From a virus: a DNA stretch of 64,000 nucleotides. The notes under the pieces were generated by a model, which saw nothing but the letters and a program-made list of their open reading frames with translations, searched no databases and was not told where the DNA came from. Positions 1 through 64,000 of the stretch are shown piece by piece (positions within the stretch are counted from its first letter, which is position 1; the number at the start of each line of letters is the position of its first letter). The position numbers and the translations under genes were made by a program. Location of the stretch: positions 32,001 through 96,000 of IMG/VR virus record IMGVR_UViG_3300044940_000489. One strand, given 5' to 3'.

Positions 1-255
1 ATTAAGAAAAGCCAATATATTAAATGGGCTTGGCATACGGTATTTTTCAGCTCAATGGCAGCGGCTCCCGCCCAATATTAGGTCGCAAATAATGCAGATG
101 AAATGCAAGGTAACTGAGTCGGCCCTGGCAACACTTTATGGGGGGATTAGATTGGGTTATGGGTATCCTAATAAAAATGAAAAACAATAAACATCCCAAA
201 AATAAACGTATTATTTTGTTGCTAATATTATTATTTGTGTTACTATTACAGGTAT

Positions 256-849
256 ATGTTGGAAAAGGCATTTGACATAGAACTAAACGAACTTGAGCTA
301 AAATATCGCGCTGACGATATTAGCCTTACCGACTTCATCAGTCTAATGGAAACTATGGCCCCAGAGCGCAAGCTGGAAGTATCCTCGTGGGACGTATATT
401 ACGCAGGGAACAAATACGGCCTCCCATTTGACTTCATTCGCCATCGCAAGGGAGACGTGCCTGAGCTTACTATAAAAATAAGGAACAGCGAGAAGAACAA
501 CCAAGATAGGTTTGAGCTTGACCTTAAAATTCACAATAGCATGTCCAGTCGTATTGTGGCCAAATTTGCAAATATGATTGGCTTTGAGGAGAACTTTAGG
601 ATATACAAAGATTGCACTATTTACTGGCTACAAAAAGTAGATTTAGTGTATTACATTGTGTATGATAAGGACAAAAAAGAAAAGGCCCGCTTTATTGAGA
701 TAGAGGCCCGAAAAGATGTAACATTCAACAGCCCCGAAGAGGCATGGGGTCTACTTAAAGAAACTGAGGCCAAGCTTGCCGTTCTTGGGATTACGCCACA
801 ATCGCGCATGAAGAAGTCTTTGTGGGATATGTTTAAGAAGGATACATAA
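256..849 (+). CDS. CYTH-domain (triphosphate tunnel metalloenzyme / class IV adenylate cyclase-like) protein
   Basis: ExExK motif (ELELKY), DVYY, IRHRK, LTIK, RFELDL and FIEIE match the CYTH pattern; ATG at 256 preferred over TTG at 235. Confidence 0.75.
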   Translation: MLEKAFDIELNELELKYRADDISLTDFISLMETMAPERKLEVSSWDVYYAGNKYGLPFDFIRHRKGDVPELTIKIRNSEKNNQDRFELDLKIHNSMSSRIVAKFANMIGFEENFRIYKDCTIYWLQKVDLVYYIVYDKDKKEKARFIEIEARKDVTFNSPEEAWGLLKETEAKLAVLGITPQSRMKKSLWDMFKKDT

Positions 850-851
850 AA

Positions 852-1043
852 ATGATGATCGAGCTGATAGGGTACTTTTTTGCTGGGGTTGCTGCTACTA
901 TAATGTTGTCATTATTTATGCTTTTTATTATGGCAGTCCGGGCTGCGGGTGAATTGTTTAAAATCGCGGTTTATGGTGTTATTTTAGTATTTATGATAAC
1001 TACTTTGGGGCATTCTGTATTCAAAGCACTGGGGGGATTTTAA
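852..1043 (+). CDS. small membrane protein
   Basis: 63 aa with two hydrophobic segments; stop overlaps the start of the next gene. Confidence 0.6.
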   Translation: MMIELIGYFFAGVAATIMLSLFMLFIMAVRAAGELFKIAVYGVILVFMITTLGHSVFKALGGF

Positions 1044-1690
1044 TGGCGGCGACTCTTGTGGATATTGAGGGGCTAGATGGATCTGGCAAAACTACTGCGA
1101 TCAAAACCTTGTGTTCTGCATTGCTAGAGATGGGCTTTAGGGTACTTGAGACTCGTGAAGTTGGATCGCAACATGTTCCTTTTGCTTCCAAGCTGAGAGA
1201 AATAGTTTTGGACCCAGCCAATAAGCTGGATGGAACTACAATGGAGCTTTTGTTTGCGGCAATGCGCATTGAAAGCCAAAAAGAGTACCGTAGAGTTTCC
1301 GAGGATTATGATTTTATTGTGTCAGACAGGGGATACTTGTCTCACCTGGCATATACGGATCATAACGTAAACGAAGATTTTACAAAAGATTTTTATCTAA
1401 CTCTACTAAACAAGTACCTGCCTGCAAAGCCGGATCACGTTTTATATTTATCAGTAGATCCGGAAGTAGCCCTTAGGCGCCGCATGAGACGAGGAGAAGT
1501 GCCGGATGCGATTGAGATTAAGGGCGTCCAATTCCAAACGATGGTTGGGAAAAGTTTTAAAAAGTACTTACGTCAGGAAATGGGAAATATTGATGTATCA
1601 ATTATTGATGCGAATAAAACGGCGGAAGAAGTTCGCTCAATGATTTTAGAATATGCCAGCTTTTTAGCTCGCGGGAAGGCAATGTCATGA
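1043..1690 (+). CDS. tmk: thymidylate kinase
   Basis: IEGLDGSGKTT P-loop, TREVG, ELLFAAMR, SDRG..S..AY and PDHVLYL motifs. Confidence 0.92.
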   Translation: MAATLVDIEGLDGSGKTTAIKTLCSALLEMGFRVLETREVGSQHVPFASKLREIVLDPANKLDGTTMELLFAAMRIESQKEYRRVSEDYDFIVSDRGYLSHLAYTDHNVNEDFTKDFYLTLLNKYLPAKPDHVLYLSVDPEVALRRRMRRGEVPDAIEIKGVQFQTMVGKSFKKYLRQEMGNIDVSIIDANKTAEEVRSMILEYASFLARGKAMS

Positions 1691-2433
1691 TTTTAAATTT
1701 TTTAGTAAATGCGCTTAAGCTTGTTTCGCGCCCAATCTCGCTGTTTCTCGCAGTAACAGCTTTGACCATGGCTATCGCGGCGTCAATTCAAGTTGTATTA
1801 TGGATAAACCAAACATTTTTTTCTGTTAGCGATCTGCAATACCGCGACAATCTACCGGCTTTTGAGTCATCAGACGCACAAGGTCCTCAAGCGGGGCGCG
1901 AAGCGCTGATTAGGCTTACGAACTCCAAAGGTCAGCACATTTGCTCCGCTTTCGTAGTCAGCAACAGATATGCCATTACAGCTGCACATTGCTTAGACGA
2001 AGCGAGTGGGATCTTGACTAGAAAAAAGTTTAAGGTTTTTGATATCGAAAGAAAAGATACAGGAATTGAGGTAGAGGCGGTCGGTCTCGTTAATAGAATG
2101 GATATGGGTTTGGTAATGGGAGACTTCTCTGGCTTTAAAAAGCTCTCTCTTGATAGCCCCCCTAAGGGCTTTTTAGGGCGAGAAAGCTCCGTCTTTGCTG
2201 CATGCGGATTTCCTATGGGCGACAAAGAGCTATGCATACCTCAATTAGTAGGTCCAAATATTTATTTCATGGTGCAAGTTGATAGGCCAGTATACCCAGG
2301 AATGAGTGGCGGGCCCGTAATTGACTTGAAAGATGGAACTGTAGTCGGAATTATAAGCAGCACGGAAAGGGGCGGGTCATTAATGGCTCCGATTGTGTCC
2401 ATCTGGAGCGCTTTTGGAATTGAACAAAAATAA
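1687..2433 (+). CDS. membrane-anchored trypsin-like (S1) serine protease
   Basis: TAAHC (His), DMGL (Asp) and GMSGGP (Ser) triad motifs; N-terminal hydrophobic helix. Confidence 0.85.
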   Translation: MILNFLVNALKLVSRPISLFLAVTALTMAIAASIQVVLWINQTFFSVSDLQYRDNLPAFESSDAQGPQAGREALIRLTNSKGQHICSAFVVSNRYAITAAHCLDEASGILTRKKFKVFDIERKDTGIEVEAVGLVNRMDMGLVMGDFSGFKKLSLDSPPKGFLGRESSVFAACGFPMGDKELCIPQLVGPNIYFMVQVDRPVYPGMSGGPVIDLKDGTVVGIISSTERGGSLMAPIVSIWSAFGIEQK

Positions 2434-2450
2434 AAATAGGAGGAGATAAA

Positions 2451-2816
2451 ATGAAGAGAGTAAAATTTTCGACTAACACTGAGACAGGCATTAAGTATAC
2501 AAAAACGGTGGACTCATCAAGCGGTCCGGTCTATGCGGAATACAACCCATCTACAAATTTAGTTAGAGTTGTATCGGCAGCTAGCGGAAGCACAGTATTT
2601 GCTCCGGGTACTGATGTGGGCCTGGCGCTTCAGATTATTGAAGGCGGGGGACAGACTCCATCTGTTGTCGCTCGTGCGCTACTTGTTAAGGCTGGGGTTT
2701 CATTTGACCGCGAAACTAGAATTCGTAGATCAGTTGATAATTTTGGAGCAAGTGCAGTATTGCCAGGCACGGCGGCCTCACTAGTTACAGGGAGCCTGCT
2801 GGAAACCTTGGATTAA
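2451..2816 (+). CDS. hypothetical protein
   Basis: 121 aa ORF with strong AGGAGG RBS, followed by a terminator. Confidence 0.7.
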   Translation: MKRVKFSTNTETGIKYTKTVDSSSGPVYAEYNPSTNLVRVVSAASGSTVFAPGTDVGLALQIIEGGGQTPSVVARALLVKAGVSFDRETRIRRSVDNFGASAVLPGTAASLVTGSLLETLD

Positions 2817-2836
2817 AATTGTTGCTTGGTAGATTT

Positions 2837-2866
2837 AAAAGCGGCTCTCTAAGGGGTGCCGCTTTT
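2837..2866 (+). terminator. intrinsic terminator
   Basis: AAAAGCGGC-N12-GCCGCTTTT hairpin after ORF 2451-2816. Confidence 0.7.
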
Positions 2867-2882
2867 GAATTTAATGGGACAC

Positions 2883-3119
2883 ATGAAAAAACGTATTATT
2901 ATTGATTCCTTCTATCTTTCAAGCGATGAGGGGCTTGAGCGCGGCCAGCAAATTACTGGTTTACCGAAATCAGAGCTGATTGAGCTGGTTGGCATATTTG
3001 GACGCCAAAGCTCTCGAGCTGGATTAGTGCGCGGTGAAATCGTAGTGTACGATGACGGCAGTGGTGTTCTGAGGCATCACTTTAATAAGAAGACAATACT
3101 TAAGTTTAATCATGAATAG
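2883..3119 (+). CDS. hypothetical protein
   Basis: ORF in a + strand gene run; start chosen downstream of the terminator hairpin. Confidence 0.55.
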   Translation: MKKRIIIDSFYLSSDEGLERGQQITGLPKSELIELVGIFGRQSSRAGLVRGEIVVYDDGSGVLRHHFNKKTILKFNHE

Positions 3120-3282
3120 CCGAAGAAGAATAGACCACTTCAATACTTGTCTGACGATTCTTAGTGAGGGGGAGAATTTTAATCATTTAGTGCGCAACAC
3201 AAACTTCACAACAGTATCCTCAAGGGAGCACAATCTAGCGATCCCGATTGACTTTTAAACCTATGTCGGGTTAGAATTTATT

Positions 3283-3567
3283 ATAAGGTCAAAAGAAAAC
3301 CCATGACTTTAGTCGTGGGATGAATTTTGAAACAAGGTAATATATAATAAGTTTCTTCAAAGTGATGCATAAAATAGTGACAGAGAACCAAATCACTAAT
3401 TTATGCATTGAAGACAAAAGTCTTCAATATAATGAAGAATGTTGTATTAAAACAGCAACTTGGAGGAGAGGGCAGCCCTCCAAGGATAAATAAAGCCTGT
3501 GGAGCGATCAACGGTAGTTGGAGCTATGAAGCAGGAACCCCATGCCTTTAGTCGTGGGAGCTGTCAG
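3283..3567 (+). mobile_element. non-autonomous IS200/IS605-family derivative (internally deleted tnpB element, PATE/MITE-like)
   Basis: Left-end hairpin TCAAAAGAAAACCCATGACTTTAGTCGTGGGATGAATTTTGA, a tnpB remnant encoding HKIVTENQITNLCIED, and a 110-nt right end ending GGGAGCTGTCAG; left boundary approximate. Confidence 0.8.
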
Positions 3568-3587
3568 AAAGCTATACGTGATTAAAT
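3458..3587 (+). ncRNA. TnpB omega-RNA (reRNA) copy 2; scaffold 3458-3567, putative guide AAAGCTATACGTGATTAAAT
   Basis: 107/110 nt identical to the reverse complement of 4371-4480 (tnpB 3' end plus right end); 5' boundary unknown. Confidence 0.65.
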
Positions 3588-3825
3588 GGATAGAAGCAGA
3601 GGCCAACGCGTGAAGACCGGATATCTTGTTGTATATTTGGACCAAGAGTTCGACGAGGCGCTATTGGCTGGGCAAATTTACCCAACGCGACAAACCGCAA
3701 TAGATTTTCTTCAGAGGCGGGCCAACCTGCTAAACTCTATGCAGCACGCCGAGATATATTGCATTGTATTAGAGGACAAAACTGACGCTAAAATAATGCC
3801 AATTACAAAAAGGAGCCACAATTGA
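3586..3825 (+). CDS. hypothetical protein
   Basis: 79 aa ORF overlapping the next gene. Confidence 0.6.
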   Translation: MDRSRGQRVKTGYLVVYLDQEFDEALLAGQIYPTRQTAIDFLQRRANLLNSMQHAEIYCIVLEDKTDAKIMPITKRSHN

Positions 3826-4061
3826 GCTACAAGTTAATGTGCGATTGCAAAAAAGCATTTGCCGCTGCAGGAAACCTATCGGGCGACAAGTACAGAAGAA
3901 CGACTATGGTCGTAACTAAGAGCAAGGATGGCGAGACTTGCGATTATTGCGGGTACTATGTTTTTAAAGACTACGGGAATCCAAGAGAGACGATTATTAG
4001 GCCGCTAGACTTCAAAAGAAAAAAAGCCGCCATAACTGACTGGCACCGACAAGACGAATAG
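3822..4061 (+). CDS. small putative zinc-binding protein
   Basis: CDC...CDYC cysteine pairs; 4-nt overlap with the upstream ORF. Confidence 0.55.
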   Translation: MSYKLMCDCKKAFAAAGNLSGDKYRRTTMVVTKSKDGETCDYCGYYVFKDYGNPRETIIRPLDFKRKKAAITDWHRQDE

Positions 4062-4122
4062 AAGGCATAGTGAGATTAGAAATCATCAAAAACTTTTGTG
4101 ACGCATACAGCGATTAAGTATC

Positions 4123-4374
4123 ATGAATAAACGTAAGCAGATAAGGGATATCCTAAATCTCACTGAGGTACGTACTAGTTACGGAGAATCTCTTTTTGCA
4201 AGCTCCGGCTTTTCTAAAAATACAAACGCCACTAAACTTAAGAGATATGTCATATACGGTAACACGAAAGTCAGTAAATCTATTTTAGAATATATTCAAT
4301 TTGAAGTACTGCCATATCCAGTGCAGCGCTGCATAGATTTAATATATCAAACAATACAAGAGTATGACGACTGA
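4123..4374 (+). CDS. hypothetical protein, distant relative of the 36037-37091 mini-gene family
   Basis: Starts MNKRKQIRD and ends LIYQTIQEYDD; upstream DNA ATTAAGTATCATGAATAAACGTAAG resembles the array junction; the stop codon is supplied by the IS end. Confidence 0.6.
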   Translation: MNKRKQIRDILNLTEVRTSYGESLFASSGFSKNTNATKLKRYVIYGNTKVSKSILEYIQFEVLPYPVQRCIDLIYQTIQEYDD

Positions 4375-4480
4375 CAGCTCCCACGACTAAAGTCATGGGG
4401 TTCCTGCTTCATAGCTCCAACTACCGTTGATCGCTCCACAGGCTTTATTTATGCTTGGAGGGCTGACCTCTCCTCCAAGT
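4351..4480 (-). ncRNA. TnpB omega-RNA (reRNA) copy 1; putative guide TCGTCATACTCTTGTATTGT
   Basis: Overlaps the tnpB 3' end and the right-end hairpin CCCATGACTTTAGTCGTGGG, ending TGTCAG at 4371. Confidence 0.7.
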
Positions 4481-5583
4481 GTTCGCATTAATGCGAAACG
4501 TTTTATATTTTTTGCTGCTAATATATCCCTATCATGGGTAGTACCACATGACGAGCATGTCCAAAACCTGTCTTTCAGGGCTAAACTATCATTCTTAGCT
4601 CCGCAAGTACAGGTTTTTGAACTAGCATCAAACCTACCAATCTGTATGACATTTTTGCCATACCAATCGGCCTTATACTTAACCATACTGACGAATTTTG
4701 ACCAACTAACCGAGCTAATTGACTTGGCTAAACGGCTATTTTTCATCATCCCAGAGATGTTTAAATCTTCAAAGCATAAAGCGGCAATTTGGTTCTCTGT
4801 CACCAATTTATGCGATAATTTATGAAGAAAATCATCTCTCTGGTTGGTTATTTTTTCATATGTTTTTGCTAACTTAATTCTTGCTTTTTCTCTGTTTTGA
4901 GATCCTTTTTGTTTTTTTGATAATTCCTTATGCCTTTTGACAATTTTCTTTTCTGCTTTTTCTAAAAACTTAGGGTTAGGAATTTTTGTACCGTTAGATA
5001 AAACTAAGAAATCTTTAATTCCTAAATCAATACCTAAAGTATTGTTTTCATTGATTTTTTGTTTGTTAGGCAATTCTAAGCCATCTTCAACTAAAATTGA
5101 AATATAGCATTTATTAGTTTTTGATTTAGAAACTGTACAGGTTTTAATGGCGCCTTGAAACTTGCGATCTTTAGCAAACTTAACATATTTCAATTTTGGG
5201 ATGAATACTTGGTACTCTTCAAAATCTACTTTAACTCCTTGTGGAAAATGACAAGATGCCTTACTTCTTCTCTTTGCCTTAAACTTTGGGGAGTCTGAAT
5301 TTTTTCTAAAAAAGTTAATAAATGCTTTATCTAGATTTTTTAAAGATGCTTGCAAACTTTGCGAATAAACATCATTTAACCATCCAAATTCTTCTTGTTT
5401 TTTAAGTTTTGTTAATTTTTTAATTAAATCAAAACAAGATAGATTTGTTTTATCTTGTTGATATTGTTTAGTTTTTTGTTCTAGCCCCCAATTATAAATA
5501 AAACGTGCAGCCCCAAAAAACTGCTCTAGTTTTTTGGCTTGCTCTACAGTTGGGTATATTCTATATTTATAAGATCTAATCAT
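4393..5583 (-). CDS. tnpB: RNA-guided endonuclease TnpB
   Basis: N-terminal YKYRIYPT HTH, RuvC-I GIDLG, RuvC-II FEDL, zinc finger CTCG...CSSC, RuvC-III DRDILAAKNI; D-E-D triad intact. Confidence 0.95.
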   Translation of the reverse strand: MIRSYKYRIYPTVEQAKKLEQFFGAARFIYNWGLEQKTKQYQQDKTNLSCFDLIKKLTKLKKQEEFGWLNDVYSQSLQASLKNLDKAFINFFRKNSDSPKFKAKRRSKASCHFPQGVKVDFEEYQVFIPKLKYVKFAKDRKFQGAIKTCTVSKSKTNKCYISILVEDGLELPNKQKINENNTLGIDLGIKDFLVLSNGTKIPNPKFLEKAEKKIVKRHKELSKKQKGSQNREKARIKLAKTYEKITNQRDDFLHKLSHKLVTENQIAALCFEDLNISGMMKNSRLAKSISSVSWSKFVSMVKYKADWYGKNVIQIGRFDASSKTCTCGAKNDSLALKDRFWTCSSCGTTHDRDILAAKNIKRFALMRTLGGEVSPPSINKACGAINGSWSYEAGTP

Positions 5584-5645
5584 ATATATTATGCTGCACC
5601 AAACTTATTAACACCACTATTATATCATTTGGTATTTTCATAAAA

Positions 5646-5670
5646 ATTAGGTTTTTAAGCTAAGTGCTTG
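5646..5670 (-). promoter_or_regulatory. putative phage late promoter upstream of tnpB
   Basis: CAAGCAC-TTA-N7-AACCTAAT on the minus strand; matches the 8-copy motif. Confidence 0.55.
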
Positions 5671-5754
5671 TTTTTATTAAGATTTTATATGGTTATTTAT
5701 TGTACTATTTATTTTTTAGGGCCTGTAATTTGCATTAAATTTAGGTATTATTTA

Positions 5755-5793
5755 CTGACAGCTCCCATGCCTTTAGGCGTGGGAGCATGTCAG
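5755..5793. repeat. IS200/IS605 end palindrome
   Basis: CTGACAGCTCCCATGCCTTTAGGCGTGGGAGCATGTCAG, a near-perfect inverted repeat with a right-end-like TGTCAG on both strands. Confidence 0.8.
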
Positions 5794-5813
5794 TCAAAAA
5801 ATGGCATTCAATT

Positions 5814-7298
5814 CTAGGTTAGTGCCAAAGACCAACGCTTCTTGCCGCAATTCCATATTCTAAAATAGCCCTGCTCTAGCCTTAGCTGATGCTCAGTCTT
5901 TCCTGTTGTACGCTCTTGAGCCGTCTTTTTAAGAGATTGCTTGGAGTATCTATTGGGCCCCTTAATGTAGCTATAATCTGGCTTCATGTCTTCTTCCATA
6001 GTGAAGCCGCAAGCCTCGTAGACAGCGCCGTCGCTTATAGAGTTATCGGACCAAGTTATAATGGTCTTGTAGCGCATACGGATCAGACTTGGCACCGAAT
6101 GAGAGATTAATTTCTTGGCACCGCCAACAATACTTATTCCTGATTTAAAGCAGAGGCGATTCAGTACTATTTGGCCCGATCCTGATCCCCTGTGGTGTTT
6201 GCCGTAGGTGACTACGCCGACAATCTCTTCTTTATGTAATAGACCTACGGCATATTGAATTGAATTCGGGGCACCCTGAATATGATACTTGTTGAGAAAG
6301 GCTTTGGCCTCCGGAGCCACTATCTCGCGTGCATCACAATCTCTTGCGTATATTTTTTTATTTATTCCTAGCTTAGAAGACAAGTAGCCCTTTACTTGGT
6401 CTTTTCTGTCTCGCCACTGGTCTTCAAAAATGTGTATAACCTGCTTAATACCATTAGCCTTAGCTAGCTTGTTCTTATTAATGTGATAGTTTGGCCCCTT
6501 TCCCGTAGCTTCCGAATGCCAGTAAAGGCCGTTATACTCGATTCCGATATTGAGATCCGGAATATAAATATCAATTTCTAATTCGCGACCAAACTTTTTG
6601 CGATTTAGTGCATTAATGCCCAAAGAGCGTACCCATTCAAATAGCTCTACCTCACACTCTGATGTGCCAGTCATGTATCCAATGTTTGCGGCGCTAAATG
6701 CCTGGTCCACCATTCCAAGATCTGAAAGATATTTGGCTGCTCCGGAATATTTTTTATTAAACTCATTTCGAGTCTTGCACTCGGCCATCTTGTCTACACA
6801 GACATCGAACGTCCATTTTTTGTTGACAGGCTTGCGCGGAGCTTTCGGGATAATCGCTTGAACTTCAGACAGCATGCCAGCTTTTGAGGCGTACATATAC
6901 GCTTGCCTGTATGTTTGCCTAAAGGCTGTATAGCTCTCACATTGCCTAGCAATATCTAATACAGATTCTTTGGTCCACTTTTTATTGTGTGGTATTTTAG
7001 GGCTGGAGCGGAAGACCGATTTTAATTCTTTTAAATATCCGTTCGCAACAGCATGCTTGTAGGCGCCTGAGTATTTCTGTATAAAATCTGATATATTGGC
7101 GGACTCTTCTGTCTTGGATAGTACTAGGTCTTTTGTCCAATTAGTGACCGCCTGATCCATATGCTGGCACACTTGATTGAGCCACCCATTTCTATGCGCA
7201 GCGGCATAGTATGGCCGAGCACGCTTTTCAAACTCTTTGCGAAAAGAATATTTCTTGGCTTCGATTGCGATAGATTCAAGTGTATATTTTTTAGTCAC
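5814..7298 (-). CDS. Hef-like homing endonuclease (N-terminal KKWT helical repeats, Vsr/PD-(D/E)xK domain, C-terminal GNAT/Mom-like domain)
   Basis: EIDIYIP..IGIEYNGLYWHSE, IFEDQW, IYARDC, HIQG, LNRLC, WSDNS..G.VY..CGF and RIWNCG motifs; paralog of 37309-38907. Confidence 0.75.
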   Translation of the reverse strand: MTKKYTLESIAIEAKKYSFRKEFEKRARPYYAAAHRNGWLNQVCQHMDQAVTNWTKDLVLSKTEESANISDFIQKYSGAYKHAVANGYLKELKSVFRSSPKIPHNKKWTKESVLDIARQCESYTAFRQTYRQAYMYASKAGMLSEVQAIIPKAPRKPVNKKWTFDVCVDKMAECKTRNEFNKKYSGAAKYLSDLGMVDQAFSAANIGYMTGTSECEVELFEWVRSLGINALNRKKFGRELEIDIYIPDLNIGIEYNGLYWHSEATGKGPNYHINKNKLAKANGIKQVIHIFEDQWRDRKDQVKGYLSSKLGINKKIYARDCDAREIVAPEAKAFLNKYHIQGAPNSIQYAVGLLHKEEIVGVVTYGKHHRGSGSGQIVLNRLCFKSGISIVGGAKKLISHSVPSLIRMRYKTIITWSDNSISDGAVYEACGFTMEEDMKPDYSYIKGPNRYSKQSLKKTAQERTTGKTEHQLRLEQGYFRIWNCGKKRWSLALT

Positions 7299-7334
7299 AC
7301 TAATATTGTATTATATAATATTTAATTGAGCAAC

Positions 7335-7365
7335 AAAAAAGGCAGCCCAGAGGCTGCCTGTTTTT
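7335..7365 (-). terminator. intrinsic terminator after the tail tube gene
   Basis: AGGCAGCC-CAGA-GGCTGCCT stem with A/T runs on both sides. Confidence 0.8.
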
Positions 7366-7389
7366 GTGTTTATCATGTATTTAGAATAA

Positions 7390-7857
7390 TTATGTTCCGC
7401 TGTTCAGATCTGAAGCTCCAGAAGACTCGCCCTGAGATCCTGATTCATCCTCGCTTCGGAGTCCTAGGAACGAAACTTGGAAGGCGGATATTGACCGAGC
7501 GCTTACGTCAGTTGAGTAGCCTACTGGGCGCACACCAACTACAGTCATGATCTGCTTATTGGTTTGACGATCCAAGATCGACAAGCTGATATCTTCATGA
7601 TTCAACAAGTCTTGTAGCTTAGGCAAGGCGGCTGCTACATATGCCCCGTTATCTATGATACGGAATCCAGTAGCCTGGACACTGATGGCTTCTTGGCCTG
7701 CATAAGTAATCTCTGCAGGTGAGAACCGGCCAAGGATGTAGCTTGGGATTGCATCGTAGGCAACGCCCCAGCTGCAGCTTGTGAAGAGGCCCACAATTTT
7801 ACCATTAACGATTAGCTGGGCTCTTGCACCACTAAGAATTTTTTGAGTAGCACCCAT
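7390..7857 (-). CDS. tail tube protein
   Basis: 155 aa directly downstream of the sheath; SGARAQLIVNGKIVG...ILGRFSPAEI resembles myovirus tube proteins. Confidence 0.75.
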   Translation of the reverse strand: MGATQKILSGARAQLIVNGKIVGLFTSCSWGVAYDAIPSYILGRFSPAEITYAGQEAISVQATGFRIIDNGAYVAAALPKLQDLLNHEDISLSILDRQTNKQIMTVVGVRPVGYSTDVSARSISAFQVSFLGLRSEDESGSQGESSGASDLNSGT

Positions 7858-7882
7858 TGTAATGACTCCTTATCAATCTCTA

Positions 7883-10702
7883 TTACGCTGCGCTTGAAGA
7901 CTTGATGCCTTCGATGCTGAGAGTAATTGGAATAAACTTGATCGCGTTAGCGAGTACGGCCACAACTGAAACTTCTAGCACGTTACCGTTAATGTTAACA
8001 TTGATAGATTTCCAGCCGCCTGGGGCATCTTTGGTGCCTACAGTAAACTTAAGCGACAAGAACTCAGCCATTTTTGACTTAACAAATGATACGGCGACTT
8101 GGTCAGTCACGTCAGCCACTGATTCGCCAACGAAAGCATTCTTAAGGCTTTGAGCCAGGCTTAGGGCCATTAGGTCGGCTACGTATACCGCTTGAATGCT
8201 ATTGTATACGATGTTATTGTCCAGGCCGTAAGTGGTTTGGTCCGTAAGGAAAACATACCCGCCAGCTTCTTGGCGCTGGATTGGGATCAATCCTGCCAAA
8301 ATTGCATCTTCACAATCTGTTATGTTTTCATCGTCGAAGTCTCCAGCAGCCTGAATAGCCTTAACGATATTAACCGTCTTGTTGAAGATTGCTTTGTAAG
8401 CACCAGCCGCTTGCATGCCTGCAGCTTTTACTGCGCCCATCCAAGGCTGGAACTGCTCAATATCTCCTTGAGAATTGACATCCGAAACGTCTTGGAAGAA
8501 ATGAGCAATACGGAAGTTGGCCATGCTGGCTGCAGAAGCCTTGGCTACTGCAAATGTACCGCGCTTAGAAACAAAACCCATTCTATGGCGCTTTACTTTA
8601 GGAGTAGACATTGCAATACAGTGAGCCTTAACGGCTGCGTTACAGGCATCTACTGTGTAAGTAGATCCAGCTTCTGTGTCGCCGCTAGCGATGTCTTGAG
8701 CTGCGTCTCTTGAAATAAGGGGCACAACAAAATTGCAGCGGACGCCCTGAAGAGCATCGATAGCTTCTGTAAGCTGAAGCCCAGAGGTAGTGCCCTTGGC
8801 TCCGCCTGACAAGAACGCAAAGTCATTATCTTCAGGAAGGCCAGCCGTAGCGATTTCTTCATACTCAGCTAGTGCAGATGCCTTTGAAGGCGATGCGCTG
8901 GCGCCATTAAGATCCCAAAGGTCGCGCTTTACACGGCCTGGGCGTGCACCCAAATCAGAGCAGATAGTAATCGTCATTTCATCAAGAACAGACGGGCTTC
9001 TAGAAGCCTCAAGAGCGTTGGTCGCTGCTGCAGAATATCCTGGTAGAGCGTTAATTTTGGTGACCAGGTCACTGATTGAAGCAATTTCATCCAAGTTAAT
9101 GTCTTGGTTGGCACCAGCTCCGCCGGTTACAGTAGTTTGAAGGCGCTTGACTCCAGAAACTTTCTGGATTGTCATGGAGGCAGTAGTCCCGTTGTACCCA
9201 ATGCTCAGCACTACGTTTCCGCCGACATTATTGAAGGTCTCTTCCTGGGCTGTAGAGGTACGCTTAAGAACTAGCTTAATACGTCGCTCCGCAGATGAAG
9301 TAAGCAAAGCGCCAATAAATGATGCAGCGCTGTCTACTCCTAATGACTTAAATAGAGTGTTAATGTTAACTGATCCAGCGTTATCCTGAATCTCTAGAGC
9401 TTTGCCCGCACCCTTGATTTGTTTATCATAAATAGAAAGGTCTGTAGCTGCAGCGATAGGCGCTGCGGCCACTGCCACTGGGCTTCCATTGGATAGCCGC
9501 GCAGCCTTAACATAAGCAGACAATGTGGTGTTAGACACTTCTACAATAGAATACCAGCCGACGTTAGCAGATCCAGCGCCCTGGTATGGGGAGCCGGAGG
9601 GGATATACATAATATCGCCAACTCTTGGCTTCTGAGCCCAAAGCGAGCCGCCAGCAAGAGTAGCCGTAAGCTGTGAGCCAGATACGGTAACCGTTAGGTT
9701 TATACCTGTTAGGCCGGTCAATACGTTACGGTTTGTACCGGACATATTGTCGATTCGGATTGATGAATAGCCTACAATATCGTTAGCTGGTGTGCCAGAA
9801 AAAGCAGTAGGGGCTACGTTGGCAGGTGCACCAGAAGTAATTTTCTTTGCAGAAATTTCTGCCAGAGTGGCTGTGTTAGAGACAGCCGTAACCAAGTACC
9901 AGCCGACGTTTTCGTTAGAGCCGCCAGCTACTACTGAGCCAGATGGCACTCTAATGGTATCTCCCACTGCAGGAGAGTTAGCCCAAACGTCTGGGGCAGC
10001 AAGCTTAAACTTTACGTTTTGGCCAGATACTACTGCTACTTCTAACGTGTCTGAAACAGTTAGACCGGCAGTAATGTTGCGGTTAACTCCGCCAACAGCA
10101 TTCAAATTTGACAGACCCACAACCGCAGAAGCAAAAGCTGATGGGGCGGTATCTGCTGAAATGGCAAGCGTTTGCTTAGATCCGCCATTTACGCGCACAG
10201 CCATGGAAGCAGCCGATGCAGATGGCACGTAAGAGAATGTTCCAGTAGTCGGAGCAGCTTCAGCCTGTGAGCTTGTAATCTCCTGCTGAATCTCGTTTCC
10301 GAGCTTGCCGCCTCGCTTAGCGATGAAGGTACCGTGTCCGTCTGCTGTATCTCTCTCGGCCTTGGCTGAGCTGTTGGTTTTTACCAAGATGACTCGCTGA
10401 GCCGATCCCTGAATTCTTGGGGAGGCCGATGGGGCAGACAGGCCTCTAAAGGCATCTACCAATCTTCCTGAACCATATTTTGCTACTACGCGGTTGATAT
10501 CAGTAGGTGAAAATGCGTTATCTGAAAGCTTTTTCCCGTCTGTTTTATCTTGACTCCAAGAAGGCCCCTCGTCAGCCTCACCGACCAGAGCCACTACACC
10601 AGAAGTAGCTAGACCAGCGGGGTTGGTTTCAACAATAATATCAACACTGCTGTCAGGGATAATAAGCTGTGTCCCTGAAGAAGTAACGAATACTGATGCC
10701 AT
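7883..10702 (-). CDS. contractile tail sheath protein
   Basis: N-terminal GVVALVGEADEGP and YGSGRLVDA, FLSGGAKG, conserved sheath C-terminus ending IKFIPITL; large beta-rich insertion. Confidence 0.88.
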   Translation of the reverse strand: MASVFVTSSGTQLIIPDSSVDIIVETNPAGLATSGVVALVGEADEGPSWSQDKTDGKKLSDNAFSPTDINRVVAKYGSGRLVDAFRGLSAPSASPRIQGSAQRVILVKTNSSAKAERDTADGHGTFIAKRGGKLGNEIQQEITSSQAEAAPTTGTFSYVPSASAASMAVRVNGGSKQTLAISADTAPSAFASAVVGLSNLNAVGGVNRNITAGLTVSDTLEVAVVSGQNVKFKLAAPDVWANSPAVGDTIRVPSGSVVAGGSNENVGWYLVTAVSNTATLAEISAKKITSGAPANVAPTAFSGTPANDIVGYSSIRIDNMSGTNRNVLTGLTGINLTVTVSGSQLTATLAGGSLWAQKPRVGDIMYIPSGSPYQGAGSANVGWYSIVEVSNTTLSAYVKAARLSNGSPVAVAAAPIAAATDLSIYDKQIKGAGKALEIQDNAGSVNINTLFKSLGVDSAASFIGALLTSSAERRIKLVLKRTSTAQEETFNNVGGNVVLSIGYNGTTASMTIQKVSGVKRLQTTVTGGAGANQDINLDEIASISDLVTKINALPGYSAAATNALEASRSPSVLDEMTITICSDLGARPGRVKRDLWDLNGASASPSKASALAEYEEIATAGLPEDNDFAFLSGGAKGTTSGLQLTEAIDALQGVRCNFVVPLISRDAAQDIASGDTEAGSTYTVDACNAAVKAHCIAMSTPKVKRHRMGFVSKRGTFAVAKASAASMANFRIAHFFQDVSDVNSQGDIEQFQPWMGAVKAAGMQAAGAYKAIFNKTVNIVKAIQAAGDFDDENITDCEDAILAGLIPIQRQEAGGYVFLTDQTTYGLDNNIVYNSIQAVYVADLMALSLAQSLKNAFVGESVADVTDQVAVSFVKSKMAEFLSLKFTVGTKDAPGGWKSINVNINGNVLEVSVVAVLANAIKFIPITLSIEGIKSSSAA

Positions 10703-10728
10703 TATGCGCTCCTATAAACTAAAAAAAC

Positions 10729-10753
10729 ATTAAGTTAATACTGTAACTATTTG
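10729..10753 (-). promoter_or_regulatory. putative late promoter (sheath/tube operon)
   Basis: CAAATAG-TTA-N7-AACTTAAT, 27 nt upstream of the sheath ATG. Confidence 0.7.
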
Positions 10754-10764
10754 AAAACACTCAA

Positions 10765-11031
10765 TTAATCTTCGACCGGTATGCCAAAATTTTTAATTCC
10801 GTGAATCCACATCTCAGGCTGATCCAGCCATCCATTTGCCTGCAAATGCGCTTTGCATGCAATTAGATGAATGTCACGACCGTTTTTTACTACCGCAGAC
10901 CAGCAAGCTTCAAAATTAGGCCACTGCTGAACAGGGGCTCGATTTTGAACTTCAATAGGAGACGTAGGAATCACTTCCTTTTCGAGTGGGGTACTGATCT
11001 GAATACTATCTCGTCTCTTTTTCCTGCTCAT
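10765..11031 (-). CDS. hypothetical protein
   Basis: 88 aa ORF at the end of a minus-strand operon. Confidence 0.6.
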   Translation of the reverse strand: MSRKKRRDSIQISTPLEKEVIPTSPIEVQNRAPVQQWPNFEACWSAVVKNGRDIHLIACKAHLQANGWLDQPEMWIHGIKNFGIPVED

Positions 11032-11041
11032 ATTATTATCC

Positions 11042-11566
11042 TTACTTTTTATTATGAGGGCTTCTGCGCTGAGACGGGTCCTTAAGGGTTCTTAGGTGTT
11101 CCATCATTTCTTTGGCTTCTTTGGCTGGCATTTTTTGGGCGTGCTCTCTAATAGAGTCCCCGTGCTCGGCTATTTCATGAGCTGCATGCTCAGGTGTGCC
11201 CGGCTTATGAGGCTTGTCGTCCTTTTTAAGGCCCCAAGATTTCTTCATAGCACAGCTCTTAACATATTTAAGAAACTTAGTGCCTGTTTCCGATTTCCAG
11301 CATTTTCCCATCTCTTCCGACAATTTAAGGTTCGGTGACTTAGGGGCCTCCGGTGCCTTAATTTTGGGCGCTCTTTTGGGGGGTGCGGCAGGAGCAATAC
11401 TCAGCCCCTTATCATGGGCCTTATCTAGCAGTGTCCCGGGGAGCTTAGTCTTGGGATCGGCTTTTTTAAGGACATCAATCGCCGCATCGATCTTTTCTGA
11501 AAGCTCTTTCTTCTTAAGCGCCACTATTGCGCCACTAACTTTTTGATAGAAACTCATTTTTTTCAT
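11042..11566 (-). CDS. basic putative internal head protein
   Basis: K-rich, with several LxK[SA]-type motifs (LKKAD, WKSE, MKKS); coupled to the upstream gene. Confidence 0.55.
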   Translation of the reverse strand: MKKMSFYQKVSGAIVALKKKELSEKIDAAIDVLKKADPKTKLPGTLLDKAHDKGLSIAPAAPPKRAPKIKAPEAPKSPNLKLSEEMGKCWKSETGTKFLKYVKSCAMKKSWGLKKDDKPHKPGTPEHAAHEIAEHGDSIREHAQKMPAKEAKEMMEHLRTLKDPSQRRSPHNKK

Positions 11567-14500
11567 TATGCCCTCTTAATCTGCTTTAATTTACTCATTA
11601 GATTGCCTAGTACTTTTTTATTAGAGTCATCTGAATTCAAAATAGTAGGACCACTGATTTTCATTGGCTCACTAATGGTAGTTCTATTAACCTCAACTGG
11701 GCCAGAAACTATCCTGGGGCCAATAGCCGCTTTCTGTACTTTAGGTGCAGACTGTTTGGACTGAAAAGGGGTCTGCATTTTGCCGCTCAGATCTGGGTCA
11801 AAAAGCTTTTGCTGACCTGGCTGCGGACTTACAGGCCCGGACGGAGCTGCCGTTGATACTGGTGGCTTGGGTGCGAATTGCTTCTTGGCATGAAATTCCT
11901 TAAGAGCTGCATCCTTTTTAGCCTGCTTCTCAGCTCGCATCTGATGCATCATTTCCTTAAGATATTTATTTTTATTAAGATCTTCACTTTTTTGTGCCTT
12001 TGTCTTCTTGTTTAAAAAACTAAGGATCTTGGCAGCCCTCTTCTTCTGTTGATCTTGTGAAATAGCAATTGGGCCTTTTTTATCATAATTTAAAATTGGA
12101 TCTTTGGTTTTAATATCATCACCGACAGGGTGTCCAAAATGGTCATAGGAGGGGTCGTGATGAACAGAGGAATCCGTACCGCTATCGTGAATAACGACTT
12201 TAGCAAGGGTTTTGTTTTTTATAAAGTTTTTTAAAATTTGAGATTTTTTCAAATTTTCCCCAATCTTCTCGCTTGATGCGAGCTTTTTCGATTGCTCTTG
12301 TTTATATTTAATATAACTTGGGTTTGCTGCTATAGCTGAACGAACGAGCGAATAATCATCATTTACAAGTCTTTCGTAGTGCCTTGGATCTAGATTTGGA
12401 TTTTCTGCTATAGCTGAACGGACGGACCAATCCTCATCATTTACAAGTCTTTCGTGGTGCCTTGGATCTAGATTTGGGTTTTTTGCTATAGCGAAACGAA
12501 CGGACCGCTTCTCATCATTTACAAGTCTTTCGTAGTGCCTTGGATCTAGATTTGGATTTTTTGCTATAGCTCTACGAACATCCCCATCCTCATCATTTAC
12601 AAGTTTTTCGTGGTGCCTTAGATCTAGATTTGGGTTTTCTGCTATAGCTCTACGAACCTCCCTATCCTCATCATTTACAAGTTTTTCGTAGTGCCTTGGA
12701 TCTAGATTTGGATTTTCTGCTATCGCTGAACGGACGGACCAATGCTCATCATTTACAAGTCTTTCGTAGTGCCTTGGATCTAGGTTTGGGTTTGCTGCTA
12801 TAGCTCTACGAACATCCCCATCCTCATCATTTACAAGTTTTTCGTGGTGACTTGGATCTAGGTTTGGGTTTGCTGCTATGGTTCTACGGACGAGCGAATT
12901 ATCATCATTTACAAGTCTTTCGTAGTGCCTTGGATCTAGATTTGGATTTTTTGCTATAGCTGAACGGACGTACCAATCCTCATCATTTACAAGTCTTTCG
13001 TAATGTCTTGGATCTAGATTTGGGTTTTTTGCTATAGCTCTACGGACGTACGAAACATCATCATTTACAAGTCTTTCGTGATGTCTTGGATCTAGATTTG
13101 GTTTTTCTGCTATAGCTGAACGAACGAGCGTATCATAATCATTTGCAAGTCTTTCGTAGTGCCTTGGATCTAGGTTTGGTTTTTCTGCTATAGCTGAACG
13201 AACGAGCGTATCATAATCATTTGCAAGTCTTTCGTAGTGCCTTGGATCTAGGTTTGGGTTTGCTGCTATAGCTCTACGAACTTCCATATCCTCATCATTT
13301 ACAAGTCTTTCGTGATGTCTTGGATCTAGGTTTGGATTTTTTGCTATAGCTAAACGAACATCTTTATGCTTTTCAGGCAATTTAACGCTTCCAGACAAGA
13401 TTTTTTCTATTCCCTCATTGTCCAAAACAACTAAACCAGGATTGGCCAGCTTGACCTCTTTTTGCAATTTTGGCGATAAATCGTTAAAATCAAAGTTCTT
13501 TTCAGATTCGTAGCCCCCGCCAATAACGCCTTTAATCCTTTTATCTTTTAGTAGATTGGCGATATCCTGGTGATATTCTTTTGCTGGCTTGTCGTTTCCT
13601 CTGCCCTTCATTTCTCCTAAAAAACCATTATTTGAAATAAAAGTCAAATGCGGTTCATGGTAGATTTTATCCCCAACCTTGTGCTCTGTTCTTAAAGATA
13701 GGATTTTATCCCCTTTGGTCTTAGATGGAACATTTCCGCAATGTCCCATTGCTTTGCCTTCATTCTCGCAAGCACCAACACCTAATCCAAACCAGTGTCT
13801 GTTGGGTTTAGTGCCTTGAACCACTTTTTGGGTTTTTGATGAGGGGCTGACAAGGTTTTTATTTTGTTTAATCCTTTCGTTATACGTGCTGTATGCATCT
13901 TGAAAGATTTTTCTTCCAGAATTCAAATCATGCTCTTTATCAAATCTGACTTTAGCCACCTCTGGGATATGAGTAGAACCCCCAAAGTGCTCCAATTCTT
14001 GCTTCACTTCTTTAGTAAAATCGCCGGGATTATTTCTATAATGCCTAGCGGCCCAAATCTGCCAGTTTTGATTTGGTAGGGCTTTTGAAGCCCAATCCGC
14101 GAATTCATGATGATGGGGTTCTGGCTGAGTACCCATCATTTGAAGAATATCTTTTTTACCCTTCTCTAATGGTTCAAAATTTGTTTTTAAGTTTTTTTCA
14201 ATCTTTTCAGGCAAATTCTTGCCCTTAGACTCTTTGTTCCAATGCTCTACAGCTTTTTTGCCGCCCAAAGCCTTCGTCCCGGCAGATGTATTTGCCCATC
14301 TTCTTTGTGCTTCCGAAGAATAAGGCTTCATTAGTGGCTTGTGCTTTTCGCCAGAAATATCCGATTCAGGAAGTCTTGGTTTTGACCCTAGAGATTTTAG
14401 AATTTTACTGGCACTTACTTTTGCGCACGACCCCTTTGAGTACGGCTTTTTGCCTGGAACTGGCGCATAACCCTCCCAGCATCTTTTGTTAAGTCCCTCT

Positions 14501-15255
14501 GACTTACTGCATTTCCAGCGCTTTAGGGCTGCACCTTTTGGGGTAAGCTTGCCATCTTTTGAAGTTGGCCCCTTTACTCCTGACATTCTTGCACAGAAGC
14601 TCTTTCTTCTTTTTGCTGCCTTGCTTCCCGGTTTTACTTTGCCAGTTACTGGACGCTTGAGATTAGAGCCTGTTTCGCGATTATATTTTTTTCTATAGGA
14701 ATCCTTCAGGCCGCCAGACTTAGAGTGCTTATTCTCGTTGTATCCGTGGAATGGCTTTTCTTCTTTTGCAAGGTCAGACTCTTCAAAGTCTGCCATTTCA
14801 ACTTTAATAAACTCTTCGATAGTGTCATTGGATATATCTGATCCCCACAGAAGATCTGCGGTGCCATCTGCGTGCTTTACTAAGACAATCTCATCTGACT
14901 GCGGCATCTCGCTTTTAGGCAGCGGCAGGGGTCTCTGCCTCTTAAGAGCCTCTAAAACCTTTCTAGCTTTTACTTTTGCTATCTCAGCATGTTGCTTGGG
15001 CTCAAGTACTCTGGCATACCCATGTGATATAACGCCAGTCTGGCTGGGGTCAGCTCTTCTGGCTTCTATTCCGATGTCTGAAACACCTGGCCTAACTGTG
15101 CTGACCATTCGCGAGACGGGATCTGGTTGAGAAAACTTTTCTCGCTCTGATCTCAGCTGCCTTTTTGATTGTGGCGACAGCCCCTCATCCTCTCTGGCCT
15201 TAGAGAGTGCTTCAAGTAAGTGCTTTAATTTGTTATTAAAGTCTTTTAATTTCAT
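11566..15255 (-). CDS. multi-domain putative virion protein (DUF6321-like RRKSFCARM module, CWxGY motif, PcfJ-like domain, 13 HEAT/LRV-like repeats)
   Basis: 1229 aa; motifs RRKSFCARMSG, RCWEGY, EGKAMGHCG..ILSLR..EMKGRGN and a 26-aa repeat array; LxKS linkers between modules. Confidence 0.7.
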   Translation of the reverse strand: MKLKDFNNKLKHLLEALSKAREDEGLSPQSKRQLRSEREKFSQPDPVSRMVSTVRPGVSDIGIEARRADPSQTGVISHGYARVLEPKQHAEIAKVKARKVLEALKRQRPLPLPKSEMPQSDEIVLVKHADGTADLLWGSDISNDTIEEFIKVEMADFEESDLAKEEKPFHGYNENKHSKSGGLKDSYRKKYNRETGSNLKRPVTGKVKPGSKAAKRRKSFCARMSGVKGPTSKDGKLTPKGAALKRWKCSKSEGLNKRCWEGYAPVPGKKPYSKGSCAKVSASKILKSLGSKPRLPESDISGEKHKPLMKPYSSEAQRRWANTSAGTKALGGKKAVEHWNKESKGKNLPEKIEKNLKTNFEPLEKGKKDILQMMGTQPEPHHHEFADWASKALPNQNWQIWAARHYRNNPGDFTKEVKQELEHFGGSTHIPEVAKVRFDKEHDLNSGRKIFQDAYSTYNERIKQNKNLVSPSSKTQKVVQGTKPNRHWFGLGVGACENEGKAMGHCGNVPSKTKGDKILSLRTEHKVGDKIYHEPHLTFISNNGFLGEMKGRGNDKPAKEYHQDIANLLKDKRIKGVIGGGYESEKNFDFNDLSPKLQKEVKLANPGLVVLDNEGIEKILSGSVKLPEKHKDVRLAIAKNPNLDPRHHERLVNDEDMEVRRAIAANPNLDPRHYERLANDYDTLVRSAIAEKPNLDPRHYERLANDYDTLVRSAIAEKPNLDPRHHERLVNDDVSYVRRAIAKNPNLDPRHYERLVNDEDWYVRSAIAKNPNLDPRHYERLVNDDNSLVRRTIAANPNLDPSHHEKLVNDEDGDVRRAIAANPNLDPRHYERLVNDEHWSVRSAIAENPNLDPRHYEKLVNDEDREVRRAIAENPNLDLRHHEKLVNDEDGDVRRAIAKNPNLDPRHYERLVNDEKRSVRFAIAKNPNLDPRHHERLVNDEDWSVRSAIAENPNLDPRHYERLVNDDYSLVRSAIAANPSYIKYKQEQSKKLASSEKIGENLKKSQILKNFIKNKTLAKVVIHDSGTDSSVHHDPSYDHFGHPVGDDIKTKDPILNYDKKGPIAISQDQQKKRAAKILSFLNKKTKAQKSEDLNKNKYLKEMMHQMRAEKQAKKDAALKEFHAKKQFAPKPPVSTAAPSGPVSPQPGQQKLFDPDLSGKMQTPFQSKQSAPKVQKAAIGPRIVSGPVEVNRTTISEPMKISGPTILNSDDSNKKVLGNLMSKLKQIKRA
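12317..13365 (-). repeat. 78-bp tandem repeat (13 full units plus one partial) encoding xxVRxAIAxNPNLDPRH(H/Y)E(R/K)LVNDxx
   Basis: Directly visible in both DNA and protein. Confidence 0.95.
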
Positions 15256-15650
15256 TTTTCCCAGTCGCCATTATGGAAATGATTCAAAATATCTCGAACC
15301 GCTTCTCTAATATTTGCGTACAGCTTATGTGACTTGCCTTTATGGCTTCCGTCGTGCCCATGCACAGCAACAGTGATGTGCGGTTCGCCTTGGGCCAGTC
15401 TTTGCATATTAACACACATTTTATAGTGAGGCTGCCCTTCTTTGCCAGTTCCAATTACATGAGTAATATAGCCCGGCGCCCCGAGGTATTGCCCCACATG
15501 CTTAAGAGAGTCCTGCTCTTGTGGGGCAAGCGGCTCGGCCTTGGTAACTTTTGCCTTCGGCTTGTTCATCTGCCTAACCAAAAGGATGGCCTGCGTCAAG
15601 TCCTTGACTTTTCTTAGCTTTTCCATGATTTGGGTTTTGAGATCAGACAT
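15252..15650 (-). CDS. hypothetical late protein
   Basis: 132 aa; first gene after a late-promoter motif; ATGA overlap with the next gene. Confidence 0.65.
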   Translation of the reverse strand: MSDLKTQIMEKLRKVKDLTQAILLVRQMNKPKAKVTKAEPLAPQEQDSLKHVGQYLGAPGYITHVIGTGKEGQPHYKMCVNMQRLAQGEPHITVAVHGHDGSHKGKSHKLYANIREAVRDILNHFHNGDWEK

Positions 15651-15660
15651 ACATTCTTAT

Positions 15661-15685
15661 ATTAAGTTAGCGACTTAAAGTACTG
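15661..15685 (-). promoter_or_regulatory. putative late promoter
   Basis: CAGTACT-TTA-N7-AACTTAAT, 11 nt upstream of ATG 15650. Confidence 0.65.
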
Positions 15686-15688
15686 TTT

Positions 15689-16729
15689 TTACTCATTATT
15701 TTCGTCGTCTTCAGTGTCGTATTCTTTGTCGGCTTCCATCTTCCAGCCCTGCTTTTTTACCTGATCGTAATAAGCTCCGGGCGGAGTCTTTGTGGCGGCA
15801 ATTACGGATGAGCTAGTAACAGATTGATCTACATTAGCATCGATCAGTAGTTCTGGGGATATGCCTTCAATTGCCGCGCTAGTTGACTCAATAAATGTAT
15901 GCTGCACTCGACCTCTTACGTTTAGGTCGCGGGCAAATAATAAGTTTGTGTCGTCTGATGGGTTCGGAATATATACTGGAGAATACGAATAGGTCCCGAT
16001 CTCGAAGTTTCTGGCTTCAAATAGGGTTTTCTTATACCTTCCAAAAATATAAAGGCATAGGGAGTAAAGGAACATAAGCTCGTTTGGTTCAGTGCTGATG
16101 CATGTAATTGTGTAATCTTCGTAAAACCATATGGATTTTTTATTATGCCTTACTATGTCTCTAGTCGGCCTAATAGTCATATTAGTAAAATCCGCTTTAA
16201 GATCCGTGTCTATTAGTAGTGTATGCTTATTTAGGACTATTTGAATTTCGTATGCCTGTTTATTAACTTCATCGTAAACGAACTGCCCCTCAAAAACTTT
16301 ATCAAGGGATACGTCATCTGGAAAAACTAGTTCGCCCGTTGCTGGATCGTAAGATTCTGGTGTCACTGGACCCAGAATAATATTAGGGCTAGGATATGCA
16401 CCGCCCAAAGTAGCTGGATCTACGGATTCAAAGTGGTCTGAATCACCTAGCCCCTGCTTCTGGGGGTCCTCGCTGCCTCCGCCAATTTTAATAACGATAG
16501 CGGGAAGCTTCGAGAGATCTGGCAGCCTAGTTTCCATTACTATATTGATTTGTTTTTTGGCAAGAAAATCTTTGAATCTATCAATCTGCTGCTTACCCCA
16601 GCTATCTTTTAAGTACCTATCTTCCATAAATTGGCACATGATATCATCAATAAGATATGGATTGCGGCGAATATCGGCCAGGCCAATTCTAATGGCAGTC
16701 AAAATGATGGTATCTGTTGCGGCTATCAT
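15689..16729 (-). CDS. putative tail terminator / neck protein
   Basis: Position between head and tail genes; LPAIVIKIGGGSED resembles tail-completion proteins. Confidence 0.5.
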   Translation of the reverse strand: MIAATDTIILTAIRIGLADIRRNPYLIDDIMCQFMEDRYLKDSWGKQQIDRFKDFLAKKQINIVMETRLPDLSKLPAIVIKIGGGSEDPQKQGLGDSDHFESVDPATLGGAYPSPNIILGPVTPESYDPATGELVFPDDVSLDKVFEGQFVYDEVNKQAYEIQIVLNKHTLLIDTDLKADFTNMTIRPTRDIVRHNKKSIWFYEDYTITCISTEPNELMFLYSLCLYIFGRYKKTLFEARNFEIGTYSYSPVYIPNPSDDTNLLFARDLNVRGRVQHTFIESTSAAIEGISPELLIDANVDQSVTSSSVIAATKTPPGAYYDQVKKQGWKMEADKEYDTEDDENNE

Positions 16730-17496
16730 TTCAAAATATCCTTAATCATTTCGGACCACATTTTATCGACTTCATCGGAAACTTCATCGAAAATTTTAGC
16801 GCCATCATAGCCCTTGGTTTCCCAAAGCCCTGATCCCTTGTGCTTGGAAGAGATTGTTCTGAATGTAAAAATATCCCTCTTAATCTTAGTCTTGCCAGAT
16901 GCCGTTTTGACTTCGCGCTGGTATATAGTTAAGCCTGCCAATAGTGGCTTGTTGAACTTGCTGATAGGCTGGTTTTTATCGTCTATCTTCACTGTAGCAA
17001 CTTTTCCAAGCTTTGGTTTTCCAGCTCCGTCTGTAATAATCTTATCGAGACCCTGCTTTTTGATTTGAGATTTTGCGTAATTTGCAATCCTAACTTGGAC
17101 AGCAGACATATCTGACTTGGGCTTGCTATGTTCAAATGGAATGGTCTTGTATTCAGAGCCGTCCTTTGCTTTTTTGGGGGGCTTACCATTGTTTAGAATT
17201 CGTTCTACCATACTGCCAGCAGGGTAGCCCTCTTCAATCCAGCCTGCGTCTTTTTTTAAGGACACTGACCATATTTCTTGGTCCTCGCCGCTATATATCT
17301 TATCGACGCTTAGGTTTTCAAGGTATTTTTTGCGAGTGGCGTTTAGCTTAGATTGGGCCTTCTGAAGTATTAGCGCGTGCGTTTGAATCGCGAGAAGCTG
17401 CACACCCTCTCGAGCACGCTTAACGGCCTCATCTGTCAGTTTTTTGACATCCTGGCCGATTTCTGCTAAAGCTTCTTCAACGGAATAGGATTTCAT
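16726..17496 (-). CDS. putative neck / tail completion protein (HK97 gp10-like)
   Basis: WIEEG, YKTIPF and FRTISSK...W motifs seen in myovirus virion completion proteins; gene position. Confidence 0.5.
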   Translation of the reverse strand: MKSYSVEEALAEIGQDVKKLTDEAVKRAREGVQLLAIQTHALILQKAQSKLNATRKKYLENLSVDKIYSGEDQEIWSVSLKKDAGWIEEGYPAGSMVERILNNGKPPKKAKDGSEYKTIPFEHSKPKSDMSAVQVRIANYAKSQIKKQGLDKIITDGAGKPKLGKVATVKIDDKNQPISKFNKPLLAGLTIYQREVKTASGKTKIKRDIFTFRTISSKHKGSGLWETKGYDGAKIFDEVSDEVDKMWSEMIKDILK

Positions 17497-17502
17497 GATG
17501 TC

Positions 17503-18684
17503 CTACTCCTGGACTTTAGGTTGTCCTGAAAAGGTTCGCCATTGGCCTTCTTCGGTCTTCTGCCTGGCTTTTCCAGGTGCATACTGCCTGATAGAGCCGG
17601 GTGCATAGTGGGGGAGCGGATGAGTGACGCGCTTATCCTGATGCGTTCTTACTGGATGCACCTTCTCATTTTGAAGATGGTGCTCAATCTCCGCTTGACC
17701 CATATGCGATTCTACGTTTTCGCCAGTCTGCTTTTGCAGCATGCCGGAAAGTATTTTAACTAGCGCGGCAAGTGCCGGGCCCACATTGGGATTCTTAAGG
17801 TGCATGTCCTTAAATTTATCCTTGTTCATATGAACAAGCTTCAGCGCCTCTATTGCTTTCTGCTGTAATCCCTGAGGCACTTTAGCTTTTTGCAAAGCTG
17901 AAGCTTCCTCATCTGGATTGCCAGTACTAGACCGGTCATAGCTAGATTTAGCAATGACATCATTATTATCAGACTGGATTCCTTCATGGCTGTCCTCTTT
18001 ATTTTGCCGTATAGCTCTTAAAATGGCTTTTTCTTTTTCATTAATATATTTTTTCTTATGATCTTCTAAAGTTTTGTTAATATCTGATACAACTCTATCG
18101 GACGCTTTTTCTTCGCTGGCCTTGCTAGCTTCGATCATTTCTGCGATAGAAGATATAATCCCAGCTATACCGGCGTAGGCCTCTGGAGAAGTTTCTTTAA
18201 TCTCTTCAATTGCGTCTTTGTTCTGCTGAATAGAGGAAAGGATTTCCGCAATCTGAGCTTTTTCTTGAGCGCTAAGGTTCATGTCCTCTGACTTAAGCAT
18301 CTCATCTTCTTCTGAAACTGCTACGGTCTGCTCGCCAGTTCGGATATCCGGAGTGTACACTTTTATGGCTTTTTTCTGATCTACTGCTACGGATAAAGCT
18401 TTGGAAGCCTCTAGCGTATCTTCGCCAACGCCAATATGAGCTATTAGCCTATATTTATCTGTTAAGATATCAGATATATCTCGCAAGACCTCAGCCTTAT
18501 CGTATGGAAGCTCAGCAGCAACGTCGCCCTTAATAGTAGTGACAATTTGTCCGCCAGCTTGTGAGATGAGGGCGTGAATAGTTCTGGCTGCCGACTCATG
18601 AACTTTAGCTACTTCTTTTAGGTCTTCGGCGTCGTGGTAAAGTTTACCATCGTCAAATCTAATTAGGGCTATAATGTTACTCAT
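17503..18684 (-). CDS. putative head protein with a degenerate N-terminal mCpol/GGDEF-like domain
   Basis: IRFDDG, GGQIVTTIKGD and HIGVGEDTLEASKAL fit the mCpol/palm pattern; followed by MLKSE, IAKSS and LQKA linkers. Confidence 0.5.
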   Translation of the reverse strand: MSNIIALIRFDDGKLYHDAEDLKEVAKVHESAARTIHALISQAGGQIVTTIKGDVAAELPYDKAEVLRDISDILTDKYRLIAHIGVGEDTLEASKALSVAVDQKKAIKVYTPDIRTGEQTVAVSEEDEMLKSEDMNLSAQEKAQIAEILSSIQQNKDAIEEIKETSPEAYAGIAGIISSIAEMIEASKASEEKASDRVVSDINKTLEDHKKKYINEKEKAILRAIRQNKEDSHEGIQSDNNDVIAKSSYDRSSTGNPDEEASALQKAKVPQGLQQKAIEALKLVHMNKDKFKDMHLKNPNVGPALAALVKILSGMLQKQTGENVESHMGQAEIEHHLQNEKVHPVRTHQDKRVTHPLPHYAPGSIRQYAPGKARQKTEEGQWRTFSGQPKVQE

Positions 18685-19780
18685 GGCCCCTCGCTTTTTT
18701 TAGTGACTGGTAGAAGGCGAGGATTGTAGCCTTGTCCCAGTCAGATTCAAAATGAATTTGATAGCTTCCGTCTTCGGACTTAGATACTTTTGGTTTTGAT
18801 AGTGCCTTAAAACACAAGCAATGCGACACTGCATGGCCGCAATCTGAGCACGAACCATTCATTTCGCTCTTACTGACTTTAAGGTAAGGATTTTTTACTG
18901 ACGTTACTGGTTTTTTATTGAGATCGCTATGGGCAGTTTTATCCCCATGAATTCCGGCTCTTGTGATTCCTTGACTGCCGCCCACTTTAGTTCCCGCTCC
19001 AGGAGGAGACGGCATCTTGGGCATTTGACCGGCTTTTTTAAGGACCTTCTTTACTGTTTCAGGAAGTCCTTTGTCTTTAGACGCTTTGTCTTTAGACGCT
19101 TTGTCTTTAGACGCCTTGTCCCATTCGACCACTGCATCTTTGCTGACAAGAGATTGTTTTCGTGCCGAAGTACGGGTCCATGTTTTTTTCTCTTTGGATT
19201 TGTGGGATTTTTTAAGCTCTTGTTGTGGTGCCGTTTGTACAATCACTTGGGGCTTGCTATTGGCAGCCAGTAAGAATAGCTGGTCGATTTTTTTATTAAG
19301 TTCATCTATCTGAGCTTGCAAATCTTTTGGCAAATCCGACTTAACCTTGGATTGCTCTTTGGGCTGCTCTATTTTTGATGCTTCTTCCGAATCTGCTGAT
19401 AGGGGCGATTCGTCATAAAGCTCAAAAGTACTTAGCAAGTGGGCTGACAATTGTGGTATTGAGCACTGAGAAAACTCGTGAACAATCTTGCCATCTCGAA
19501 CGATATGACCTTTGTATTGATCGGCCTCAAGTTTATTGACAAGGATCATGGCGCCTTCATCAAAAGGCAGCTTTATTTCCTTGGGCTCGCCAACTTTCAT
19601 GTCTCGCACTTCCTTCATTAGAAATGCAACGACAGACTTTGGGGCCATCTGGAGAGCATCGTGGGCTTCAGTAATGTCTACTACTGTTTTGGAATTTAGT
19701 TTTTGAATGGCCTTGCGAAGAGCCTGGTAGGCCTCTTCGCCCAAAACGGCTTTAATGAGTTTTGCCTGCTTGGGTGCCAT
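18677..19780 (-). CDS. putative internal head protein with a C-terminal zinc finger
   Basis: Many LKK[SA]/SKSE motifs, a DKASK x3 repeat and CSDC...CLC. Confidence 0.55.
   Translation of the reverse strand: MAPKQAKLIKAVLGEEAYQALRKAIQKLNSKTVVDITEAHDALQMAPKSVVAFLMKEVRDMKVGEPKEIKLPFDEGAMILVNKLEADQYKGHIVRDGKIVHEFSQCSIPQLSAHLLSTFELYDESPLSADSEEASKIEQPKEQSKVKSDLPKDLQAQIDELNKKIDQLFLLAANSKPQVIVQTAPQQELKKSHKSKEKKTWTRTSARKQSLVSKDAVVEWDKASKDKASKDKASKDKGLPETVKKVLKKAGQMPKMPSPPGAGTKVGGSQGITRAGIHGDKTAHSDLNKKPVTSVKNPYLKVSKSEMNGSCSDCGHAVSHCLCFKALSKPKVSKSEDGSYQIHFESDWDKATILAFYQSLKKARGHE
19071..19120. repeat. 15-bp tandem repeat x3 (encodes DKASK)
   Basis: TTGTCTTTAGACGC(T/C) repeated. Confidence 0.9.
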
Positions 19781-19789
19781 ATTGGAATA

Positions 19790-20185
19790 TTAACCTTGGT
19801 TGTCGTCGATATTAAGTCGCGTATCGTCTTGAACTAGATAGCATGCCAGAGTCGCTGCATTCCCAATGATGTTCATCTTGGTGCCAGTATTCAAGTATAT
19901 GTACGAATTTGGCGGAACCGCAATGCCATCACTAATGCCGGTAGGGGCAGATTGGGATTCGCCTGGGGCGAATGTACGAACAAATCCAACTGTACCTGAG
20001 TTGTTATAGATCCAAAGAGAGGCTCCGATGCCTACTGACCTGACCACGTTTAGGGCTCCGATAATGGTCAGTGCGGGGCCAACCGGAATATGCTTTTTGC
20101 CGCCTGCCAAAACATTATGCTCAACGGAAGTGATCGCACCTTGATCTAGAGCGCTTCTGTTGATATTACTTCTTTTTACTGCCAT
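19790..20185 (-). CDS. putative virion structural protein
   Basis: 131 aa, beta-rich; first gene after a late-promoter motif; RBS AGAGGG. Confidence 0.6.
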   Translation of the reverse strand: MAVKRSNINRSALDQGAITSVEHNVLAGGKKHIPVGPALTIIGALNVVRSVGIGASLWIYNNSGTVGFVRTFAPGESQSAPTGISDGIAVPPNSYIYLNTGTKMNIIGNAATLACYLVQDDTRLNIDDNQG

Positions 20186-20214
20186 TTGCTAACCCTCTTA
20201 AATTACTATCTAAA

Positions 20215-20239
20215 ATTAAGTTTTAGACTTAACTATTTG
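20215..20239 (-). promoter_or_regulatory. putative late promoter
   Basis: CAAATAG-TTA-N7-AACTTAAT upstream of ATG 20185. Confidence 0.7.
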
Positions 20240-20251
20240 ATTTTATTAGAT

Positions 20252-21184
20252 TTATCTGGGCCCTACGTTGCCGCCATCATCCTCTGTATCTAGCTGTGCA
20301 TCTATCTCATTGGATTCAGGGGTCCTTCTGTCCAGGAATACAAAATCTGCCACGATTGCCACTGAGGTAGGGCCTGGGGTGTACTTTATCTCTCCGTCCG
20401 GCTTAACTTCTAGGCCGTTGACTAGATCGCCTTGCTCATTAAACGTAGGGGTGATTCTTATGTCATGCGCGAGTTGTCGTACATAGAATGTCGGCTTGTA
20501 CTTGTAGCGAACTGCGATTACCCTGCTCTTGCCTGTCGCGGGGTCTATGCCTGGGCGGTTTGCCGTGCCGGTATCTATCCAGCGTAGGTAGCCTTTTTCT
20601 AGCTTGTAATCTTTGCCCTGAACATATTCCTGGCCCCTACTATCTACTACATGTTCAATTTCGCATGCTGGGAATTGTAGCCTATTAATCCCGGTGGGGT
20701 TAGCTAAAGTCTTTTCCCAGTTGACGCTAAAGAATTCGGAGCCCGATATGCATGGTATAAGTTTATCGAATTCTGCGAATGATGCATACTTATTGGTGCC
20801 CCGGTAGTACCGGTTAAACGTAACAAAAGCGCCAGACTCAGAATATAGGCCGGAAGCAATTTCCCTGAAACTTTTATTATTTCCCTGAAAAATGCCCCAT
20901 ACTTGACCTGCGTACTTATACAGAAAACCATTCTCAATGAAATCAAAATTCTTTGAGTTCACAAATTCGTTAGAATCTTCCTCATGGAAAGTTCTTCTAA
21001 GGTCGCCAATATTGGCTTCATGTATGACATTGGGAATGGCGACATAGTGATTAAAAACTATGCCTAACCCAGATATAAAGTTATTGGTAGCGTCATTATT
21101 AGGTATAACCGCATCCCATGGACTATTATAGTCCATAAGAATATTAACGTGGGTATCTGGTTTTCTATCAGAAGTTTTTGACAT
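20252..21184 (-). CDS. putative head-tail adaptor / neck protein
   Basis: 310 aa; YVQGKDY...LRW...VRYKYKPTFYV resembles myovirus neck proteins. Confidence 0.5.
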   Translation of the reverse strand: MSKTSDRKPDTHVNILMDYNSPWDAVIPNNDATNNFISGLGIVFNHYVAIPNVIHEANIGDLRRTFHEEDSNEFVNSKNFDFIENGFLYKYAGQVWGIFQGNNKSFREIASGLYSESGAFVTFNRYYRGTNKYASFAEFDKLIPCISGSEFFSVNWEKTLANPTGINRLQFPACEIEHVVDSRGQEYVQGKDYKLEKGYLRWIDTGTANRPGIDPATGKSRVIAVRYKYKPTFYVRQLAHDIRITPTFNEQGDLVNGLEVKPDGEIKYTPGPTSVAIVADFVFLDRRTPESNEIDAQLDTEDDGGNVGPR

Positions 21185-21189
21185 ATGAC

Positions 21190-21837
21190 CTACTTAGTCC
21201 AGGCTTCTCCGATTCCAGAGATATTTGGAACTCTTTCATTGGGATTGTTTTTGGCGTAATTGCGTCTCCATGCTAGCTCTAAATTATATGAATCAATAGG
21301 TTTATAGGAAACATCCAGATCTTTGTGCTGGGCCATATTCTTAGAATGATGCTCCAGAGCTGACTTGTGATCCATTCCGGACATTTTATAATGTTTTAGT
21401 GCCTCATCCGCATGGTACAAAATCTTCATATTCTGGTTATGACGCTCTGCAAAATCATCAGGCGTTGGTTTTTGGGCTTCAATGCCAGCATGATGAGAAT
21501 GCCATTGTGCAAGCTTATAGTGATTTTCTGGAGTAGATAGGGACTCCCAATGCGCCATATGATCTTGACCGGAAGCTTTTTTAATCTTTTCGTACTCGGA
21601 CTGCGATTCCGATTTAAAAAGATTGCTGTGCCAGTTGATATTTTTTTCTACTTGCTCTGCCCTGAATCTTGCAATGCCGGGATGTGGCCCAGTACCCAAA
21701 ATCTTCAGATCCCCGCCGCGAGTTTTAGCGACAATCATTGACAGGCCACCCTTGGTGAGTACGTGCATGATCTCGCCTTTATCGCAATCGCCAATCTTTT
21801 CCATTTTTTCAATATCTTCTTTAGATAGTTTATACAT
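21190..21837 (-). CDS. putative internal head protein
   Basis: Start at MYKLSK with an AAGAGG RBS, overlapping the upstream stop; LFKSE and IKKAS linkers. Confidence 0.6.
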   Translation of the reverse strand: MYKLSKEDIEKMEKIGDCDKGEIMHVLTKGGLSMIVAKTRGGDLKILGTGPHPGIARFRAEQVEKNINWHSNLFKSESQSEYEKIKKASGQDHMAHWESLSTPENHYKLAQWHSHHAGIEAQKPTPDDFAERHNQNMKILYHADEALKHYKMSGMDHKSALEHHSKNMAQHKDLDVSYKPIDSYNLELAWRRNYAKNNPNERVPNISGIGEAWTK

Positions 21838-24409
21838 CTGATACCTCTTTTGCCAAATTAGGCCCCTCAGTCCACAACATATCAATTATGTCGTCTGGAT
21901 TTGGAGAAACATTGATTAACTTTGTAACTAATAGCCATCTCGCTATTACTGGTTTTGGATCTAAATTATATTTTTCTAGTATAGTGGCCAATTGCTTCGG
22001 ATCTACGTTATTTAAAAAAGCTCTAATATTGTCCTTGGCCTTTTGTGATGTGGTCCTTGGCATTCTATCATATTTCTGTTCGGTACTCATCTTGTCTTTT
22101 ATTCTGCCGACCCTGAGGAAGTACGGAATAAATATATTTTCGTCTTCCTTGGGATTAAAATCCATTCCGGCAAATGCCGAACCATGATCTATAAGCTTGA
22201 TGGTTTTGCCATCGGTTAATATATTTTGTCCATGAGCATCGGCTTCACCAAGTATATACAAAACTCCGGCAAGTTTATGGATATATCCAGACTCTAACAT
22301 TGGAGCCAGAGTTCTCAGGAGCTTGTGCTTATCTTGAGAGTATACTTCCGAAGCTGGCTTAAATTGCTCGGGATACATTTTAATAGCTACAGCTGGAACT
22401 TCTTGTTTATTTTCTGTTAAAAGTTTTCCATAAACTGCTTTTGGGGTATAATTCTCAAGCCCAAAAATATCTTTGGCGACTTCATAGAATGCGGCCTCTT
22501 TTGCCACTTGGCTTCCAGAAAGAGATTCTACGGCAGGTCTATTCGGAACATCTACCTTTACAAGCCAAGAATTTTCTGGATCATATCCAACCACAAAAGA
22601 CTGATGTGTAAAATGACCCAGATTTTTTAGGCTATGGGTATGGCCGGCGCGCATTAATTCACTTATTTGTTTGGATATGTCAGAGTCTTTTTCAAAAGTT
22701 GATCTGAATTCTTCAAATTTTTGCCCGTTTTCTGACTTATTAAGTTTAGTATCTGAAGCCGTGCTTCTTGGATTTTCCAAAGCCAGCATTTTTCGATATT
22801 TATTAAACTTCTGGACATAAGGATGTGCCGCTATATCTTCCGGATGTTTTCCAAGAGTACCCGTAATTCCATTCAACCAAGCATGAGCCATGGCATTCTT
22901 GTCGCCATCAAATCTTCTCTCTAGCCTGTTCCAATGGGTGTTGGCTAATTCTCTTTCTAGATTGGGATTTGAAAGAACCAATTTATGTATTTTATCATGG
23001 TCATTAACATGATGCAGATTTTTAAACTCAGGATATTTTTCTCTTAGGGCAGGGCTTTTATTAATAATCTCAAGAGCCTGTAAAGGCATTATTCCAAATC
23101 GCCCAATAGCCTTAGTGCCGCGATTCAGGCCCGATGTAACAAGCGGGTGCTCTAATTTTTTGCCGCCCGAGCTTTCAATTTGCTTGATGGCATAAAGATC
23201 AGGGTGTAAGCTTACTTGCTCAACTGGCTTAATAATCTTGATACTATCTTTGGGGTTAATTGCGACTGTGGGTGCGGGAGCCATCGACTGCAGTGGGACG
23301 CCTAAATTGGCAGCGACGGCGCCTGCGGTAATCCATTTTTTAATGGCGCCCTTCTGCAGTTCTTCGTACGGTATGTCGTACTCATTTGCAGCAAGCTTCT
23401 TGCTTACCCCCCTAATATTCCCGGGTTTAGCTGGTGCCGCCATATTAGAGGGATCTTTAAATGAAATGTGCTGTGGTTTAACAGAGATTTTAGGATCTTT
23501 ATGTGCAAAAACGAGCTCTTTTTCTTCTGGGTGTGCACTTTTTTGGCCGTGAACAACAGAGTGCGTTCCAGAGTGCAAGATGTCTTTGACTGGCATCCAT
23601 CTACTAATTACTATGCCATGCCCTGCTTCTTGACCGGGAATCTTGTCTCCCCTCTCATGAGCAAACCGATTGGCCATATCCCAATCGCTTGTCCAGGACG
23701 ATAGCGGCGCTACAGGAATCTTGAGATGCTTATTATCGACTTCATTAGAAATATGATCGTGAGCCAAAGCATTTTTTATGTGTTTTGCATAATTGCCGCC
23801 AACCCCACGATGAACTAGTACATGAGGCTCTCCACCGATATTCTTTTTTTTCAGAAAATCGTCATTCATTACGTGGCGCTGGACTTCTTGGGCATAAGCT
23901 TTTAAATGCGGCAGAATATGGGACTCAGATTCTCCTGTATTGCCGCGATGATCTTTAATAGATTCATGGGCTCCTGTCAGCATTGACTTAACAGTGGCGA
24001 AATGCTTGGGGTCTACGGCCTTTTCATATCCATTCCACCAATCTGCGGCCTGCTTAAGTGGCTCATACTGCTCTGTATATTTAAAGTTGGGATGCCCCAT
24101 AAACTTTTCTTGCTCATAATGAGAATCTCTAGATGCATACGCCAATCTATTTAAGGTTTCTGCACTTAGATTTTCAGGCAAATTACTAGCAAGCTCAAAA
24201 AGAAACCCGGTTCCCAAATCTGGCTTACGCTCAATCCTATTTAATACCATGTTAATTGCGTATTCAGGCATTTCTCCCGAGGACGGCAGCCTTTGAAGGG
24301 CATCCCAGTTAGTTGGCAGGCGTAATGCAGTGTTTATGGCACTATCCCAATCGCCGTTTTCAATATGCTGATACATTTGTTTTTCTAAGTCTCTATACAT
24401 TAGGCCCAC
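21830..24409 (-). CDS. polyvalent protein: ADP-ribosyltransferase-like, lysozyme/SLT-like and PI3/4K-HipA-like kinase domains
   Basis: ART: VHRG..SSWT..EKE; SLT: AIKQIESSGG..AIGRFGIMP; kinase: KEAAFY..DAHGQN..IDHG; domains separated by LQKG and LNKSE. Confidence 0.75.
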   Translation of the reverse strand: MGLMYRDLEKQMYQHIENGDWDSAINTALRLPTNWDALQRLPSSGEMPEYAINMVLNRIERKPDLGTGFLFELASNLPENLSAETLNRLAYASRDSHYEQEKFMGHPNFKYTEQYEPLKQAADWWNGYEKAVDPKHFATVKSMLTGAHESIKDHRGNTGESESHILPHLKAYAQEVQRHVMNDDFLKKKNIGGEPHVLVHRGVGGNYAKHIKNALAHDHISNEVDNKHLKIPVAPLSSWTSDWDMANRFAHERGDKIPGQEAGHGIVISRWMPVKDILHSGTHSVVHGQKSAHPEEKELVFAHKDPKISVKPQHISFKDPSNMAAPAKPGNIRGVSKKLAANEYDIPYEELQKGAIKKWITAGAVAANLGVPLQSMAPAPTVAINPKDSIKIIKPVEQVSLHPDLYAIKQIESSGGKKLEHPLVTSGLNRGTKAIGRFGIMPLQALEIINKSPALREKYPEFKNLHHVNDHDKIHKLVLSNPNLERELANTHWNRLERRFDGDKNAMAHAWLNGITGTLGKHPEDIAAHPYVQKFNKYRKMLALENPRSTASDTKLNKSENGQKFEEFRSTFEKDSDISKQISELMRAGHTHSLKNLGHFTHQSFVVGYDPENSWLVKVDVPNRPAVESLSGSQVAKEAAFYEVAKDIFGLENYTPKAVYGKLLTENKQEVPAVAIKMYPEQFKPASEVYSQDKHKLLRTLAPMLESGYIHKLAGVLYILGEADAHGQNILTDGKTIKLIDHGSAFAGMDFNPKEDENIFIPYFLRVGRIKDKMSTEQKYDRMPRTTSQKAKDNIRAFLNNVDPKQLATILEKYNLDPKPVIARWLLVTKLINVSPNPDDIIDMLWTEGPNLAKEVSDV

Positions 24410-27400
24410 CTGTGGGTAGAGTACTTAATTATATCATTCCATGGCATATCTATGTCAACATTTTCTACATTTTCTAGTAGATTTTTAAGCTTTTCAATTT
24501 GATCTGGGTCCAATTTTTCTTTCTTTTTGAGAGTATCTGACCAAGTTGATTTGCCCTTAAGATATGGGTTGTGCTGCGTTTCAAGTTCGCCGTATTTAGA
24601 GGGCTTATAGCCCATCTTTTTAGGGTGCTGATTATAAGTAAATTGCATATGGGCTGGCACTGGCATAGGGAAGGATATTGGGTAAGATTCAATTTCAGAT
24701 TCACTCAGTAGGGGCCGCTGCTGTCTTATAATTTCTTTTGACTTGGCTTCCCAGTTTTCTGGAGTCATGCCCTGCTGCTTAATCCAGTTTTTGGCGTGGT
24801 TGACCGTTGCCGGGGGAAGTCTATCGCCAACAGATAGATCATTATTGATTATTTTTCCAATGTCCTGTAAATTGATGTACCCGGAACTTGACATTCCTGA
24901 CAGATCAGCTTTTTCTTTACTGTCCCAAATGTGAACCTTACTGCCAACTCGATTATTGTCTCTTAAGTGCTGCAGGAACGCCTCATGGAGTATTTCATTT
25001 GGATGCTTGTTATTAAAAAGTATCTCATTTATTTTATTATAATGCTCTTCTGGCCACTTGGCATGCGCGTTTGCGTAAGCTTGCTCGGCCTGCTGTTGGT
25101 TAATTTGGCCTGAGCTTAATGCGTCCTTTATCTGCTTTTGTGCCTGCTTGATAAATGACTGACCAAAATCAGACTGAATTTCATCTATATGTGTATTGCC
25201 TTGTTGATCTTGAGTATAGCGAACCCATCCAATAGTATTATCAAGAACTGGATGTTTTGAGCGCTTCGATGCCTCTTGCATGTTCTTAAAAGTTCCCCAA
25301 ACTCCCGACTCTTTCATCTTGTCTGCATGTTCTTTTGTGAAGTTTAACTGAAATACCTCAGATGGCTCATATGTATGGCGCTGCTCTTCCAGGGCATTCT
25401 CATATGCCTGCTCGTGCGTTACACCGTAATCGCCAGAATCGAAGTTGTCCATATGGCGATCTTTGGCCGATTGAACTTCGCGCTCATAAGAATCTTTATC
25501 TAGATACTTGTCGTCCTTCTCTGCCAAATAATCGTAATCATCTAAATTGAAGCCGTCTTCCCAGTCTCGTCTGGCATCGTCTAGCGCCTGTTCATATTCT
25601 TCATGAGAGTCGAAGTCAGTCTCGTCAAAATCCGGCTTAAATTGTTTATTATGATATTTTTTGATTTTACCATAATCAAGAAAATCACTCTTGTGTACGC
25701 CATAATCTTCTGGATTAAAAGCTTCTAAGTGATCTGACAGCATATCCTCAAGGTATCGAGGGCTATCTTCTGAGCCATAGCTCGTTTTACTAAAACCAAA
25801 TTTCATCTTGGGCTGAGCGTCTATGTGCCTCTGAATGTCTTCGTGATGAATATGTCCGGTGCCATCCAATAGATGCGATATTCCTAGGGCTTGCGGGGAG
25901 TGTCCGGCCAGCTCCAGATCTTTTTTGTGCATTTTCCCCTCGGAACCATTATTTATAATGTGGTCTCTTGCTGACCTAAGTTTATTAGTTCCTAAGGCAA
26001 ATTCAACTTGGTTTGGATCTGTATATATTCCTCTTTCTCTTAGTTTCTTGGACAAGTGCGTCCTATAATGTGGGCTTACTTGGCGATGAGCAAGCATCAG
26101 CTGATCCTCAGTTGTTTTGGGATTGTTGCCAAGCTTAAGCCAAAACGAATCGTCTTTATAGGGATGTTTTCGGGCCAAAACAGTATTAATTGCCTTTTCA
26201 ATATGTCTAGGCTCGGCATTAGGGTGATTAATAGCGTAATTGTTTGCTCTAGTGTCGCCGTGCGAAGCCAGCCAGTTGAGCTGCCAATCATCAAGATTTG
26301 CATCCTCATGCACGGGAACGCTTGAGGGTAGGGCTCCAGAGCTGGAGCTGAGTGCCTTCTGTACTTTGGCTATCCATGCAGCACGGTCCCTATCGATCGC
26401 TGGCTTTATGTGCCTGCTATGTTCTGCATTGGGGTGTATATGTATGCTTTTTCTAATATCTTCATCTGAGTGAGAAGCAATGACATCTAGTACTTCTGGA
26501 GAATACTTGCCTCGATACGTTGGATTGTCTAGAAGATCATGTAGCCTTGCTTGAGCCTCATCTTTTTCCCAGGAAAATTCTAAATTTTTAAGCGGCTCTA
26601 ATTTTTGATAAAGATCATTTAATTTACTCTCAAATAATTCTGGATCTTGAAATGTTCTGGCTGAGTGCTCTGGCATCGGCCATCCGTTACGGACCCTTGT
26701 TGCGGCTTCGTCTTTTATTAAGTCCTCAGTCTTATAGAGGTACGCCCTTAGCTTTTTAACATCTGAAGCCATAGCCCTATTGGGATCTGGGCTACCCATA
26801 GGTTTAATAGACAGATTAACCGACGGTAATCCATTTAAGTTTTGCCAAGCCTTATGGGCGTTCTGAGATACCGCGTAGTCGCTTTCTAGTCTGCCGTGAT
26901 GCGCCAAAGCAGCTGCGTATGCGAGCTTACCGTGACCGTGCCCAGCATGTTGTGGATTTACGTGAGACTCTGTGACTATTGGTTCATTTGTGTATGGCTC
27001 GATACTAACTTGGACTCTCGCCATATGAGTATCGTGTGGATGCTTAGAATCCGAAACAGCGTGATAAAAAATAGGAGATTTTTCTGGGCCATAATGTCCA
27101 GCAAAAGTATGATGATACAATCCGTTTTTAAGCTGCTTTGAGGACACGTGTTTATACGATTTAGGTATATCGTGCCAGCCGTCAAAGGACTCTAAGTTAG
27201 TGTTCTCAACCGGTGCCTTTTGTAGCTTCTCAAACTCCATATCAAAGTCTGCATCGTCAATTGACTTTTTAAGCTTAGGGGGGCTTAGGTCAATCTGATG
27301 TCCGTGATTCTCAGATGCAGGGGCCTCTTTTAGCGCAGAATCGTGGCCATAAACGGGCATGCCATAGCCTTCGTTCATAATTTCCTTGGCAGACATGCGA

Positions 27401-30246
27401 GCGGCCACAAGATTAGCATTATGCTTCTGCTCTTTCTCTTCTGGATTCATTCTTTTAAACCCAGAACTTGATCCCTCAATGTAACTAGATACTGAAGGAT
27501 AGTTCCTTAGGGCATGTGTGGGGTCTAAATTAGAAAGCCGCTGATGGTGCTCACGAAACTTTGTCGTATGGTGATCTGCTAGTTTTTGGTGCAAATCAAT
27601 GGTATCTGCGTCCATCGGAACGCGCCGATCGGATATTCCAGCCATAGGCGGATAGACTTTGGCTGCAGCTAAATTTTTATGAGCCTGAGCCAGCCAAGCG
27701 TGCGTATCCATTCCTGCTGCATGATCCTCAAGGAGTGCACCGACTGGAGTTCCAGTTGTTTTTCTTCCAATCTTTTTACGGCCCCCTTCAGTAAGGGGAA
27801 GCTCTTTATTATGGACTGGCTTAAAGCCCATAGATCTAGGCACTTTCTGGTAGCTCTCTTTATACACCGTATGCACTTTGTCAGCATTTGTGTGAGATGC
27901 CTTAGATTCTGGCGAGTGAGTGGATATTATGTTCACTCCGTTATCTTTGGCCATCGAAATTACTTTGTTGATAAGAGCTTCTCGCCAGTTCTTATGGTAA
28001 TTAATAATCTTGTTGACGTGCTCGGCCTCTTCAGACTTATCATTTTGATCCAAATAATCTCTGGCTGCAGATCCGAAATCTGACTGAACTTCATCAATCA
28101 TCCAGTGTCCTGGCTCATGAGTATCTACTCGTGCCCAAGCAATCGTATTAAGATTAGTGGGATGACCGGATCTTTGCGATACTTCTTGAATTTTTTGAAA
28201 TATTTTGTACGTGTTTGGATCTGCCTTAATTGGAGCAATAGACTCATTTGAGTGGTCTAGGCGAACGACAACCTGATCTCGATTGTTAATATTCTGCATC
28301 TTACTGCCATCCCATACTCCGTAAGAAATATTATAGTTGGTTTTAGGAATGGAGTCGCGAATCTTCTGCAATTCTTGTGAGGATAGTTTTCCTTTTTCTC
28401 CAAAGATCTTTTTCCAATTATCTTTAATATTTGGATGTATTTTATTTAAATGTCCAATATCAATAGAGCCGCCATTAGCGTCCGCATAATGCTGTGCCAA
28501 TTCTAAATGATGCTGTAGATCACCGTAAGCGTGCGTATTATTGCGATTTGGTATCAGCTCATCAAGTTTAGGTTTTAATGCAGCTTCTTTTTTAGCGGCC
28601 TCTAGGCGGGCCCTCTCTTCGGCAGTCCGTTTTTTATTTTCAATGTGCTCATTAACAGCCGGGAGCTTATCTTTCAGATGTTCAGGGAGAAAATCATAGT
28701 CTAGGTGCGCATTCTCCATTCTTTCGTCATGCATTCTTCTGGCTATTCTAGACACATCATCGGATATTGATTCTGAATGGCCTTCATAAATTCTATCCAT
28801 AGTCCGATCATCTAGGTGATCTTGTGGATTGGCACGCCTGGCCTCTAAAGCAGAATTATAGGCTTCCTGGGCCTCATCTCTTCGGGCATCATAATCGGGA
28901 TGGTCTTCAATGGAGTACGTGAAATCGTCGTCATCTGTTTGCCAATTATAATTTTCAGCAAGATGATTGTTGATCCATTCGTCTTGTTCCATTCCATCCA
29001 TTAGATCTGAGTCTTCTACGTTGTCTCTTATGTATTCACTTAATGGGTACTCTTCTTCTGCCTGATCTCTGGCATCTTCATAATAGTAATCATAGCTATT
29101 CTGAAAATCGTTTTGATTTTGAATCTTTGTTTTAAGCTGTTCTAAATCGTATCCGTGCTCATGGTTATCGTTTGCCCATTTATTGTGCATTTCAATTTGA
29201 TGTTGTGGGTCTATATGCTTATTATGAAATAATGCCCATTTTTGCTCAAAATTGCCATGACGTTTAATATAATCAATATGTTCTGGCGTTAAATGTGGCG
29301 AATTCCTAAGTATTTCCTTAGAAATGTCCGTTTTATATCCAAAGCCCGGGCTCATTAAATTATAATTTGTATCCGGCGAAGAGGCCATCTCTTCCGCATC
29401 ATCTATATCATATAGCTTAGCACCTTCATGCCCTATATATTTAGATATTATAGAATTTCTGTATGAGTGATCTTCTTCTCCAAGTAAATTTTTTGATGGT
29501 TTAATGGATGACAGTAGTTGTGGGAAAGCAGTAGCTCCTGCTTTGTTGTTATCTAGTATGTGCTTAATGTGCCTATTTTCGAGCAGATTTTTGGATGGGT
29601 CATTATGTTTTGAGTATTTATTAAGTGCTGCAACATCATTAGATTTTAATTTGTAATTAGTATTATATATAAGATGGTCGGCCAAGTCTTTATCGAAGAG
29701 CTTATGATTAATAAATTGGGATAAATCAATGTCCTTATCGGCACCGGTCTTAAAAATTTTAATTACATGATCTTTATTTAAGTTTTTTTGATCCGCTAGT
29801 GGAGTCAGATGCTCTCGGTAGGTTGAAATTGGAAATGAATCATGATTATCAATTATATGATGAATTGCCTCTGAAGATATTGGATAATCATTAATAATGT
29901 GCCGCAATCTGCCTTCATCAATATCCACATGTTTTGAGGTGGGTTTAACGCCGCCTTGCGACTGCGCAATGTGCGACAAAACTTTAGCCAGAGCCAAATC
30001 ATTATTTTTCTCGTTATTGTGTCTAGACTCATTTAGGTATTTTTTTAGTTGTGATATATCAAAATCGCTATGTCCGTAAGCGCCGGCCAATAAGTTGATA
30101 TATTCTTTATCGGTCATTTTGTGTCGGAAATACGCCGGGATGGCAGTATCGTCTGGTTTCCAAATAGCTTCGCCACTCTTGTCTTGTAGTGTGGGGTGCT
30201 TCAATTTGGCAATATATTTTGGTTCTGGAACTTTAAATTTAGCCAT
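24400..30246 (-). CDS. large polyvalent protein (two copies of a W.R...IDE[IV]QSDFG domain, a central GNAT, acidic tracts)
   Basis: 1948 aa; internal duplication; GNAT motif A VNPQHAGHGHGKLAY...VSQNAHKAW; LKKS/LQKA/LYKT linkers. Confidence 0.7.
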   Translation of the reverse strand: MAKFKVPEPKYIAKLKHPTLQDKSGEAIWKPDDTAIPAYFRHKMTDKEYINLLAGAYGHSDFDISQLKKYLNESRHNNEKNNDLALAKVLSHIAQSQGGVKPTSKHVDIDEGRLRHIINDYPISSEAIHHIIDNHDSFPISTYREHLTPLADQKNLNKDHVIKIFKTGADKDIDLSQFINHKLFDKDLADHLIYNTNYKLKSNDVAALNKYSKHNDPSKNLLENRHIKHILDNNKAGATAFPQLLSSIKPSKNLLGEEDHSYRNSIISKYIGHEGAKLYDIDDAEEMASSPDTNYNLMSPGFGYKTDISKEILRNSPHLTPEHIDYIKRHGNFEQKWALFHNKHIDPQHQIEMHNKWANDNHEHGYDLEQLKTKIQNQNDFQNSYDYYYEDARDQAEEEYPLSEYIRDNVEDSDLMDGMEQDEWINNHLAENYNWQTDDDDFTYSIEDHPDYDARRDEAQEAYNSALEARRANPQDHLDDRTMDRIYEGHSESISDDVSRIARRMHDERMENAHLDYDFLPEHLKDKLPAVNEHIENKKRTAEERARLEAAKKEAALKPKLDELIPNRNNTHAYGDLQHHLELAQHYADANGGSIDIGHLNKIHPNIKDNWKKIFGEKGKLSSQELQKIRDSIPKTNYNISYGVWDGSKMQNINNRDQVVVRLDHSNESIAPIKADPNTYKIFQKIQEVSQRSGHPTNLNTIAWARVDTHEPGHWMIDEVQSDFGSAARDYLDQNDKSEEAEHVNKIINYHKNWREALINKVISMAKDNGVNIISTHSPESKASHTNADKVHTVYKESYQKVPRSMGFKPVHNKELPLTEGGRKKIGRKTTGTPVGALLEDHAAGMDTHAWLAQAHKNLAAAKVYPPMAGISDRRVPMDADTIDLHQKLADHHTTKFREHHQRLSNLDPTHALRNYPSVSSYIEGSSSGFKRMNPEEKEQKHNANLVAARMSAKEIMNEGYGMPVYGHDSALKEAPASENHGHQIDLSPPKLKKSIDDADFDMEFEKLQKAPVENTNLESFDGWHDIPKSYKHVSSKQLKNGLYHHTFAGHYGPEKSPIFYHAVSDSKHPHDTHMARVQVSIEPYTNEPIVTESHVNPQHAGHGHGKLAYAAALAHHGRLESDYAVSQNAHKAWQNLNGLPSVNLSIKPMGSPDPNRAMASDVKKLRAYLYKTEDLIKDEAATRVRNGWPMPEHSARTFQDPELFESKLNDLYQKLEPLKNLEFSWEKDEAQARLHDLLDNPTYRGKYSPEVLDVIASHSDEDIRKSIHIHPNAEHSRHIKPAIDRDRAAWIAKVQKALSSSSGALPSSVPVHEDANLDDWQLNWLASHGDTRANNYAINHPNAEPRHIEKAINTVLARKHPYKDDSFWLKLGNNPKTTEDQLMLAHRQVSPHYRTHLSKKLRERGIYTDPNQVEFALGTNKLRSARDHIINNGSEGKMHKKDLELAGHSPQALGISHLLDGTGHIHHEDIQRHIDAQPKMKFGFSKTSYGSEDSPRYLEDMLSDHLEAFNPEDYGVHKSDFLDYGKIKKYHNKQFKPDFDETDFDSHEEYEQALDDARRDWEDGFNLDDYDYLAEKDDKYLDKDSYEREVQSAKDRHMDNFDSGDYGVTHEQAYENALEEQRHTYEPSEVFQLNFTKEHADKMKESGVWGTFKNMQEASKRSKHPVLDNTIGWVRYTQDQQGNTHIDEIQSDFGQSFIKQAQKQIKDALSSGQINQQQAEQAYANAHAKWPEEHYNKINEILFNNKHPNEILHEAFLQHLRDNNRVGSKVHIWDSKEKADLSGMSSSGYINLQDIGKIINNDLSVGDRLPPATVNHAKNWIKQQGMTPENWEAKSKEIIRQQRPLLSESEIESYPISFPMPVPAHMQFTYNQHPKKMGYKPSKYGELETQHNPYLKGKSTWSDTLKKKEKLDPDQIEKLKNLLENVENVDIDMPWNDIIKYSTHRWA

Positions 30247-30857
30247 TATTCTTTACCAAAAGCTCTACCTAAATGATATAAAAACATGTGATCGTGGTGC
30301 CCAATTTTTTGGGCATGATCTTTAGCCTCTTGTATGGCTATTGATCTATTGTGTCTGTGCGCTTCCTGAAGTCGCCTAATTTCATCAGAGACGATTCCTA
30401 GTTCTTTATCCCACTCGCTCTTTTTAAGTTTATTAGATTGATCTCCAAAATTAAAGTTTAACTTAAAGTGAACTGGACCTTCGTCCGTGTGCATGACAGA
30501 GTGGTCTCCATCTGGTTTTTCTTTATAAAACTGCACTCCACTTCCATGCACAGAAGTACCAGCTTGAGGTCCATTCAAATATTTAAGTTCGTGTTTATTG
30601 TCCATTGAATGTATGACTGACTCCTGCCCTAGTTGTCTAGCCATTTCAGTCAGTCCTTTTACATTCTTTGGGTGCCTGACAAGAATAGAGCGCTCGTGCT
30701 TCCCATCATAATGACCATGCAAATCTAGTGCATCCTCTCCTGATTGCCTTAGAAACTTTACGGCCTCTTCAGTGCTGGGTACGCCGGAAGCGGTCACCTG
30801 ATGCTTCGGATTTTCTACAGAGAAAATAAAATAATGTCCAGGCAATACATGCTTCAT
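30246..30857 (-). CDS. SAM-lyase / DUF3293-like protein
   Basis: FSVENP..GHYDG.HERSILV..LTEMARQLGQESVI resembles the T3 SAMase/DUF3293 pattern; LKKSE near the C-terminus. Confidence 0.5.
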   Translation of the reverse strand: MKHVLPGHYFIFSVENPKHQVTASGVPSTEEAVKFLRQSGEDALDLHGHYDGKHERSILVRHPKNVKGLTEMARQLGQESVIHSMDNKHELKYLNGPQAGTSVHGSGVQFYKEKPDGDHSVMHTDEGPVHFKLNFNFGDQSNKLKKSEWDKELGIVSDEIRRLQEAHRHNRSIAIQEAKDHAQKIGHHDHMFLYHLGRAFGKE

Positions 30858-32305
30858 GGCATTTCCTCTCTGTGTACTGGAATGCTATGGAACAATGCGA
30901 CCACATTAGGAAGTGTACTTTTAGAGTTGTAAAACCCGTGATAGCCTGCGTCTCTTATTTTGCCTAAAACCATGTCTGAATTGTAAGCCCCATTATTTGC
31001 GTCAACAGCCGCCTTAATGTGTCCCTCATGGTCATTTGCAAGATCATAGAGCTTATGCGTTTCAGGCAAAGTTACATGATATTTGCTTACTGCACCTTGA
31101 GTTACCAAATGCTCTGGCTCAGAATCGGCCCTATAGAAATAGCTTCTGCGTACTTCTGGAACTCCGTGCCTCGTTTCTTGGGACGGAGCGCCTGTTCCCA
31201 TGTAATTGGGGTCAATCTGTTTGAGGCCCTTAACTCTTGAGAAATGTATTAAATTTACTGGAGCGGATTCGCTTCTCTGGAGCTGTTCTGTGGCCGGCCT
31301 AAAATTATTAAGCAAGAATCCAGCTTTAGGGTGATACCTAAGCAGTCCTTCCTCAAGCATTTTAATGACCAATTGCCCCTCCGGAGAATTCCTATTATTT
31401 AAGGATTCGTGCCCATGACTGCCGCTATGCCTAACCATTATATCGCTAATTGGCTTATTTTTCAAATATTTAGATTGATCTTCTTTAACGTATGGCGTAA
31501 CTAGATGTTTGTGATCGTGATAGGCTTTAGACCAATGTGGACGACTATCTTCTAGTAAATGTTGGACAAGATTTAGCTCTGCGTTTCCTCGCCCTGGATA
31601 GCCACTTTGTCCTGCAGGATTGCCATTGCCGCTTCGATCTCTTCCTCGCTCCAAATCATATTCAAGTCCTGGCCGTAAGCCTCTACTACGGATCGGATCT
31701 CTTCCTTGGTCATCTCTGATACTTTTTTGGACATTTGGTGACTCCTTTATATTAAAAATGAAGTCTGTTGGTCCTGTAGCAAGTCCGTGCCGCTGCTTAG
31801 CCGTAATCTTCAGTTGATTGGGCTTGCTTGTATCTATATTAAAGTTATCATCGTTTAAAAGCAAGCTTTTTAGGTGTCTGGCTCTCAAAACGTGACGGTT
31901 CTTTTCGCGGTCATGGGTCGGTATAACGTGCCTATTGGGGTCTTTTTGTATTCTTTGAATTACTGCTTCCATAGCTTTTTTATGCTGCGGAGTAGGCATT
32001 TTATTCAGCACGGATTGTATCAATTTGGGATCATTAATATACTTATCGTGATTGCTTGCAATTTCTGGTCCATGTTGCCATACCCACTGATTGTTCCAGC
32101 GGACAGACTCATACCCTTTGGTGGGATGAGTTTGCTGGGCCCCAGTTGGGAATTCTCCCGCTTTTTCTAATGGCTCTTCTTCGTAAAGCGAAATTATGAC
32201 TTTTGTCGTATAATTTTTTTTTATAGGCTCAGGCCTGTTGACTTCTTGTGCGGCCAACTCTTGTAGTTTCTTAATTTTAAGAATAAGATCCCGCACGTTC
32301 GCCAT
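30854..32305 (-). CDS. polyvalent protein with a C-terminal ADP-ribosyltransferase-like domain
   Basis: After LQRSE: LIHFS..IDPNYMGTG..RSYFY..LYD..AGYHG, resembling the ART-PolyVal domain; LEKA and VQKS linkers. Confidence 0.55.
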   Translation of the reverse strand: MANVRDLILKIKKLQELAAQEVNRPEPIKKNYTTKVIISLYEEEPLEKAGEFPTGAQQTHPTKGYESVRWNNQWVWQHGPEIASNHDKYINDPKLIQSVLNKMPTPQHKKAMEAVIQRIQKDPNRHVIPTHDREKNRHVLRARHLKSLLLNDDNFNIDTSKPNQLKITAKQRHGLATGPTDFIFNIKESPNVQKSIRDDQGRDPIRSRGLRPGLEYDLERGRDRSGNGNPAGQSGYPGRGNAELNLVQHLLEDSRPHWSKAYHDHKHLVTPYVKEDQSKYLKNKPISDIMVRHSGSHGHESLNNRNSPEGQLVIKMLEEGLLRYHPKAGFLLNNFRPATEQLQRSESAPVNLIHFSRVKGLKQIDPNYMGTGAPSQETRHGVPEVRRSYFYRADSEPEHLVTQGAVSKYHVTLPETHKLYDLANDHEGHIKAAVDANNGAYNSDMVLGKIRDAGYHGFYNSKSTLPNVVALFHSIPVHREEMP

Positions 32306-32315
32306 GGCCTGTCTC

Positions 32316-33197
32316 TTAAATATGTGACATGAAAATTTTGCTACCGAAGTAAGATTTGATACTTTGCTCCAGCTCTGCGATTTGCTTCTCTAGATCCTGT
32401 GCCCTCAGTGCGAACTGCTGGTTTCCCGGTCCACCCAAAGACTGAGAGGCCCCATCAATTCCGATGCTTTTAGAGTTATATTTATTAGTCGGCCCCAGCA
32501 TGCTCAATATCATGAGAGCGGCTCGATATCCAATCAAGTTATTAATAGGCCCAGGTACGGCATTATCGTCAAATCCAGTGGTGAACTTTACATACCAGAA
32601 GGCTGGCATAAATCTTAATTGCTGAAATACAGTTAGAAGTGCTGCTGCTGCTCCATTATAAGAACCAACCTGCCCAACTCCTGTATAAGATGTTTGCAGA
32701 GGAATCGTATGTATTACGCCTTTATGGCCCATGCTGTCAATATCAAGCCATGCAAGGGGCATTCTGTAAATAAGTTTACCGTCTTCTTCGCCAGCTGCAG
32801 GGGATGAGTTCTCAGTAGATTCGCTCTCTACCGTTCTAATGGATACTTCTTCAATAGAATAAATATTGGGGTATCCTAAGTCTAATTGGCCAAAGCCTTG
32901 GGACCACTTAGTTCTATCAAACTCAAGCCTTACTGCTCTCTGCGTTTGAAAAATATCAACTTTACACCGAAGCTCTACTTCGCCAGCTGCTTTTCGGATG
33001 ATCGATTTAAGAGTGTCATCCGACATTACTTCACCTGTCAATGGCGACTTAAGTGGAATTCCAAAAAGAAATTCTGCCTTGAGCCTCTCTGGCGAAAGGA
33101 AGCTCTCTGCTCGCGAATAGCCACCGGCTCCGCCATCGGTAGCCCTGGATGGCCAAGCACTGGCAATTCTTTTCTTGCTTTTAGAATAGTCAGCCAT
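32316..33197 (-). CDS. putative head-tail connector / head completion protein
   Basis: FLFGIPL, TTGF...VP and SIGIDGASQS motifs typical of myovirus head completion proteins. Confidence 0.65.
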   Translation of the reverse strand: MADYSKSKKRIASAWPSRATDGGAGGYSRAESFLSPERLKAEFLFGIPLKSPLTGEVMSDDTLKSIIRKAAGEVELRCKVDIFQTQRAVRLEFDRTKWSQGFGQLDLGYPNIYSIEEVSIRTVESESTENSSPAAGEEDGKLIYRMPLAWLDIDSMGHKGVIHTIPLQTSYTGVGQVGSYNGAAAALLTVFQQLRFMPAFWYVKFTTGFDDNAVPGPINNLIGYRAALMILSMLGPTNKYNSKSIGIDGASQSLGGPGNQQFALRAQDLEKQIAELEQSIKSYFGSKIFMSHI

Positions 33198-33206
33198 TTA
33201 GGCTCC

Positions 33207-33620
33207 TTAGCACTGGTATCGAGAATTATCGGAATTAGAAACTAGTATAACTTGTTGTCCAAGGCCTTTTTTGATGTTTGAGCCTTCGGTTAGTGTAATC
33301 CTAAGATTTGTTCCGCCAAGAGATTGCGTTTCTAGTGCAGTAAGCGAAAACTCCCAGATTGATGGATCTAGTGAGAATGGCTGTGTGGCGGATTTAGTCA
33401 CTGTACCCGCAGAGTCAACGGATTGGATAACGGCTTCCAAAGTAGCCCCAGAAGCTGGCATATATCGGTCGCCAAGAAGATTCTGCTGCCTAACAGTATC
33501 CAGATCAACTAGCTGGAACCTAACCGTTGCAGTCTCACCCGTCTCAATCGATAGTTGATTAAGATACTTTAAATTATTAATCGTAGACGCGCTATCTATG
33601 ATTCTTAATCCTAATTTCAT
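33207..33620 (-). CDS. putative virion structural protein (Ig-like)
   Basis: 137 aa beta-rich ORF in the late operon. Confidence 0.55.
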   Translation of the reverse strand: MKLGLRIIDSASTINNLKYLNQLSIETGETATVRFQLVDLDTVRQQNLLGDRYMPASGATLEAVIQSVDSAGTVTKSATQPFSLDPSIWEFSLTALETQSLGGTNLRITLTEGSNIKKGLGQQVILVSNSDNSRYQC

Positions 33621-33629
33621 GAATTCCGC

Positions 33630-33929
33630 CTATGCAGTAATGGTTAGCGCCTTTAGAATTAGCGTAATGAGAGTACCGGCACTGGCCGTTACGATTGCCA
33701 CAAGGAGCTTGTTTTGAACTTTATTGCTTTCATTGAGCTGTTTAAGCTGGGCGGCGTAATTTTCTTCATTTGCCTCTAGCTGAACAACCCGTCCAGTAAG
33801 CCGGGTCAGGGCATCGGCTACCTTTTCATTAAGGCTATCGTATCGGCGCTGCTGCTCTTCAAGCTTTCCGATCCTGAATTCAAGGAATCGGGCCTCAAGC
33901 TGCTCCAGCTTTTTAGTATCGTCAGACAT
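33630..33929 (-). CDS. coiled-coil protein with a C-terminal transmembrane helix (holin/XhlA-like architecture)
   Basis: Heptad-rich N-terminus and hydrophobic C-terminus; follows a late promoter. Confidence 0.5.
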   Translation of the reverse strand: MSDDTKKLEQLEARFLEFRIGKLEEQQRRYDSLNEKVADALTRLTGRVVQLEANEENYAAQLKQLNESNKVQNKLLVAIVTASAGTLITLILKALTITA

Positions 33930-33970
33930 TTAAAAGTATCCCGTTTAAGTAGTCAGAATTACTTTTAAAT

Positions 33971-33995
33971 ATTAAGTTTTGGGCTTAAATATTGG
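33971..33995 (-). promoter_or_regulatory. putative late promoter
   Basis: CCAATAT-TTA-N7-AACTTAAT upstream of ATG 33929. Confidence 0.65.
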
Positions 33996-33998
33996 ATT

Positions 33999-34184
33999 TT
34001 ATTGATTTTTATTGGCATCCTGAAATGCCATATTTATCTCATTTTCAATATACTTAAATAGTTCGGATAGTTCAGATTCCATGGCCTGGGCGGACTCTTC
34101 TGCCATTAGGTCAAGGATTTCGGTCTCATTGAAGTCAGTGGATTGGTCTGTTTGGGTATCCTCTTTTATTACTACTTTTGGCAT
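33999..34184 (-). CDS. small acidic hypothetical protein
   Basis: Start MPKVV with an AGGGGG RBS; strongly D/E-rich. Confidence 0.55.
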   Translation of the reverse strand: MPKVVIKEDTQTDQSTDFNETEILDLMAEESAQAMESELSELFKYIENEINMAFQDANKNQ

Positions 34185-34330
34185 ATTGGAAGTGCCCCCT
34201 ATGCAATAAATATAGCAAAGGCACCCAAATAAATCCATAGAAATTGACCGTCTGGATCAAAATAAGACATCATAGCTGAAAACCATCATAATAAGTAGCA
34301 ATATAGCTATAATGAATTGAAATATCCCCA

Positions 34331-34651
34331 TTATTGACCCAATTTCATTGCGGCACTCTCAAGATTATCTAGGATTCCGCTATTGATTAGAGCCTCGGCT
34401 TTAAACGGCCCAGCTACAAAATTACCGGAAAGTCTTCGCCCTTCTTCAAAAATACTGGTAGTGGGTACCGTCTTGTTAATAGATATTTCTACTAAAAAGC
34501 TGGAATCGGGGCTTAACTTCTCGCTCGAAGTGAAGACTTGGATTTTAATATCATTGCGCTCTCTAATCCAGAGAAATCCCTTCTCATTTTCTGAAGCTAC
34601 ATCATACTTATTGAATTCTTTGAACATTAAGTAATCATTTATATTCTTCAT
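34331..34651 (-). CDS. hypothetical protein
   Basis: Start MKNIND gives an ATGA overlap with the upstream ORF. Confidence 0.6.
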   Translation of the reverse strand: MKNINDYLMFKEFNKYDVASENEKGFLWIRERNDIKIQVFTSSEKLSPDSSFLVEISINKTVPTTSIFEEGRRLSGNFVAGPFKAEALINSGILDNLESAAMKLGQ

Positions 34652-34941
34652 TCTAGCGCAATCCTTTCGGTGGGGTCGTCCCACTGCGTTGCCCATAATT
34701 TTATAGACATAGACTCATTTTCTGACATTTTATTTTTTAAGAGCCATACAGCCGGAAGCTGCACAGCATCTTCCTCCTGTATCAGCCCCCTATTTCTGGT
34801 ATATCTTTCTTCCCAAATCCAATATCCAGAAAATGTCATGAAATAATCAATAATTCTGCCATCGTCTTCTGTCCAGCTTACGAATTGAACGACATCGTCT
34901 TTAACAACAATTTCTACTCGCTCTTCCCATCCTGGCGCCAT
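34648..34941 (-). CDS. hypothetical protein
   Basis: 97 aa, part of an overlapping small-gene operon. Confidence 0.55.
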   Translation of the reverse strand: MAPGWEERVEIVVKDDVVQFVSWTEDDGRIIDYFMTFSGYWIWEERYTRNRGLIQEEDAVQLPAVWLLKNKMSENESMSIKLWATQWDDPTERIALE

Positions 34942-35144
34942 ACTTCAGTCTCCGGTAATCTTTCTAAATTGATAGTTGATATAAGAACCATCTTATCCCA
35001 TTTCTTTATGTAAAGCGACTGTGATTCTGAAATATCTATATCAACCAAAATGCCTGCTTGCGGAGGAACAAGTCTTGTATAGTGCAGGTCATTAACTGCC
35101 AGTGCGACACCGTGCTTTTCGTCATTATAGTAATAGACCTTCAT
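34914..35144 (-). CDS. hypothetical protein
   Basis: 76 aa; ATGA overlap with the upstream ORF. Confidence 0.6.
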   Translation of the reverse strand: MKVYYYNDEKHGVALAVNDLHYTRLVPPQAGILVDIDISESQSLYIKKWDKMVLISTINLERLPETEVWRQDGKSE

Positions 35145-35368
35145 ATTAAGCGTCCTGGATATTTTTGGCCATTTTGGTCCTCAATAATCTCATGCCATTT
35201 TGGAATTTGATGATTTTTTGCAGCCGCCTGAACGGCAGCAATCATATATCTCTCAAGATGGGACGCTTGAGAAAGTATTGCTTCTTTAAGCTTTGGCTCA
35301 ATAGTCTCTGATGAGTTTATGAGCATAACTATATTGGCGGTTCCATTAAACTCTAAGGGGATTTTCAT
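35141..35368 (-). CDS. hypothetical protein
   Basis: 75 aa; ATGA overlaps on both sides. Confidence 0.6.
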   Translation of the reverse strand: MKIPLEFNGTANIVMLINSSETIEPKLKEAILSQASHLERYMIAAVQAAAKNHQIPKWHEIIEDQNGQKYPGRLI

Positions 35369-35649
35369 TTCGTCATCCCCTTAATCTTACTTTCCACTTT
35401 AAGGCCAATCTCGTGGCAAAAAGCGGTTAGATCCGATTCCGACGCATTGATAGAAATATAATTTCTTTTGTGTGCATCCAATATAGTTTCTGCACAGGCC
35501 GCTTTTGCTGCCGAGCCGGAAATAGCTACGGCTACGGTCATATTATTAAATAACGAGAATCGATCATTCTGAATGGCTGGTTCTTTTTTGTTAAGAATAT
35601 ATGTCATGGCACTAAAAAAAGTGACGATTGCAAATACTACGTATTTCAT
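35365..35649 (-). CDS. membrane-anchored hypothetical protein
   Basis: AAGGAG RBS; N-terminal hydrophobic segment. Confidence 0.65.
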   Translation of the reverse strand: MKYVVFAIVTFFSAMTYILNKKEPAIQNDRFSLFNNMTVAVAISGSAAKAACAETILDAHKRNYISINASESDLTAFCHEIGLKVESKIKGMTK

Positions 35650-35661
35650 TTATAGCTCCTT

Positions 35662-35695
35662 CTGACATACTACCCCGCCTAAAGGCATGGGGTTT
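35662..35695 (-). mobile_element. solitary IS200/IS605 right-end relic
   Basis: AACCCCATGCCTTTAGGCGGGGTAGTATGTCAG on the minus strand, homologous to the ends at 3567, 4371 and 5755-5793. Confidence 0.7.
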
Positions 35696-35706
35696 TTGGT
35701 TCTATC

Positions 35707-35735
35707 ATAATACCAATAAAAAAACTAGTGGTCAA
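35707..35735 (-). promoter_or_regulatory. sigma70-type promoter
   Basis: TTGACC-N17-TATTAT with an extended -10 TG, upstream of the 35649-33999 operon. Confidence 0.65.
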
Positions 35736-35819
35736 GGTTTATTCTTTTGCGTATTATTTTGATTCTATTTATTGCTTTTGGCGAAAAACTGCATAATAAT
35801 GTGTTTATACGGAGGTATT

Positions 35820-36050
35820 ATGATTCAATTCATTATAGACAAGCCACTGGCATTTATTGGAATAGTTATCTTGATCTGGGCCCTTATTAATATCTTTTAC
35901 TTGTACTTTGCAAATAAAAAGACTGACGGAGGCGCATCTTCGCTTATTAATAGATATATGACCTATAAGCTATTTAAAAGATACAATTCCAGGCAGTACG
36001 AGGAAATGACCAGAGATCTAAATACCAGAAAGTCTTATGAAGAAGCGTAA
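35820..36050 (+). CDS. small membrane protein heading the mini-gene array
   Basis: GGAGG RBS before ATG 35820; one TM helix; ends KSYEEA using the array junction sequence. Confidence 0.65.
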   Translation: MIQFIIDKPLAFIGIVILIWALINIFYLYFANKKTDGGASSLINRYMTYKLFKRYNSRQYEEMTRDLNTRKSYEEA

Positions 36051-36210
36051 GCAGATTAATGGATATTTGAGGAATCAGTTGACAAATCAGCTGTGGTATC
36101 GGTTGGGTGGACAGCTTTGGGGACAGTTGGGGAGGCAGTTGTGGGATCAGTTGTGGGATGAGTTAGGGCAGCCCCTTTATAGGGGCATTAAATATTATGA
36201 AGAAACGTAA
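36037..36210 (+). CDS. QLxx-tetrapeptide repeat mini-protein 1 (57 aa)
   Basis: MKKRKQINGYLRNQLTNQLWYRLGGQLWGQL...LYRGIKYYEET; below the ORF-track cutoff, translated by hand. Confidence 0.65.
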   Translation: MKKRKQINGYLRNQLTNQLWYRLGGQLWGQLGRQLWDQLWDELGQPLYRGIKYYEET

Positions 36211-36310
36211 ACATGTTAATGGGCAGTTGTGGGATCAGTTGGGGAGTCAGTTTGGGGAGCAGTTGAGGTATCGGCTTTATAAAGGCATTAAGTATTATGA
36301 AGAAGCGTAG
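36197..36310 (+). CDS. QLxx repeat mini-protein 2 (37 aa)
   Basis: MKKRKHVNGQLWDQLGSQFGEQLRYRLYKGIKYYEEA, translated by hand. Confidence 0.6.
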   Translation: MKKRKHVNGQLWDQLGSQFGEQLRYRLYKGIKYYEEA

Positions 36311-36464
36311 GCATTTGAGGGATCGGTTGTGGTATCAGTTGAGGGATCAGTTGGGGGATCGGTTAGGTGGTCAGTTGTGGGGACAGTTGTGGGATCAGTT
36401 GCAGGTGCCGTTTTTGGGACAGTTGATGAATCAGCTTTATAAAGGTATTAAGTCTTATGAATAA
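36297..36464 (+). CDS. QLxx repeat mini-protein 3 (55 aa)
   Basis: MKKRRHLRDRLWYQLRDQLGDRL...LYKGIKSYE, translated by hand. Confidence 0.65.
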   Translation: MKKRRHLRDRLWYQLRDQLGDRLGGQLWGQLWDQLQVPFLGQLMNQLYKGIKSYE

Positions 36465-36642
36465 GCGTAGGCAGTTGAGGGATCGGTTGAGGGATCAGTT
36501 GAGGGATCGGTTGGGGGATCAGTTAGGTGTTCACTTGTGGGGACAGCTGTGGCATCAGTTGGGTGGACAGCTTTGGGGACAGTTTGGGGAGCAGTTGAGG
36601 CATCGGCTTTATAAAGGCATTAAGTATTATGAAGAAACGTAA
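36457..36642 (+). CDS. QLxx repeat mini-protein 4
   Basis: ORF track, 61 aa. Confidence 0.7.
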   Translation: MNKRRQLRDRLRDQLRDRLGDQLGVHLWGQLWHQLGGQLWGQFGEQLRHRLYKGIKYYEET

Positions 36643-36838
36643 GAAGATTGTTGGGCGGTTGGAGGATCAGTTGGGGTATCAGTTGGGGGATCAGTTGAGG
36701 GATCAGTTGTTGTCTCAGTTGAGGGATCAGTTGCGGAATCAGTTGTGGGGTCAGTTGGGGAATCAGTTGTGGCCTCAGTTGTGGGATCAGTTGAAGTATC
36801 GGCTTTATAAAGGCATTAAGTATTATGAAGAAACGTAA
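36629..36838 (+). CDS. QLxx repeat mini-protein 5
   Basis: ORF track, 69 aa. Confidence 0.7.
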   Translation: MKKRKKIVGRLEDQLGYQLGDQLRDQLLSQLRDQLRNQLWGQLGNQLWPQLWDQLKYRLYKGIKYYEET

Positions 36839-37091
36839 GCCAATTAATAAGCATTTGGCGAATCAGCTGTGGGATCAGTTGGGGGATCAGTTGGGGGATC
36901 AGTTGAGGGATCAGTTGTTGTCTCAGTTGAGGGATCAGTTGCGGAATCAGTTGTGGGGTCAGTTGGGGAATCAGTTGTGGGATCAGTTGGGGGATCAGTT
37001 GGGTGGACAGCTTTGGGGACAGTTGGGGGATCAGTTGCGGGGTCGCCTTTATAAAGACATTAAGAATTATGCAGAAGCGTCAAGCAATTAG
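36825..37091 (+). CDS. QLxx repeat mini-protein 6
   Basis: ORF track, 88 aa. Confidence 0.7.
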   Translation: MKKRKPINKHLANQLWDQLGDQLGDQLRDQLLSQLRDQLRNQLWGQLGNQLWDQLGDQLGGQLWGQLGDQLRGRLYKDIKNYAEASSN

Positions 37092-37127
37092 TCAACATCC
37101 ATATAAATAATACAGACCAATAAAGAA

Positions 37128-37155
37128 TTGACAAATACAAAAAAATTAGTATTCT
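37128..37155 (+). promoter_or_regulatory. sigma70-type promoter
   Basis: TTGACA-N16-TATTCT. Confidence 0.55.
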
Positions 37156-37161
37156 ATACTT

Positions 37162-37270
37162 GTTAGCGCATGTTCTTTCCATGCGTCTAACTGGGCAAAA
37201 GGGACAAGGAAGATGGGGGGCCTACGGAAGGGCCATTTTATACCCGGCACATGATGTGACCGGTTTTTTT
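37162..37270 (+). ncRNA. candidate ~110-nt small RNA
   Basis: Lies between a promoter and a terminator; 5' hairpin GTTAGCGCATG/CATGCGTCTAAC, GGA motifs, GC-rich in an AT-rich context. Confidence 0.45.
37244..37270 (+). terminator. intrinsic terminator
   Basis: CCGGCACAT-G-ATGTGACCGG imperfect stem followed by a run of T. Confidence 0.65.
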
Positions 37271-37308
37271 ATTGCCTAAATATCGTTTTTATGGCATACT
37301 TATAGCAC

Positions 37309-38907
37309 ATGAAGCACGACCCAAAAATCTTTATTCCCAAAATCAAAGAGCTTGCAGGTCAGGGCCTAACGACCATGGCAATCGCCAATGCACTAAAAGA
37401 AACTTTTGAAAACGCGCCAACAAGAATGACAATAGCCTCTTGGGTTAAGAAGTTTAATATTCCAGTTAGGACTAAAGAAGACCATGACAAGCAAAGATAT
37501 AATGAGGTACTCGAACTTCTGAAGAATGGTGTCAGGACTAATGAAATTAGAGAGCGCGGATATAGCCACGAACTTATAGCCAAGGTGTCCAGGGAGCAGA
37601 AGCTTGAGAGGCCAGGGCGCGCAGAGGCAGCCGAGGAGCGAGCGCTTAGCAAAGAGGAAGTGCTTGAGCGATTGCCTAAAGACCAGAAGTATGAGTACTT
37701 GGGCAGGGAATACGGTAAGTACAAGATCATGGCTGAAGATGGCACCGTGTTTTATAAGAGTGCCACTCGACTTCATCAGGGGCAGCCGAAGCAGGTGCGA
37801 AGTGCCAGTGCTTTTGCAAAAAAGCTTTTTAATCAAACTGGGAAGACATTGGTCGATGAAAGTTTTACTGGTGTAAAGAACCAAGCCTCGGCAATATGTC
37901 CAAGCGGCAAGCATATTATTACGTATGCAATGGCTGAGGGCGCTCTGCAAAATTACAATTGTCCACATTGCAACAATACAGGCATTTCTCGGGCTGAGCG
38001 AGAGCTGTCTGCATGGATAGAATCTTTTGGATTAGTTACAGAGAGGTATAAAATACCTAAAGAAGAAATATCTCCTGGTAAGCATAAGGAGATTGACATA
38101 TACATACCATCCATGAAGATAGGCATCGAGTACTGTGGCCTATACTATCACTCAGAAAAGCCCAGAGCCGATAAGGTAGGTGATCTGGAGTACTTGTCAT
38201 ATTTAAATGAAATAAAAAACAAGCACAACACAAAGAGACTGCTGTGCCAGAAAAATGGGATAAGACTTATAACGGTTTTTGAAGATGAATGGATATCCAG
38301 GCAGGATCAGGTTAAGGGCTACCTAAAGTCTGTATTTGGGGTCAATAGCGAGAAGGTAGATGCCAGGAAATGCACAGTGGAGCTATTGGACACGAAGGTA
38401 GCAAATAGATTCATAGACGAATACCATATACAAGGATCTGCTTCGACAACAGTTGAAGCGGCTTTTGGACTTAAGATCAATGACAAGATTGTTGGAGTTA
38501 TAACTGGCAACAGGCACCATAGATCTTTGGGGTCCGGCACGCTAGTACTTGGGCGTTTATGCTTTTTATCCGGCGTGAGCGTGCGCGGAGGATCGTCAAG
38601 GCTGCTGTCTGCCCTTATCAAATGGGGACAAGATAATGGGTACGGCAAGATCGTCTCATGGTCTGACAATAGATGGTCAGAGGGCAGAGTATACGAGGCT
38701 TTAGGATTTGAATTAGAGGACGAAAGTGGTCCAGATTATAGTTACGTTAGGGCTGGCGTGAGGGATCGTAGATTCGCCAAACAGTCACTCAAGAAGACTG
38801 CTGAAGAACGGAATGGGAACCAGACTGAGCGAGAGCTTAGGATGTCGCAGGGATATTTTAGAATATGGGACTGCGGCAAGAAGCGCTGGGCTATTCGCAT
38901 AAAATAA
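37309..38907 (+). CDS. Hef-like homing endonuclease (HTH, zinc ribbon, Vsr/PD-(D/E)xK domain, GNAT/Mom-like domain)
   Basis: EIDIYIP..IGIEYCGLYYHSE, VFEDEW, ARKC, HIQG, WSDNRWSEG.VY and RIWDCG motifs; convergent with the capsid gene. Confidence 0.75.
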   Translation: MKHDPKIFIPKIKELAGQGLTTMAIANALKETFENAPTRMTIASWVKKFNIPVRTKEDHDKQRYNEVLELLKNGVRTNEIRERGYSHELIAKVSREQKLERPGRAEAAEERALSKEEVLERLPKDQKYEYLGREYGKYKIMAEDGTVFYKSATRLHQGQPKQVRSASAFAKKLFNQTGKTLVDESFTGVKNQASAICPSGKHIITYAMAEGALQNYNCPHCNNTGISRAERELSAWIESFGLVTERYKIPKEEISPGKHKEIDIYIPSMKIGIEYCGLYYHSEKPRADKVGDLEYLSYLNEIKNKHNTKRLLCQKNGIRLITVFEDEWISRQDQVKGYLKSVFGVNSEKVDARKCTVELLDTKVANRFIDEYHIQGSASTTVEAAFGLKINDKIVGVITGNRHHRSLGSGTLVLGRLCFLSGVSVRGGSSRLLSALIKWGQDNGYGKIVSWSDNRWSEGRVYEALGFELEDESGPDYSYVRAGVRDRRFAKQSLKKTAEERNGNQTERELRMSQGYFRIWDCGKKRWAIRIK

Positions 38908-38934
38908 AAAAGCCAGGATTTCTCCTGGCTTTCT
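38906..38934. terminator. bidirectional terminator between the endonuclease and major capsid genes
   Basis: AAAGCCAGGA-TTTC-TCCTGGCTTT stem. Confidence 0.8.
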
Positions 38935-38962
38935 ATTATACCGATCTTGCGATCAATATTAA

Positions 38963-40354
38963 TTAGGGGAGTACGTTGTCAACAAGGATGCTGAAGCGTG
39001 GCAACTTAGCAACCACACAAGCAAAGCGGAAGAACGCTTTAGGCTTGCTAAGGTCGGTCATTGCAAGCTCAACAGACTTGTAAGGAGACAACTCGTGAAT
39101 CTCGATTCCTCGCATATCAAGAGCGAATGCAGTGATACCTTGGCTCAATCGGTTGTTCAAGTCGATGAAGGATACTGCAGACAAAGCATTAGCCTTGATT
39201 CGTCCAACCAATGATTTGCGAGTTCCGCCGGCAGCTGTGCGGTACACGTTAAAGTAACGCGCAACGACGCCAGAAGCAGGAGTGATTGTCAGAGTCACTT
39301 GGTTACCGGCTGCAGCGATAGTAACTGCTAGGTCAGCAGAAGCTGGGCTTTCGCCAAGATCACCGACTGCAGAAACTGAATAAGTGTAGACTTCAGCTGC
39401 AGCAAAGCTAGTGCTTCCAGCAGACTGTGCAGCAGCTACAGTTGGAGCGCCAGGAGTGCCAACGCGAGCGCGTGCAGGAGCAGTCTTAGCAGACAAGAAC
39501 CGGCTAGATTCCAAAGCGATAGCTCCACCAGCCACGAATTGCTCTTTCAAAGAAGCGCCAGTGGCGTTTTGAGGAGAGCCCGCAAGAACAATGCGCTCTT
39601 TGTTGAAGGCGATCTTGTTGTATGCAGAGTGTGTCAATGGATCAAGATACAGCTTCTCAGGAGCACCGTGGTTCATTTGAGCACGTGCATAAACGTCTTC
39701 GATTGTAGACTGTGACAGAACTCCACCTTGGTTAATGGCTACAGAACCGTCAGCTCCGTATTCATTAAACATAAGATCTTGAGTGCTGGTTTCAGAATCA
39801 GAAACTCGGATTTGAGGATCAAGACCCATCATTCCTGGCTCGTCTGCAGACATAGCAAGAGGGTTTCCATCAAAAAGACCAGCGTTAGAGTACATAGCTT
39901 TGCCACGGAAAAGGTGGAATTCGATGTCTCCAGCGATCTTAAGAGCAGCGTCAGCTTCAACGCGATCTTCAGCTTTTACGCCGTCGAAGGCTTGAATCAT
40001 GTTAGCTTGCATAGTGAATCGGCGGACATGCACATAGTACGCCATAGGGACTACAGCACGTACGAATGAGCTTGTCTCTTCTTGTCCAACTGCACCTTCT
40101 AGTACAGCTGATCCACCGAATATACCGTAGTCAAGCTGACGGTTGTACTGGACAAGCGTTCCTTTAGCGGGAACAACTTTTAGCTGCTTTTGCAGTTTAA
40201 TTTTGCTGTCATCAAATGTTGCAACATTCATGACAGGGCTCAGGTCTTCCATCTGAAGAGCGGAACCTTGAGTAAGAGCACCAGGAGCAGCGTTGTATCC
40301 GCCCGCTTCAAGCGCCTTTTTTAGTTCTTCTAATTTTTGAATTTCTGTAGACAC
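38963..40354 (-). CDS. major capsid protein (Herelleviridae-like) with an Ig/FN3-like insertion
   Basis: LKKALEAGG...GSALQMEDL N-arm; follows protease and scaffold; strong terminator; YTYSVSAV..GES..YFNVYR insertion. Confidence 0.85.
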   Translation of the reverse strand: MSTEIQKLEELKKALEAGGYNAAPGALTQGSALQMEDLSPVMNVATFDDSKIKLQKQLKVVPAKGTLVQYNRQLDYGIFGGSAVLEGAVGQEETSSFVRAVVPMAYYVHVRRFTMQANMIQAFDGVKAEDRVEADAALKIAGDIEFHLFRGKAMYSNAGLFDGNPLAMSADEPGMMGLDPQIRVSDSETSTQDLMFNEYGADGSVAINQGGVLSQSTIEDVYARAQMNHGAPEKLYLDPLTHSAYNKIAFNKERIVLAGSPQNATGASLKEQFVAGGAIALESSRFLSAKTAPARARVGTPGAPTVAAAQSAGSTSFAAAEVYTYSVSAVGDLGESPASADLAVTIAAAGNQVTLTITPASGVVARYFNVYRTAAGGTRKSLVGRIKANALSAVSFIDLNNRLSQGITAFALDMRGIEIHELSPYKSVELAMTDLSKPKAFFRFACVVAKLPRFSILVDNVLP

Positions 40355-40366
40355 AGCACTTCTCCT

Positions 40367-41182
40367 TTATTGGCTTACTATTTTAAGAACTTGTGAATTA
40401 CGTTTTTTTGTTGCAAAGTAATCAAGCATGGCTTCTCTTTCAGACTTGCTCAATACAGCCATCTTCTTTGGATCGGCTGATACTTTAACAAGCTTTTCGT
40501 GAAGCTCGGCGTCGGTAATTTCCTCATTTTTCTTAAGAGGAGCGTCGTCGCCTTTCTTGACATAATCGACTGCGTCGATGTTTGTGATAGCTTTACTTAC
40601 TGGACGTGAAGCCATTTTTTCAATGATTTCACTCATAAGCTTGATAGACTCCTTAGCTTCAGCCAATTCTTTTTCGGCCTTAGCTAGGCGACCATCTTCT
40701 CGCTTTTCAGACATCGCTAGCGGAGCCGGCTTGTCTTTGGAAGCTTCTTCTTTGGCTGGGGCCATTTCAGGAGCTTCTTCAGCTTTCGGACTGCGTTCTG
40801 ACATTTCCGCTTCAATCGCTGCCTTAAGAGACGCAAGCATTTCATCGTCAAGATCCTTTACCATTTCTTCTAAAGATGCTTCCTCTTGCTCAGCTTCTGC
40901 TGGAGCTTTAGGTGCATCTTCTTCGGCTTCTGGTGCTTGGTTTTCGTATGAAGAATGTTCTTCATCCGCCTTCGCAACGGCTGATTGTTCCATTTCCTCT
41001 TTGGATTCTTCCTTAGATTCTTCGGATTCTACAGCCGATTTTTCTTTTTTGGACTCTTCTTTGCTTTCTTCCTTAGACTCTTCAGCTTTTTTTAGGCTAG
41101 CTTCTTCGGATTTTAGCAATTTGTCCAGATCTTTTGAAACTTCTGCGAGAAGTTTCTCCAGATCGTATTTTTCTGCTGACAT
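40367..41182 (-). CDS. capsid scaffolding protein
   Basis: E/K-rich and helical, with EESK repeats and many LxK[SA] sites; directly upstream of the capsid gene; AAAGGAG RBS at MSAEK. Confidence 0.7.
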   Translation of the reverse strand: MSAEKYDLEKLLAEVSKDLDKLLKSEEASLKKAEESKEESKEESKKEKSAVESEESKEESKEEMEQSAVAKADEEHSSYENQAPEAEEDAPKAPAEAEQEEASLEEMVKDLDDEMLASLKAAIEAEMSERSPKAEEAPEMAPAKEEASKDKPAPLAMSEKREDGRLAKAEKELAEAKESIKLMSEIIEKMASRPVSKAITNIDAVDYVKKGDDAPLKKNEEITDAELHEKLVKVSADPKKMAVLSKSEREAMLDYFATKKRNSQVLKIVSQ

Positions 41183-41215
41183 GTGCCAACTCCTTTCTGG
41201 TTGAATATATTCCAA

Positions 41216-41701
41216 TTATTGTCCAGAAAGTGGCCACTGAAGGTCAGGCTCGATTCGGTCAATCAAAACGCAAGTAGAGCTTGTGTTAACAGTTCCGTCA
41301 GCCAAGAACAAAGAAAGAGCTGGCTCAACAGCTAGGTCTGTGAGGTACAGCTCAACTTTAATTCCTAGGCGGAACAGCTCATTCAAAATTCTAGCTTGAT
41401 TTGAAGCAGTAAGCTGAGAAGCGATTGGCGTAGCGCTATCTCCTTCAGAGATCATCTGAGCGACCATTGGAGTGTACACTTTTTGTGCTCCACCAACAAT
41501 GTCGGAAAACTGTGTACCCTGAGCTACGATGCGGATAACAGCTTTTTGTTCAGTAGACGACCATGAAGAATCCTGTTGGATTTCCAAGCGAGCACCAGCG
41601 GCATCAACCGAGTCACGGACGATGTATCCAGCAGGCATGCGCTTTGAAAGTCGGTCTTTCAAAGAACGAACTAGGCTTTGCGATTTTGCTATAGCAGACA
41701 T
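41216..41701 (-). CDS. putative head protein
   Basis: 161 aa between protease and scaffold; AAGGAG RBS; begins MSAIAKS. Confidence 0.65.
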   Translation of the reverse strand: MSAIAKSQSLVRSLKDRLSKRMPAGYIVRDSVDAAGARLEIQQDSSWSSTEQKAVIRIVAQGTQFSDIVGGAQKVYTPMVAQMISEGDSATPIASQLTASNQARILNELFRLGIKVELYLTDLAVEPALSLFLADGTVNTSSTCVLIDRIEPDLQWPLSGQ

Positions 41702-41750
41702 TTAATTACTCCTTGCGGGTGTGTATGTATTGGAATAATACCGGATTATT

Positions 41751-41775
41751 AGTAAGTTATTTTACTAAATAGCCA
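41751..41775 (-). promoter_or_regulatory. putative late promoter (scaffold/capsid operon)
   Basis: TGGCTAT-TTA-N7-AACTTACT variant. Confidence 0.5.
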
Positions 41776-41781
41776 ATATTA

Positions 41782-42723
41782 TTATTGTTTTTTAAATTTT
41801 AAGTAAAAAGCTTCGGCCTCTTGTTCGTACTTGGCCAAATACCTCTTTTTTAAGGCCTCTAGGATTTTATCCAAGTCCTTATCATTCGCCCCGGGCAAAG
41901 CCTTCTTAAGCTCTGCTCGTGTAGGCATTTTGCGGAACATTTTAGTTAGCCTGCCCAGCTCAGATTCGCCTTGTAGGGCCGATCCCTGAGTTAGGCTGCT
42001 GGGCGCTGCATTTGCCCCGCCAGCAGTCAGAGTCTTTTTTAGCTTGGCATGTGCTTCAGCCAATCTATCTATCCGACTCATACTTCCCTGCAATACGAAT
42101 TGCATATCAATAGATTTGTAAAGAGGCTCTATGACTCCCTCGGCAGCCTCATGTTTTGCCATTGGCTTGGGGGCTCCTGGAGCAGAGTGATCCTCTACTA
42201 TATCCATTGTAGCGGTTCTATTGCATGGCTTTATAGTAGCAGCCATTCCGCGAATAATAGTTTTCTTTAAGATATTGCCGTCCCTTTTAAGGGTACTGCC
42301 CTCAACACTTAGGCCCAGTCTGAACGGTGCGTCGGAACGATTAAGTGCCCTAGCAATACTGGCGGCGGCCCTAGCGTTATCATGCGCATCTGGTCCATCC
42401 CAAATTTCTAGCTTTCCATAAATAAGGGGTCGCTGAATTTTGGACCAGGCCTTAAGTTCCCTTTCGTTGGCGCAGTCTTCTTTAGAGAAGATCTTTTTTG
42501 CGTCAAGCACCCTGCCTATGATGGATGAGAACCCCTTTGCATGATCTGGCGTATCGGCTTTCTCAATGTCTTTTGGAGAAATATGCTCAGTATTAACTAA
42601 GGCCTTTCCGGACTTAAGCTCTGATATATCTGCACCCGAAATATCAAGAATTTCCCCAGAAGTATCGGGCACTTCCGATCCAAATACACCTTCTAGGATA
42701 AGGTTTTTCTTAAGAGAAGACAT
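41782..42723 (-). CDS. prohead protease
   Basis: LEGVFGSEVPDTSGEILD, NTEH (His), GLSVEG (Ser) and TIKPCN fit the HK97/herpes-type maturation protease pattern. Confidence 0.82.
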   Translation of the reverse strand: MSSLKKNLILEGVFGSEVPDTSGEILDISGADISELKSGKALVNTEHISPKDIEKADTPDHAKGFSSIIGRVLDAKKIFSKEDCANERELKAWSKIQRPLIYGKLEIWDGPDAHDNARAAASIARALNRSDAPFRLGLSVEGSTLKRDGNILKKTIIRGMAATIKPCNRTATMDIVEDHSAPGAPKPMAKHEAAEGVIEPLYKSIDMQFVLQGSMSRIDRLAEAHAKLKKTLTAGGANAAPSSLTQGSALQGESELGRLTKMFRKMPTRAELKKALPGANDKDLDKILEALKKRYLAKYEQEAEAFYLKFKKQ

Positions 42724-42732
42724 ATTTAATAT

Positions 42733-42757
42733 ATTAGGTTTTAGGCTTAAGTCATTG
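42733..42757 (-). promoter_or_regulatory. putative late promoter
   Basis: CAATGAC-TTA-N7-AACCTAAT, 10 nt upstream of the protease ATG. Confidence 0.65.
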
Positions 42758-42786
42758 TATTTATTGTATTATTTTGATATTTTGAA

Positions 42787-42843
42787 TAAAAAACTAGACT
42801 TTATTATTTTTTTACGAGATACTGGCTTTAACAAGGGGGTATG
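42787..42843 (+). promoter_or_regulatory. promoter+RBS cassette, copy 1
   Basis: TAGACT-N17-GATACT plus AAGGGGG; near-identical copy at 43679-43734. Confidence 0.7.
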
Positions 42844-43122
42844 CATATGATGCACGAAATAAAAATAAACGAAACAACTAACCTTATTGATGTTGTTAGC
42901 TACAAAACCGACCTTGTTAATGAAAAGATTGTTCGAGTAGTATTGAATGAATCTAACGGCATGACTAAGCAGCAAGCAGTGACCTACATGATGGCGCTTG
43001 GCATTAATTCTTTAGAAATCGCCTTGGCTCTGGATGAGATGGAGCACAACGGACATAATGTGGCAAGCTTCGGTGCTCAGGGTAACTTTGTGTTTTCTGC
43101 GTTTGAAGGTTTTAGGAACTAA
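42841..43122 (+). CDS. hypothetical protein
   Basis: 93 aa after the promoter/RBS cassette. Confidence 0.65.
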   Translation: MHMMHEIKINETTNLIDVVSYKTDLVNEKIVRVVLNESNGMTKQQAVTYMMALGINSLEIALALDEMEHNGHNVASFGAQGNFVFSAFEGFRN

Positions 43123-43123
43123 T

Positions 43124-43411
43124 ATGTCTAAGGTTATTAAGCTTTTTAGTAATAATATCTATGATTTCGCCCAAGCAAATAAGCTGTCATTGGTATGCCG
43201 ATGGAATGCCGATACTTTGACCTGGGAAGCCGCGTTTGATAGATGTTTGCTCAAAACGCCTGATACCGGCGCCTACTTGAGCGGCAAGATTGGACTTGGC
43301 AAAACGGCACATGAGGCTATCAGTGAGTACTGGAATATTATAAATGGGAATACATTAGTGCTAGAGCCATTTGGCGGCAGCAAAAGAAGAAAAGAAATAC
43401 CGGTTATTTAG
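43124..43411 (+). CDS. hypothetical protein
   Basis: Start MSKVIK directly after the upstream stop. Confidence 0.6.
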   Translation: MSKVIKLFSNNIYDFAQANKLSLVCRWNADTLTWEAAFDRCLLKTPDTGAYLSGKIGLGKTAHEAISEYWNIINGNTLVLEPFGGSKRRKEIPVI

Positions 43412-43420
43412 GAGAGAAAT

Positions 43421-43681
43421 GTGGTGAAAAATTATAAGTATATAGTCGAGTTTCCAAAAAGTTTTGAGGCTAACACATTAGATGAGATTATAGAAAGAAC
43501 TGGGTGGAGCAAGGGTACAATACAGAGAATTTTGAATGGCAATTCCAGGATTCCTGTCGAAATTAGAAGATCCGGAAAACCTAGCAGCATTATGAATAAA
43601 TTTAGGGCCAAAAACACAAAAACACCTAATGATGAGCTACCTTTGGGGTCTGGCAATATCAAAACGATACGGGAAGATTAA
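43421..43681 (+). CDS. small helix-turn-helix protein
   Basis: TLDEIIERTGWSKGTIQRILNG HTH pattern; AGGAG RBS. Confidence 0.6.
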   Translation: MVKNYKYIVEFPKSFEANTLDEIIERTGWSKGTIQRILNGNSRIPVEIRRSGKPSSIMNKFRAKNTKTPNDELPLGSGNIKTIRED

Positions 43682-43734
43682 AAAACTAGACTTTATTATT
43701 TTTGTGCGAGATACTTGTTTTAACAAGGGGGATG
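43679..43734 (+). promoter_or_regulatory. promoter+RBS cassette, copy 2
   Basis: Direct repeat of 42787-42843. Confidence 0.7.
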
Positions 43735-43735
43735 T

Positions 43736-44023
43736 ATGGGATTGATATTTGGTAGCAGAAAGAAACTGATTGTTACACTGGCAGCACTCGTTCCTGCCGC
43801 TGCAATTGTTGATATGCTTCTTTTGAAATTGTTATTTGGTGAAGGGGTCGATAATTTTGCTAATGGCGTAATTATCGCTGGAGCTGTATTGGCAGTAGTA
43901 AATTCTACTGTATTGGGCATTATGAATCTAGTCGAGGCGAAGCGAGATGCGGATGCAATTAAAAGAGCTATGGAGCAGTCTTTTGAGGAAGACTACGAGT
44001 CGGATTCCGAGGAGACGGCCTAA
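43736..44023 (+). CDS. two-TM membrane protein
   Basis: Two hydrophobic helices and an acidic tail. Confidence 0.65.
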   Translation: MGLIFGSRKKLIVTLAALVPAAAIVDMLLLKLLFGEGVDNFANGVIIAGAVLAVVNSTVLGIMNLVEAKRDADAIKRAMEQSFEEDYESDSEETA

Positions 44024-45858
44024 CGGTCTCCTCTTTGCTTTTTATACTCGTCGTAATCCTTACCTTTATATACAATTTTACTGCCTTCAAATCCGAATCC
44101 TGGCATTAAGACGGTTAGAATATCGCGACAATTGCTGGAAACAATGCCACGAGCCACAAAAGATGCGTCCTCTTCTACGGTTAGGCAATAGACTCTTCCA
44201 TTGTTTCTAGTTCGGCCATATTTTATGGACAGTATTTTTGTTTCTTGAAATGAATATATTCCATCGTGATTGTTCAGTATATTTTGTATATCGGCAATAA
44301 CTCTATCTTTTTTAATGTCCGAAGATTTTTTAAAGCCGTACCTTAATACGGACCAGCCTTGATTTTTAAGCCATGAGTCCCTGGCTTGATCTTTTGCTAT
44401 CCTGTCTCCTTCATGGTATTTGCCATCTATCTCAATTGCTATTTTATCCTCTACTAATGCTATATCTATGCAGTATCTGCCGACTTGATATTCCATTTCA
44501 ACAGTTTTCTGTCTATAAAAATCTTTAATCCAAGAATATACGTAACGCTGCTTTTTTGATATGCGAGTTGAGGCAGAGGCCTGCATCATCTGCGGCAATC
44601 TAGATATTAGTTTATCTCTTTGTTGCGCCCTTCTCTCTTCATTCCAATACTGTGACGCAAAATAAGACCTGGCACCATTTTCATATGCTTTTAAAATGCC
44701 CTGAGAGCAATTTGCCGCCCGAATACTTTTCTGTTCTATGGATAGCGTATCGTGGTAATGCTTGACTTGGGCACGCATCAGTTCATTGAAGCATGCCTGA
44801 GAGCATGTTTTGGACATTTCAAAGCCTACGGAATGCTTGAATTTGGTTTGCTTTCCACAAACCACACACGGATAATTCAACTGAATAAATTTATCTTCTT
44901 CCGTTAAATCTTTTGCTTCTATCCAGCCTCTCTGGGTTAAAAATTTATGGTCGGGAGTGACATGGTGTGCAAATCTTCTGCCATTATACTCATAATGAAT
45001 TATCATGTTTTTTTTGTTGGTATATGGCTCATTAATAACGCCCACAACTTTTTTAAATTTACCTGTATGCGTTAGTACCTTTTCTCCAACTTTAACATTT
45101 TTAATTGCCTTCCAGCCTGTCTCGGTTAAAACTGGCATGCGCCCCTCTGTAAAACAATTGGGATGGGTCGGGCTTACGCTAGCATCTGGATTTTTCCAGT
45201 GTCCGGGACTGCCCGAAAGTTCACTCATCTTGTAGACTTTAGGCGTAATTTTGTCTGGCATTGTCCAAAGGCGCCAGCAGATCCGGCAACGCTTTTCATC
45301 GAGTACGCCAATCTTAAAAACGACAGGGTCGTCGATGCCAACCGATTTAGCTGCACCCAAAATGCCATCGAACGCACCTATATTTTGTGCATTATGAAGT
45401 TCATGGGTGACCAGAACGTCTGCAGCCTTCTTAATCTTGTCTCTTTGATCCTTTAATTCTTTTGAGATAGAAGCTAGGATCTTTTGTCCCTCTGGCTGCC
45501 TAATGTAATCTTCTGGCTTCTGATTCTTTATCTTAGCTTCTACGGTCAAATTGTCGATTTTTTCGCCAACAATCCTAGTAGTGTCTGCTATTGCTTTTTG
45601 CTCTAGGGCATCTATATACTTTTCTGCAATATCCTTAAGCTTGCTAATAGACTTATCATCTGGCCGCCCAGGCTTTATATCATTAACTGTATTGGCATGA
45701 GAATACAGATGCCCTATTGTAGTATTGGGATCAAAGTTCTTTAATAAAAACAAGAACTGAGTGGAAACTTTATCTGGTCCCAAAAGATGCATCTTAAGGG
45801 ACGAGAACGTCTTCTTTATATTATCTTCTATTATTTTTTGTAGCTGCTTAGTCAGCAC
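44020..45858 (-). CDS. MuF / SPP1 gp7-like head morphogenesis protein, intein-interrupted
   Basis: Follows the portal; CRIC...HPN|CRD motif split by an intein; spliced product about 270 aa. Confidence 0.8.
   Translation of the reverse strand: MLTKQLQKIIEDNIKKTFSSLKMHLLGPDKVSTQFLFLLKNFDPNTTIGHLYSHANTVNDIKPGRPDDKSISKLKDIAEKYIDALEQKAIADTTRIVGEKIDNLTVEAKIKNQKPEDYIRQPEGQKILASISKELKDQRDKIKKAADVLVTHELHNAQNIGAFDGILGAAKSVGIDDPVVFKIGVLDEKRCRICWRLWTMPDKITPKVYKMSELSGSPGHWKNPDASVSPTHPNCFTEGRMPVLTETGWKAIKNVKVGEKVLTHTGKFKKVVGVINEPYTNKKNMIIHYEYNGRRFAHHVTPDHKFLTQRGWIEAKDLTEEDKFIQLNYPCVVCGKQTKFKHSVGFEMSKTCSQACFNELMRAQVKHYHDTLSIEQKSIRAANCSQGILKAYENGARSYFASQYWNEERRAQQRDKLISRLPQMMQASASTRISKKQRYVYSWIKDFYRQKTVEMEYQVGRYCIDIALVEDKIAIEIDGKYHEGDRIAKDQARDSWLKNQGWSVLRYGFKKSSDIKKDRVIADIQNILNNHDGIYSFQETKILSIKYGRTRNNGRVYCLTVEEDASFVARGIVSSNCRDILTVLMPGFGFEGSKIVYKGKDYDEYKKQRGDR
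44131..45156 (-). mobile_element. intein (342 aa) with a DUF559/Vsr-like endonuclease
   Basis: Begins CFTEG, block B VTPDHKF, IDIA..IEIDG.YH..DQARD nuclease, block F VYCLTV, ends VSSN|C. Confidence 0.88.
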
Positions 45859-45867
45859 AGATCGCTC

Positions 45868-47952
45868 CTAGTGGTTGTGACCTTCGTGCGGGTCCTTGCC
45901 TGTCAGAGCTTCTTCGATAGAATTAATCATGTCTTTCGACTGTTCGTCAAGTTCCTTAAGAATTTTAGCCTTAGCCAGCTTATGCTTTTTCAGCAGCTCT
46001 TTTCTTGTGACTGGCAACTTGGACTCTGACTTATTCAGACTTTCGCCCAGCTGTGCTATTGCAGAATCTAGATCTGATGACTCGTTTTCTTCTTGCTCTG
46101 GCTGCTGCTCTTGCTGCTGGGCACCTTGTTCTGGCTGTTGGGCCCCTTGCTGTTGCTGAAGTGCCGCCTGCTGCTGCATAGTAGCTTGTTGCATTTCGGC
46201 TTGCTTTTTCATGATGAAAACTTGAATGCTTGTTTGATCGCCCATGCAATATGCAAGTTCTGGGTCCTGGTCGGCAGCTTTAAATTGTTCGCCGCCGAAA
46301 GCTTTTAAGATCTGGCCCTTAGTGTAATATTTTTCAAGAACCTGCAAATAAGCAGGATTCATTGGGAACTGGCCAGCCAATGGAACCGCGTCTTTTTCAA
46401 CCCTCTCCATGATATCGTTCATGGAAAGATAGAGGGCCTGGTCCTGCTGAAGTCTAGTTGCTTCCTTTTCTGGAGAATCAGCGTCCAGCCCCTCTAAATC
46501 AATTCTTAGATATTTTGACCACTGTTCGTTAATTTTTGGCAAAAGACGCTCATTGAAAAAGTCTTCATAGAGCATAAGAAGCGGCCTTAGCCCAATGTCT
46601 CGGGCGGCCATAAGCTTCCACTCATTGTTGGATTCAGATAGAGACTGGCTATTGGTTCCGCGTGAAAGGTATGAAAGAGCCGCGACTTCGTCAGGAGACA
46701 TCTGGTAGGCAGCGAAAATCATACGTTTATTCAAGTCGGCAAGGTACTGGAATTCCATATCCCTATTGCCGCCGTCTAGTGGCTGGATTTCTAGAGCATC
46801 GTCTACTCCCATTCCAAACACCGGAACACGCCATGCAGAGTTGACTGAATTTATATGGGCCTGCATTTGCAATTTAATATTGTCAATATCTTGCTTGCTC
46901 AAATCATTTGATTTAAAGATCATTACGTTTCTGGCAGCTCTGCCATTAACGAAATACATCTTATTATGAGAAGTTAAATTGATGTGGGTTGTAACGGCGG
47001 ACAATATGCGCTCTACTGGGGATACTGGATATCCATTTCGATTGATATCCGTAGAGGGATTCATATTCATAACTACAAGTTCTTCATCTGTAAAAACTTG
47101 TCGCGGAATTCCATCAATTACCTGAACCCAAGAATATTCGTCTCTACTAAAACGGTCAACATCGACCAGAAGATTGCCCTCACCTTTAATTTTTTGTAAA
47201 AGTGCTCGGGCTTCTTTTCTAATATTAAGGGCTTCAGCAGACTCCCCGCGCTGCTTTTGAACTTGATGAATAGTAAGTGCATCGACTGATCGCCAACTGT
47301 GGAAGTCGCCTTTTCCGTCTTTTCGGATTTCTGCTGCGAATGAGCCGCCAAGCAATGCATCTTCGATTGTTGACATCAAGAATTGACCCAGCCCCTGTCG
47401 CTCCGTGTCTTTGAGACCATCTGTGCGGCCACAATTAACCATAAGCTCTCTTAGGGCCGGTATGGCTTCTTTTTTAAGTTCTTCAATTTGCTCTTTAGTA
47501 AGTTGTCGGACTGCTTCTGGCTTAATATTAACTGCAAATCCAACATCAAAGCGATTGGCTCTTGGCCGTGAAAACATTAGCATTTGGCGGGCCCGAACTG
47601 GCAATATAACGCCGCCAATCAATTCTTCGGTGTCCCTTAGCCTCTTGAGAATGTCTACAGGTATAAGATTTTGTCTTCTTCTGAAGATAGAGGAGAGATT
47701 CCCCTCTTGCTTATTGGGATCTACATCAAAACTAAGCTGCTGGGCGCTTTCAATGTCTCTAGATTTTTTTAGAACCTCTAGAATTGAAGCGATAGTATCA
47801 CCGCCACCGTTTTGACGGATAGGCATCATAGTAATGAGTCCAGCTTTAATGCCGTCAGCGGATTCAGTTTTTTGTAAGTTTTCTTTCAGCAAGTCCTGAA
47901 CTGCTTCGCGAATCAGTTCTGCTGAGATATCTTTTTTATTATTTTCAGACAT
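45868..47952 (-). CDS. portal protein
   Basis: GYPVSPVE, HNKMYFVNG, DMEFQ..IFAAYQMSPDEV and GLRPLL portal motifs; downstream of terminase. Confidence 0.85.
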   Translation of the reverse strand: MSENNKKDISAELIREAVQDLLKENLQKTESADGIKAGLITMMPIRQNGGGDTIASILEVLKKSRDIESAQQLSFDVDPNKQEGNLSSIFRRRQNLIPVDILKRLRDTEELIGGVILPVRARQMLMFSRPRANRFDVGFAVNIKPEAVRQLTKEQIEELKKEAIPALRELMVNCGRTDGLKDTERQGLGQFLMSTIEDALLGGSFAAEIRKDGKGDFHSWRSVDALTIHQVQKQRGESAEALNIRKEARALLQKIKGEGNLLVDVDRFSRDEYSWVQVIDGIPRQVFTDEELVVMNMNPSTDINRNGYPVSPVERILSAVTTHINLTSHNKMYFVNGRAARNVMIFKSNDLSKQDIDNIKLQMQAHINSVNSAWRVPVFGMGVDDALEIQPLDGGNRDMEFQYLADLNKRMIFAAYQMSPDEVAALSYLSRGTNSQSLSESNNEWKLMAARDIGLRPLLMLYEDFFNERLLPKINEQWSKYLRIDLEGLDADSPEKEATRLQQDQALYLSMNDIMERVEKDAVPLAGQFPMNPAYLQVLEKYYTKGQILKAFGGEQFKAADQDPELAYCMGDQTSIQVFIMKKQAEMQQATMQQQAALQQQQGAQQPEQGAQQQEQQPEQEENESSDLDSAIAQLGESLNKSESKLPVTRKELLKKHKLAKAKILKELDEQSKDMINSIEEALTGKDPHEGHNH

Positions 47953-47977
47953 ACCTATTCCATATTAGAATAGCAGG

Positions 47978-48973
47978 TTATTCAGCTGAGGCAACTAATA
48001 CTTTAAGTGAGGAAAGCGACAGATTTTTAATAACTAGACTAAAAGCAGAGCCCTGCTTTAATAAAAGCGCCGGCTTTTCTGGATTACCAATGACTTCGGG
48101 CTCGATCTCGCTGAGGTCTCCTATATCGCCATTAAATCTAGCCGCACACTTATCTTGGGCAGCAATTAAAACAAATTTTTTCGCAGATGAGTAGAAAACA
48201 AGTCCAGAGACTCCGGGCGTGACGGACGTTTCTAGTGGAATCCCATTAGGTGCAGCGACTGAGATCTCGAACCAAGAGGGCGTAACCTCTGTGATAGAGT
48301 AAGTCCCAAACACTGATGAGGAGAATCCTGCGCTAATTTTAACTTTATCGCCGACCTGTATTTGATTGCCAACGGTTCCATTGCTATACACCAGAAAATC
48401 AGAGGCTGTGTTCACGGTAAAAGTCTGTGCAACAGCGTTTAGATTTTGATATGTCAAAGAAGTAGCAGTTTTTGAAAGTATCGTAAACTTCCCTCTATTT
48501 GCGATAGATGCTCCGGAAAGTGGAAGTAGATTCAAAATGTCGCCAACTTGTACCGATGTGGTATCGATTGGAGTGCCTCCAGTATTGGTAAGAGTTGCTA
48601 TCGGGCCGTTAACTGTGATTGCAAAGACAGAGGTATTATCAATGCCAATAGCCCTATCATTTCTAAAAACCGGATTTGTTCCAGAGACGTATGTAAATCT
48701 ATAAATATTTTTATTGGGGTCAGGCTTTGAGCTAGTAAAGGCCGTATCCGAAGCTATCGCGGTAGTGCGAGTTCCATCAAAAACTGTAACTGTGGCGCTA
48801 GGTGGAATCAGGAAGGACTCGGAAATTGCTTCTTGTACCGGCAAACCTGCGACCTTGTATTGCAAGTCAAAATTGCGAACCAATGGATTGTTAGAGGCGT
48901 TTAAGTCCTCGTAAGCAATTGAATTTACTTGAAGATTTAGCTTGCCCAAAATAAACTCCTCATTTTTAAACAC
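47978..48973 (-). CDS. putative virion structural protein
   Basis: 331 aa, S/T-rich beta protein with two QVGD modules similar to the sheath insertion; follows a late promoter. Confidence 0.6.
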   Translation of the reverse strand: MFKNEEFILGKLNLQVNSIAYEDLNASNNPLVRNFDLQYKVAGLPVQEAISESFLIPPSATVTVFDGTRTTAIASDTAFTSSKPDPNKNIYRFTYVSGTNPVFRNDRAIGIDNTSVFAITVNGPIATLTNTGGTPIDTTSVQVGDILNLLPLSGASIANRGKFTILSKTATSLTYQNLNAVAQTFTVNTASDFLVYSNGTVGNQIQVGDKVKISAGFSSSVFGTYSITEVTPSWFEISVAAPNGIPLETSVTPGVSGLVFYSSAKKFVLIAAQDKCAARFNGDIGDLSEIEPEVIGNPEKPALLLKQGSAFSLVIKNLSLSSLKVLVASAE

Positions 48974-48979
48974 TTAAAA

Positions 48980-49004
48980 ATTAAGTTTAATAACTAAATA
49001 TTTG
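48980..49004 (-). promoter_or_regulatory. putative late promoter (portal operon)
   Basis: CAAATAT-TTA-N7-AACTTAAT, 7 nt upstream of GTG 48973. Confidence 0.65.
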
Positions 49005-49023
49005 TAAATACTAAGCTTTTTGA

Positions 49024-50913
49024 TTAATCTATACTCCAAAATACGCCTTTTCCCTGAGATTCTTGAGTATTTGTTGCGGCAGTGCCCTCATTAAGACTTT
49101 GCTTAATTTGATTACTCAGCCACTGCTCTTGCTGCTTCCTAATCTTTTCGCCTTCTTCTGCGGCCATAGCATGGCGCTGCTGAGCCGTCATGACCCCAAA
49201 TGGTAATGGCGACGCTGGGGTTTCTCCCGAAATAAGCCCATTCTTTTTGTCCCATCGATTCTGGGCTGCGTATCTTAAAGCAGAAATACTATCATCAAAT
49301 ATATCATTTACTTTATCAGTCAGGTCGCCAGATCCGTCGTGCTTAAAATGATATTTTTCAAAGTTTGCAATAAGCGAATCGCATCGTCCCGACACCCCAA
49401 ACAGTTTTGTTGAGCCAACTGTGGGGGATAGCTTGCCACGTATTAATGTGATGCCTTTTTCTATATCTTTAGTAAAATTAGTCACAACGGCACAGAACTT
49501 GCCACTTGCAATCATTTTGTTCATGGCTGGAGCTTCTGTATCTGGGAATAGATGCGTAAATTGATATTTTTTATGAAGTCGCTTCACCAATTCTAATACT
49601 TCCTGCGGCTCTAGTCCGGCCTCTTCAACACTGGCCATAATATATGCATTCTCTCTTGAATCTTCATAAACCACTACTACAGCCGTGGGGTGCGTATATC
49701 CATGGTCCAGACCTGCATACTTTTTCACTCCTGCTTCATTCATTACACGTATTAAATCGTCTTCAGTGAAGCCCTCAGGAGCTTGATTGCCACTGAATAT
49801 TTCATATATTTCTGCAGGAGTTTTTTCAAATACATCTCTCTTGAATTTAGGGAATACTTGACCTTCGGCAGATGGAGAAATACTCATACTTTGAGAGAGC
49901 CACCATTCAAGGGACGGGGCCTGCTTAAATTGCTGAATCACGGACTGTACTGGCCTCATACTTCGGCAAGTGGAGGTTTGTTTCTTAAGATCGCCTGCAC
50001 ACTGGGCCCTTAGCGGACAAGTGTAGCACCCCTTATAGGCGCTTACTTTGGTTAGTTTAGATTGCTGCTCAGGATTCAGTTTTTGGTATTCTGACTCAAT
50101 GTAGGCAGTGTTCTCTAAAGCATCGACATACATTTCTAGTGGTTCAGTGGTCGAAAGAGAATCCGGGCACCGCCTAGTATTTTCAAAAACTGTCCAAAAA
50201 CGAAATTCTACTCCTGACTTATCTTTCTTTTCATACTCCTGCTCAATGACTGTATATTTGCCTTTTCTTGAGCTAATCCCAAATTTAACCCATGGCTTTC
50301 CGTCGTGAGTATAGATAGGAATACCCGATACGTCCTCATACGCTTTTACCTTATCAGGGGATAGCGAGCCAAGCTCATCCAATGATACGGCAGGCTGATG
50401 CGGACCTTGTACTGACATAGGTGAAATTGGCAAAATTTCGACCTCTACTTCTTCTTCGTCAATTACAAATACAGTTTTTTCTTGAGTAGGCTTATCTTTT
50501 AGGTAGTCCTTAATGTATTTTCTATTAACGAATTTAGTAAAATACTGATAAGCACGCTTGGCTTGCGCTTTAGTACCACCAAGATGTACTACGCCGCGCT
50601 TAAAGTGAAGTGGTAAAAGAATTTGCAGAACAGCGGCAGAAAGAGTTTTTTGCGAAGATCGTCCGGCAATATAGAATACAGATTTTGGCTCTAGGGCCTC
50701 ATTATCACAGCAAAACTGATAAATTTCCCATACCATATCTAGAGGATTCGTTGTGGCAAATCTAGATACAGTACAGTCTGCTAGATCTACGTTTAAGAAG
50801 AATAGTAGCCAATTCTTAAGATCCTCTCGGGTCTTAATGCGTTTTTTAAGCAGTGACCTTATAAACTTGTCTCTTTCCTCATTTGGAAGAAAGTTCAAGG
50901 CATTGTCACTCAT
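49024..50913 (-). CDS. terL: terminase large subunit
   Basis: Walker A variant AGRSSQKT, Walker B VSLDE, nuclease GLDHGYTHP and DDSISALRY. Confidence 0.85.
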   Translation of the reverse strand: MSDNALNFLPNEERDKFIRSLLKKRIKTREDLKNWLLFFLNVDLADCTVSRFATTNPLDMVWEIYQFCCDNEALEPKSVFYIAGRSSQKTLSAAVLQILLPLHFKRGVVHLGGTKAQAKRAYQYFTKFVNRKYIKDYLKDKPTQEKTVFVIDEEEVEVEILPISPMSVQGPHQPAVSLDELGSLSPDKVKAYEDVSGIPIYTHDGKPWVKFGISSRKGKYTVIEQEYEKKDKSGVEFRFWTVFENTRRCPDSLSTTEPLEMYVDALENTAYIESEYQKLNPEQQSKLTKVSAYKGCYTCPLRAQCAGDLKKQTSTCRSMRPVQSVIQQFKQAPSLEWWLSQSMSISPSAEGQVFPKFKRDVFEKTPAEIYEIFSGNQAPEGFTEDDLIRVMNEAGVKKYAGLDHGYTHPTAVVVVYEDSRENAYIMASVEEAGLEPQEVLELVKRLHKKYQFTHLFPDTEAPAMNKMIASGKFCAVVTNFTKDIEKGITLIRGKLSPTVGSTKLFGVSGRCDSLIANFEKYHFKHDGSGDLTDKVNDIFDDSISALRYAAQNRWDKKNGLISGETPASPLPFGVMTAQQRHAMAAEEGEKIRKQQEQWLSNQIKQSLNEGTAATNTQESQGKGVFWSID

Positions 50914-51544
50914 CTTCTGGCTCCTTGGAATTTTTTCCAGCCAATGCGGCCAGTATCTGAGATTGCATGCTGTCTGTTATCTTTATGTTTTCGGCGCCCT
51001 GAACATTAACATTTACGGATGATTGAGTCTTGATCTCTTGCTTCGTAACTCTCTCTTCTCCTGTAATCTTCTGTAATATCTCAATTAAAGTTTTGTAGCT
51101 GGTAGAGCCCGTAACGAATGTCTCGGGCTTGTCCTCTTCTTTGCCGGTTTGCATATATCTCATCATTTTTTCATTTTCAGATTTATGCACAACAGACAGC
51201 TGATTAGTAATAAATTCGATAGCCTCAAGCTTATGCTTAAGCAGGCGCTCCCTGGTTCTGGAAGCCAATTCCTCCATGTATCTTTCTTTTTGGGAATCCC
51301 AATCGTATTTTTTTCTACAGTATAGGATATCCACCTCTGTGAATGGCGGATTGGCCTTAGCAATACTCGCACAAGAGTATCCCTCAAGGTAAAGGGCCAT
51401 CATTTGGGCAGATAAAGTCGCGCCAACCGGCCTTACGCCGGTTTCTTTGGCTTCCTCCAGAAGAGCTATCTCCCGCTCCGTAAAGCTATCTGGATAGGCC
51501 GTGCCTTCAGCGTCACTTTTTATGGTTATATTTTTGTTCGTCAT
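50906..51544 (-). CDS. putative terminase small subunit
   Basis: N-terminal HTH-like segment followed by helices; overlaps the terL start. Confidence 0.5.
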   Translation of the reverse strand: MTNKNITIKSDAEGTAYPDSFTEREIALLEEAKETGVRPVGATLSAQMMALYLEGYSCASIAKANPPFTEVDILYCRKKYDWDSQKERYMEELASRTRERLLKHKLEAIEFITNQLSVVHKSENEKMMRYMQTGKEEDKPETFVTGSTSYKTLIEILQKITGEERVTKQEIKTQSSVNVNVQGAENIKITDSMQSQILAALAGKNSKEPEDE

Positions 51545-51962
51545 AATACATTTCTACTGTGGTATCTGGCCACAGCATATCTTGCGTCCATGTTTCCAAA
51601 TTAATAAAAGCCTGTTTCATTTCGTTTTTATATTTCTTTCCTGGGGCGTATATCAGCTTAAGCGGAGAAAACTTGCTTCTTTTTACGGGCTTTGTTTCAT
51701 AAGACACAGAGCCGTCGATTTCGACTGTGCCCTCAGCCGATAGCTTGTAGTATTTCTTAGTATAAACCCAATATGTAACTTTTTTTAAGTTGGGCTCTAC
51801 CATTGCATATCCGTCAATAGAGATATTGCAGCAAGCTATGGGCCAATACTTCAGCTGTAACTCGTGAAACGAGTGCAATACTCCGTATTTCGTAAAAAGC
51901 AACTTTGCTAGCATGTACTGGTTTTGCCGAGATTCGGAACTAACTTCTGAAGCCTTAGCCAT
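51513..51962 (-). CDS. hypothetical protein
   Basis: 149 aa overlapping both neighbours. Confidence 0.6.
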   Translation of the reverse strand: MAKASEVSSESRQNQYMLAKLLFTKYGVLHSFHELQLKYWPIACCNISIDGYAMVEPNLKKVTYWVYTKKYYKLSAEGTVEIDGSVSYETKPVKRSKFSPLKLIYAPGKKYKNEMKQAFINLETWTQDMLWPDTTVEMYYDEQKYNHKK

Positions 51963-52942
51963 ATAGATTCCCTTATATTTTGTGGTTCTTCAATAATATT
52001 AAATACATAATAATGCAGCAACTGTTCTATTGTATTTTTTCCTGCATCAGCGTCAATCTTGCTATTAAATGTTTTCAATATATTTGGAACTATCTTTAAA
52101 TTTTGAGCAGATTCCAAATCTTTTGATATATTTTTACAAAACTCTTCCGTCCCAGTCAGAGTGACTCTAATTTTAGATAGCGGATCATTATTGTTTTTAA
52201 GGGCTGACACTATTGAACTGCTATCTTGTCCTTCCACTATTTCGGCCCTATACTGGGTTCTTACCCAGCCTAAAGTACTAACTGGGATTAGCGAGTCCGA
52301 GTCCGAGTAATGTATAAAAATATTTTTAGATTCTTTCGATCCCAGTTGAAAAAACTCGGCTGAGCTTACTGGCCTTGGTGTCCCTATATATGTAATATTG
52401 GCTACGGATTGCGATGAATGTATATGTCCTGCTATAACCCTTTTGTACTGAGACACAGATTCTACTGAGAAACCGTCTGGGGCATAGAATCCATTCTCGT
52501 AAGTGGCGCCGTTAAAAGTTTGATGACAAACTAAATATTGTGCGTCAGGCAGTAATTTTTTAAAATCGTCTTCTGAATGAGTGAATCCTATTAATCCATA
52601 CGGCCCCAGTACCAATGGGCCGCTATTTTCATCAATTACGGTTACTAAATGCGAAAGGGTCTGCCGCACTGCATTAATTTTAGTAGACGTAGGGGAGCTG
52701 CCATCATGATTTCCTGCAAGTATATAAATTGCATTACTTTTGGAAAGCCTGCGCAGATTGTCTTGGAGCAGATCCACTACTTCTTGCCTTACAACCGAAT
52801 GGGTATGGAATATATCCCCTAAAAACACAATGGCGTCAACTGCATGCTCTGTTGCAGTTTTTTCAATAAGTTTAAAGAGATTGGAAGTCTCCTCTAGATT
52901 ATTTACTTGTACATGTAAGTCGCCGACCAATAGTGCCTTCAA
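51908..52942 (-). CDS. SbcD/Mre11-like (gp47-like) metallophosphoesterase nuclease
   Basis: GDLH, LGDIFH, AGNHD, CHQ and GHIH motifs. Confidence 0.88.
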   Translation of the reverse strand: MKALLVGDLHVQVNNLEETSNLFKLIEKTATEHAVDAIVFLGDIFHTHSVVRQEVVDLLQDNLRRLSKSNAIYILAGNHDGSSPTSTKINAVRQTLSHLVTVIDENSGPLVLGPYGLIGFTHSEDDFKKLLPDAQYLVCHQTFNGATYENGFYAPDGFSVESVSQYKRVIAGHIHSSQSVANITYIGTPRPVSSAEFFQLGSKESKNIFIHYSDSDSLIPVSTLGWVRTQYRAEIVEGQDSSSIVSALKNNNDPLSKIRVTLTGTEEFCKNISKDLESAQNLKIVPNILKTFNSKIDADAGKNTIEQLLHYYVFNIIEEPQNIRESIWLRLQKLVPNLGKTSTC

Positions 52943-52943
52943 G

Positions 52944-53234
52944 TTAAGCCTCTTTTTTTTGAACAGCTACAGCTAAGCTAATAGGCAACAGCACAAACTC
53001 GACTCCATTCAAAGAAGATATTTTTTGTACAGTTGGGTGATTATAAATATCCCCACGAAAATACACAATATCGCCTCGCTTGAGGTCGTTTGGTCCATCC
53101 ATTACCAATTCGGAGCTTACTAAATCTCTGAAAAGCTTGTCCGTCCTAACAAATCTAGCATTAGCGCTCTCAACCTGCTGTGCATGATTAAATTGAATAG
53201 GCTTAATAGCGATATTGTCATGTAATGTCTTCAT
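52944..53234 (-). CDS. groES: co-chaperonin GroES-like protein
   Basis: 96 aa; LHDNIAIKP, GP..LKRGDIVYF and NGVEFVLL match the Cpn10 pattern. Confidence 0.65.
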   Translation of the reverse strand: MKTLHDNIAIKPIQFNHAQQVESANARFVRTDKLFRDLVSSELVMDGPNDLKRGDIVYFRGDIYNHPTVQKISSLNGVEFVLLPISLAVAVQKKEA

Positions 53235-54231
53235 GCTTAATGACTCCCTTTAGGACTAGTATTTTTTTTTGAACAATAGACATTTTATCAATATTTTCAG
53301 ATATTTGCAACAGTAAATTTTTAGCTTCTACAAGATCATATGCAGAGGCAGCCTCGCCGTTATCTAAGTCCACGAAATCAGACACTAAATGGTCCTCGTA
53401 TCCGTTTATTGGTGCATCTAGCGAAAAGTACTTGGTGGAATTAATTAGATCTGCTATATCTTCTTCTGCTATTTTTAAGACTTCCGACAATTCCGGTACG
53501 TTAATTGATCCAGTCTGCTTTTGAAGTGCCTTTTTTAATGAGTAGAGCTTCTTTTGGCCATGGCTGCCAAGCGTAGCAGCGGAAGAATGCGAGGTTTGAA
53601 CTGTTAGCAGATGGCTTAATATGAATCCAACGGCCATTTGATGGAACTTAGAGTTGGCTCCGAGCACATATTTGTCTACCGCATTTAGTAATCCCTCGTT
53701 GGCTGCGGATATAAAATCTGAAAAATCAACTGATCCCGATTTATTTTTAGAACTGAAGACCTTTGCCTTATTAAGTGCCATGTACAAGTATTGATTTATA
53801 ATCTCATTACGAATAACTGACATTTCATTCATTAGCTTAGACACTTTATCTTTTTTTGGGCCGGATACGCCCTCTAATTTTCTCATTGCAAAGGCACAGA
53901 ATCTAAAATTGATGGGCAATCGGTACATATCTTTCATGTTGGCCCTTTTAATTGCCTTATTGACTACTGGCATAAAATTAGAAAGGCGCTCTCTAAAATA
54001 TCCTCTGGCCTCTCTCAGGTCCGAGGACTCTACGTTAATGTAGTAAACGAAGGCTCTGTAAACTTCTCGTCCTTCTTTAAAGGATCGTAGGCACTTGGCA
54101 AATTCTTTTTCTAATTTAATAAGATTTTTAAATTTATCATTCGTATCAAAATCAGTACTATATTGCGCCTCTGCGGCCAATTCTTTTAGGTATAATTGCA
54201 AAATATTGATTTCTTCGGCTTGATTTTTCAT
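53218..54231 (-). CDS. phage sigma70-family RNA polymerase sigma factor
   Basis: Region 2 DFISAANEGLLNAVDKY..KF and region 3 ELSEVL..SLDAPI; region 4 appears truncated. Confidence 0.75.
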   Translation of the reverse strand: MKNQAEEINILQLYLKELAAEAQYSTDFDTNDKFKNLIKLEKEFAKCLRSFKEGREVYRAFVYYINVESSDLREARGYFRERLSNFMPVVNKAIKRANMKDMYRLPINFRFCAFAMRKLEGVSGPKKDKVSKLMNEMSVIRNEIINQYLYMALNKAKVFSSKNKSGSVDFSDFISAANEGLLNAVDKYVLGANSKFHQMAVGFILSHLLTVQTSHSSAATLGSHGQKKLYSLKKALQKQTGSINVPELSEVLKIAEEDIADLINSTKYFSLDAPINGYEDHLVSDFVDLDNGEAASAYDLVEAKNLLLQISENIDKMSIVQKKILVLKGVIKHEDIT

Positions 54232-55685
54232 GTGATTTCCGTACGAGATACTGGCCCCACCTCTTTATAGTAGCCTTCGCGTACCATGGCGTGATTGCGT
54301 AGCTGGGGCACATCTTTAATAATAAAATCAACAATTTTGGCCTCAGTCTTGCCAGACGCGGCATGTATTCTGGTGCTGCGTCCGATGGGCCCCTGCTTTA
54401 CCTTGGTTCCTGCCCTATTACCTTGCCAATTAATAGTTAGCCTTACTGGAAGAAAATTGGTACCAGTCGAGACGGCGGAAGTCCCGACAACGCACATGAT
54501 CTTGCCTTTATTAAAGTCTTCGCAAATCTGAGTGACATCTGAATCTCCGGATGCATACTGATAAGCCGTGCGCATGTGCTTTTTTAAGAGATGTTCTTGG
54601 CTATGCTCATCTACAAGGATTAAAGTTGGCATTCCTGCATTTACAGCCTTTTCTGCCATATCGGATATAATTCTTGCTATAGTTTCATTATTATATAAAT
54701 GCACTTGATTCATCTTCACCATATTATTGCTGTTGTACTCTGGATTAGGTGAGCCGACCTCAATCATTAGAGTAGACAACTTTGCCAGGAATCCTTCTTC
54801 TTGAAGCTCCTGAATAGTTTTAAGATACACGCAAGGGCCGATAATGGCTTCTAAAAGCGTATTTTTGCCGTCATTTCTCTCTGGCGTTGCAGTTGTAAAC
54901 CATCTGTAAGGAACTTTAGAGAGCAGGTCATGGCATACTTTTTCAAAAGTATTGGCCGGTGTCAGGTGGCATTCGTCGAATATCATGGCATCAAAATTAG
55001 AGATATACTTAAATGACTCACTATTCTCTGTGACTCTAACCAGAGACTGTGCCGTTGCTACGACAATTTTTTTGTCGTACTGCTTTTTACTTCCACCGTA
55101 CATGCCAACATTTTTCTTTCCAAATGCCCTTATAAGGTCTTCGTGTAGCTGATCGCATATAGAACTTGATGGAGCGATAACTATTGTCTTAAGTCCCAAT
55201 CTTTTGACCAAATTAGTTATAACGATACTTTTGCCCGAACCAGTCGGAAGGCTTACGTGCGAATGCGGATTTTCTAGCAATCGCTCAACCGCAGCCTCCT
55301 GATAATAATACATAGAATATTTTGGAACTTCGTTCCATGGTATTAGTTTAGGCTGTGGGTATACGACATTATTTTCAACTTGGCAGTCAAAACTTGCTTT
55401 AAGTCTATTCGCCAATCCAGGATATGTCCATAGCCCGTACTCGTCTTCAAATAGAACCGTTTTAACGAGCTGCTTATTAAGATTGGATAACTGATTTTCT
55501 ACCCACTCATTGCCATATCTTTGACGCAAATAAAAATTTTTTTTGAGATTTTTAATTTGCATCTCAACAGTTTTGTCTTTAAAAGACAGCATTTTTCTTA
55601 AAGAGTCTACCTGGGACTGTGAATCCACATATATTCTCATTTTTATGGGCGTCTCTATAATAATTTTCACCCTGTGGATCTCCAA
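54228..55685 (-). CDS. superfamily 2 DNA helicase (UvsW-like)
   Basis: YYQ Q-motif, LPTGSGKS, DECH, TATPER and QGPIGRSTR. Confidence 0.9.
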   Translation of the reverse strand: MEIHRVKIIIETPIKMRIYVDSQSQVDSLRKMLSFKDKTVEMQIKNLKKNFYLRQRYGNEWVENQLSNLNKQLVKTVLFEDEYGLWTYPGLANRLKASFDCQVENNVVYPQPKLIPWNEVPKYSMYYYQEAAVERLLENPHSHVSLPTGSGKSIVITNLVKRLGLKTIVIAPSSSICDQLHEDLIRAFGKKNVGMYGGSKKQYDKKIVVATAQSLVRVTENSESFKYISNFDAMIFDECHLTPANTFEKVCHDLLSKVPYRWFTTATPERNDGKNTLLEAIIGPCVYLKTIQELQEEGFLAKLSTLMIEVGSPNPEYNSNNMVKMNQVHLYNNETIARIISDMAEKAVNAGMPTLILVDEHSQEHLLKKHMRTAYQYASGDSDVTQICEDFNKGKIMCVVGTSAVSTGTNFLPVRLTINWQGNRAGTKVKQGPIGRSTRIHAASGKTEAKIVDFIIKDVPQLRNHAMVREGYYKEVGPVSRTEIT

Positions 55686-57052
55686 TAAGGTAAGTTTTTA
55701 TATCTCTTAACTTCAGAAAAATTCTTTAAAAAGCTATTAAGCTGCTGCTTATATTTATTACGATTATATCTAATTTCTAGTATTGACTCAAATTTTTTCT
55801 GCTTTGTAGAGTAATGTGTATTGTATGCAAAATATAATTCTCTGGGATTTTCTACTAGGGAAGATTCAGCAGCATGGGCTTCTGCTCGCTTAAATAAATA
55901 CTCAGCGGCAAAATCAAACGCCATGGCAATTTTATTTTTAGTTTCAGAGTTTTTAGCCGCCATAAATACTTTTTCAATATTATTGAATGTTATTCGGCGC
56001 TTAGGCTTGTAAATCGCTTTGCTGCTTGCCACTCTTATTTGGTATGTCCTAGACCTAACTCCTGGGCAAAATGTCGCATCTGTGCATATACGCCACTTTA
56101 ATTTAACTGCCGCATCAGACAGCATCTTATACCCTGTATGGAACCATTTCTTTTCTAGTGCTGCGTTTATCTCTACTGGACGTTTAACGCGATTTTGAAT
56201 AGTAGACATTAAAGCCAGATATTTTAAGTACCTCAAACAACTTTTAACTGTAATCCTGTACTTAGCTAGCTGTTCAGAAAAATCCTCCGGAAAATAGCCA
56301 TTTTTTTTAATAATTTTAAATTTTAATATTTTTTCACATTCATTATAAAGCCTTTCTGCAGCTGACCTGAACGCCTTTTCGTCTTTAAAATACCTTAGAA
56401 AGACTCCTGCGTTATTGGCATTGCAGTATCTCAGAACTTCCTCTACTGTCAATTTTTTAGCCATTTTTATGGCTGTATCCTGATTTTTAATAAAATATTC
56501 AAAATGAGTTCTTTTTCCTAAAATGCCTTTTACAAGCTTCGGCTTAGATAGCATATATTCGATTTTAGGTACAAAGTATTTAAAAAACGAATCTCGATTA
56601 AATACTTTAAAATATTTAGGAAATCCAGATTTTGAAAGATCAACTTGAGCCTCTACCAGTTTATCTCTTAGTACTCTAAATAAAGCATATAGGGCCATTG
56701 TATTAATATTAATTTTATTGTCTTTAAACTCAAAAATCTCAGAATTAGATCTATTTAAATCTATTAGATTTCTATTCATTTCCCCCGTAAACCAATAATG
56801 AAGGGCGTAAGACTTCTTGCTATGAAAAAATGGCCTAATAAGTTCTCCATGCTTTAAAGAGCTGTAGTACCCTTTAAAAAAGAAATCAAATAACTTTTTT
56901 TCATATATTAAAGAATCCCTTCCATCTGAATCAGTTTTAAACATAGGGTGATGCATTTGAGCAAAAATAGCCAAATGAGCATTATTAAGATCTTCTTTAA
57001 AAGAACTTAAAGAATATGAAAGTAGGTATTCTTCTAATTGCATTCCCCTCAA
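55667..57052 (-). CDS. hypothetical basic protein (possible replication-associated DNA-binding protein)
   Basis: 461 aa, K/F-rich, AT-rich coding; no recognisable motif. Confidence 0.6.
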   Translation of the reverse strand: MRGMQLEEYLLSYSLSSFKEDLNNAHLAIFAQMHHPMFKTDSDGRDSLIYEKKLFDFFFKGYYSSLKHGELIRPFFHSKKSYALHYWFTGEMNRNLIDLNRSNSEIFEFKDNKININTMALYALFRVLRDKLVEAQVDLSKSGFPKYFKVFNRDSFFKYFVPKIEYMLSKPKLVKGILGKRTHFEYFIKNQDTAIKMAKKLTVEEVLRYCNANNAGVFLRYFKDEKAFRSAAERLYNECEKILKFKIIKKNGYFPEDFSEQLAKYRITVKSCLRYLKYLALMSTIQNRVKRPVEINAALEKKWFHTGYKMLSDAAVKLKWRICTDATFCPGVRSRTYQIRVASSKAIYKPKRRITFNNIEKVFMAAKNSETKNKIAMAFDFAAEYLFKRAEAHAAESSLVENPRELYFAYNTHYSTKQKKFESILEIRYNRNKYKQQLNSFLKNFSEVKRYKNLPYWRSTG

Positions 57053-57067
57053 ACCACCCCTCCTTTA

Positions 57068-57094
57068 CCTCATAGAGGTATCCTTTCTATGAGG
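57068..57094. repeat. inverted repeat in the divergent intergenic region
   Basis: CCTCATAGA-N9-TCTATGAGG next to the RBS of ORF 57052. Confidence 0.7.
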
Positions 57095-57233
57095 ATGGTG
57101 CATTTTTACGCTTAAACACAGTATTAACATAAATGATTACCCAGTCAACCATAACAGTTAATTTTTTGTTGATTAGATCTTAAAAAATGGTAATATAAAC
57201 ATAACGATAGACTTATAAGGAGATTTATACTAC

Positions 57234-59996
57234 ATGAAAGAATTTGCTAAATCAAAAACCGCAAGCAAAACAATAACTTCTGATTCAAATAAGATTCAGA
57301 AGGTAGTATTAGAGACCCTTCATCAGGCTAGTCAGCTCGTAGGCTCAACCTTGGGTCCTAACGGCAAAATCGTTTTAATTGAGCGTCAAGAAAATATTGG
57401 GCCATATGTTACCAAAGACGGTATTACAGTTTTTAATTCCATGGCTTTTGCAGATCCCACGAAACAGGCAATTCTAGAAGCAGCTAGGGATAGTTCTTCA
57501 AAAACTAATGTGGAGGCAGGTGATGGACCACAGCCATTATATAGTAAAGTTTTGACTCCAAGCGGCTTTGTCCAAATGAAGGACGTATCCGTTGGCATGA
57601 AAATTAGCGGAACAAACGGAACTACTCAGACCGTTTTGGGGGTATATCCAAAAGGCCTAAAAGAAATATACGAAGTTGAATTTGAGAATAAGGGCGTAGT
57701 CGAGTGCTGTGAAGATCATATTTGGTCGGTATCGTATAATAAAAATAATAAAAATAAGACAACCAAAGAACTTTACAGGGATTATGTAAAAACAAGTGGC
57801 GGATATAAGAAATATAAGTATTTCGTGCCACGAACTGTAGTTGAATTTAAGAGCAGCGAGACAGCAATGCCACTGGACCCATACCTAGTAGGACTATTGA
57901 TTGGGGGCGTGACGGTAAGGGATTCTGGAAGCTTTGAGCTATTTTTAGGCGCTGACAAAAAACATATTATTGAAAAATTAGTTGTTCCAGCAGGTATTAC
58001 TAAGTCTGTTCAATTTATTAAAGACGAAAATTATTATAGAGTGCAGCTTGCAGGAACTGACAAGCACAATCGCTCTATTCAGCATATTTTGAAGCAAATA
58101 GGGCTCAAAAATGCCCCCAGCAGCACAAAGCATATACCACAAGCTTATTTATACAGCTCAATGACTGCTAGAAAACAATTGCTACAGGGCCTTATAGATT
58201 CTGACGGGTACATCAATAAGAAAGGCATGTTTGAGTTTAATACTACATCAGAACAATTCGCACATGATGTCAAGCAGCTTTGCAGCAGCTTGGGCCTTAC
58301 TACGCTTATTAGCAGGAAAAACCGCTCTAAAGTTAATCCTGATACTACGAGCATTCGCATTGCTCAATTGAAAGGCCATAAATTAGGAGACAAGATTATT
58401 CGCATCACTCCAACCGGACGCTTTACGGAAATGCAATGCATCAAGGTAAGCAATCCGGACAGCCTGTACATAACTGATAACTATGTCGTCACTCACAATA
58501 CTACTTCCGCTACAATTTTGGCAGAAGCCCTTATTAGGCTTGGATTGAACTATCTGCGCGAAAATCCTAGGGTTTCCACTCAAAAGGTAATGAGAGAGCT
58601 TGAGCAGGCGTATAATGAGTTTGTTGTGCCATTTATCCAAGACAACGCCATTAAGATTACCACTGAAAACGACGAGGACCTTTTAAAGAAGGTAGCCCTT
58701 GTAGCCACTAACTACGACCAAGAAATGTCAGAAGCAGTAATTCAGGGATTTGGCGAAGTTGGGCACAGCGGGAATATTACTATCGCAGAGGCTCCCGGAG
58801 TTAGTGGTTTTGAAGTTGAAAAGGTAGAGGGCTTCCACATTGCAAAGGGATTTGAAGAGACTTGCGGTCGTTTTATTGAAGAGTTTATTAACGACAAGGG
58901 CAATTACAGAACCCTGCTCGAGCGCCCCAAGTTCTTGCTTTATAATGGTAAAATTAACGATATTAGCCAAATCATGAAAGTTCTTGAGATTTTTGGCGAT
59001 GCGTCAGATAGCGTTAAGTACGGAAAGAACGCCATTAGCCCCAACTTAGTTGTCGTAGCGCATCACTTCTCTGAGTCTGTCCTGGCTATTCTGGCAGCTA
59101 ATTTTAGAAACCCCACTTCAATAAACGTATTGCCTCTGAAGACTCCAATGACGATTCAGGCTAATAGCCCATATCATTTCTTGCTAGATCTGGCAGCTTT
59201 TGCCGGAGCCACAGTTTTTGACCCGCTTTCTAGACCGCTAGAAACAGTGGAAATTGCCGATCTTGGCCTCGATACTATGCAGCTATTCGAGTTTGGTCGA
59301 TTTAAGAGTACTGTAATAGGTCGCCCAGAAGAGATGTTTTTAATGCCACGAGTTGAGGAGCTGCAGCATCAGCACAGAAACGCCGAAAGCAGTATGGACG
59401 CAGAGCTTCTTAATGAGCGAATTGCCATCCTTACGGGCGGGATTGCACGAATTAAAGTACTGGGAAGCTCCGAAGCCGAGCTTAAGGAAAAGCGCCACAG
59501 GGTGGAAGATGCTGTTGCGTCTATTAAGGGTGCCATTAAATACGGAGTTCTTCCAGGATGCGCAAAGACCATGCTTACGCTGTCCAAATTGATTAGCGCC
59601 AATGAAGATCTGCCTCGCTCAGTCAGGCACATTATGGGCAAGGCTTTTGCTGAGCCATTCCGTCGTATTTTGGATAACGGAGGCTATCACGCAGATGAGA
59701 TTAAAGAAGTGGCGCAAAAGATTACATCGCAAAACTTCTATTATACCTACGACGCTCTAAATCAGAAGTTTGGCGATGCCATTGAGCTTGGAATCTTGGA
59801 TTCGGCAGCAGCAGTTAATATGGCCATCAAAAATAGCTTGTCTGTGTCTAAAATGCTAATGGGACTAAGCGGAGTCGTTGTCTTTACTAGGGATGCAGAG
59901 CTTGAGCGCCAAGAAGCCAGGGACTACTATTCTGAACAAAGAGCTATGAAGGAAGCAATTGAAAATCAAGAACGAGACATGTGGCAGCCAGATTAG
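57234..59996 (+). CDS. groEL: chaperonin GroEL, intein-interrupted
   Basis: TLGPNG, TKDGITV, AGDG|TTSAT, RVEDAV and GILDS motifs; spliced product 596 aa. Confidence 0.93.
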   Translation: MKEFAKSKTASKTITSDSNKIQKVVLETLHQASQLVGSTLGPNGKIVLIERQENIGPYVTKDGITVFNSMAFADPTKQAILEAARDSSSKTNVEAGDGPQPLYSKVLTPSGFVQMKDVSVGMKISGTNGTTQTVLGVYPKGLKEIYEVEFENKGVVECCEDHIWSVSYNKNNKNKTTKELYRDYVKTSGGYKKYKYFVPRTVVEFKSSETAMPLDPYLVGLLIGGVTVRDSGSFELFLGADKKHIIEKLVVPAGITKSVQFIKDENYYRVQLAGTDKHNRSIQHILKQIGLKNAPSSTKHIPQAYLYSSMTARKQLLQGLIDSDGYINKKGMFEFNTTSEQFAHDVKQLCSSLGLTTLISRKNRSKVNPDTTSIRIAQLKGHKLGDKIIRITPTGRFTEMQCIKVSNPDSLYITDNYVVTHNTTSATILAEALIRLGLNYLRENPRVSTQKVMRELEQAYNEFVVPFIQDNAIKITTENDEDLLKKVALVATNYDQEMSEAVIQGFGEVGHSGNITIAEAPGVSGFEVEKVEGFHIAKGFEETCGRFIEEFINDKGNYRTLLERPKFLLYNGKINDISQIMKVLEIFGDASDSVKYGKNAISPNLVVVAHHFSESVLAILAANFRNPTSINVLPLKTPMTIQANSPYHFLLDLAAFAGATVFDPLSRPLETVEIADLGLDTMQLFEFGRFKSTVIGRPEEMFLMPRVEELQHQHRNAESSMDAELLNERIAILTGGIARIKVLGSSEAELKEKRHRVEDAVASIKGAIKYGVLPGCAKTMLTLSKLISANEDLPRSVRHIMGKAFAEPFRRILDNGGYHADEIKEVAQKITSQNFYYTYDALNQKFGDAIELGILDSAAAVNMAIKNSLSVSKMLMGLSGVVVFTRDAELERQEARDYYSEQRAMKEAIENQERDMWQPD
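57528..58499 (+). mobile_element. class 3 intein (324 aa, Pro1) with a LAGLIDADG endonuclease
   Basis: Starts PQPLYS; WCT signature (EDHIW, MQCIKV, VVTHN|T); LLQGLIDSDG motif present, first motif degenerate (LVGLLIGGV). Confidence 0.88.
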
Positions 59997-60019
59997 AAAC
60001 TTTTTAATAGGGGATAGCT

Positions 60020-60307
60020 ATGCTTATTAAATATAAATGCAATCTTTGCGATAATGAAATTCAAAAGTATTTTCATAAAACTGATAAGCAGGCCAATTTT
60101 CTTAATTGCCAATGTGGTGGCGTTCTTGAGCGCCAAGTTCCAGATTTTGGAACAACTAGCCTAGAATACGTTGACAATGGAGTGTCTGCAAAAAGGGTGG
60201 AGCTAAGAAAAGATGCCGTGCTACGCGCAAAAGAGCGTGGCGATAAATATATTGAGGCTAAGGCTAATGCTGCTACAGTTTTAGGCAAAAAAGAAGGCCA
60301 AGACTGA
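60020..60307 (+). CDS. FmdB-like zinc-ribbon protein
   Basis: YKCNLC...CQCGGVLER. Confidence 0.65.
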   Translation: MLIKYKCNLCDNEIQKYFHKTDKQANFLNCQCGGVLERQVPDFGTTSLEYVDNGVSAKRVELRKDAVLRAKERGDKYIEAKANAATVLGKKEGQD

Positions 60308-62484
60308 TGCGCATTGCACTAAAAAAAATAAACATATCTGGATTCCTGGATATAGATCAGGATCAAGAGTACATCTTTGAGCAGAGCGGCATGGTTGGAA
60401 TATTTGGAAAAAACTGCGACACCGGCTCATCTAATGGAGCCGGAAAAACGTCATTTATTACAGCCATACCTGCGGCAATATATGGAACAGCCTATATACC
60501 GTATTCAGTTAAAGATCTCAAAAATCGCTATTTAGATATTAGTCCAAGAATCCTGCTCGAAATGGAAATAGATGGGGAGCCTTTTATTATTGACCGAACC
60601 TTTGGTGGAGCAGTCAAGATTAAAAAGGGCAGCTCTGACTGGGAGAGCGGAACGGCCAAAGACATGCAAGAGCGCATTAACAAAGCAATTGGACTAACGC
60701 CAGACCAGTTACTGGCCCTGACCCTTAGGTCACAGGGCAATTTTGGCGGCTTCTTGCTTATGAAAGATTCTGAAAAGAAAGATTTCTTGTCTGGTTTTTT
60801 TGAGCTGGATCTATTAGAAAAAGCGCACGAGGAAGTGCAGCGCCAGCTAAAGTCTGCTATGCCAGTACTGGATTCAATAAATAAAGATTTAATTTGGGAA
60901 AATAGCCAACTAGATGCTTGCTCTAAGCAAGTGGATGCCCTGCTCAGCGAAGTCAAATCCCTTAGCAATCTAGACAAAAAGAACTGGATTAATAATATTT
61001 TAAGTCAAATCCACAAAAATAATATTTCTGTAAAAGAGCTAAAACTAAAGCTGAACTCAGTACAGGACTCCCCTGAGATACGAGAAATATTACTGGCATG
61101 CGAGGATATCGTCAGGCAAATAAATGAAAAGCAATCTGAGATATCGTCACTAAAGCAGCAGCTTACTCCAGAAAGCGACACGCCAGCGCCCATCCCGGAA
61201 AATCTGTCATCGGCGTTGCATCGAAAGAGTACTGAGCTAGATGAAGCAAAGCAGCGCTTGCATCAAAAGCTTAAAATATCAGAATTATTACAGTCACAGA
61301 AGAGATCTGTTGCGGTCATGTCTGAAAAAAAAGCTTCCGCTTCCTCTGAATTGTTGGCAGCCCAAAAGCAGCTGGAGAGCCTTAGGCATCAGCAGAAATG
61401 TTATACTTGCCATCAGCCCCTGCCGGAATCATTATACGAGGACCAACTTGCTATTATTAACAGAAAAATTGATGAGTTAAATTCAATTATTGAGCAATTC
61501 GATCAGCAAATTGCTGGGGCAAACTTGTCAAAACTAGAGGCCGTCCTAGAGTCTTTTAGTGACGCAGAGAAAAATATCCAGTCTATTCAGGACGAGCTTG
61601 CGATGATAAACGCAGAAATAATTTCATTTCAAAAAAATTCTTTAAATACTCTTGCAAAAATATCAAATGATTCTATTAAATCTAGAATATTGGGTGCACA
61701 GCAAGTAATAGCGTCTCTTGAAAGAACTCTCATTACTCAAAAAAACACCGCATCAGAATTAGCCCGTCAGGCAACAAGATCAATAGAATCAGATATTGCC
61801 AGGCTTGAGGGGGACACATCTTCGCTCCAAAAAGAATTAGAAAACCATCAAAAGTACCTTGCTCTAGTTAGAGAGCGCCTGGATTATGAACAAAAACGAT
61901 TAAACCTGAGTCAGGACAAGATCCGGGGACTGGCGGACAAGCATGCTTCCACAAGTGCCGAAATCGAGATTCTTCAGAAGACGGCTGAGGCACTGTCAAA
62001 GAACGGTTTTGTAGGATATTTATTTGATGGAATTCTTGCAGAGCTTAATTCCGGCACAAATCAGATTCTTAAAAGTATGCCGCTAGTGTCTAATTTTTCT
62101 TTGTATTTCTCGCCAGATAAAGTGTCTCAGTCAAGTGGTAATATCAGCAAGGTCATATCGTATCAAATCTACTCAGGAAATCATCCAGTAAACTTTGAAT
62201 CTTTATCAGGGGCCGAAAAGATATGCGTCGTAATGGCAGTAGATGAGGCACTGGACGACGTTTTGTCCAGGCGCCTGGGAGTAAAAACTGGATGGAAAAT
62301 CCTTGACGAGCAGCTTATGTACGTAGACGAGCAGAACAAATCTGCTATACTGGACTTCCTATCTAATAGGTATTCCGACCGCTCGATTTATATTGTGGAT
62401 CATGCATCTGAATTTAATGCGGCTTTAGAAAAAAGAGTATATATTATTAAAGAAAACGGCATAGCCAGCATAAGGTCAGCATGA
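60307..62484 (+). CDS. SbcC/Rad50-like (gp46-like) ATPase
   Basis: NGAGKT Walker A, SQG Q-loop, CYTC zinc hook, LSGAE signature, ILDE and VDH. Confidence 0.9.
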   Translation: MRIALKKINISGFLDIDQDQEYIFEQSGMVGIFGKNCDTGSSNGAGKTSFITAIPAAIYGTAYIPYSVKDLKNRYLDISPRILLEMEIDGEPFIIDRTFGGAVKIKKGSSDWESGTAKDMQERINKAIGLTPDQLLALTLRSQGNFGGFLLMKDSEKKDFLSGFFELDLLEKAHEEVQRQLKSAMPVLDSINKDLIWENSQLDACSKQVDALLSEVKSLSNLDKKNWINNILSQIHKNNISVKELKLKLNSVQDSPEIREILLACEDIVRQINEKQSEISSLKQQLTPESDTPAPIPENLSSALHRKSTELDEAKQRLHQKLKISELLQSQKRSVAVMSEKKASASSELLAAQKQLESLRHQQKCYTCHQPLPESLYEDQLAIINRKIDELNSIIEQFDQQIAGANLSKLEAVLESFSDAEKNIQSIQDELAMINAEIISFQKNSLNTLAKISNDSIKSRILGAQQVIASLERTLITQKNTASELARQATRSIESDIARLEGDTSSLQKELENHQKYLALVRERLDYEQKRLNLSQDKIRGLADKHASTSAEIEILQKTAEALSKNGFVGYLFDGILAELNSGTNQILKSMPLVSNFSLYFSPDKVSQSSGNISKVISYQIYSGNHPVNFESLSGAEKICVVMAVDEALDDVLSRRLGVKTGWKILDEQLMYVDEQNKSAILDFLSNRYSDRSIYIVDHASEFNAALEKRVYIIKENGIASIRSA

Positions 62485-62855
62485 CTAGCGAAATCGATAT
62501 TGTAACAGGTCTTTGGGACGGTATTACGGACGAAACGGAACTGTTTGTACCAATACAGGATGCCCCAAATAAAAAGAACGCAGTCCGAGCGTTTTATGGC
62601 GACATATATAAAAATATAATAAGGATACCGGCATTTCTAGACAAAGCAGAGTGCGATAGATTCTGCATAAAAATTAGCAGTGGTCCAAACAAAAAGCTAA
62701 AAACTTACAAAACTACGTATTTCCAGCTCTGTAATAGCATGGACAGAGTTAGCCGCCACTATTCGGAAAAGCATTTAGAGTGCTGGTTGACTGGAATGAC
62801 CATGATTGGTAAAGTTATCAGAGTGCAGCAGATATGGAGCGAATTTATACAATAA
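62481..62855 (+). CDS. hypothetical protein
   Basis: 124 aa; ATGA overlap. Confidence 0.65.
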   Translation: MTSEIDIVTGLWDGITDETELFVPIQDAPNKKNAVRAFYGDIYKNIIRIPAFLDKAECDRFCIKISSGPNKKLKTYKTTYFQLCNSMDRVSRHYSEKHLECWLTGMTMIGKVIRVQQIWSEFIQ

Positions 62856-62867
62856 AGGAGCGATAAA

Positions 62868-63155
62868 ATGCAAGATTCACCAACAGAGATGAAAATCAAA
62901 AAATTAGAGAAAAAGCTGGATGCAGACTTTATGCTGGAAGTTCAAAAGTCTGACCCCCAGTCCCTGAAAGACAAGGTACTGAAGTACAGTCGAGAAGTCC
63001 AAAATATTGAAGATTCTATGAAAGGCGACGCTAAGCTTCAGGCCCTTAAGGAGCAGGTGAAGGATTTGGCTGGCGGTTACCGAGATGCCATCAAGTTTAC
63101 AAAAGCAAGACTTGAGTATACCCTTGCCGTAATGAAGCTAAACGGAGTAGAGTAA
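62868..63155 (+). CDS. small helical hypothetical protein
   Basis: AAGGAG RBS; coiled-coil character. Confidence 0.65.
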   Translation: MQDSPTEMKIKKLEKKLDADFMLEVQKSDPQSLKDKVLKYSREVQNIEDSMKGDAKLQALKEQVKDLAGGYRDAIKFTKARLEYTLAVMKLNGVE

Positions 63156-63719
63156 TTGAGAGTTTTGTCATTCGACCCTGCGGGCGAAAAATTTGGAATA
63201 GCAGGAGTTCAGAAGACGGATGACAAGTTATCCGTCTTCTTTCATTACCTGCTGGCCGCACCAGATGATTTTAGCTCATCTCAAAAAGGCACATATATGG
63301 CTCATGCTGCCTCAGCTATAGTGGGCATTATTAAACCCGATTATATTGTATCTGAGAAGCCATGGGGGGTCGGATACAGCATGCAATCGCTTAAGGAGCT
63401 TATTGGAGCCCTTAAGGCAGAGATCTGGAATGACATTAAATGGCAGGGCGTCAGTGAGGCGCGTAGGGCCGTACTTGGCGAAGGTTGGGGCGGAGCAAAT
63501 AAGGCGGAAACGGCCATGTGGCTTTTGCAGTACCCTTGGGACATATCTTCTAAGCGGTTTATTAATGAGCAATTAAACGCAGCAAATGAAAATAATAAAG
63601 ATGGATTTGACATTTTAGATGCATTATTGCACGCCGTGTGCTATCTTATAATCGAGCACGGCCTGGTACCAGTGCACAAGCCCCAAAAGGCTTCCAAAAA
63701 GAAAAGGAGGGCTACATGA
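63156..63719 (+). CDS. RuvC-like Holliday junction resolvase
   Basis: VLSFDP, PDYIVSE, ANKAE and DILDAL motifs. Confidence 0.75.
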   Translation: MRVLSFDPAGEKFGIAGVQKTDDKLSVFFHYLLAAPDDFSSSQKGTYMAHAASAIVGIIKPDYIVSEKPWGVGYSMQSLKELIGALKAEIWNDIKWQGVSEARRAVLGEGWGGANKAETAMWLLQYPWDISSKRFINEQLNAANENNKDGFDILDALLHAVCYLIIEHGLVPVHKPQKASKKKRRAT

Positions 63720-64000
63720 GCGGAATATTTGATGAATCTGAATATGCCTCTCAAGCCGATTCAGTATTAGATGAAGTCCAATCATCGACTAATGGAGCGG
63801 CGGAAGAAAATGGCATCTTATCCGAGGCAATCGCCAGAATAGAAGAGGCCAATCTGTGGCGATCTTTGGTTTCACAAGAAGTATTCCCTCCCGGATCAGC
63901 TCGTGACGAGATTCGCAACAGGGCAAATGCGAAGCTTAAAATGATCGGGATGACTGAAATTTCTGAGCTTCTTGGAATGTCAAAAAAGTCCCCACAGGCT
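63716..64000 (+). CDS. hypothetical protein (partial, runs off the window)
   Basis: AGGAGG RBS and ATGA overlap; frame open to the window end (MSGIFDESEY...). Confidence 0.6.
   Translation, partial: MSGIFDESEYASQADSVLDEVQSSTNGAAEENGILSEAIARIEEANLWRSLVSQEVFPPGSARDEIRNRANAKLKMIGMTEISELLGMSKKSPQA

Follow-up and report, generated by a model that had tools for sequence, protein, structure and literature searches.

Is the TnpB nuclease of a phage served by a single guide RNA or by several, and what is the small deleted element that lies beside its gene? The question arises in a 64,000-nt window of a hot-spring myovirus (positions 32,001 to 96,000 of the viral record IMGVR_UViG_3300044940_000489; coordinates are those of the window unless called genome coordinates), in which an initial annotation had seen one TnpB with two omega-RNA loci carrying different guides. 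The two loci form inverted arms at 3458-3567 and 4371-4480, 110 nt long, 803 nt apart and 97% complementary; repeat search and pairwise alignment both bear out the reported identity of 107/110 on opposite strands. The guides do differ, both 3' flanks reading as claimed, and the inverted pair does bracket three ORFs.

A protein-less element ahead of a three-gene operon

The first of the two loci and its surroundings comprise the following features.

3248..3277, plus strand: promoter-like site TTGACT-18-TAGAAT, adjoining the mini element upstream (10/12 consensus matches; consensus match only)
3278..3281, plus strand: TTAT, candidate TAM and TnpA target (TTAT or TTAC stands ahead of every left end listed)
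3282..3567, plus strand: protein-less mini element of 286 nt, a type 1 PATE-like derivative (homology to other copies starts past TTAT and stops at CTGTCAG)
3300..3319, plus strand: left-end subterminal hairpin CCCATGAC-TTTA-GTCGTGGG (repeat and motif search)
3365..3408, plus strand: tnpB-derived remnant remade as a hairpin (comparison with 4766-4813)
3438..3567, plus strand: omega-RNA scaffold copy 2, five helices, with TEM TCAG at 3564-3567 (covariance model 158.3 bits, fold, covariation)
3568..3587, plus strand: guide-equivalent 3' flank of scaffold copy 2, AAAGCTATACGTGATTAAAT (overlaps the ATG of the ORF at 3586)
3586..4374, plus strand: three small ORFs (79, 79 and 83 aa) between the inverted scaffolds (ORF list)

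The mini element retains both parental ends: the hairpins of the left and right ends are present, as is a complete omega-RNA scaffold, and since scaffold and right end are intact its transcript would end in a guide taken from the adjacent phage DNA. It sits in sense in the leader of the three-gene operon, directly past the promoter-like site. There is no protein-coding gene within 3282-3567, the sole ORF (43 aa, 3362..3493) being a tnpB remnant; the peptides HKIVTENQITNLCIED and HKLVTENQIAALCFED were found in the ORFs 3362..3493 and 4393..5583. That this remnant is more diverged than the scaffold, as had been noted initially, was confirmed at 83% over 48 nt by repeat search (3367-3414 against 4766-4813) and at 81.5% over 65 nt by blastn. 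All 10 differences from tnpB fall in the two arms of the remnant hairpin (3365-3380 and 3393-3408, 16 nt each, 94% or 15/16 complementary) and none in its 12-nt loop, which is identical to tnpB; differences confined to arms that are themselves near-complementary do not look like neutral decay. A further near-perfect hairpin follows at 3410-3429, and both hairpins are absent from tnpB. A family search of the three ORFs at 3586..4374 gave no match; the stop codon of the 83-aa ORF is supplied by the element right end (CTGAcag). We conclude that the mini element is very probably a non-autonomous, protein-less PATE/MITE-like deletion derivative of an IS200/IS605-family, ISDra2-like TnpB element, and the initial description of copy 2 as a deletion derivative with its omega-RNA scaffold intact stands.

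An intact nuclease gene in an immobilised copy

The second locus belongs to the tnpB copy, on the minus strand.

4351..4370, minus strand: guide-equivalent 3' flank of the tnpB copy, TCGTCATACTCTTGTATTGT (sequence)
4371..4500, minus strand: omega-RNA scaffold copy 1, overlapping the tnpB 3' end (covariance model 161.7 bits; fold z-score -3.8)
4393..5583, minus strand: intact tnpB, 396 aa (Pfam HTH_OrfB_IS605, OrfB_IS605, Cas12f1-like_TNB)
5584..5643, minus strand: tnpB 5' leader, with left-end start TTAT/GA at 5640-5643 and without the left-end hairpin
5638..5760, minus strand: 123-nt stretch, duplicate of genome 30106-30227 at 95.1% identity
5755..5793, no strand assigned: palindrome with a right-end-type TGTCAG tail on both strands

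The protein carries the three domains expected of its name (HTH, PF12323, 3.3e-19; RuvC-type OrfB_IS605, PF01385, 1.4e-28; Zn-ribbon TNB, PF07282, 2.9e-21) and matches the ISDra2 TnpB structures at E = 6e-66. Its motifs GIDLG184, CFEDL270, CTCG325, CSSCG343 and HDRD350 align to the same motifs of the TnpB structure entry, the RuvC acidic residues and the CxxC...CxxC pattern being present. A reading of the gene as a TldR, a nuclease-dead TnpB-derived repressor, was rejected on its intact acidic RuvC motifs. Compared with the copy in a second viral contig, L036, tnpB has a dN/dS of 0.14, and the sequences indicate that TnpB is under purifying selection. Relative to the copies at genome 119k and in L036, about 45-48 nt including the left-end hairpin have been deleted from the leader of the window tnpB; community contigs join 3332 to 5629. 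Lacking that hairpin, this copy cannot be a normal transposition substrate.

Fold and covariation of the omega-RNA scaffold

Single-sequence folding recovered the same helices in 6/6 copies folded. Across eight family copies 96.3% of cells pair and 7/34 pairs show changes on both sides; the covariation score of 0.221 compares with 0.128 for shuffles, of which 0/500 attained it. A set of 14 sequences, which includes seven distant tnpB 3' ends found by the covariance model, gave 95.1% pairing, 31/34 pairs changing on both sides and a score of 0.559, against 0.183 for shuffles (0/500) and at most 0.096 for slid controls, in an alignment that was fitted to the model and leans towards structure. 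Among the compensatory changes are an A-U to U-A exchange in helix 2 and, in helix 4, a pair of double changes that the L036 copies have in common; differing sequences (TTCGC/GCGAA versus GTTGT/ACAGC) preserve the helix that immediately precedes the 110-nt block. A candidate pseudoknot between the helix-2 loop and the 3' tail has 6 pairs, with 93.8% of cells paired; it shows no covariation and is not significant in distant relatives.

An Rfam search of the window returned no family at the gathering threshold, and at E <= 1 the only matches in 3200-5900 were RAGATH-18 and a snoRNA model; the RAGATH-18 match at 4401-4442 (24.6 bits against a cut-off of 44.9, E = 0.14) was taken as chance. An IStron, that is, a group I intron fused to an IS element, was likewise dismissed, there being no Rfam group I intron match at these thresholds in the window or in 3200-5900.

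A dispersed family with probable exchange among its scaffolds

Within the window the hairpin motif occurs 5 times, where shuffles give an expectation of 0.00, and the covariance model finds exactly two full scaffolds. One TnpB with two loci is thus a correct count inside the window, and an artefact of it: over the full 119,536 bp of the record there are six complete 110-nt scaffolds, at genome 20653, 30222, 35458, 36371, 112033 and 113505, and a second tnpB at genome 119221-119536, which is truncated by the end of the contig, has 90.5% identity over 316 nt and retains an intact left end. In this myovirus the family numbers two tnpB genes, three solo hairpins and five minis, which fall into two deletion types (type 1 at genome 20k, 35k and 113k; type 2 at 30k and 112k). 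One of the solo hairpins is the following.

35662..35712, minus strand: solo left-end/right-end fusion hairpin of the same family (downstream of TTGACC-17-TATTAT)

In place of the two-guide system that had been proposed there is therefore a family scattered through the record, with two tnpB genes and at least six scaffolds, in which the window mini is one member and the 3' flank of the scaffold differs in every copy. A relative of the type 1 minis, 72-74% identical, is also found at a non-homologous site in L036, its scaffold being 88-90% identical despite that overall figure; identical deletion junctions at three loci, together with the L036 relative, point to transposition as a unit.

The scaffold of the window mini (35k) is 100% identical to that of the other mini type at genome 30222, and the variants pair across types throughout (35k type 1 with 30k type 2, 36k full copy with 113k type 1, 112k type 2 with 20k type 1), with 0-1 differences within pairs and 3-7 between pairs. 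This shuffling among element types points to recombination or gene conversion, an origin of the identity that the initial annotation had itself raised and whose signature is present, and it makes the 107/110 identity weak evidence of special selection. The step from preferential conservation of the RNA part to use in trans is weakened accordingly, the conservation being confounded by the perfect match to 30222, whereas use in trans is in itself a reasonable reading. For the other activity that such elements would need, a search for Y1 TnpA (PF01797) gave no match at E <= 1 in the 119.5-kb record, which is 74% complete and to which the search was confined.

Element ends and promoter context

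The ends of the family resemble those of IS608 of Helicobacter pylori, which carry the motifs TTAC/AAAG and TCAA/GAAT (CL/GL, CR/GR; PMC5934647). In the phage family the candidate TAM TTAT goes with AAAA and the candidate TEM TCAG with GAAC, mirroring the IS608 motifs, and the fourth position covaries in both pairs; TTAT at 3278..3281 pairs IS608-style with AAAA at 3296-3299, and the full copy in L036 has TTAC with AAAG. The geometry agrees as well, with about 18-19 nt separating the left hairpin from the target tetranucleotide on its 5' side and 9-10 nt separating the right hairpin from the end motif on its 3' side; unlike IS608, the phage record has no transposase gene. The subterminal hairpins, candidate TAM/TEM and internal DNA guides are all on the tnpB-sense strand. 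TTAT is the TAM of ISDge10.

Left-end junctions lie no more than 4 nt past a promoter-like -10 in 4/8 cases, against 62/2,408 TTAY sites genome-wide, a count based on a left-end pattern that was picked after the copies had been seen and that missed the solo hairpin at 67k. TTGAC was considered as the TAM and rejected: a -10-like hexamer follows 17-18 nt downstream, which makes a -35 box the better reading. Action of TnpA on the strand antisense to tnpB would explain exactly the joint of the insertion-free contig described below, but it would turn round the asymmetry of IS608, in which the left-end spacer is long and the right-end spacer short, as well as the pairing of guide and cleavage site; it was set aside as the main reading.

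Insertion-free alleles and relatives

The only direct insertion-free allele found is a contig of run X11 (depth 3.1, flagged 'between: not known') that joins 3277 to 3564. It skips exactly 286 nt, shifted by 4 nt, keeps TCAG without TTAT, and differs from the canonical donor joint. In L042, a phage that is 86% identical, the guide-1 protospacer has two mismatches and no TTAT, and homology picks up again exactly at 4370. The earlier suggestion that guides and TAM could direct cleavage of related phages is not upheld by these two insertion-free relatives, which lack the predicted TAM plus protospacer. An 861-nt community contig spans 3539-4399 and ends inside both inverted repeats, which fits either orientation of 3568-4370.

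A large protein search with TnpB returned 13 relatives at 83-91% identity. The metagenome scan gave identities of 53% or less throughout, and the genome scan gave four loci (45-54% in an Ekhidna MAG and two Flavobacterium contigs, 30% in a Poribacteria MAG), which are too distant for a host to be named. Megablast of window positions 1-9000 against phage records produced no match, exact scaffold patterns had 0 matches in viral contigs and genome contigs, and scans with the flanking proteins returned nothing, or distant phages only, without conserved downstream genes.

Discussion

TnpB-less omega-RNA elements served in trans are a published idea, and elements of this kind have already been described in bacteria. 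The PATE-like elements of Geobacillus stearothermophilus are reported to encode omega-RNAs and to need TnpB in trans (Meers et al. 2023 preprint, PMC10055086). They share with the mini element a protein-less body, parent-like left and right ends, an omega-RNA scaffold with its own flank-derived guide, and an expected need for both TnpB and TnpA in trans. Unlike these PATEs, the mini resides in a hot-spring myovirus, its copies lie in sense behind promoter-like sites, its scaffold variants are shuffled among element types, and the record holds no TnpA. The closest solved natural relative of the phage TnpB is ISDra2 TnpB (PDB 8BF8, 8EXA, 8H1J). The scaffold overlaps the tnpB 3' end in both, and the phage core of 110-130 nt compares with the functional ISDra2 scaffold of 116 nt (PMC10097598); a pairing of the phage 3' tail with an upstream helix loop is possible and recalls the pseudoknot of ISDra2, a likeness that is not significant. 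The candidate TAM is TTAT against TTGAT in ISDra2 and, unlike ISDra2, the phage record has no tnpA.

We propose that a Y1 TnpA supplied in trans would insert the elements on the 3' side of TTAT, a tetranucleotide that often forms the end of a promoter -10 box, and that the promoter would then read through the element in omega-RNA sense. TnpB from full copies would load the mini RNAs and cleave empty alleles flanked by TTAT in co-infecting genomes, repair of the cut alleles by recombination would copy the element back, amounting to homing or retention, and scaffold copies would swap sequence by recombination and so stay near-identical. Judged from the sequence, the use of the mini scaffold by TnpB in trans is plausible, and we see the case as evenly balanced.

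It might be argued instead that the minis are inert debris, decaying relics without a present RNA function, repeats in a recombination-prone phage genome whose scaffold identity comes from recent duplication and gene conversion. Scaffold variants common to different element types do speak of exchange and not of independent constraint, and an immobilised resident tnpB and a 74%-complete record free of TnpA fit this account; yet every helix is kept by compensatory changes (31/34 pairs covary with the distant relatives added), the type 1 lineage occurs in two viral contigs with scaffolds at 88-90% against 72-74% overall, and the helix ahead of the 110-nt block persists despite sequence differences, and we regard this account as unlikely. 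We hold it decidedly unlikely that the immobilised tnpB, under its own promoter and with promoter-embedded guide cassettes, has been domesticated as a multi-site nuclease against co-infecting relatives. The loss of the left-end hairpin, the 123-nt duplicate of a phage intergenic region ahead of tnpB, the apparent purifying selection on TnpB and the minis in sense behind promoter-like sites would all suit such a weapon, but the family behaves as a selfish transposon (several deletion forms, solo hairpins, high copy depth in the community), a canonical copy with an intact left end is present at 119k, and the relatives examined lack TAM plus protospacer.

An account that is quite unlikely has the myovirus capture an IS605-type TnpB as a fixed, promoter-driven nuclease, with the left-end hairpin deleted and the phage intergenic cassette duplicated before tnpB, and direct it by guide cassettes distributed over the leaders of its own operons; in mixed infections these cassettes would home into, or exclude, alleles of relatives that bear TTAT. 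Were this so, the TAM-less insertion-free alleles of the community (TCAG for TTAT) would be survivors that are resistant, or traces left by homing that was aborted. There is, finally, a very slim chance that the mini is mainly a structured 5' leader of the operon 3586-4374, with signals for stability, attenuation or processing, comparable to the mobile promoter/stem-loop cassettes found in T4-type phages, its TnpB ancestry being incidental. That it lies between a promoter-like site and the first ORF, and that it has the added near-perfect hairpins at 3365-3408 and 3410-3429, would suit this role, but the same scaffold is kept at tnpB 3' ends that have no downstream operon, the covariation fits the omega-RNA fold and not a terminator, and the added hairpins are not followed by a T-tract.

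As it stands, the analysis brings a phage case to an idea already in print, along with a covariance model that can be put to use, candidates for the TAM (TTAT) and the TEM (TCAG), and a set of natural guides open to testing. If the mini scaffolds are indeed used by TnpB in trans, this myovirus would show, in nature, a single compact RNA-guided nuclease drawing on several guides, each encoded separately and expressed from a promoter of the host genome; such an arrangement would be a simple precursor of an arrayed guide system and would constitute a homing drive between co-infecting phages.

The element family and its scaffolds

The inverted repeat is as the initial annotation described it (window 3458-3567 and 4371-4480; 110 nt, 107 bases identical), with both peptides and both 3' flanks in agreement, and with a tnpB remnant that is more diverged than the scaffold (83% identity over 48 nt, or 81.5% over 65 nt). 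The claim of one TnpB with two omega-RNA loci does not hold: the whole record carries six full-length 110-nt scaffolds, 94-100% identical to that of the mini-element, and a second tnpB, and we are therefore dealing with a family, not a pair. Its members are as follows.

Members of the element family in the phage record
Window 3282-3567 (+): 286-nt protein-less mini-element, type 1 (35k)
Window 4393-5583 (-): tnpB of the neighbouring full copy (36k)
Genome 119221-119536: second tnpB, cut by the contig end; 90.5% identical over 316 nt, left end canonical
Genome 20k, 35k (the window mini above) and 113k: type 1 minis (left end, 65-nt internal tnpB remnant, last 110 nt)
Genome 30k and 112k: type 2 minis (left end, tnpB leader, last 180 nt)
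Genome 30.06k: solo hairpin
Genome 37.76k (window 5755-5793): solo hairpin
Genome 67.66k (window 35662-35712): solo hairpin

Within each mini form the deletion junctions are identical at unrelated loci, which indicates that the form was mobilised as a unit. A second viral contig, L036 (20 kb), carries one full copy and one mini resembling type 1, with 72-74% identity overall and 88-90% in the scaffold; since the genes flanking this mini match a different part of the phage, at ~27-47% amino-acid identity, its site is non-homologous to any phage site. Summed contig depth in metagenome run X1 is 220-1,667 in most bins for element parts, versus 66-83 for the phage flanks. Among 50,697 phage records, 422 gave tnpB-like matches. 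The host of these elements is a myovirus-like phage (matches to tail sheath, thymidylate kinase and a homing-endonuclease family) whose DNA is present in runs labelled hot springs metagenome or microbial mat metagenome; no Y1 transposase was found in its whole IMG/VR record (119,536 bp, estimated completeness 74%), of which the window covers bases 32001-96000. At genome 30046-30536, ahead of the window, a type 2 mini is followed in tandem by a 117-nt spacer, also present in front of tnpB, and a 50-nt solo left/right-end fusion.

The annotation had further argued that the scaffold is preferentially conserved, but scaffold variants are shuffled among element types. Between the 35k type 1 and 30k type 2 scaffolds there are no differences, and the 36k full copy and 113k type 1 scaffolds differ at one position, as do 112k type 2 and 20k type 1; 3-7 differences separate these three groups, and the variants are independent of element type. 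The L036 mini is itself a mosaic, like the resident full copy in helices 3-4 and like other lineages in helix 2. Taken together, this mixing of variants points to exchange between copies, by recombination or gene conversion. Given such exchange, near-identity to the neighbouring tnpB copy says little alone. The argument is further weakened by the remnant, whose ten differences from tnpB all fall in the two arms of the hairpin into which it has been reshaped (within window 3365-3429; 16-nt arms, 15/16 or 94% complementary) and none in its 12-nt loop. A perfect 8-bp hairpin, TTGAAGAC-AAAA-GTCTTCAA, lies 3' of the remnant hairpin in the same interval; the L036 mini keeps the remnant hairpin with a U-G change and lacks the 8-bp one.

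Fold of the omega-RNA

The same helices appear in all six copies folded singly. With eight family members aligned, pairing holds in 96.3% of 271 cells, both sides change in 7 of 34 pairs, and the covariation score (0.221, versus 0.128 shuffled) is equalled by none of 500 shuffles. A covariance model built from these eight copies finds exactly two strong matches within the window, and also matches the 3' ends of tnpB homologues on unrelated contigs (42-54% protein identity). In a 14-sequence alignment that takes in these distant 3' ends, and whose fitting to that model favours the structure, 95.1% of cells pair, both sides change in 31 of 34 pairs, and the score is 0.559 versus 0.183 shuffled (0/500), with slid controls at or below 0.096. 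Several U-G pairs are invariant, making the fold strand-specific. In type 1 minis the helix 5' of the 110-nt block is preserved by different sequence (GTTGT/ACAGC versus TTCGC/GCGAA), and hence ~130 nt of scaffold remain in the mini; for ISDra2 the functional scaffold measures 116 nt, and the RNA upstream of it is dispensable (PMC10097598). The helix-2 loop might also form a pseudoknot with the GCUGUC tail, a pairing that shows no covariation.

Ends, promoter context and the tnpB copy

In family copies, homology starts directly 3' of TTAT, or of TTAC for the full copy of L036, and stops at CTGTCAG. TTAT is found 18 nt upstream of the left hairpin, with AAAA before that hairpin; TCAG terminates 9 nt beyond the right hairpin, which GAAC precedes. 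IS608 pairs CL TTAC with GL AAAG and CR TCAA with GR GAAT (PMC5934647). The phage family follows the same end scheme, and in both pairs its fourth position covaries; the full copy of L036 combines TTAC with AAAG. The TAM TTTAT and TEM TTCAC of ISGst2, as given within PMC10055086, also resemble the phage ends. Homology to L042, a related phage at 86% nucleotide identity, breaks exactly at window 4370/4371, which confirms where the tnpB copy ends on the right. On the copy borders, this break and the two parallels, we read TTAT as a candidate TAM and TCAG as a candidate transposon-encoded end motif.

Directly 5' of the mini stands TTGACT-18-TAGAAT (3248-3277), then TTAT, and the first downstream ORF begins 19 nt past its right end; read-through would thus give a leader RNA of scaffold followed by its guide. 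In a genome-wide pattern search, four of eight left-end junctions follow a promoter-like -10 by 0-4 nt, each in the sense orientation, against 62 of 2,408 TTAY sites, a binomial figure of ~3e-5 for a left-end pattern picked after the copies were seen; the promoter-like sites are consensus matches, not mapped promoters.

The window TnpB (396 aa) is intact, with all three family Pfam domains, the acidic motifs GIDLG, CFEDL and HDRD and both CxxC pairs; it matches solved ISDra2 TnpB structures (E = 6e-66), and dN/dS against the 85.5%-identical L036 copy is 0.14 over 388 codons. Its element is unusual: relative to those at 119k and in L036, it is missing ~45-48 nt that include the left-end hairpin, which suggests that this neighbouring copy is immobilised. 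The 123-nt stretch 5' of it is 95.1% identical to genome 30106-30227; farther upstream is a palindrome, each strand of which carries a TGTCAG tail. Hairpin-to-leader joins (3332 to 5629) occur in community contigs, with summed depth 188 in X1.

Several features of the surroundings are recorded here. L042:2776-4069 (1,294 bp; five small ORFs of 127, 69, 57, 70 and 96 aa) replaces the 1,425-bp tnpB composite (window 4371-5795), a module swap and not a simple insertion. For an 83-aa ORF (window 4123-4374, +), the transposon right end (CTGAcag) supplies both the stop codon and the third base of the Asp codon before it; its L042 homologue instead terminates at an ATGA shared with the following gene. 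The L036 TnpB (L036:5468-6646, -) ends eight residues earlier than the window TnpB, and the truncating substitutions are compensatory changes of omega-RNA helix 4. Adjoining the composite, a 494-aa protein (window 5814-7298, -), conserved in L042, has a match to phrog_3339 'homing endonuclease' (E = 1.7e-84) and a weak one to Pfam Mom.

Insertion-free relatives

The annotation suggested that the guides could cut related phages lacking these insertions; of the two insertion-free relatives found, neither has the predicted TAM together with its protospacer. For guide 1, the 3' flank of the tnpB copy, the L042 protospacer has mismatches at positions 7 and 8 and is preceded by CATTCC, not TTAT. For guide 2, that of the mini, a contig of metagenome run X11 joins 3277 to 3564, skipping exactly 286 nt and keeping TCAG with TTAT absent; this is one contig of depth 3.1, whose shorter side is 47 nt and which is flagged 'between: not known'. 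A canonical donor joint would be ...TAGAATTTAT joined to AAAGC, and the X11 joint is the reverse of that. It could reflect a chance or aberrant deletion, or else an allele that has no TAM, escapes cutting and persists for that reason; it could also be evidence of activity on the other strand, a reading disfavoured by the geometry of the ends.

Discussion

The mini-element is real and well formed, and it is of a known kind: omega-RNA elements without TnpB, with TnpB supplied in trans, have already been proposed in the Discussion of PMC10055086. What would set this phage family apart is the apparent embedding of minis in promoters in the sense orientation, the shuffling of scaffolds among element types, a tnpB copy that seems to be immobilised, and an odd, putatively insertion-free allele.
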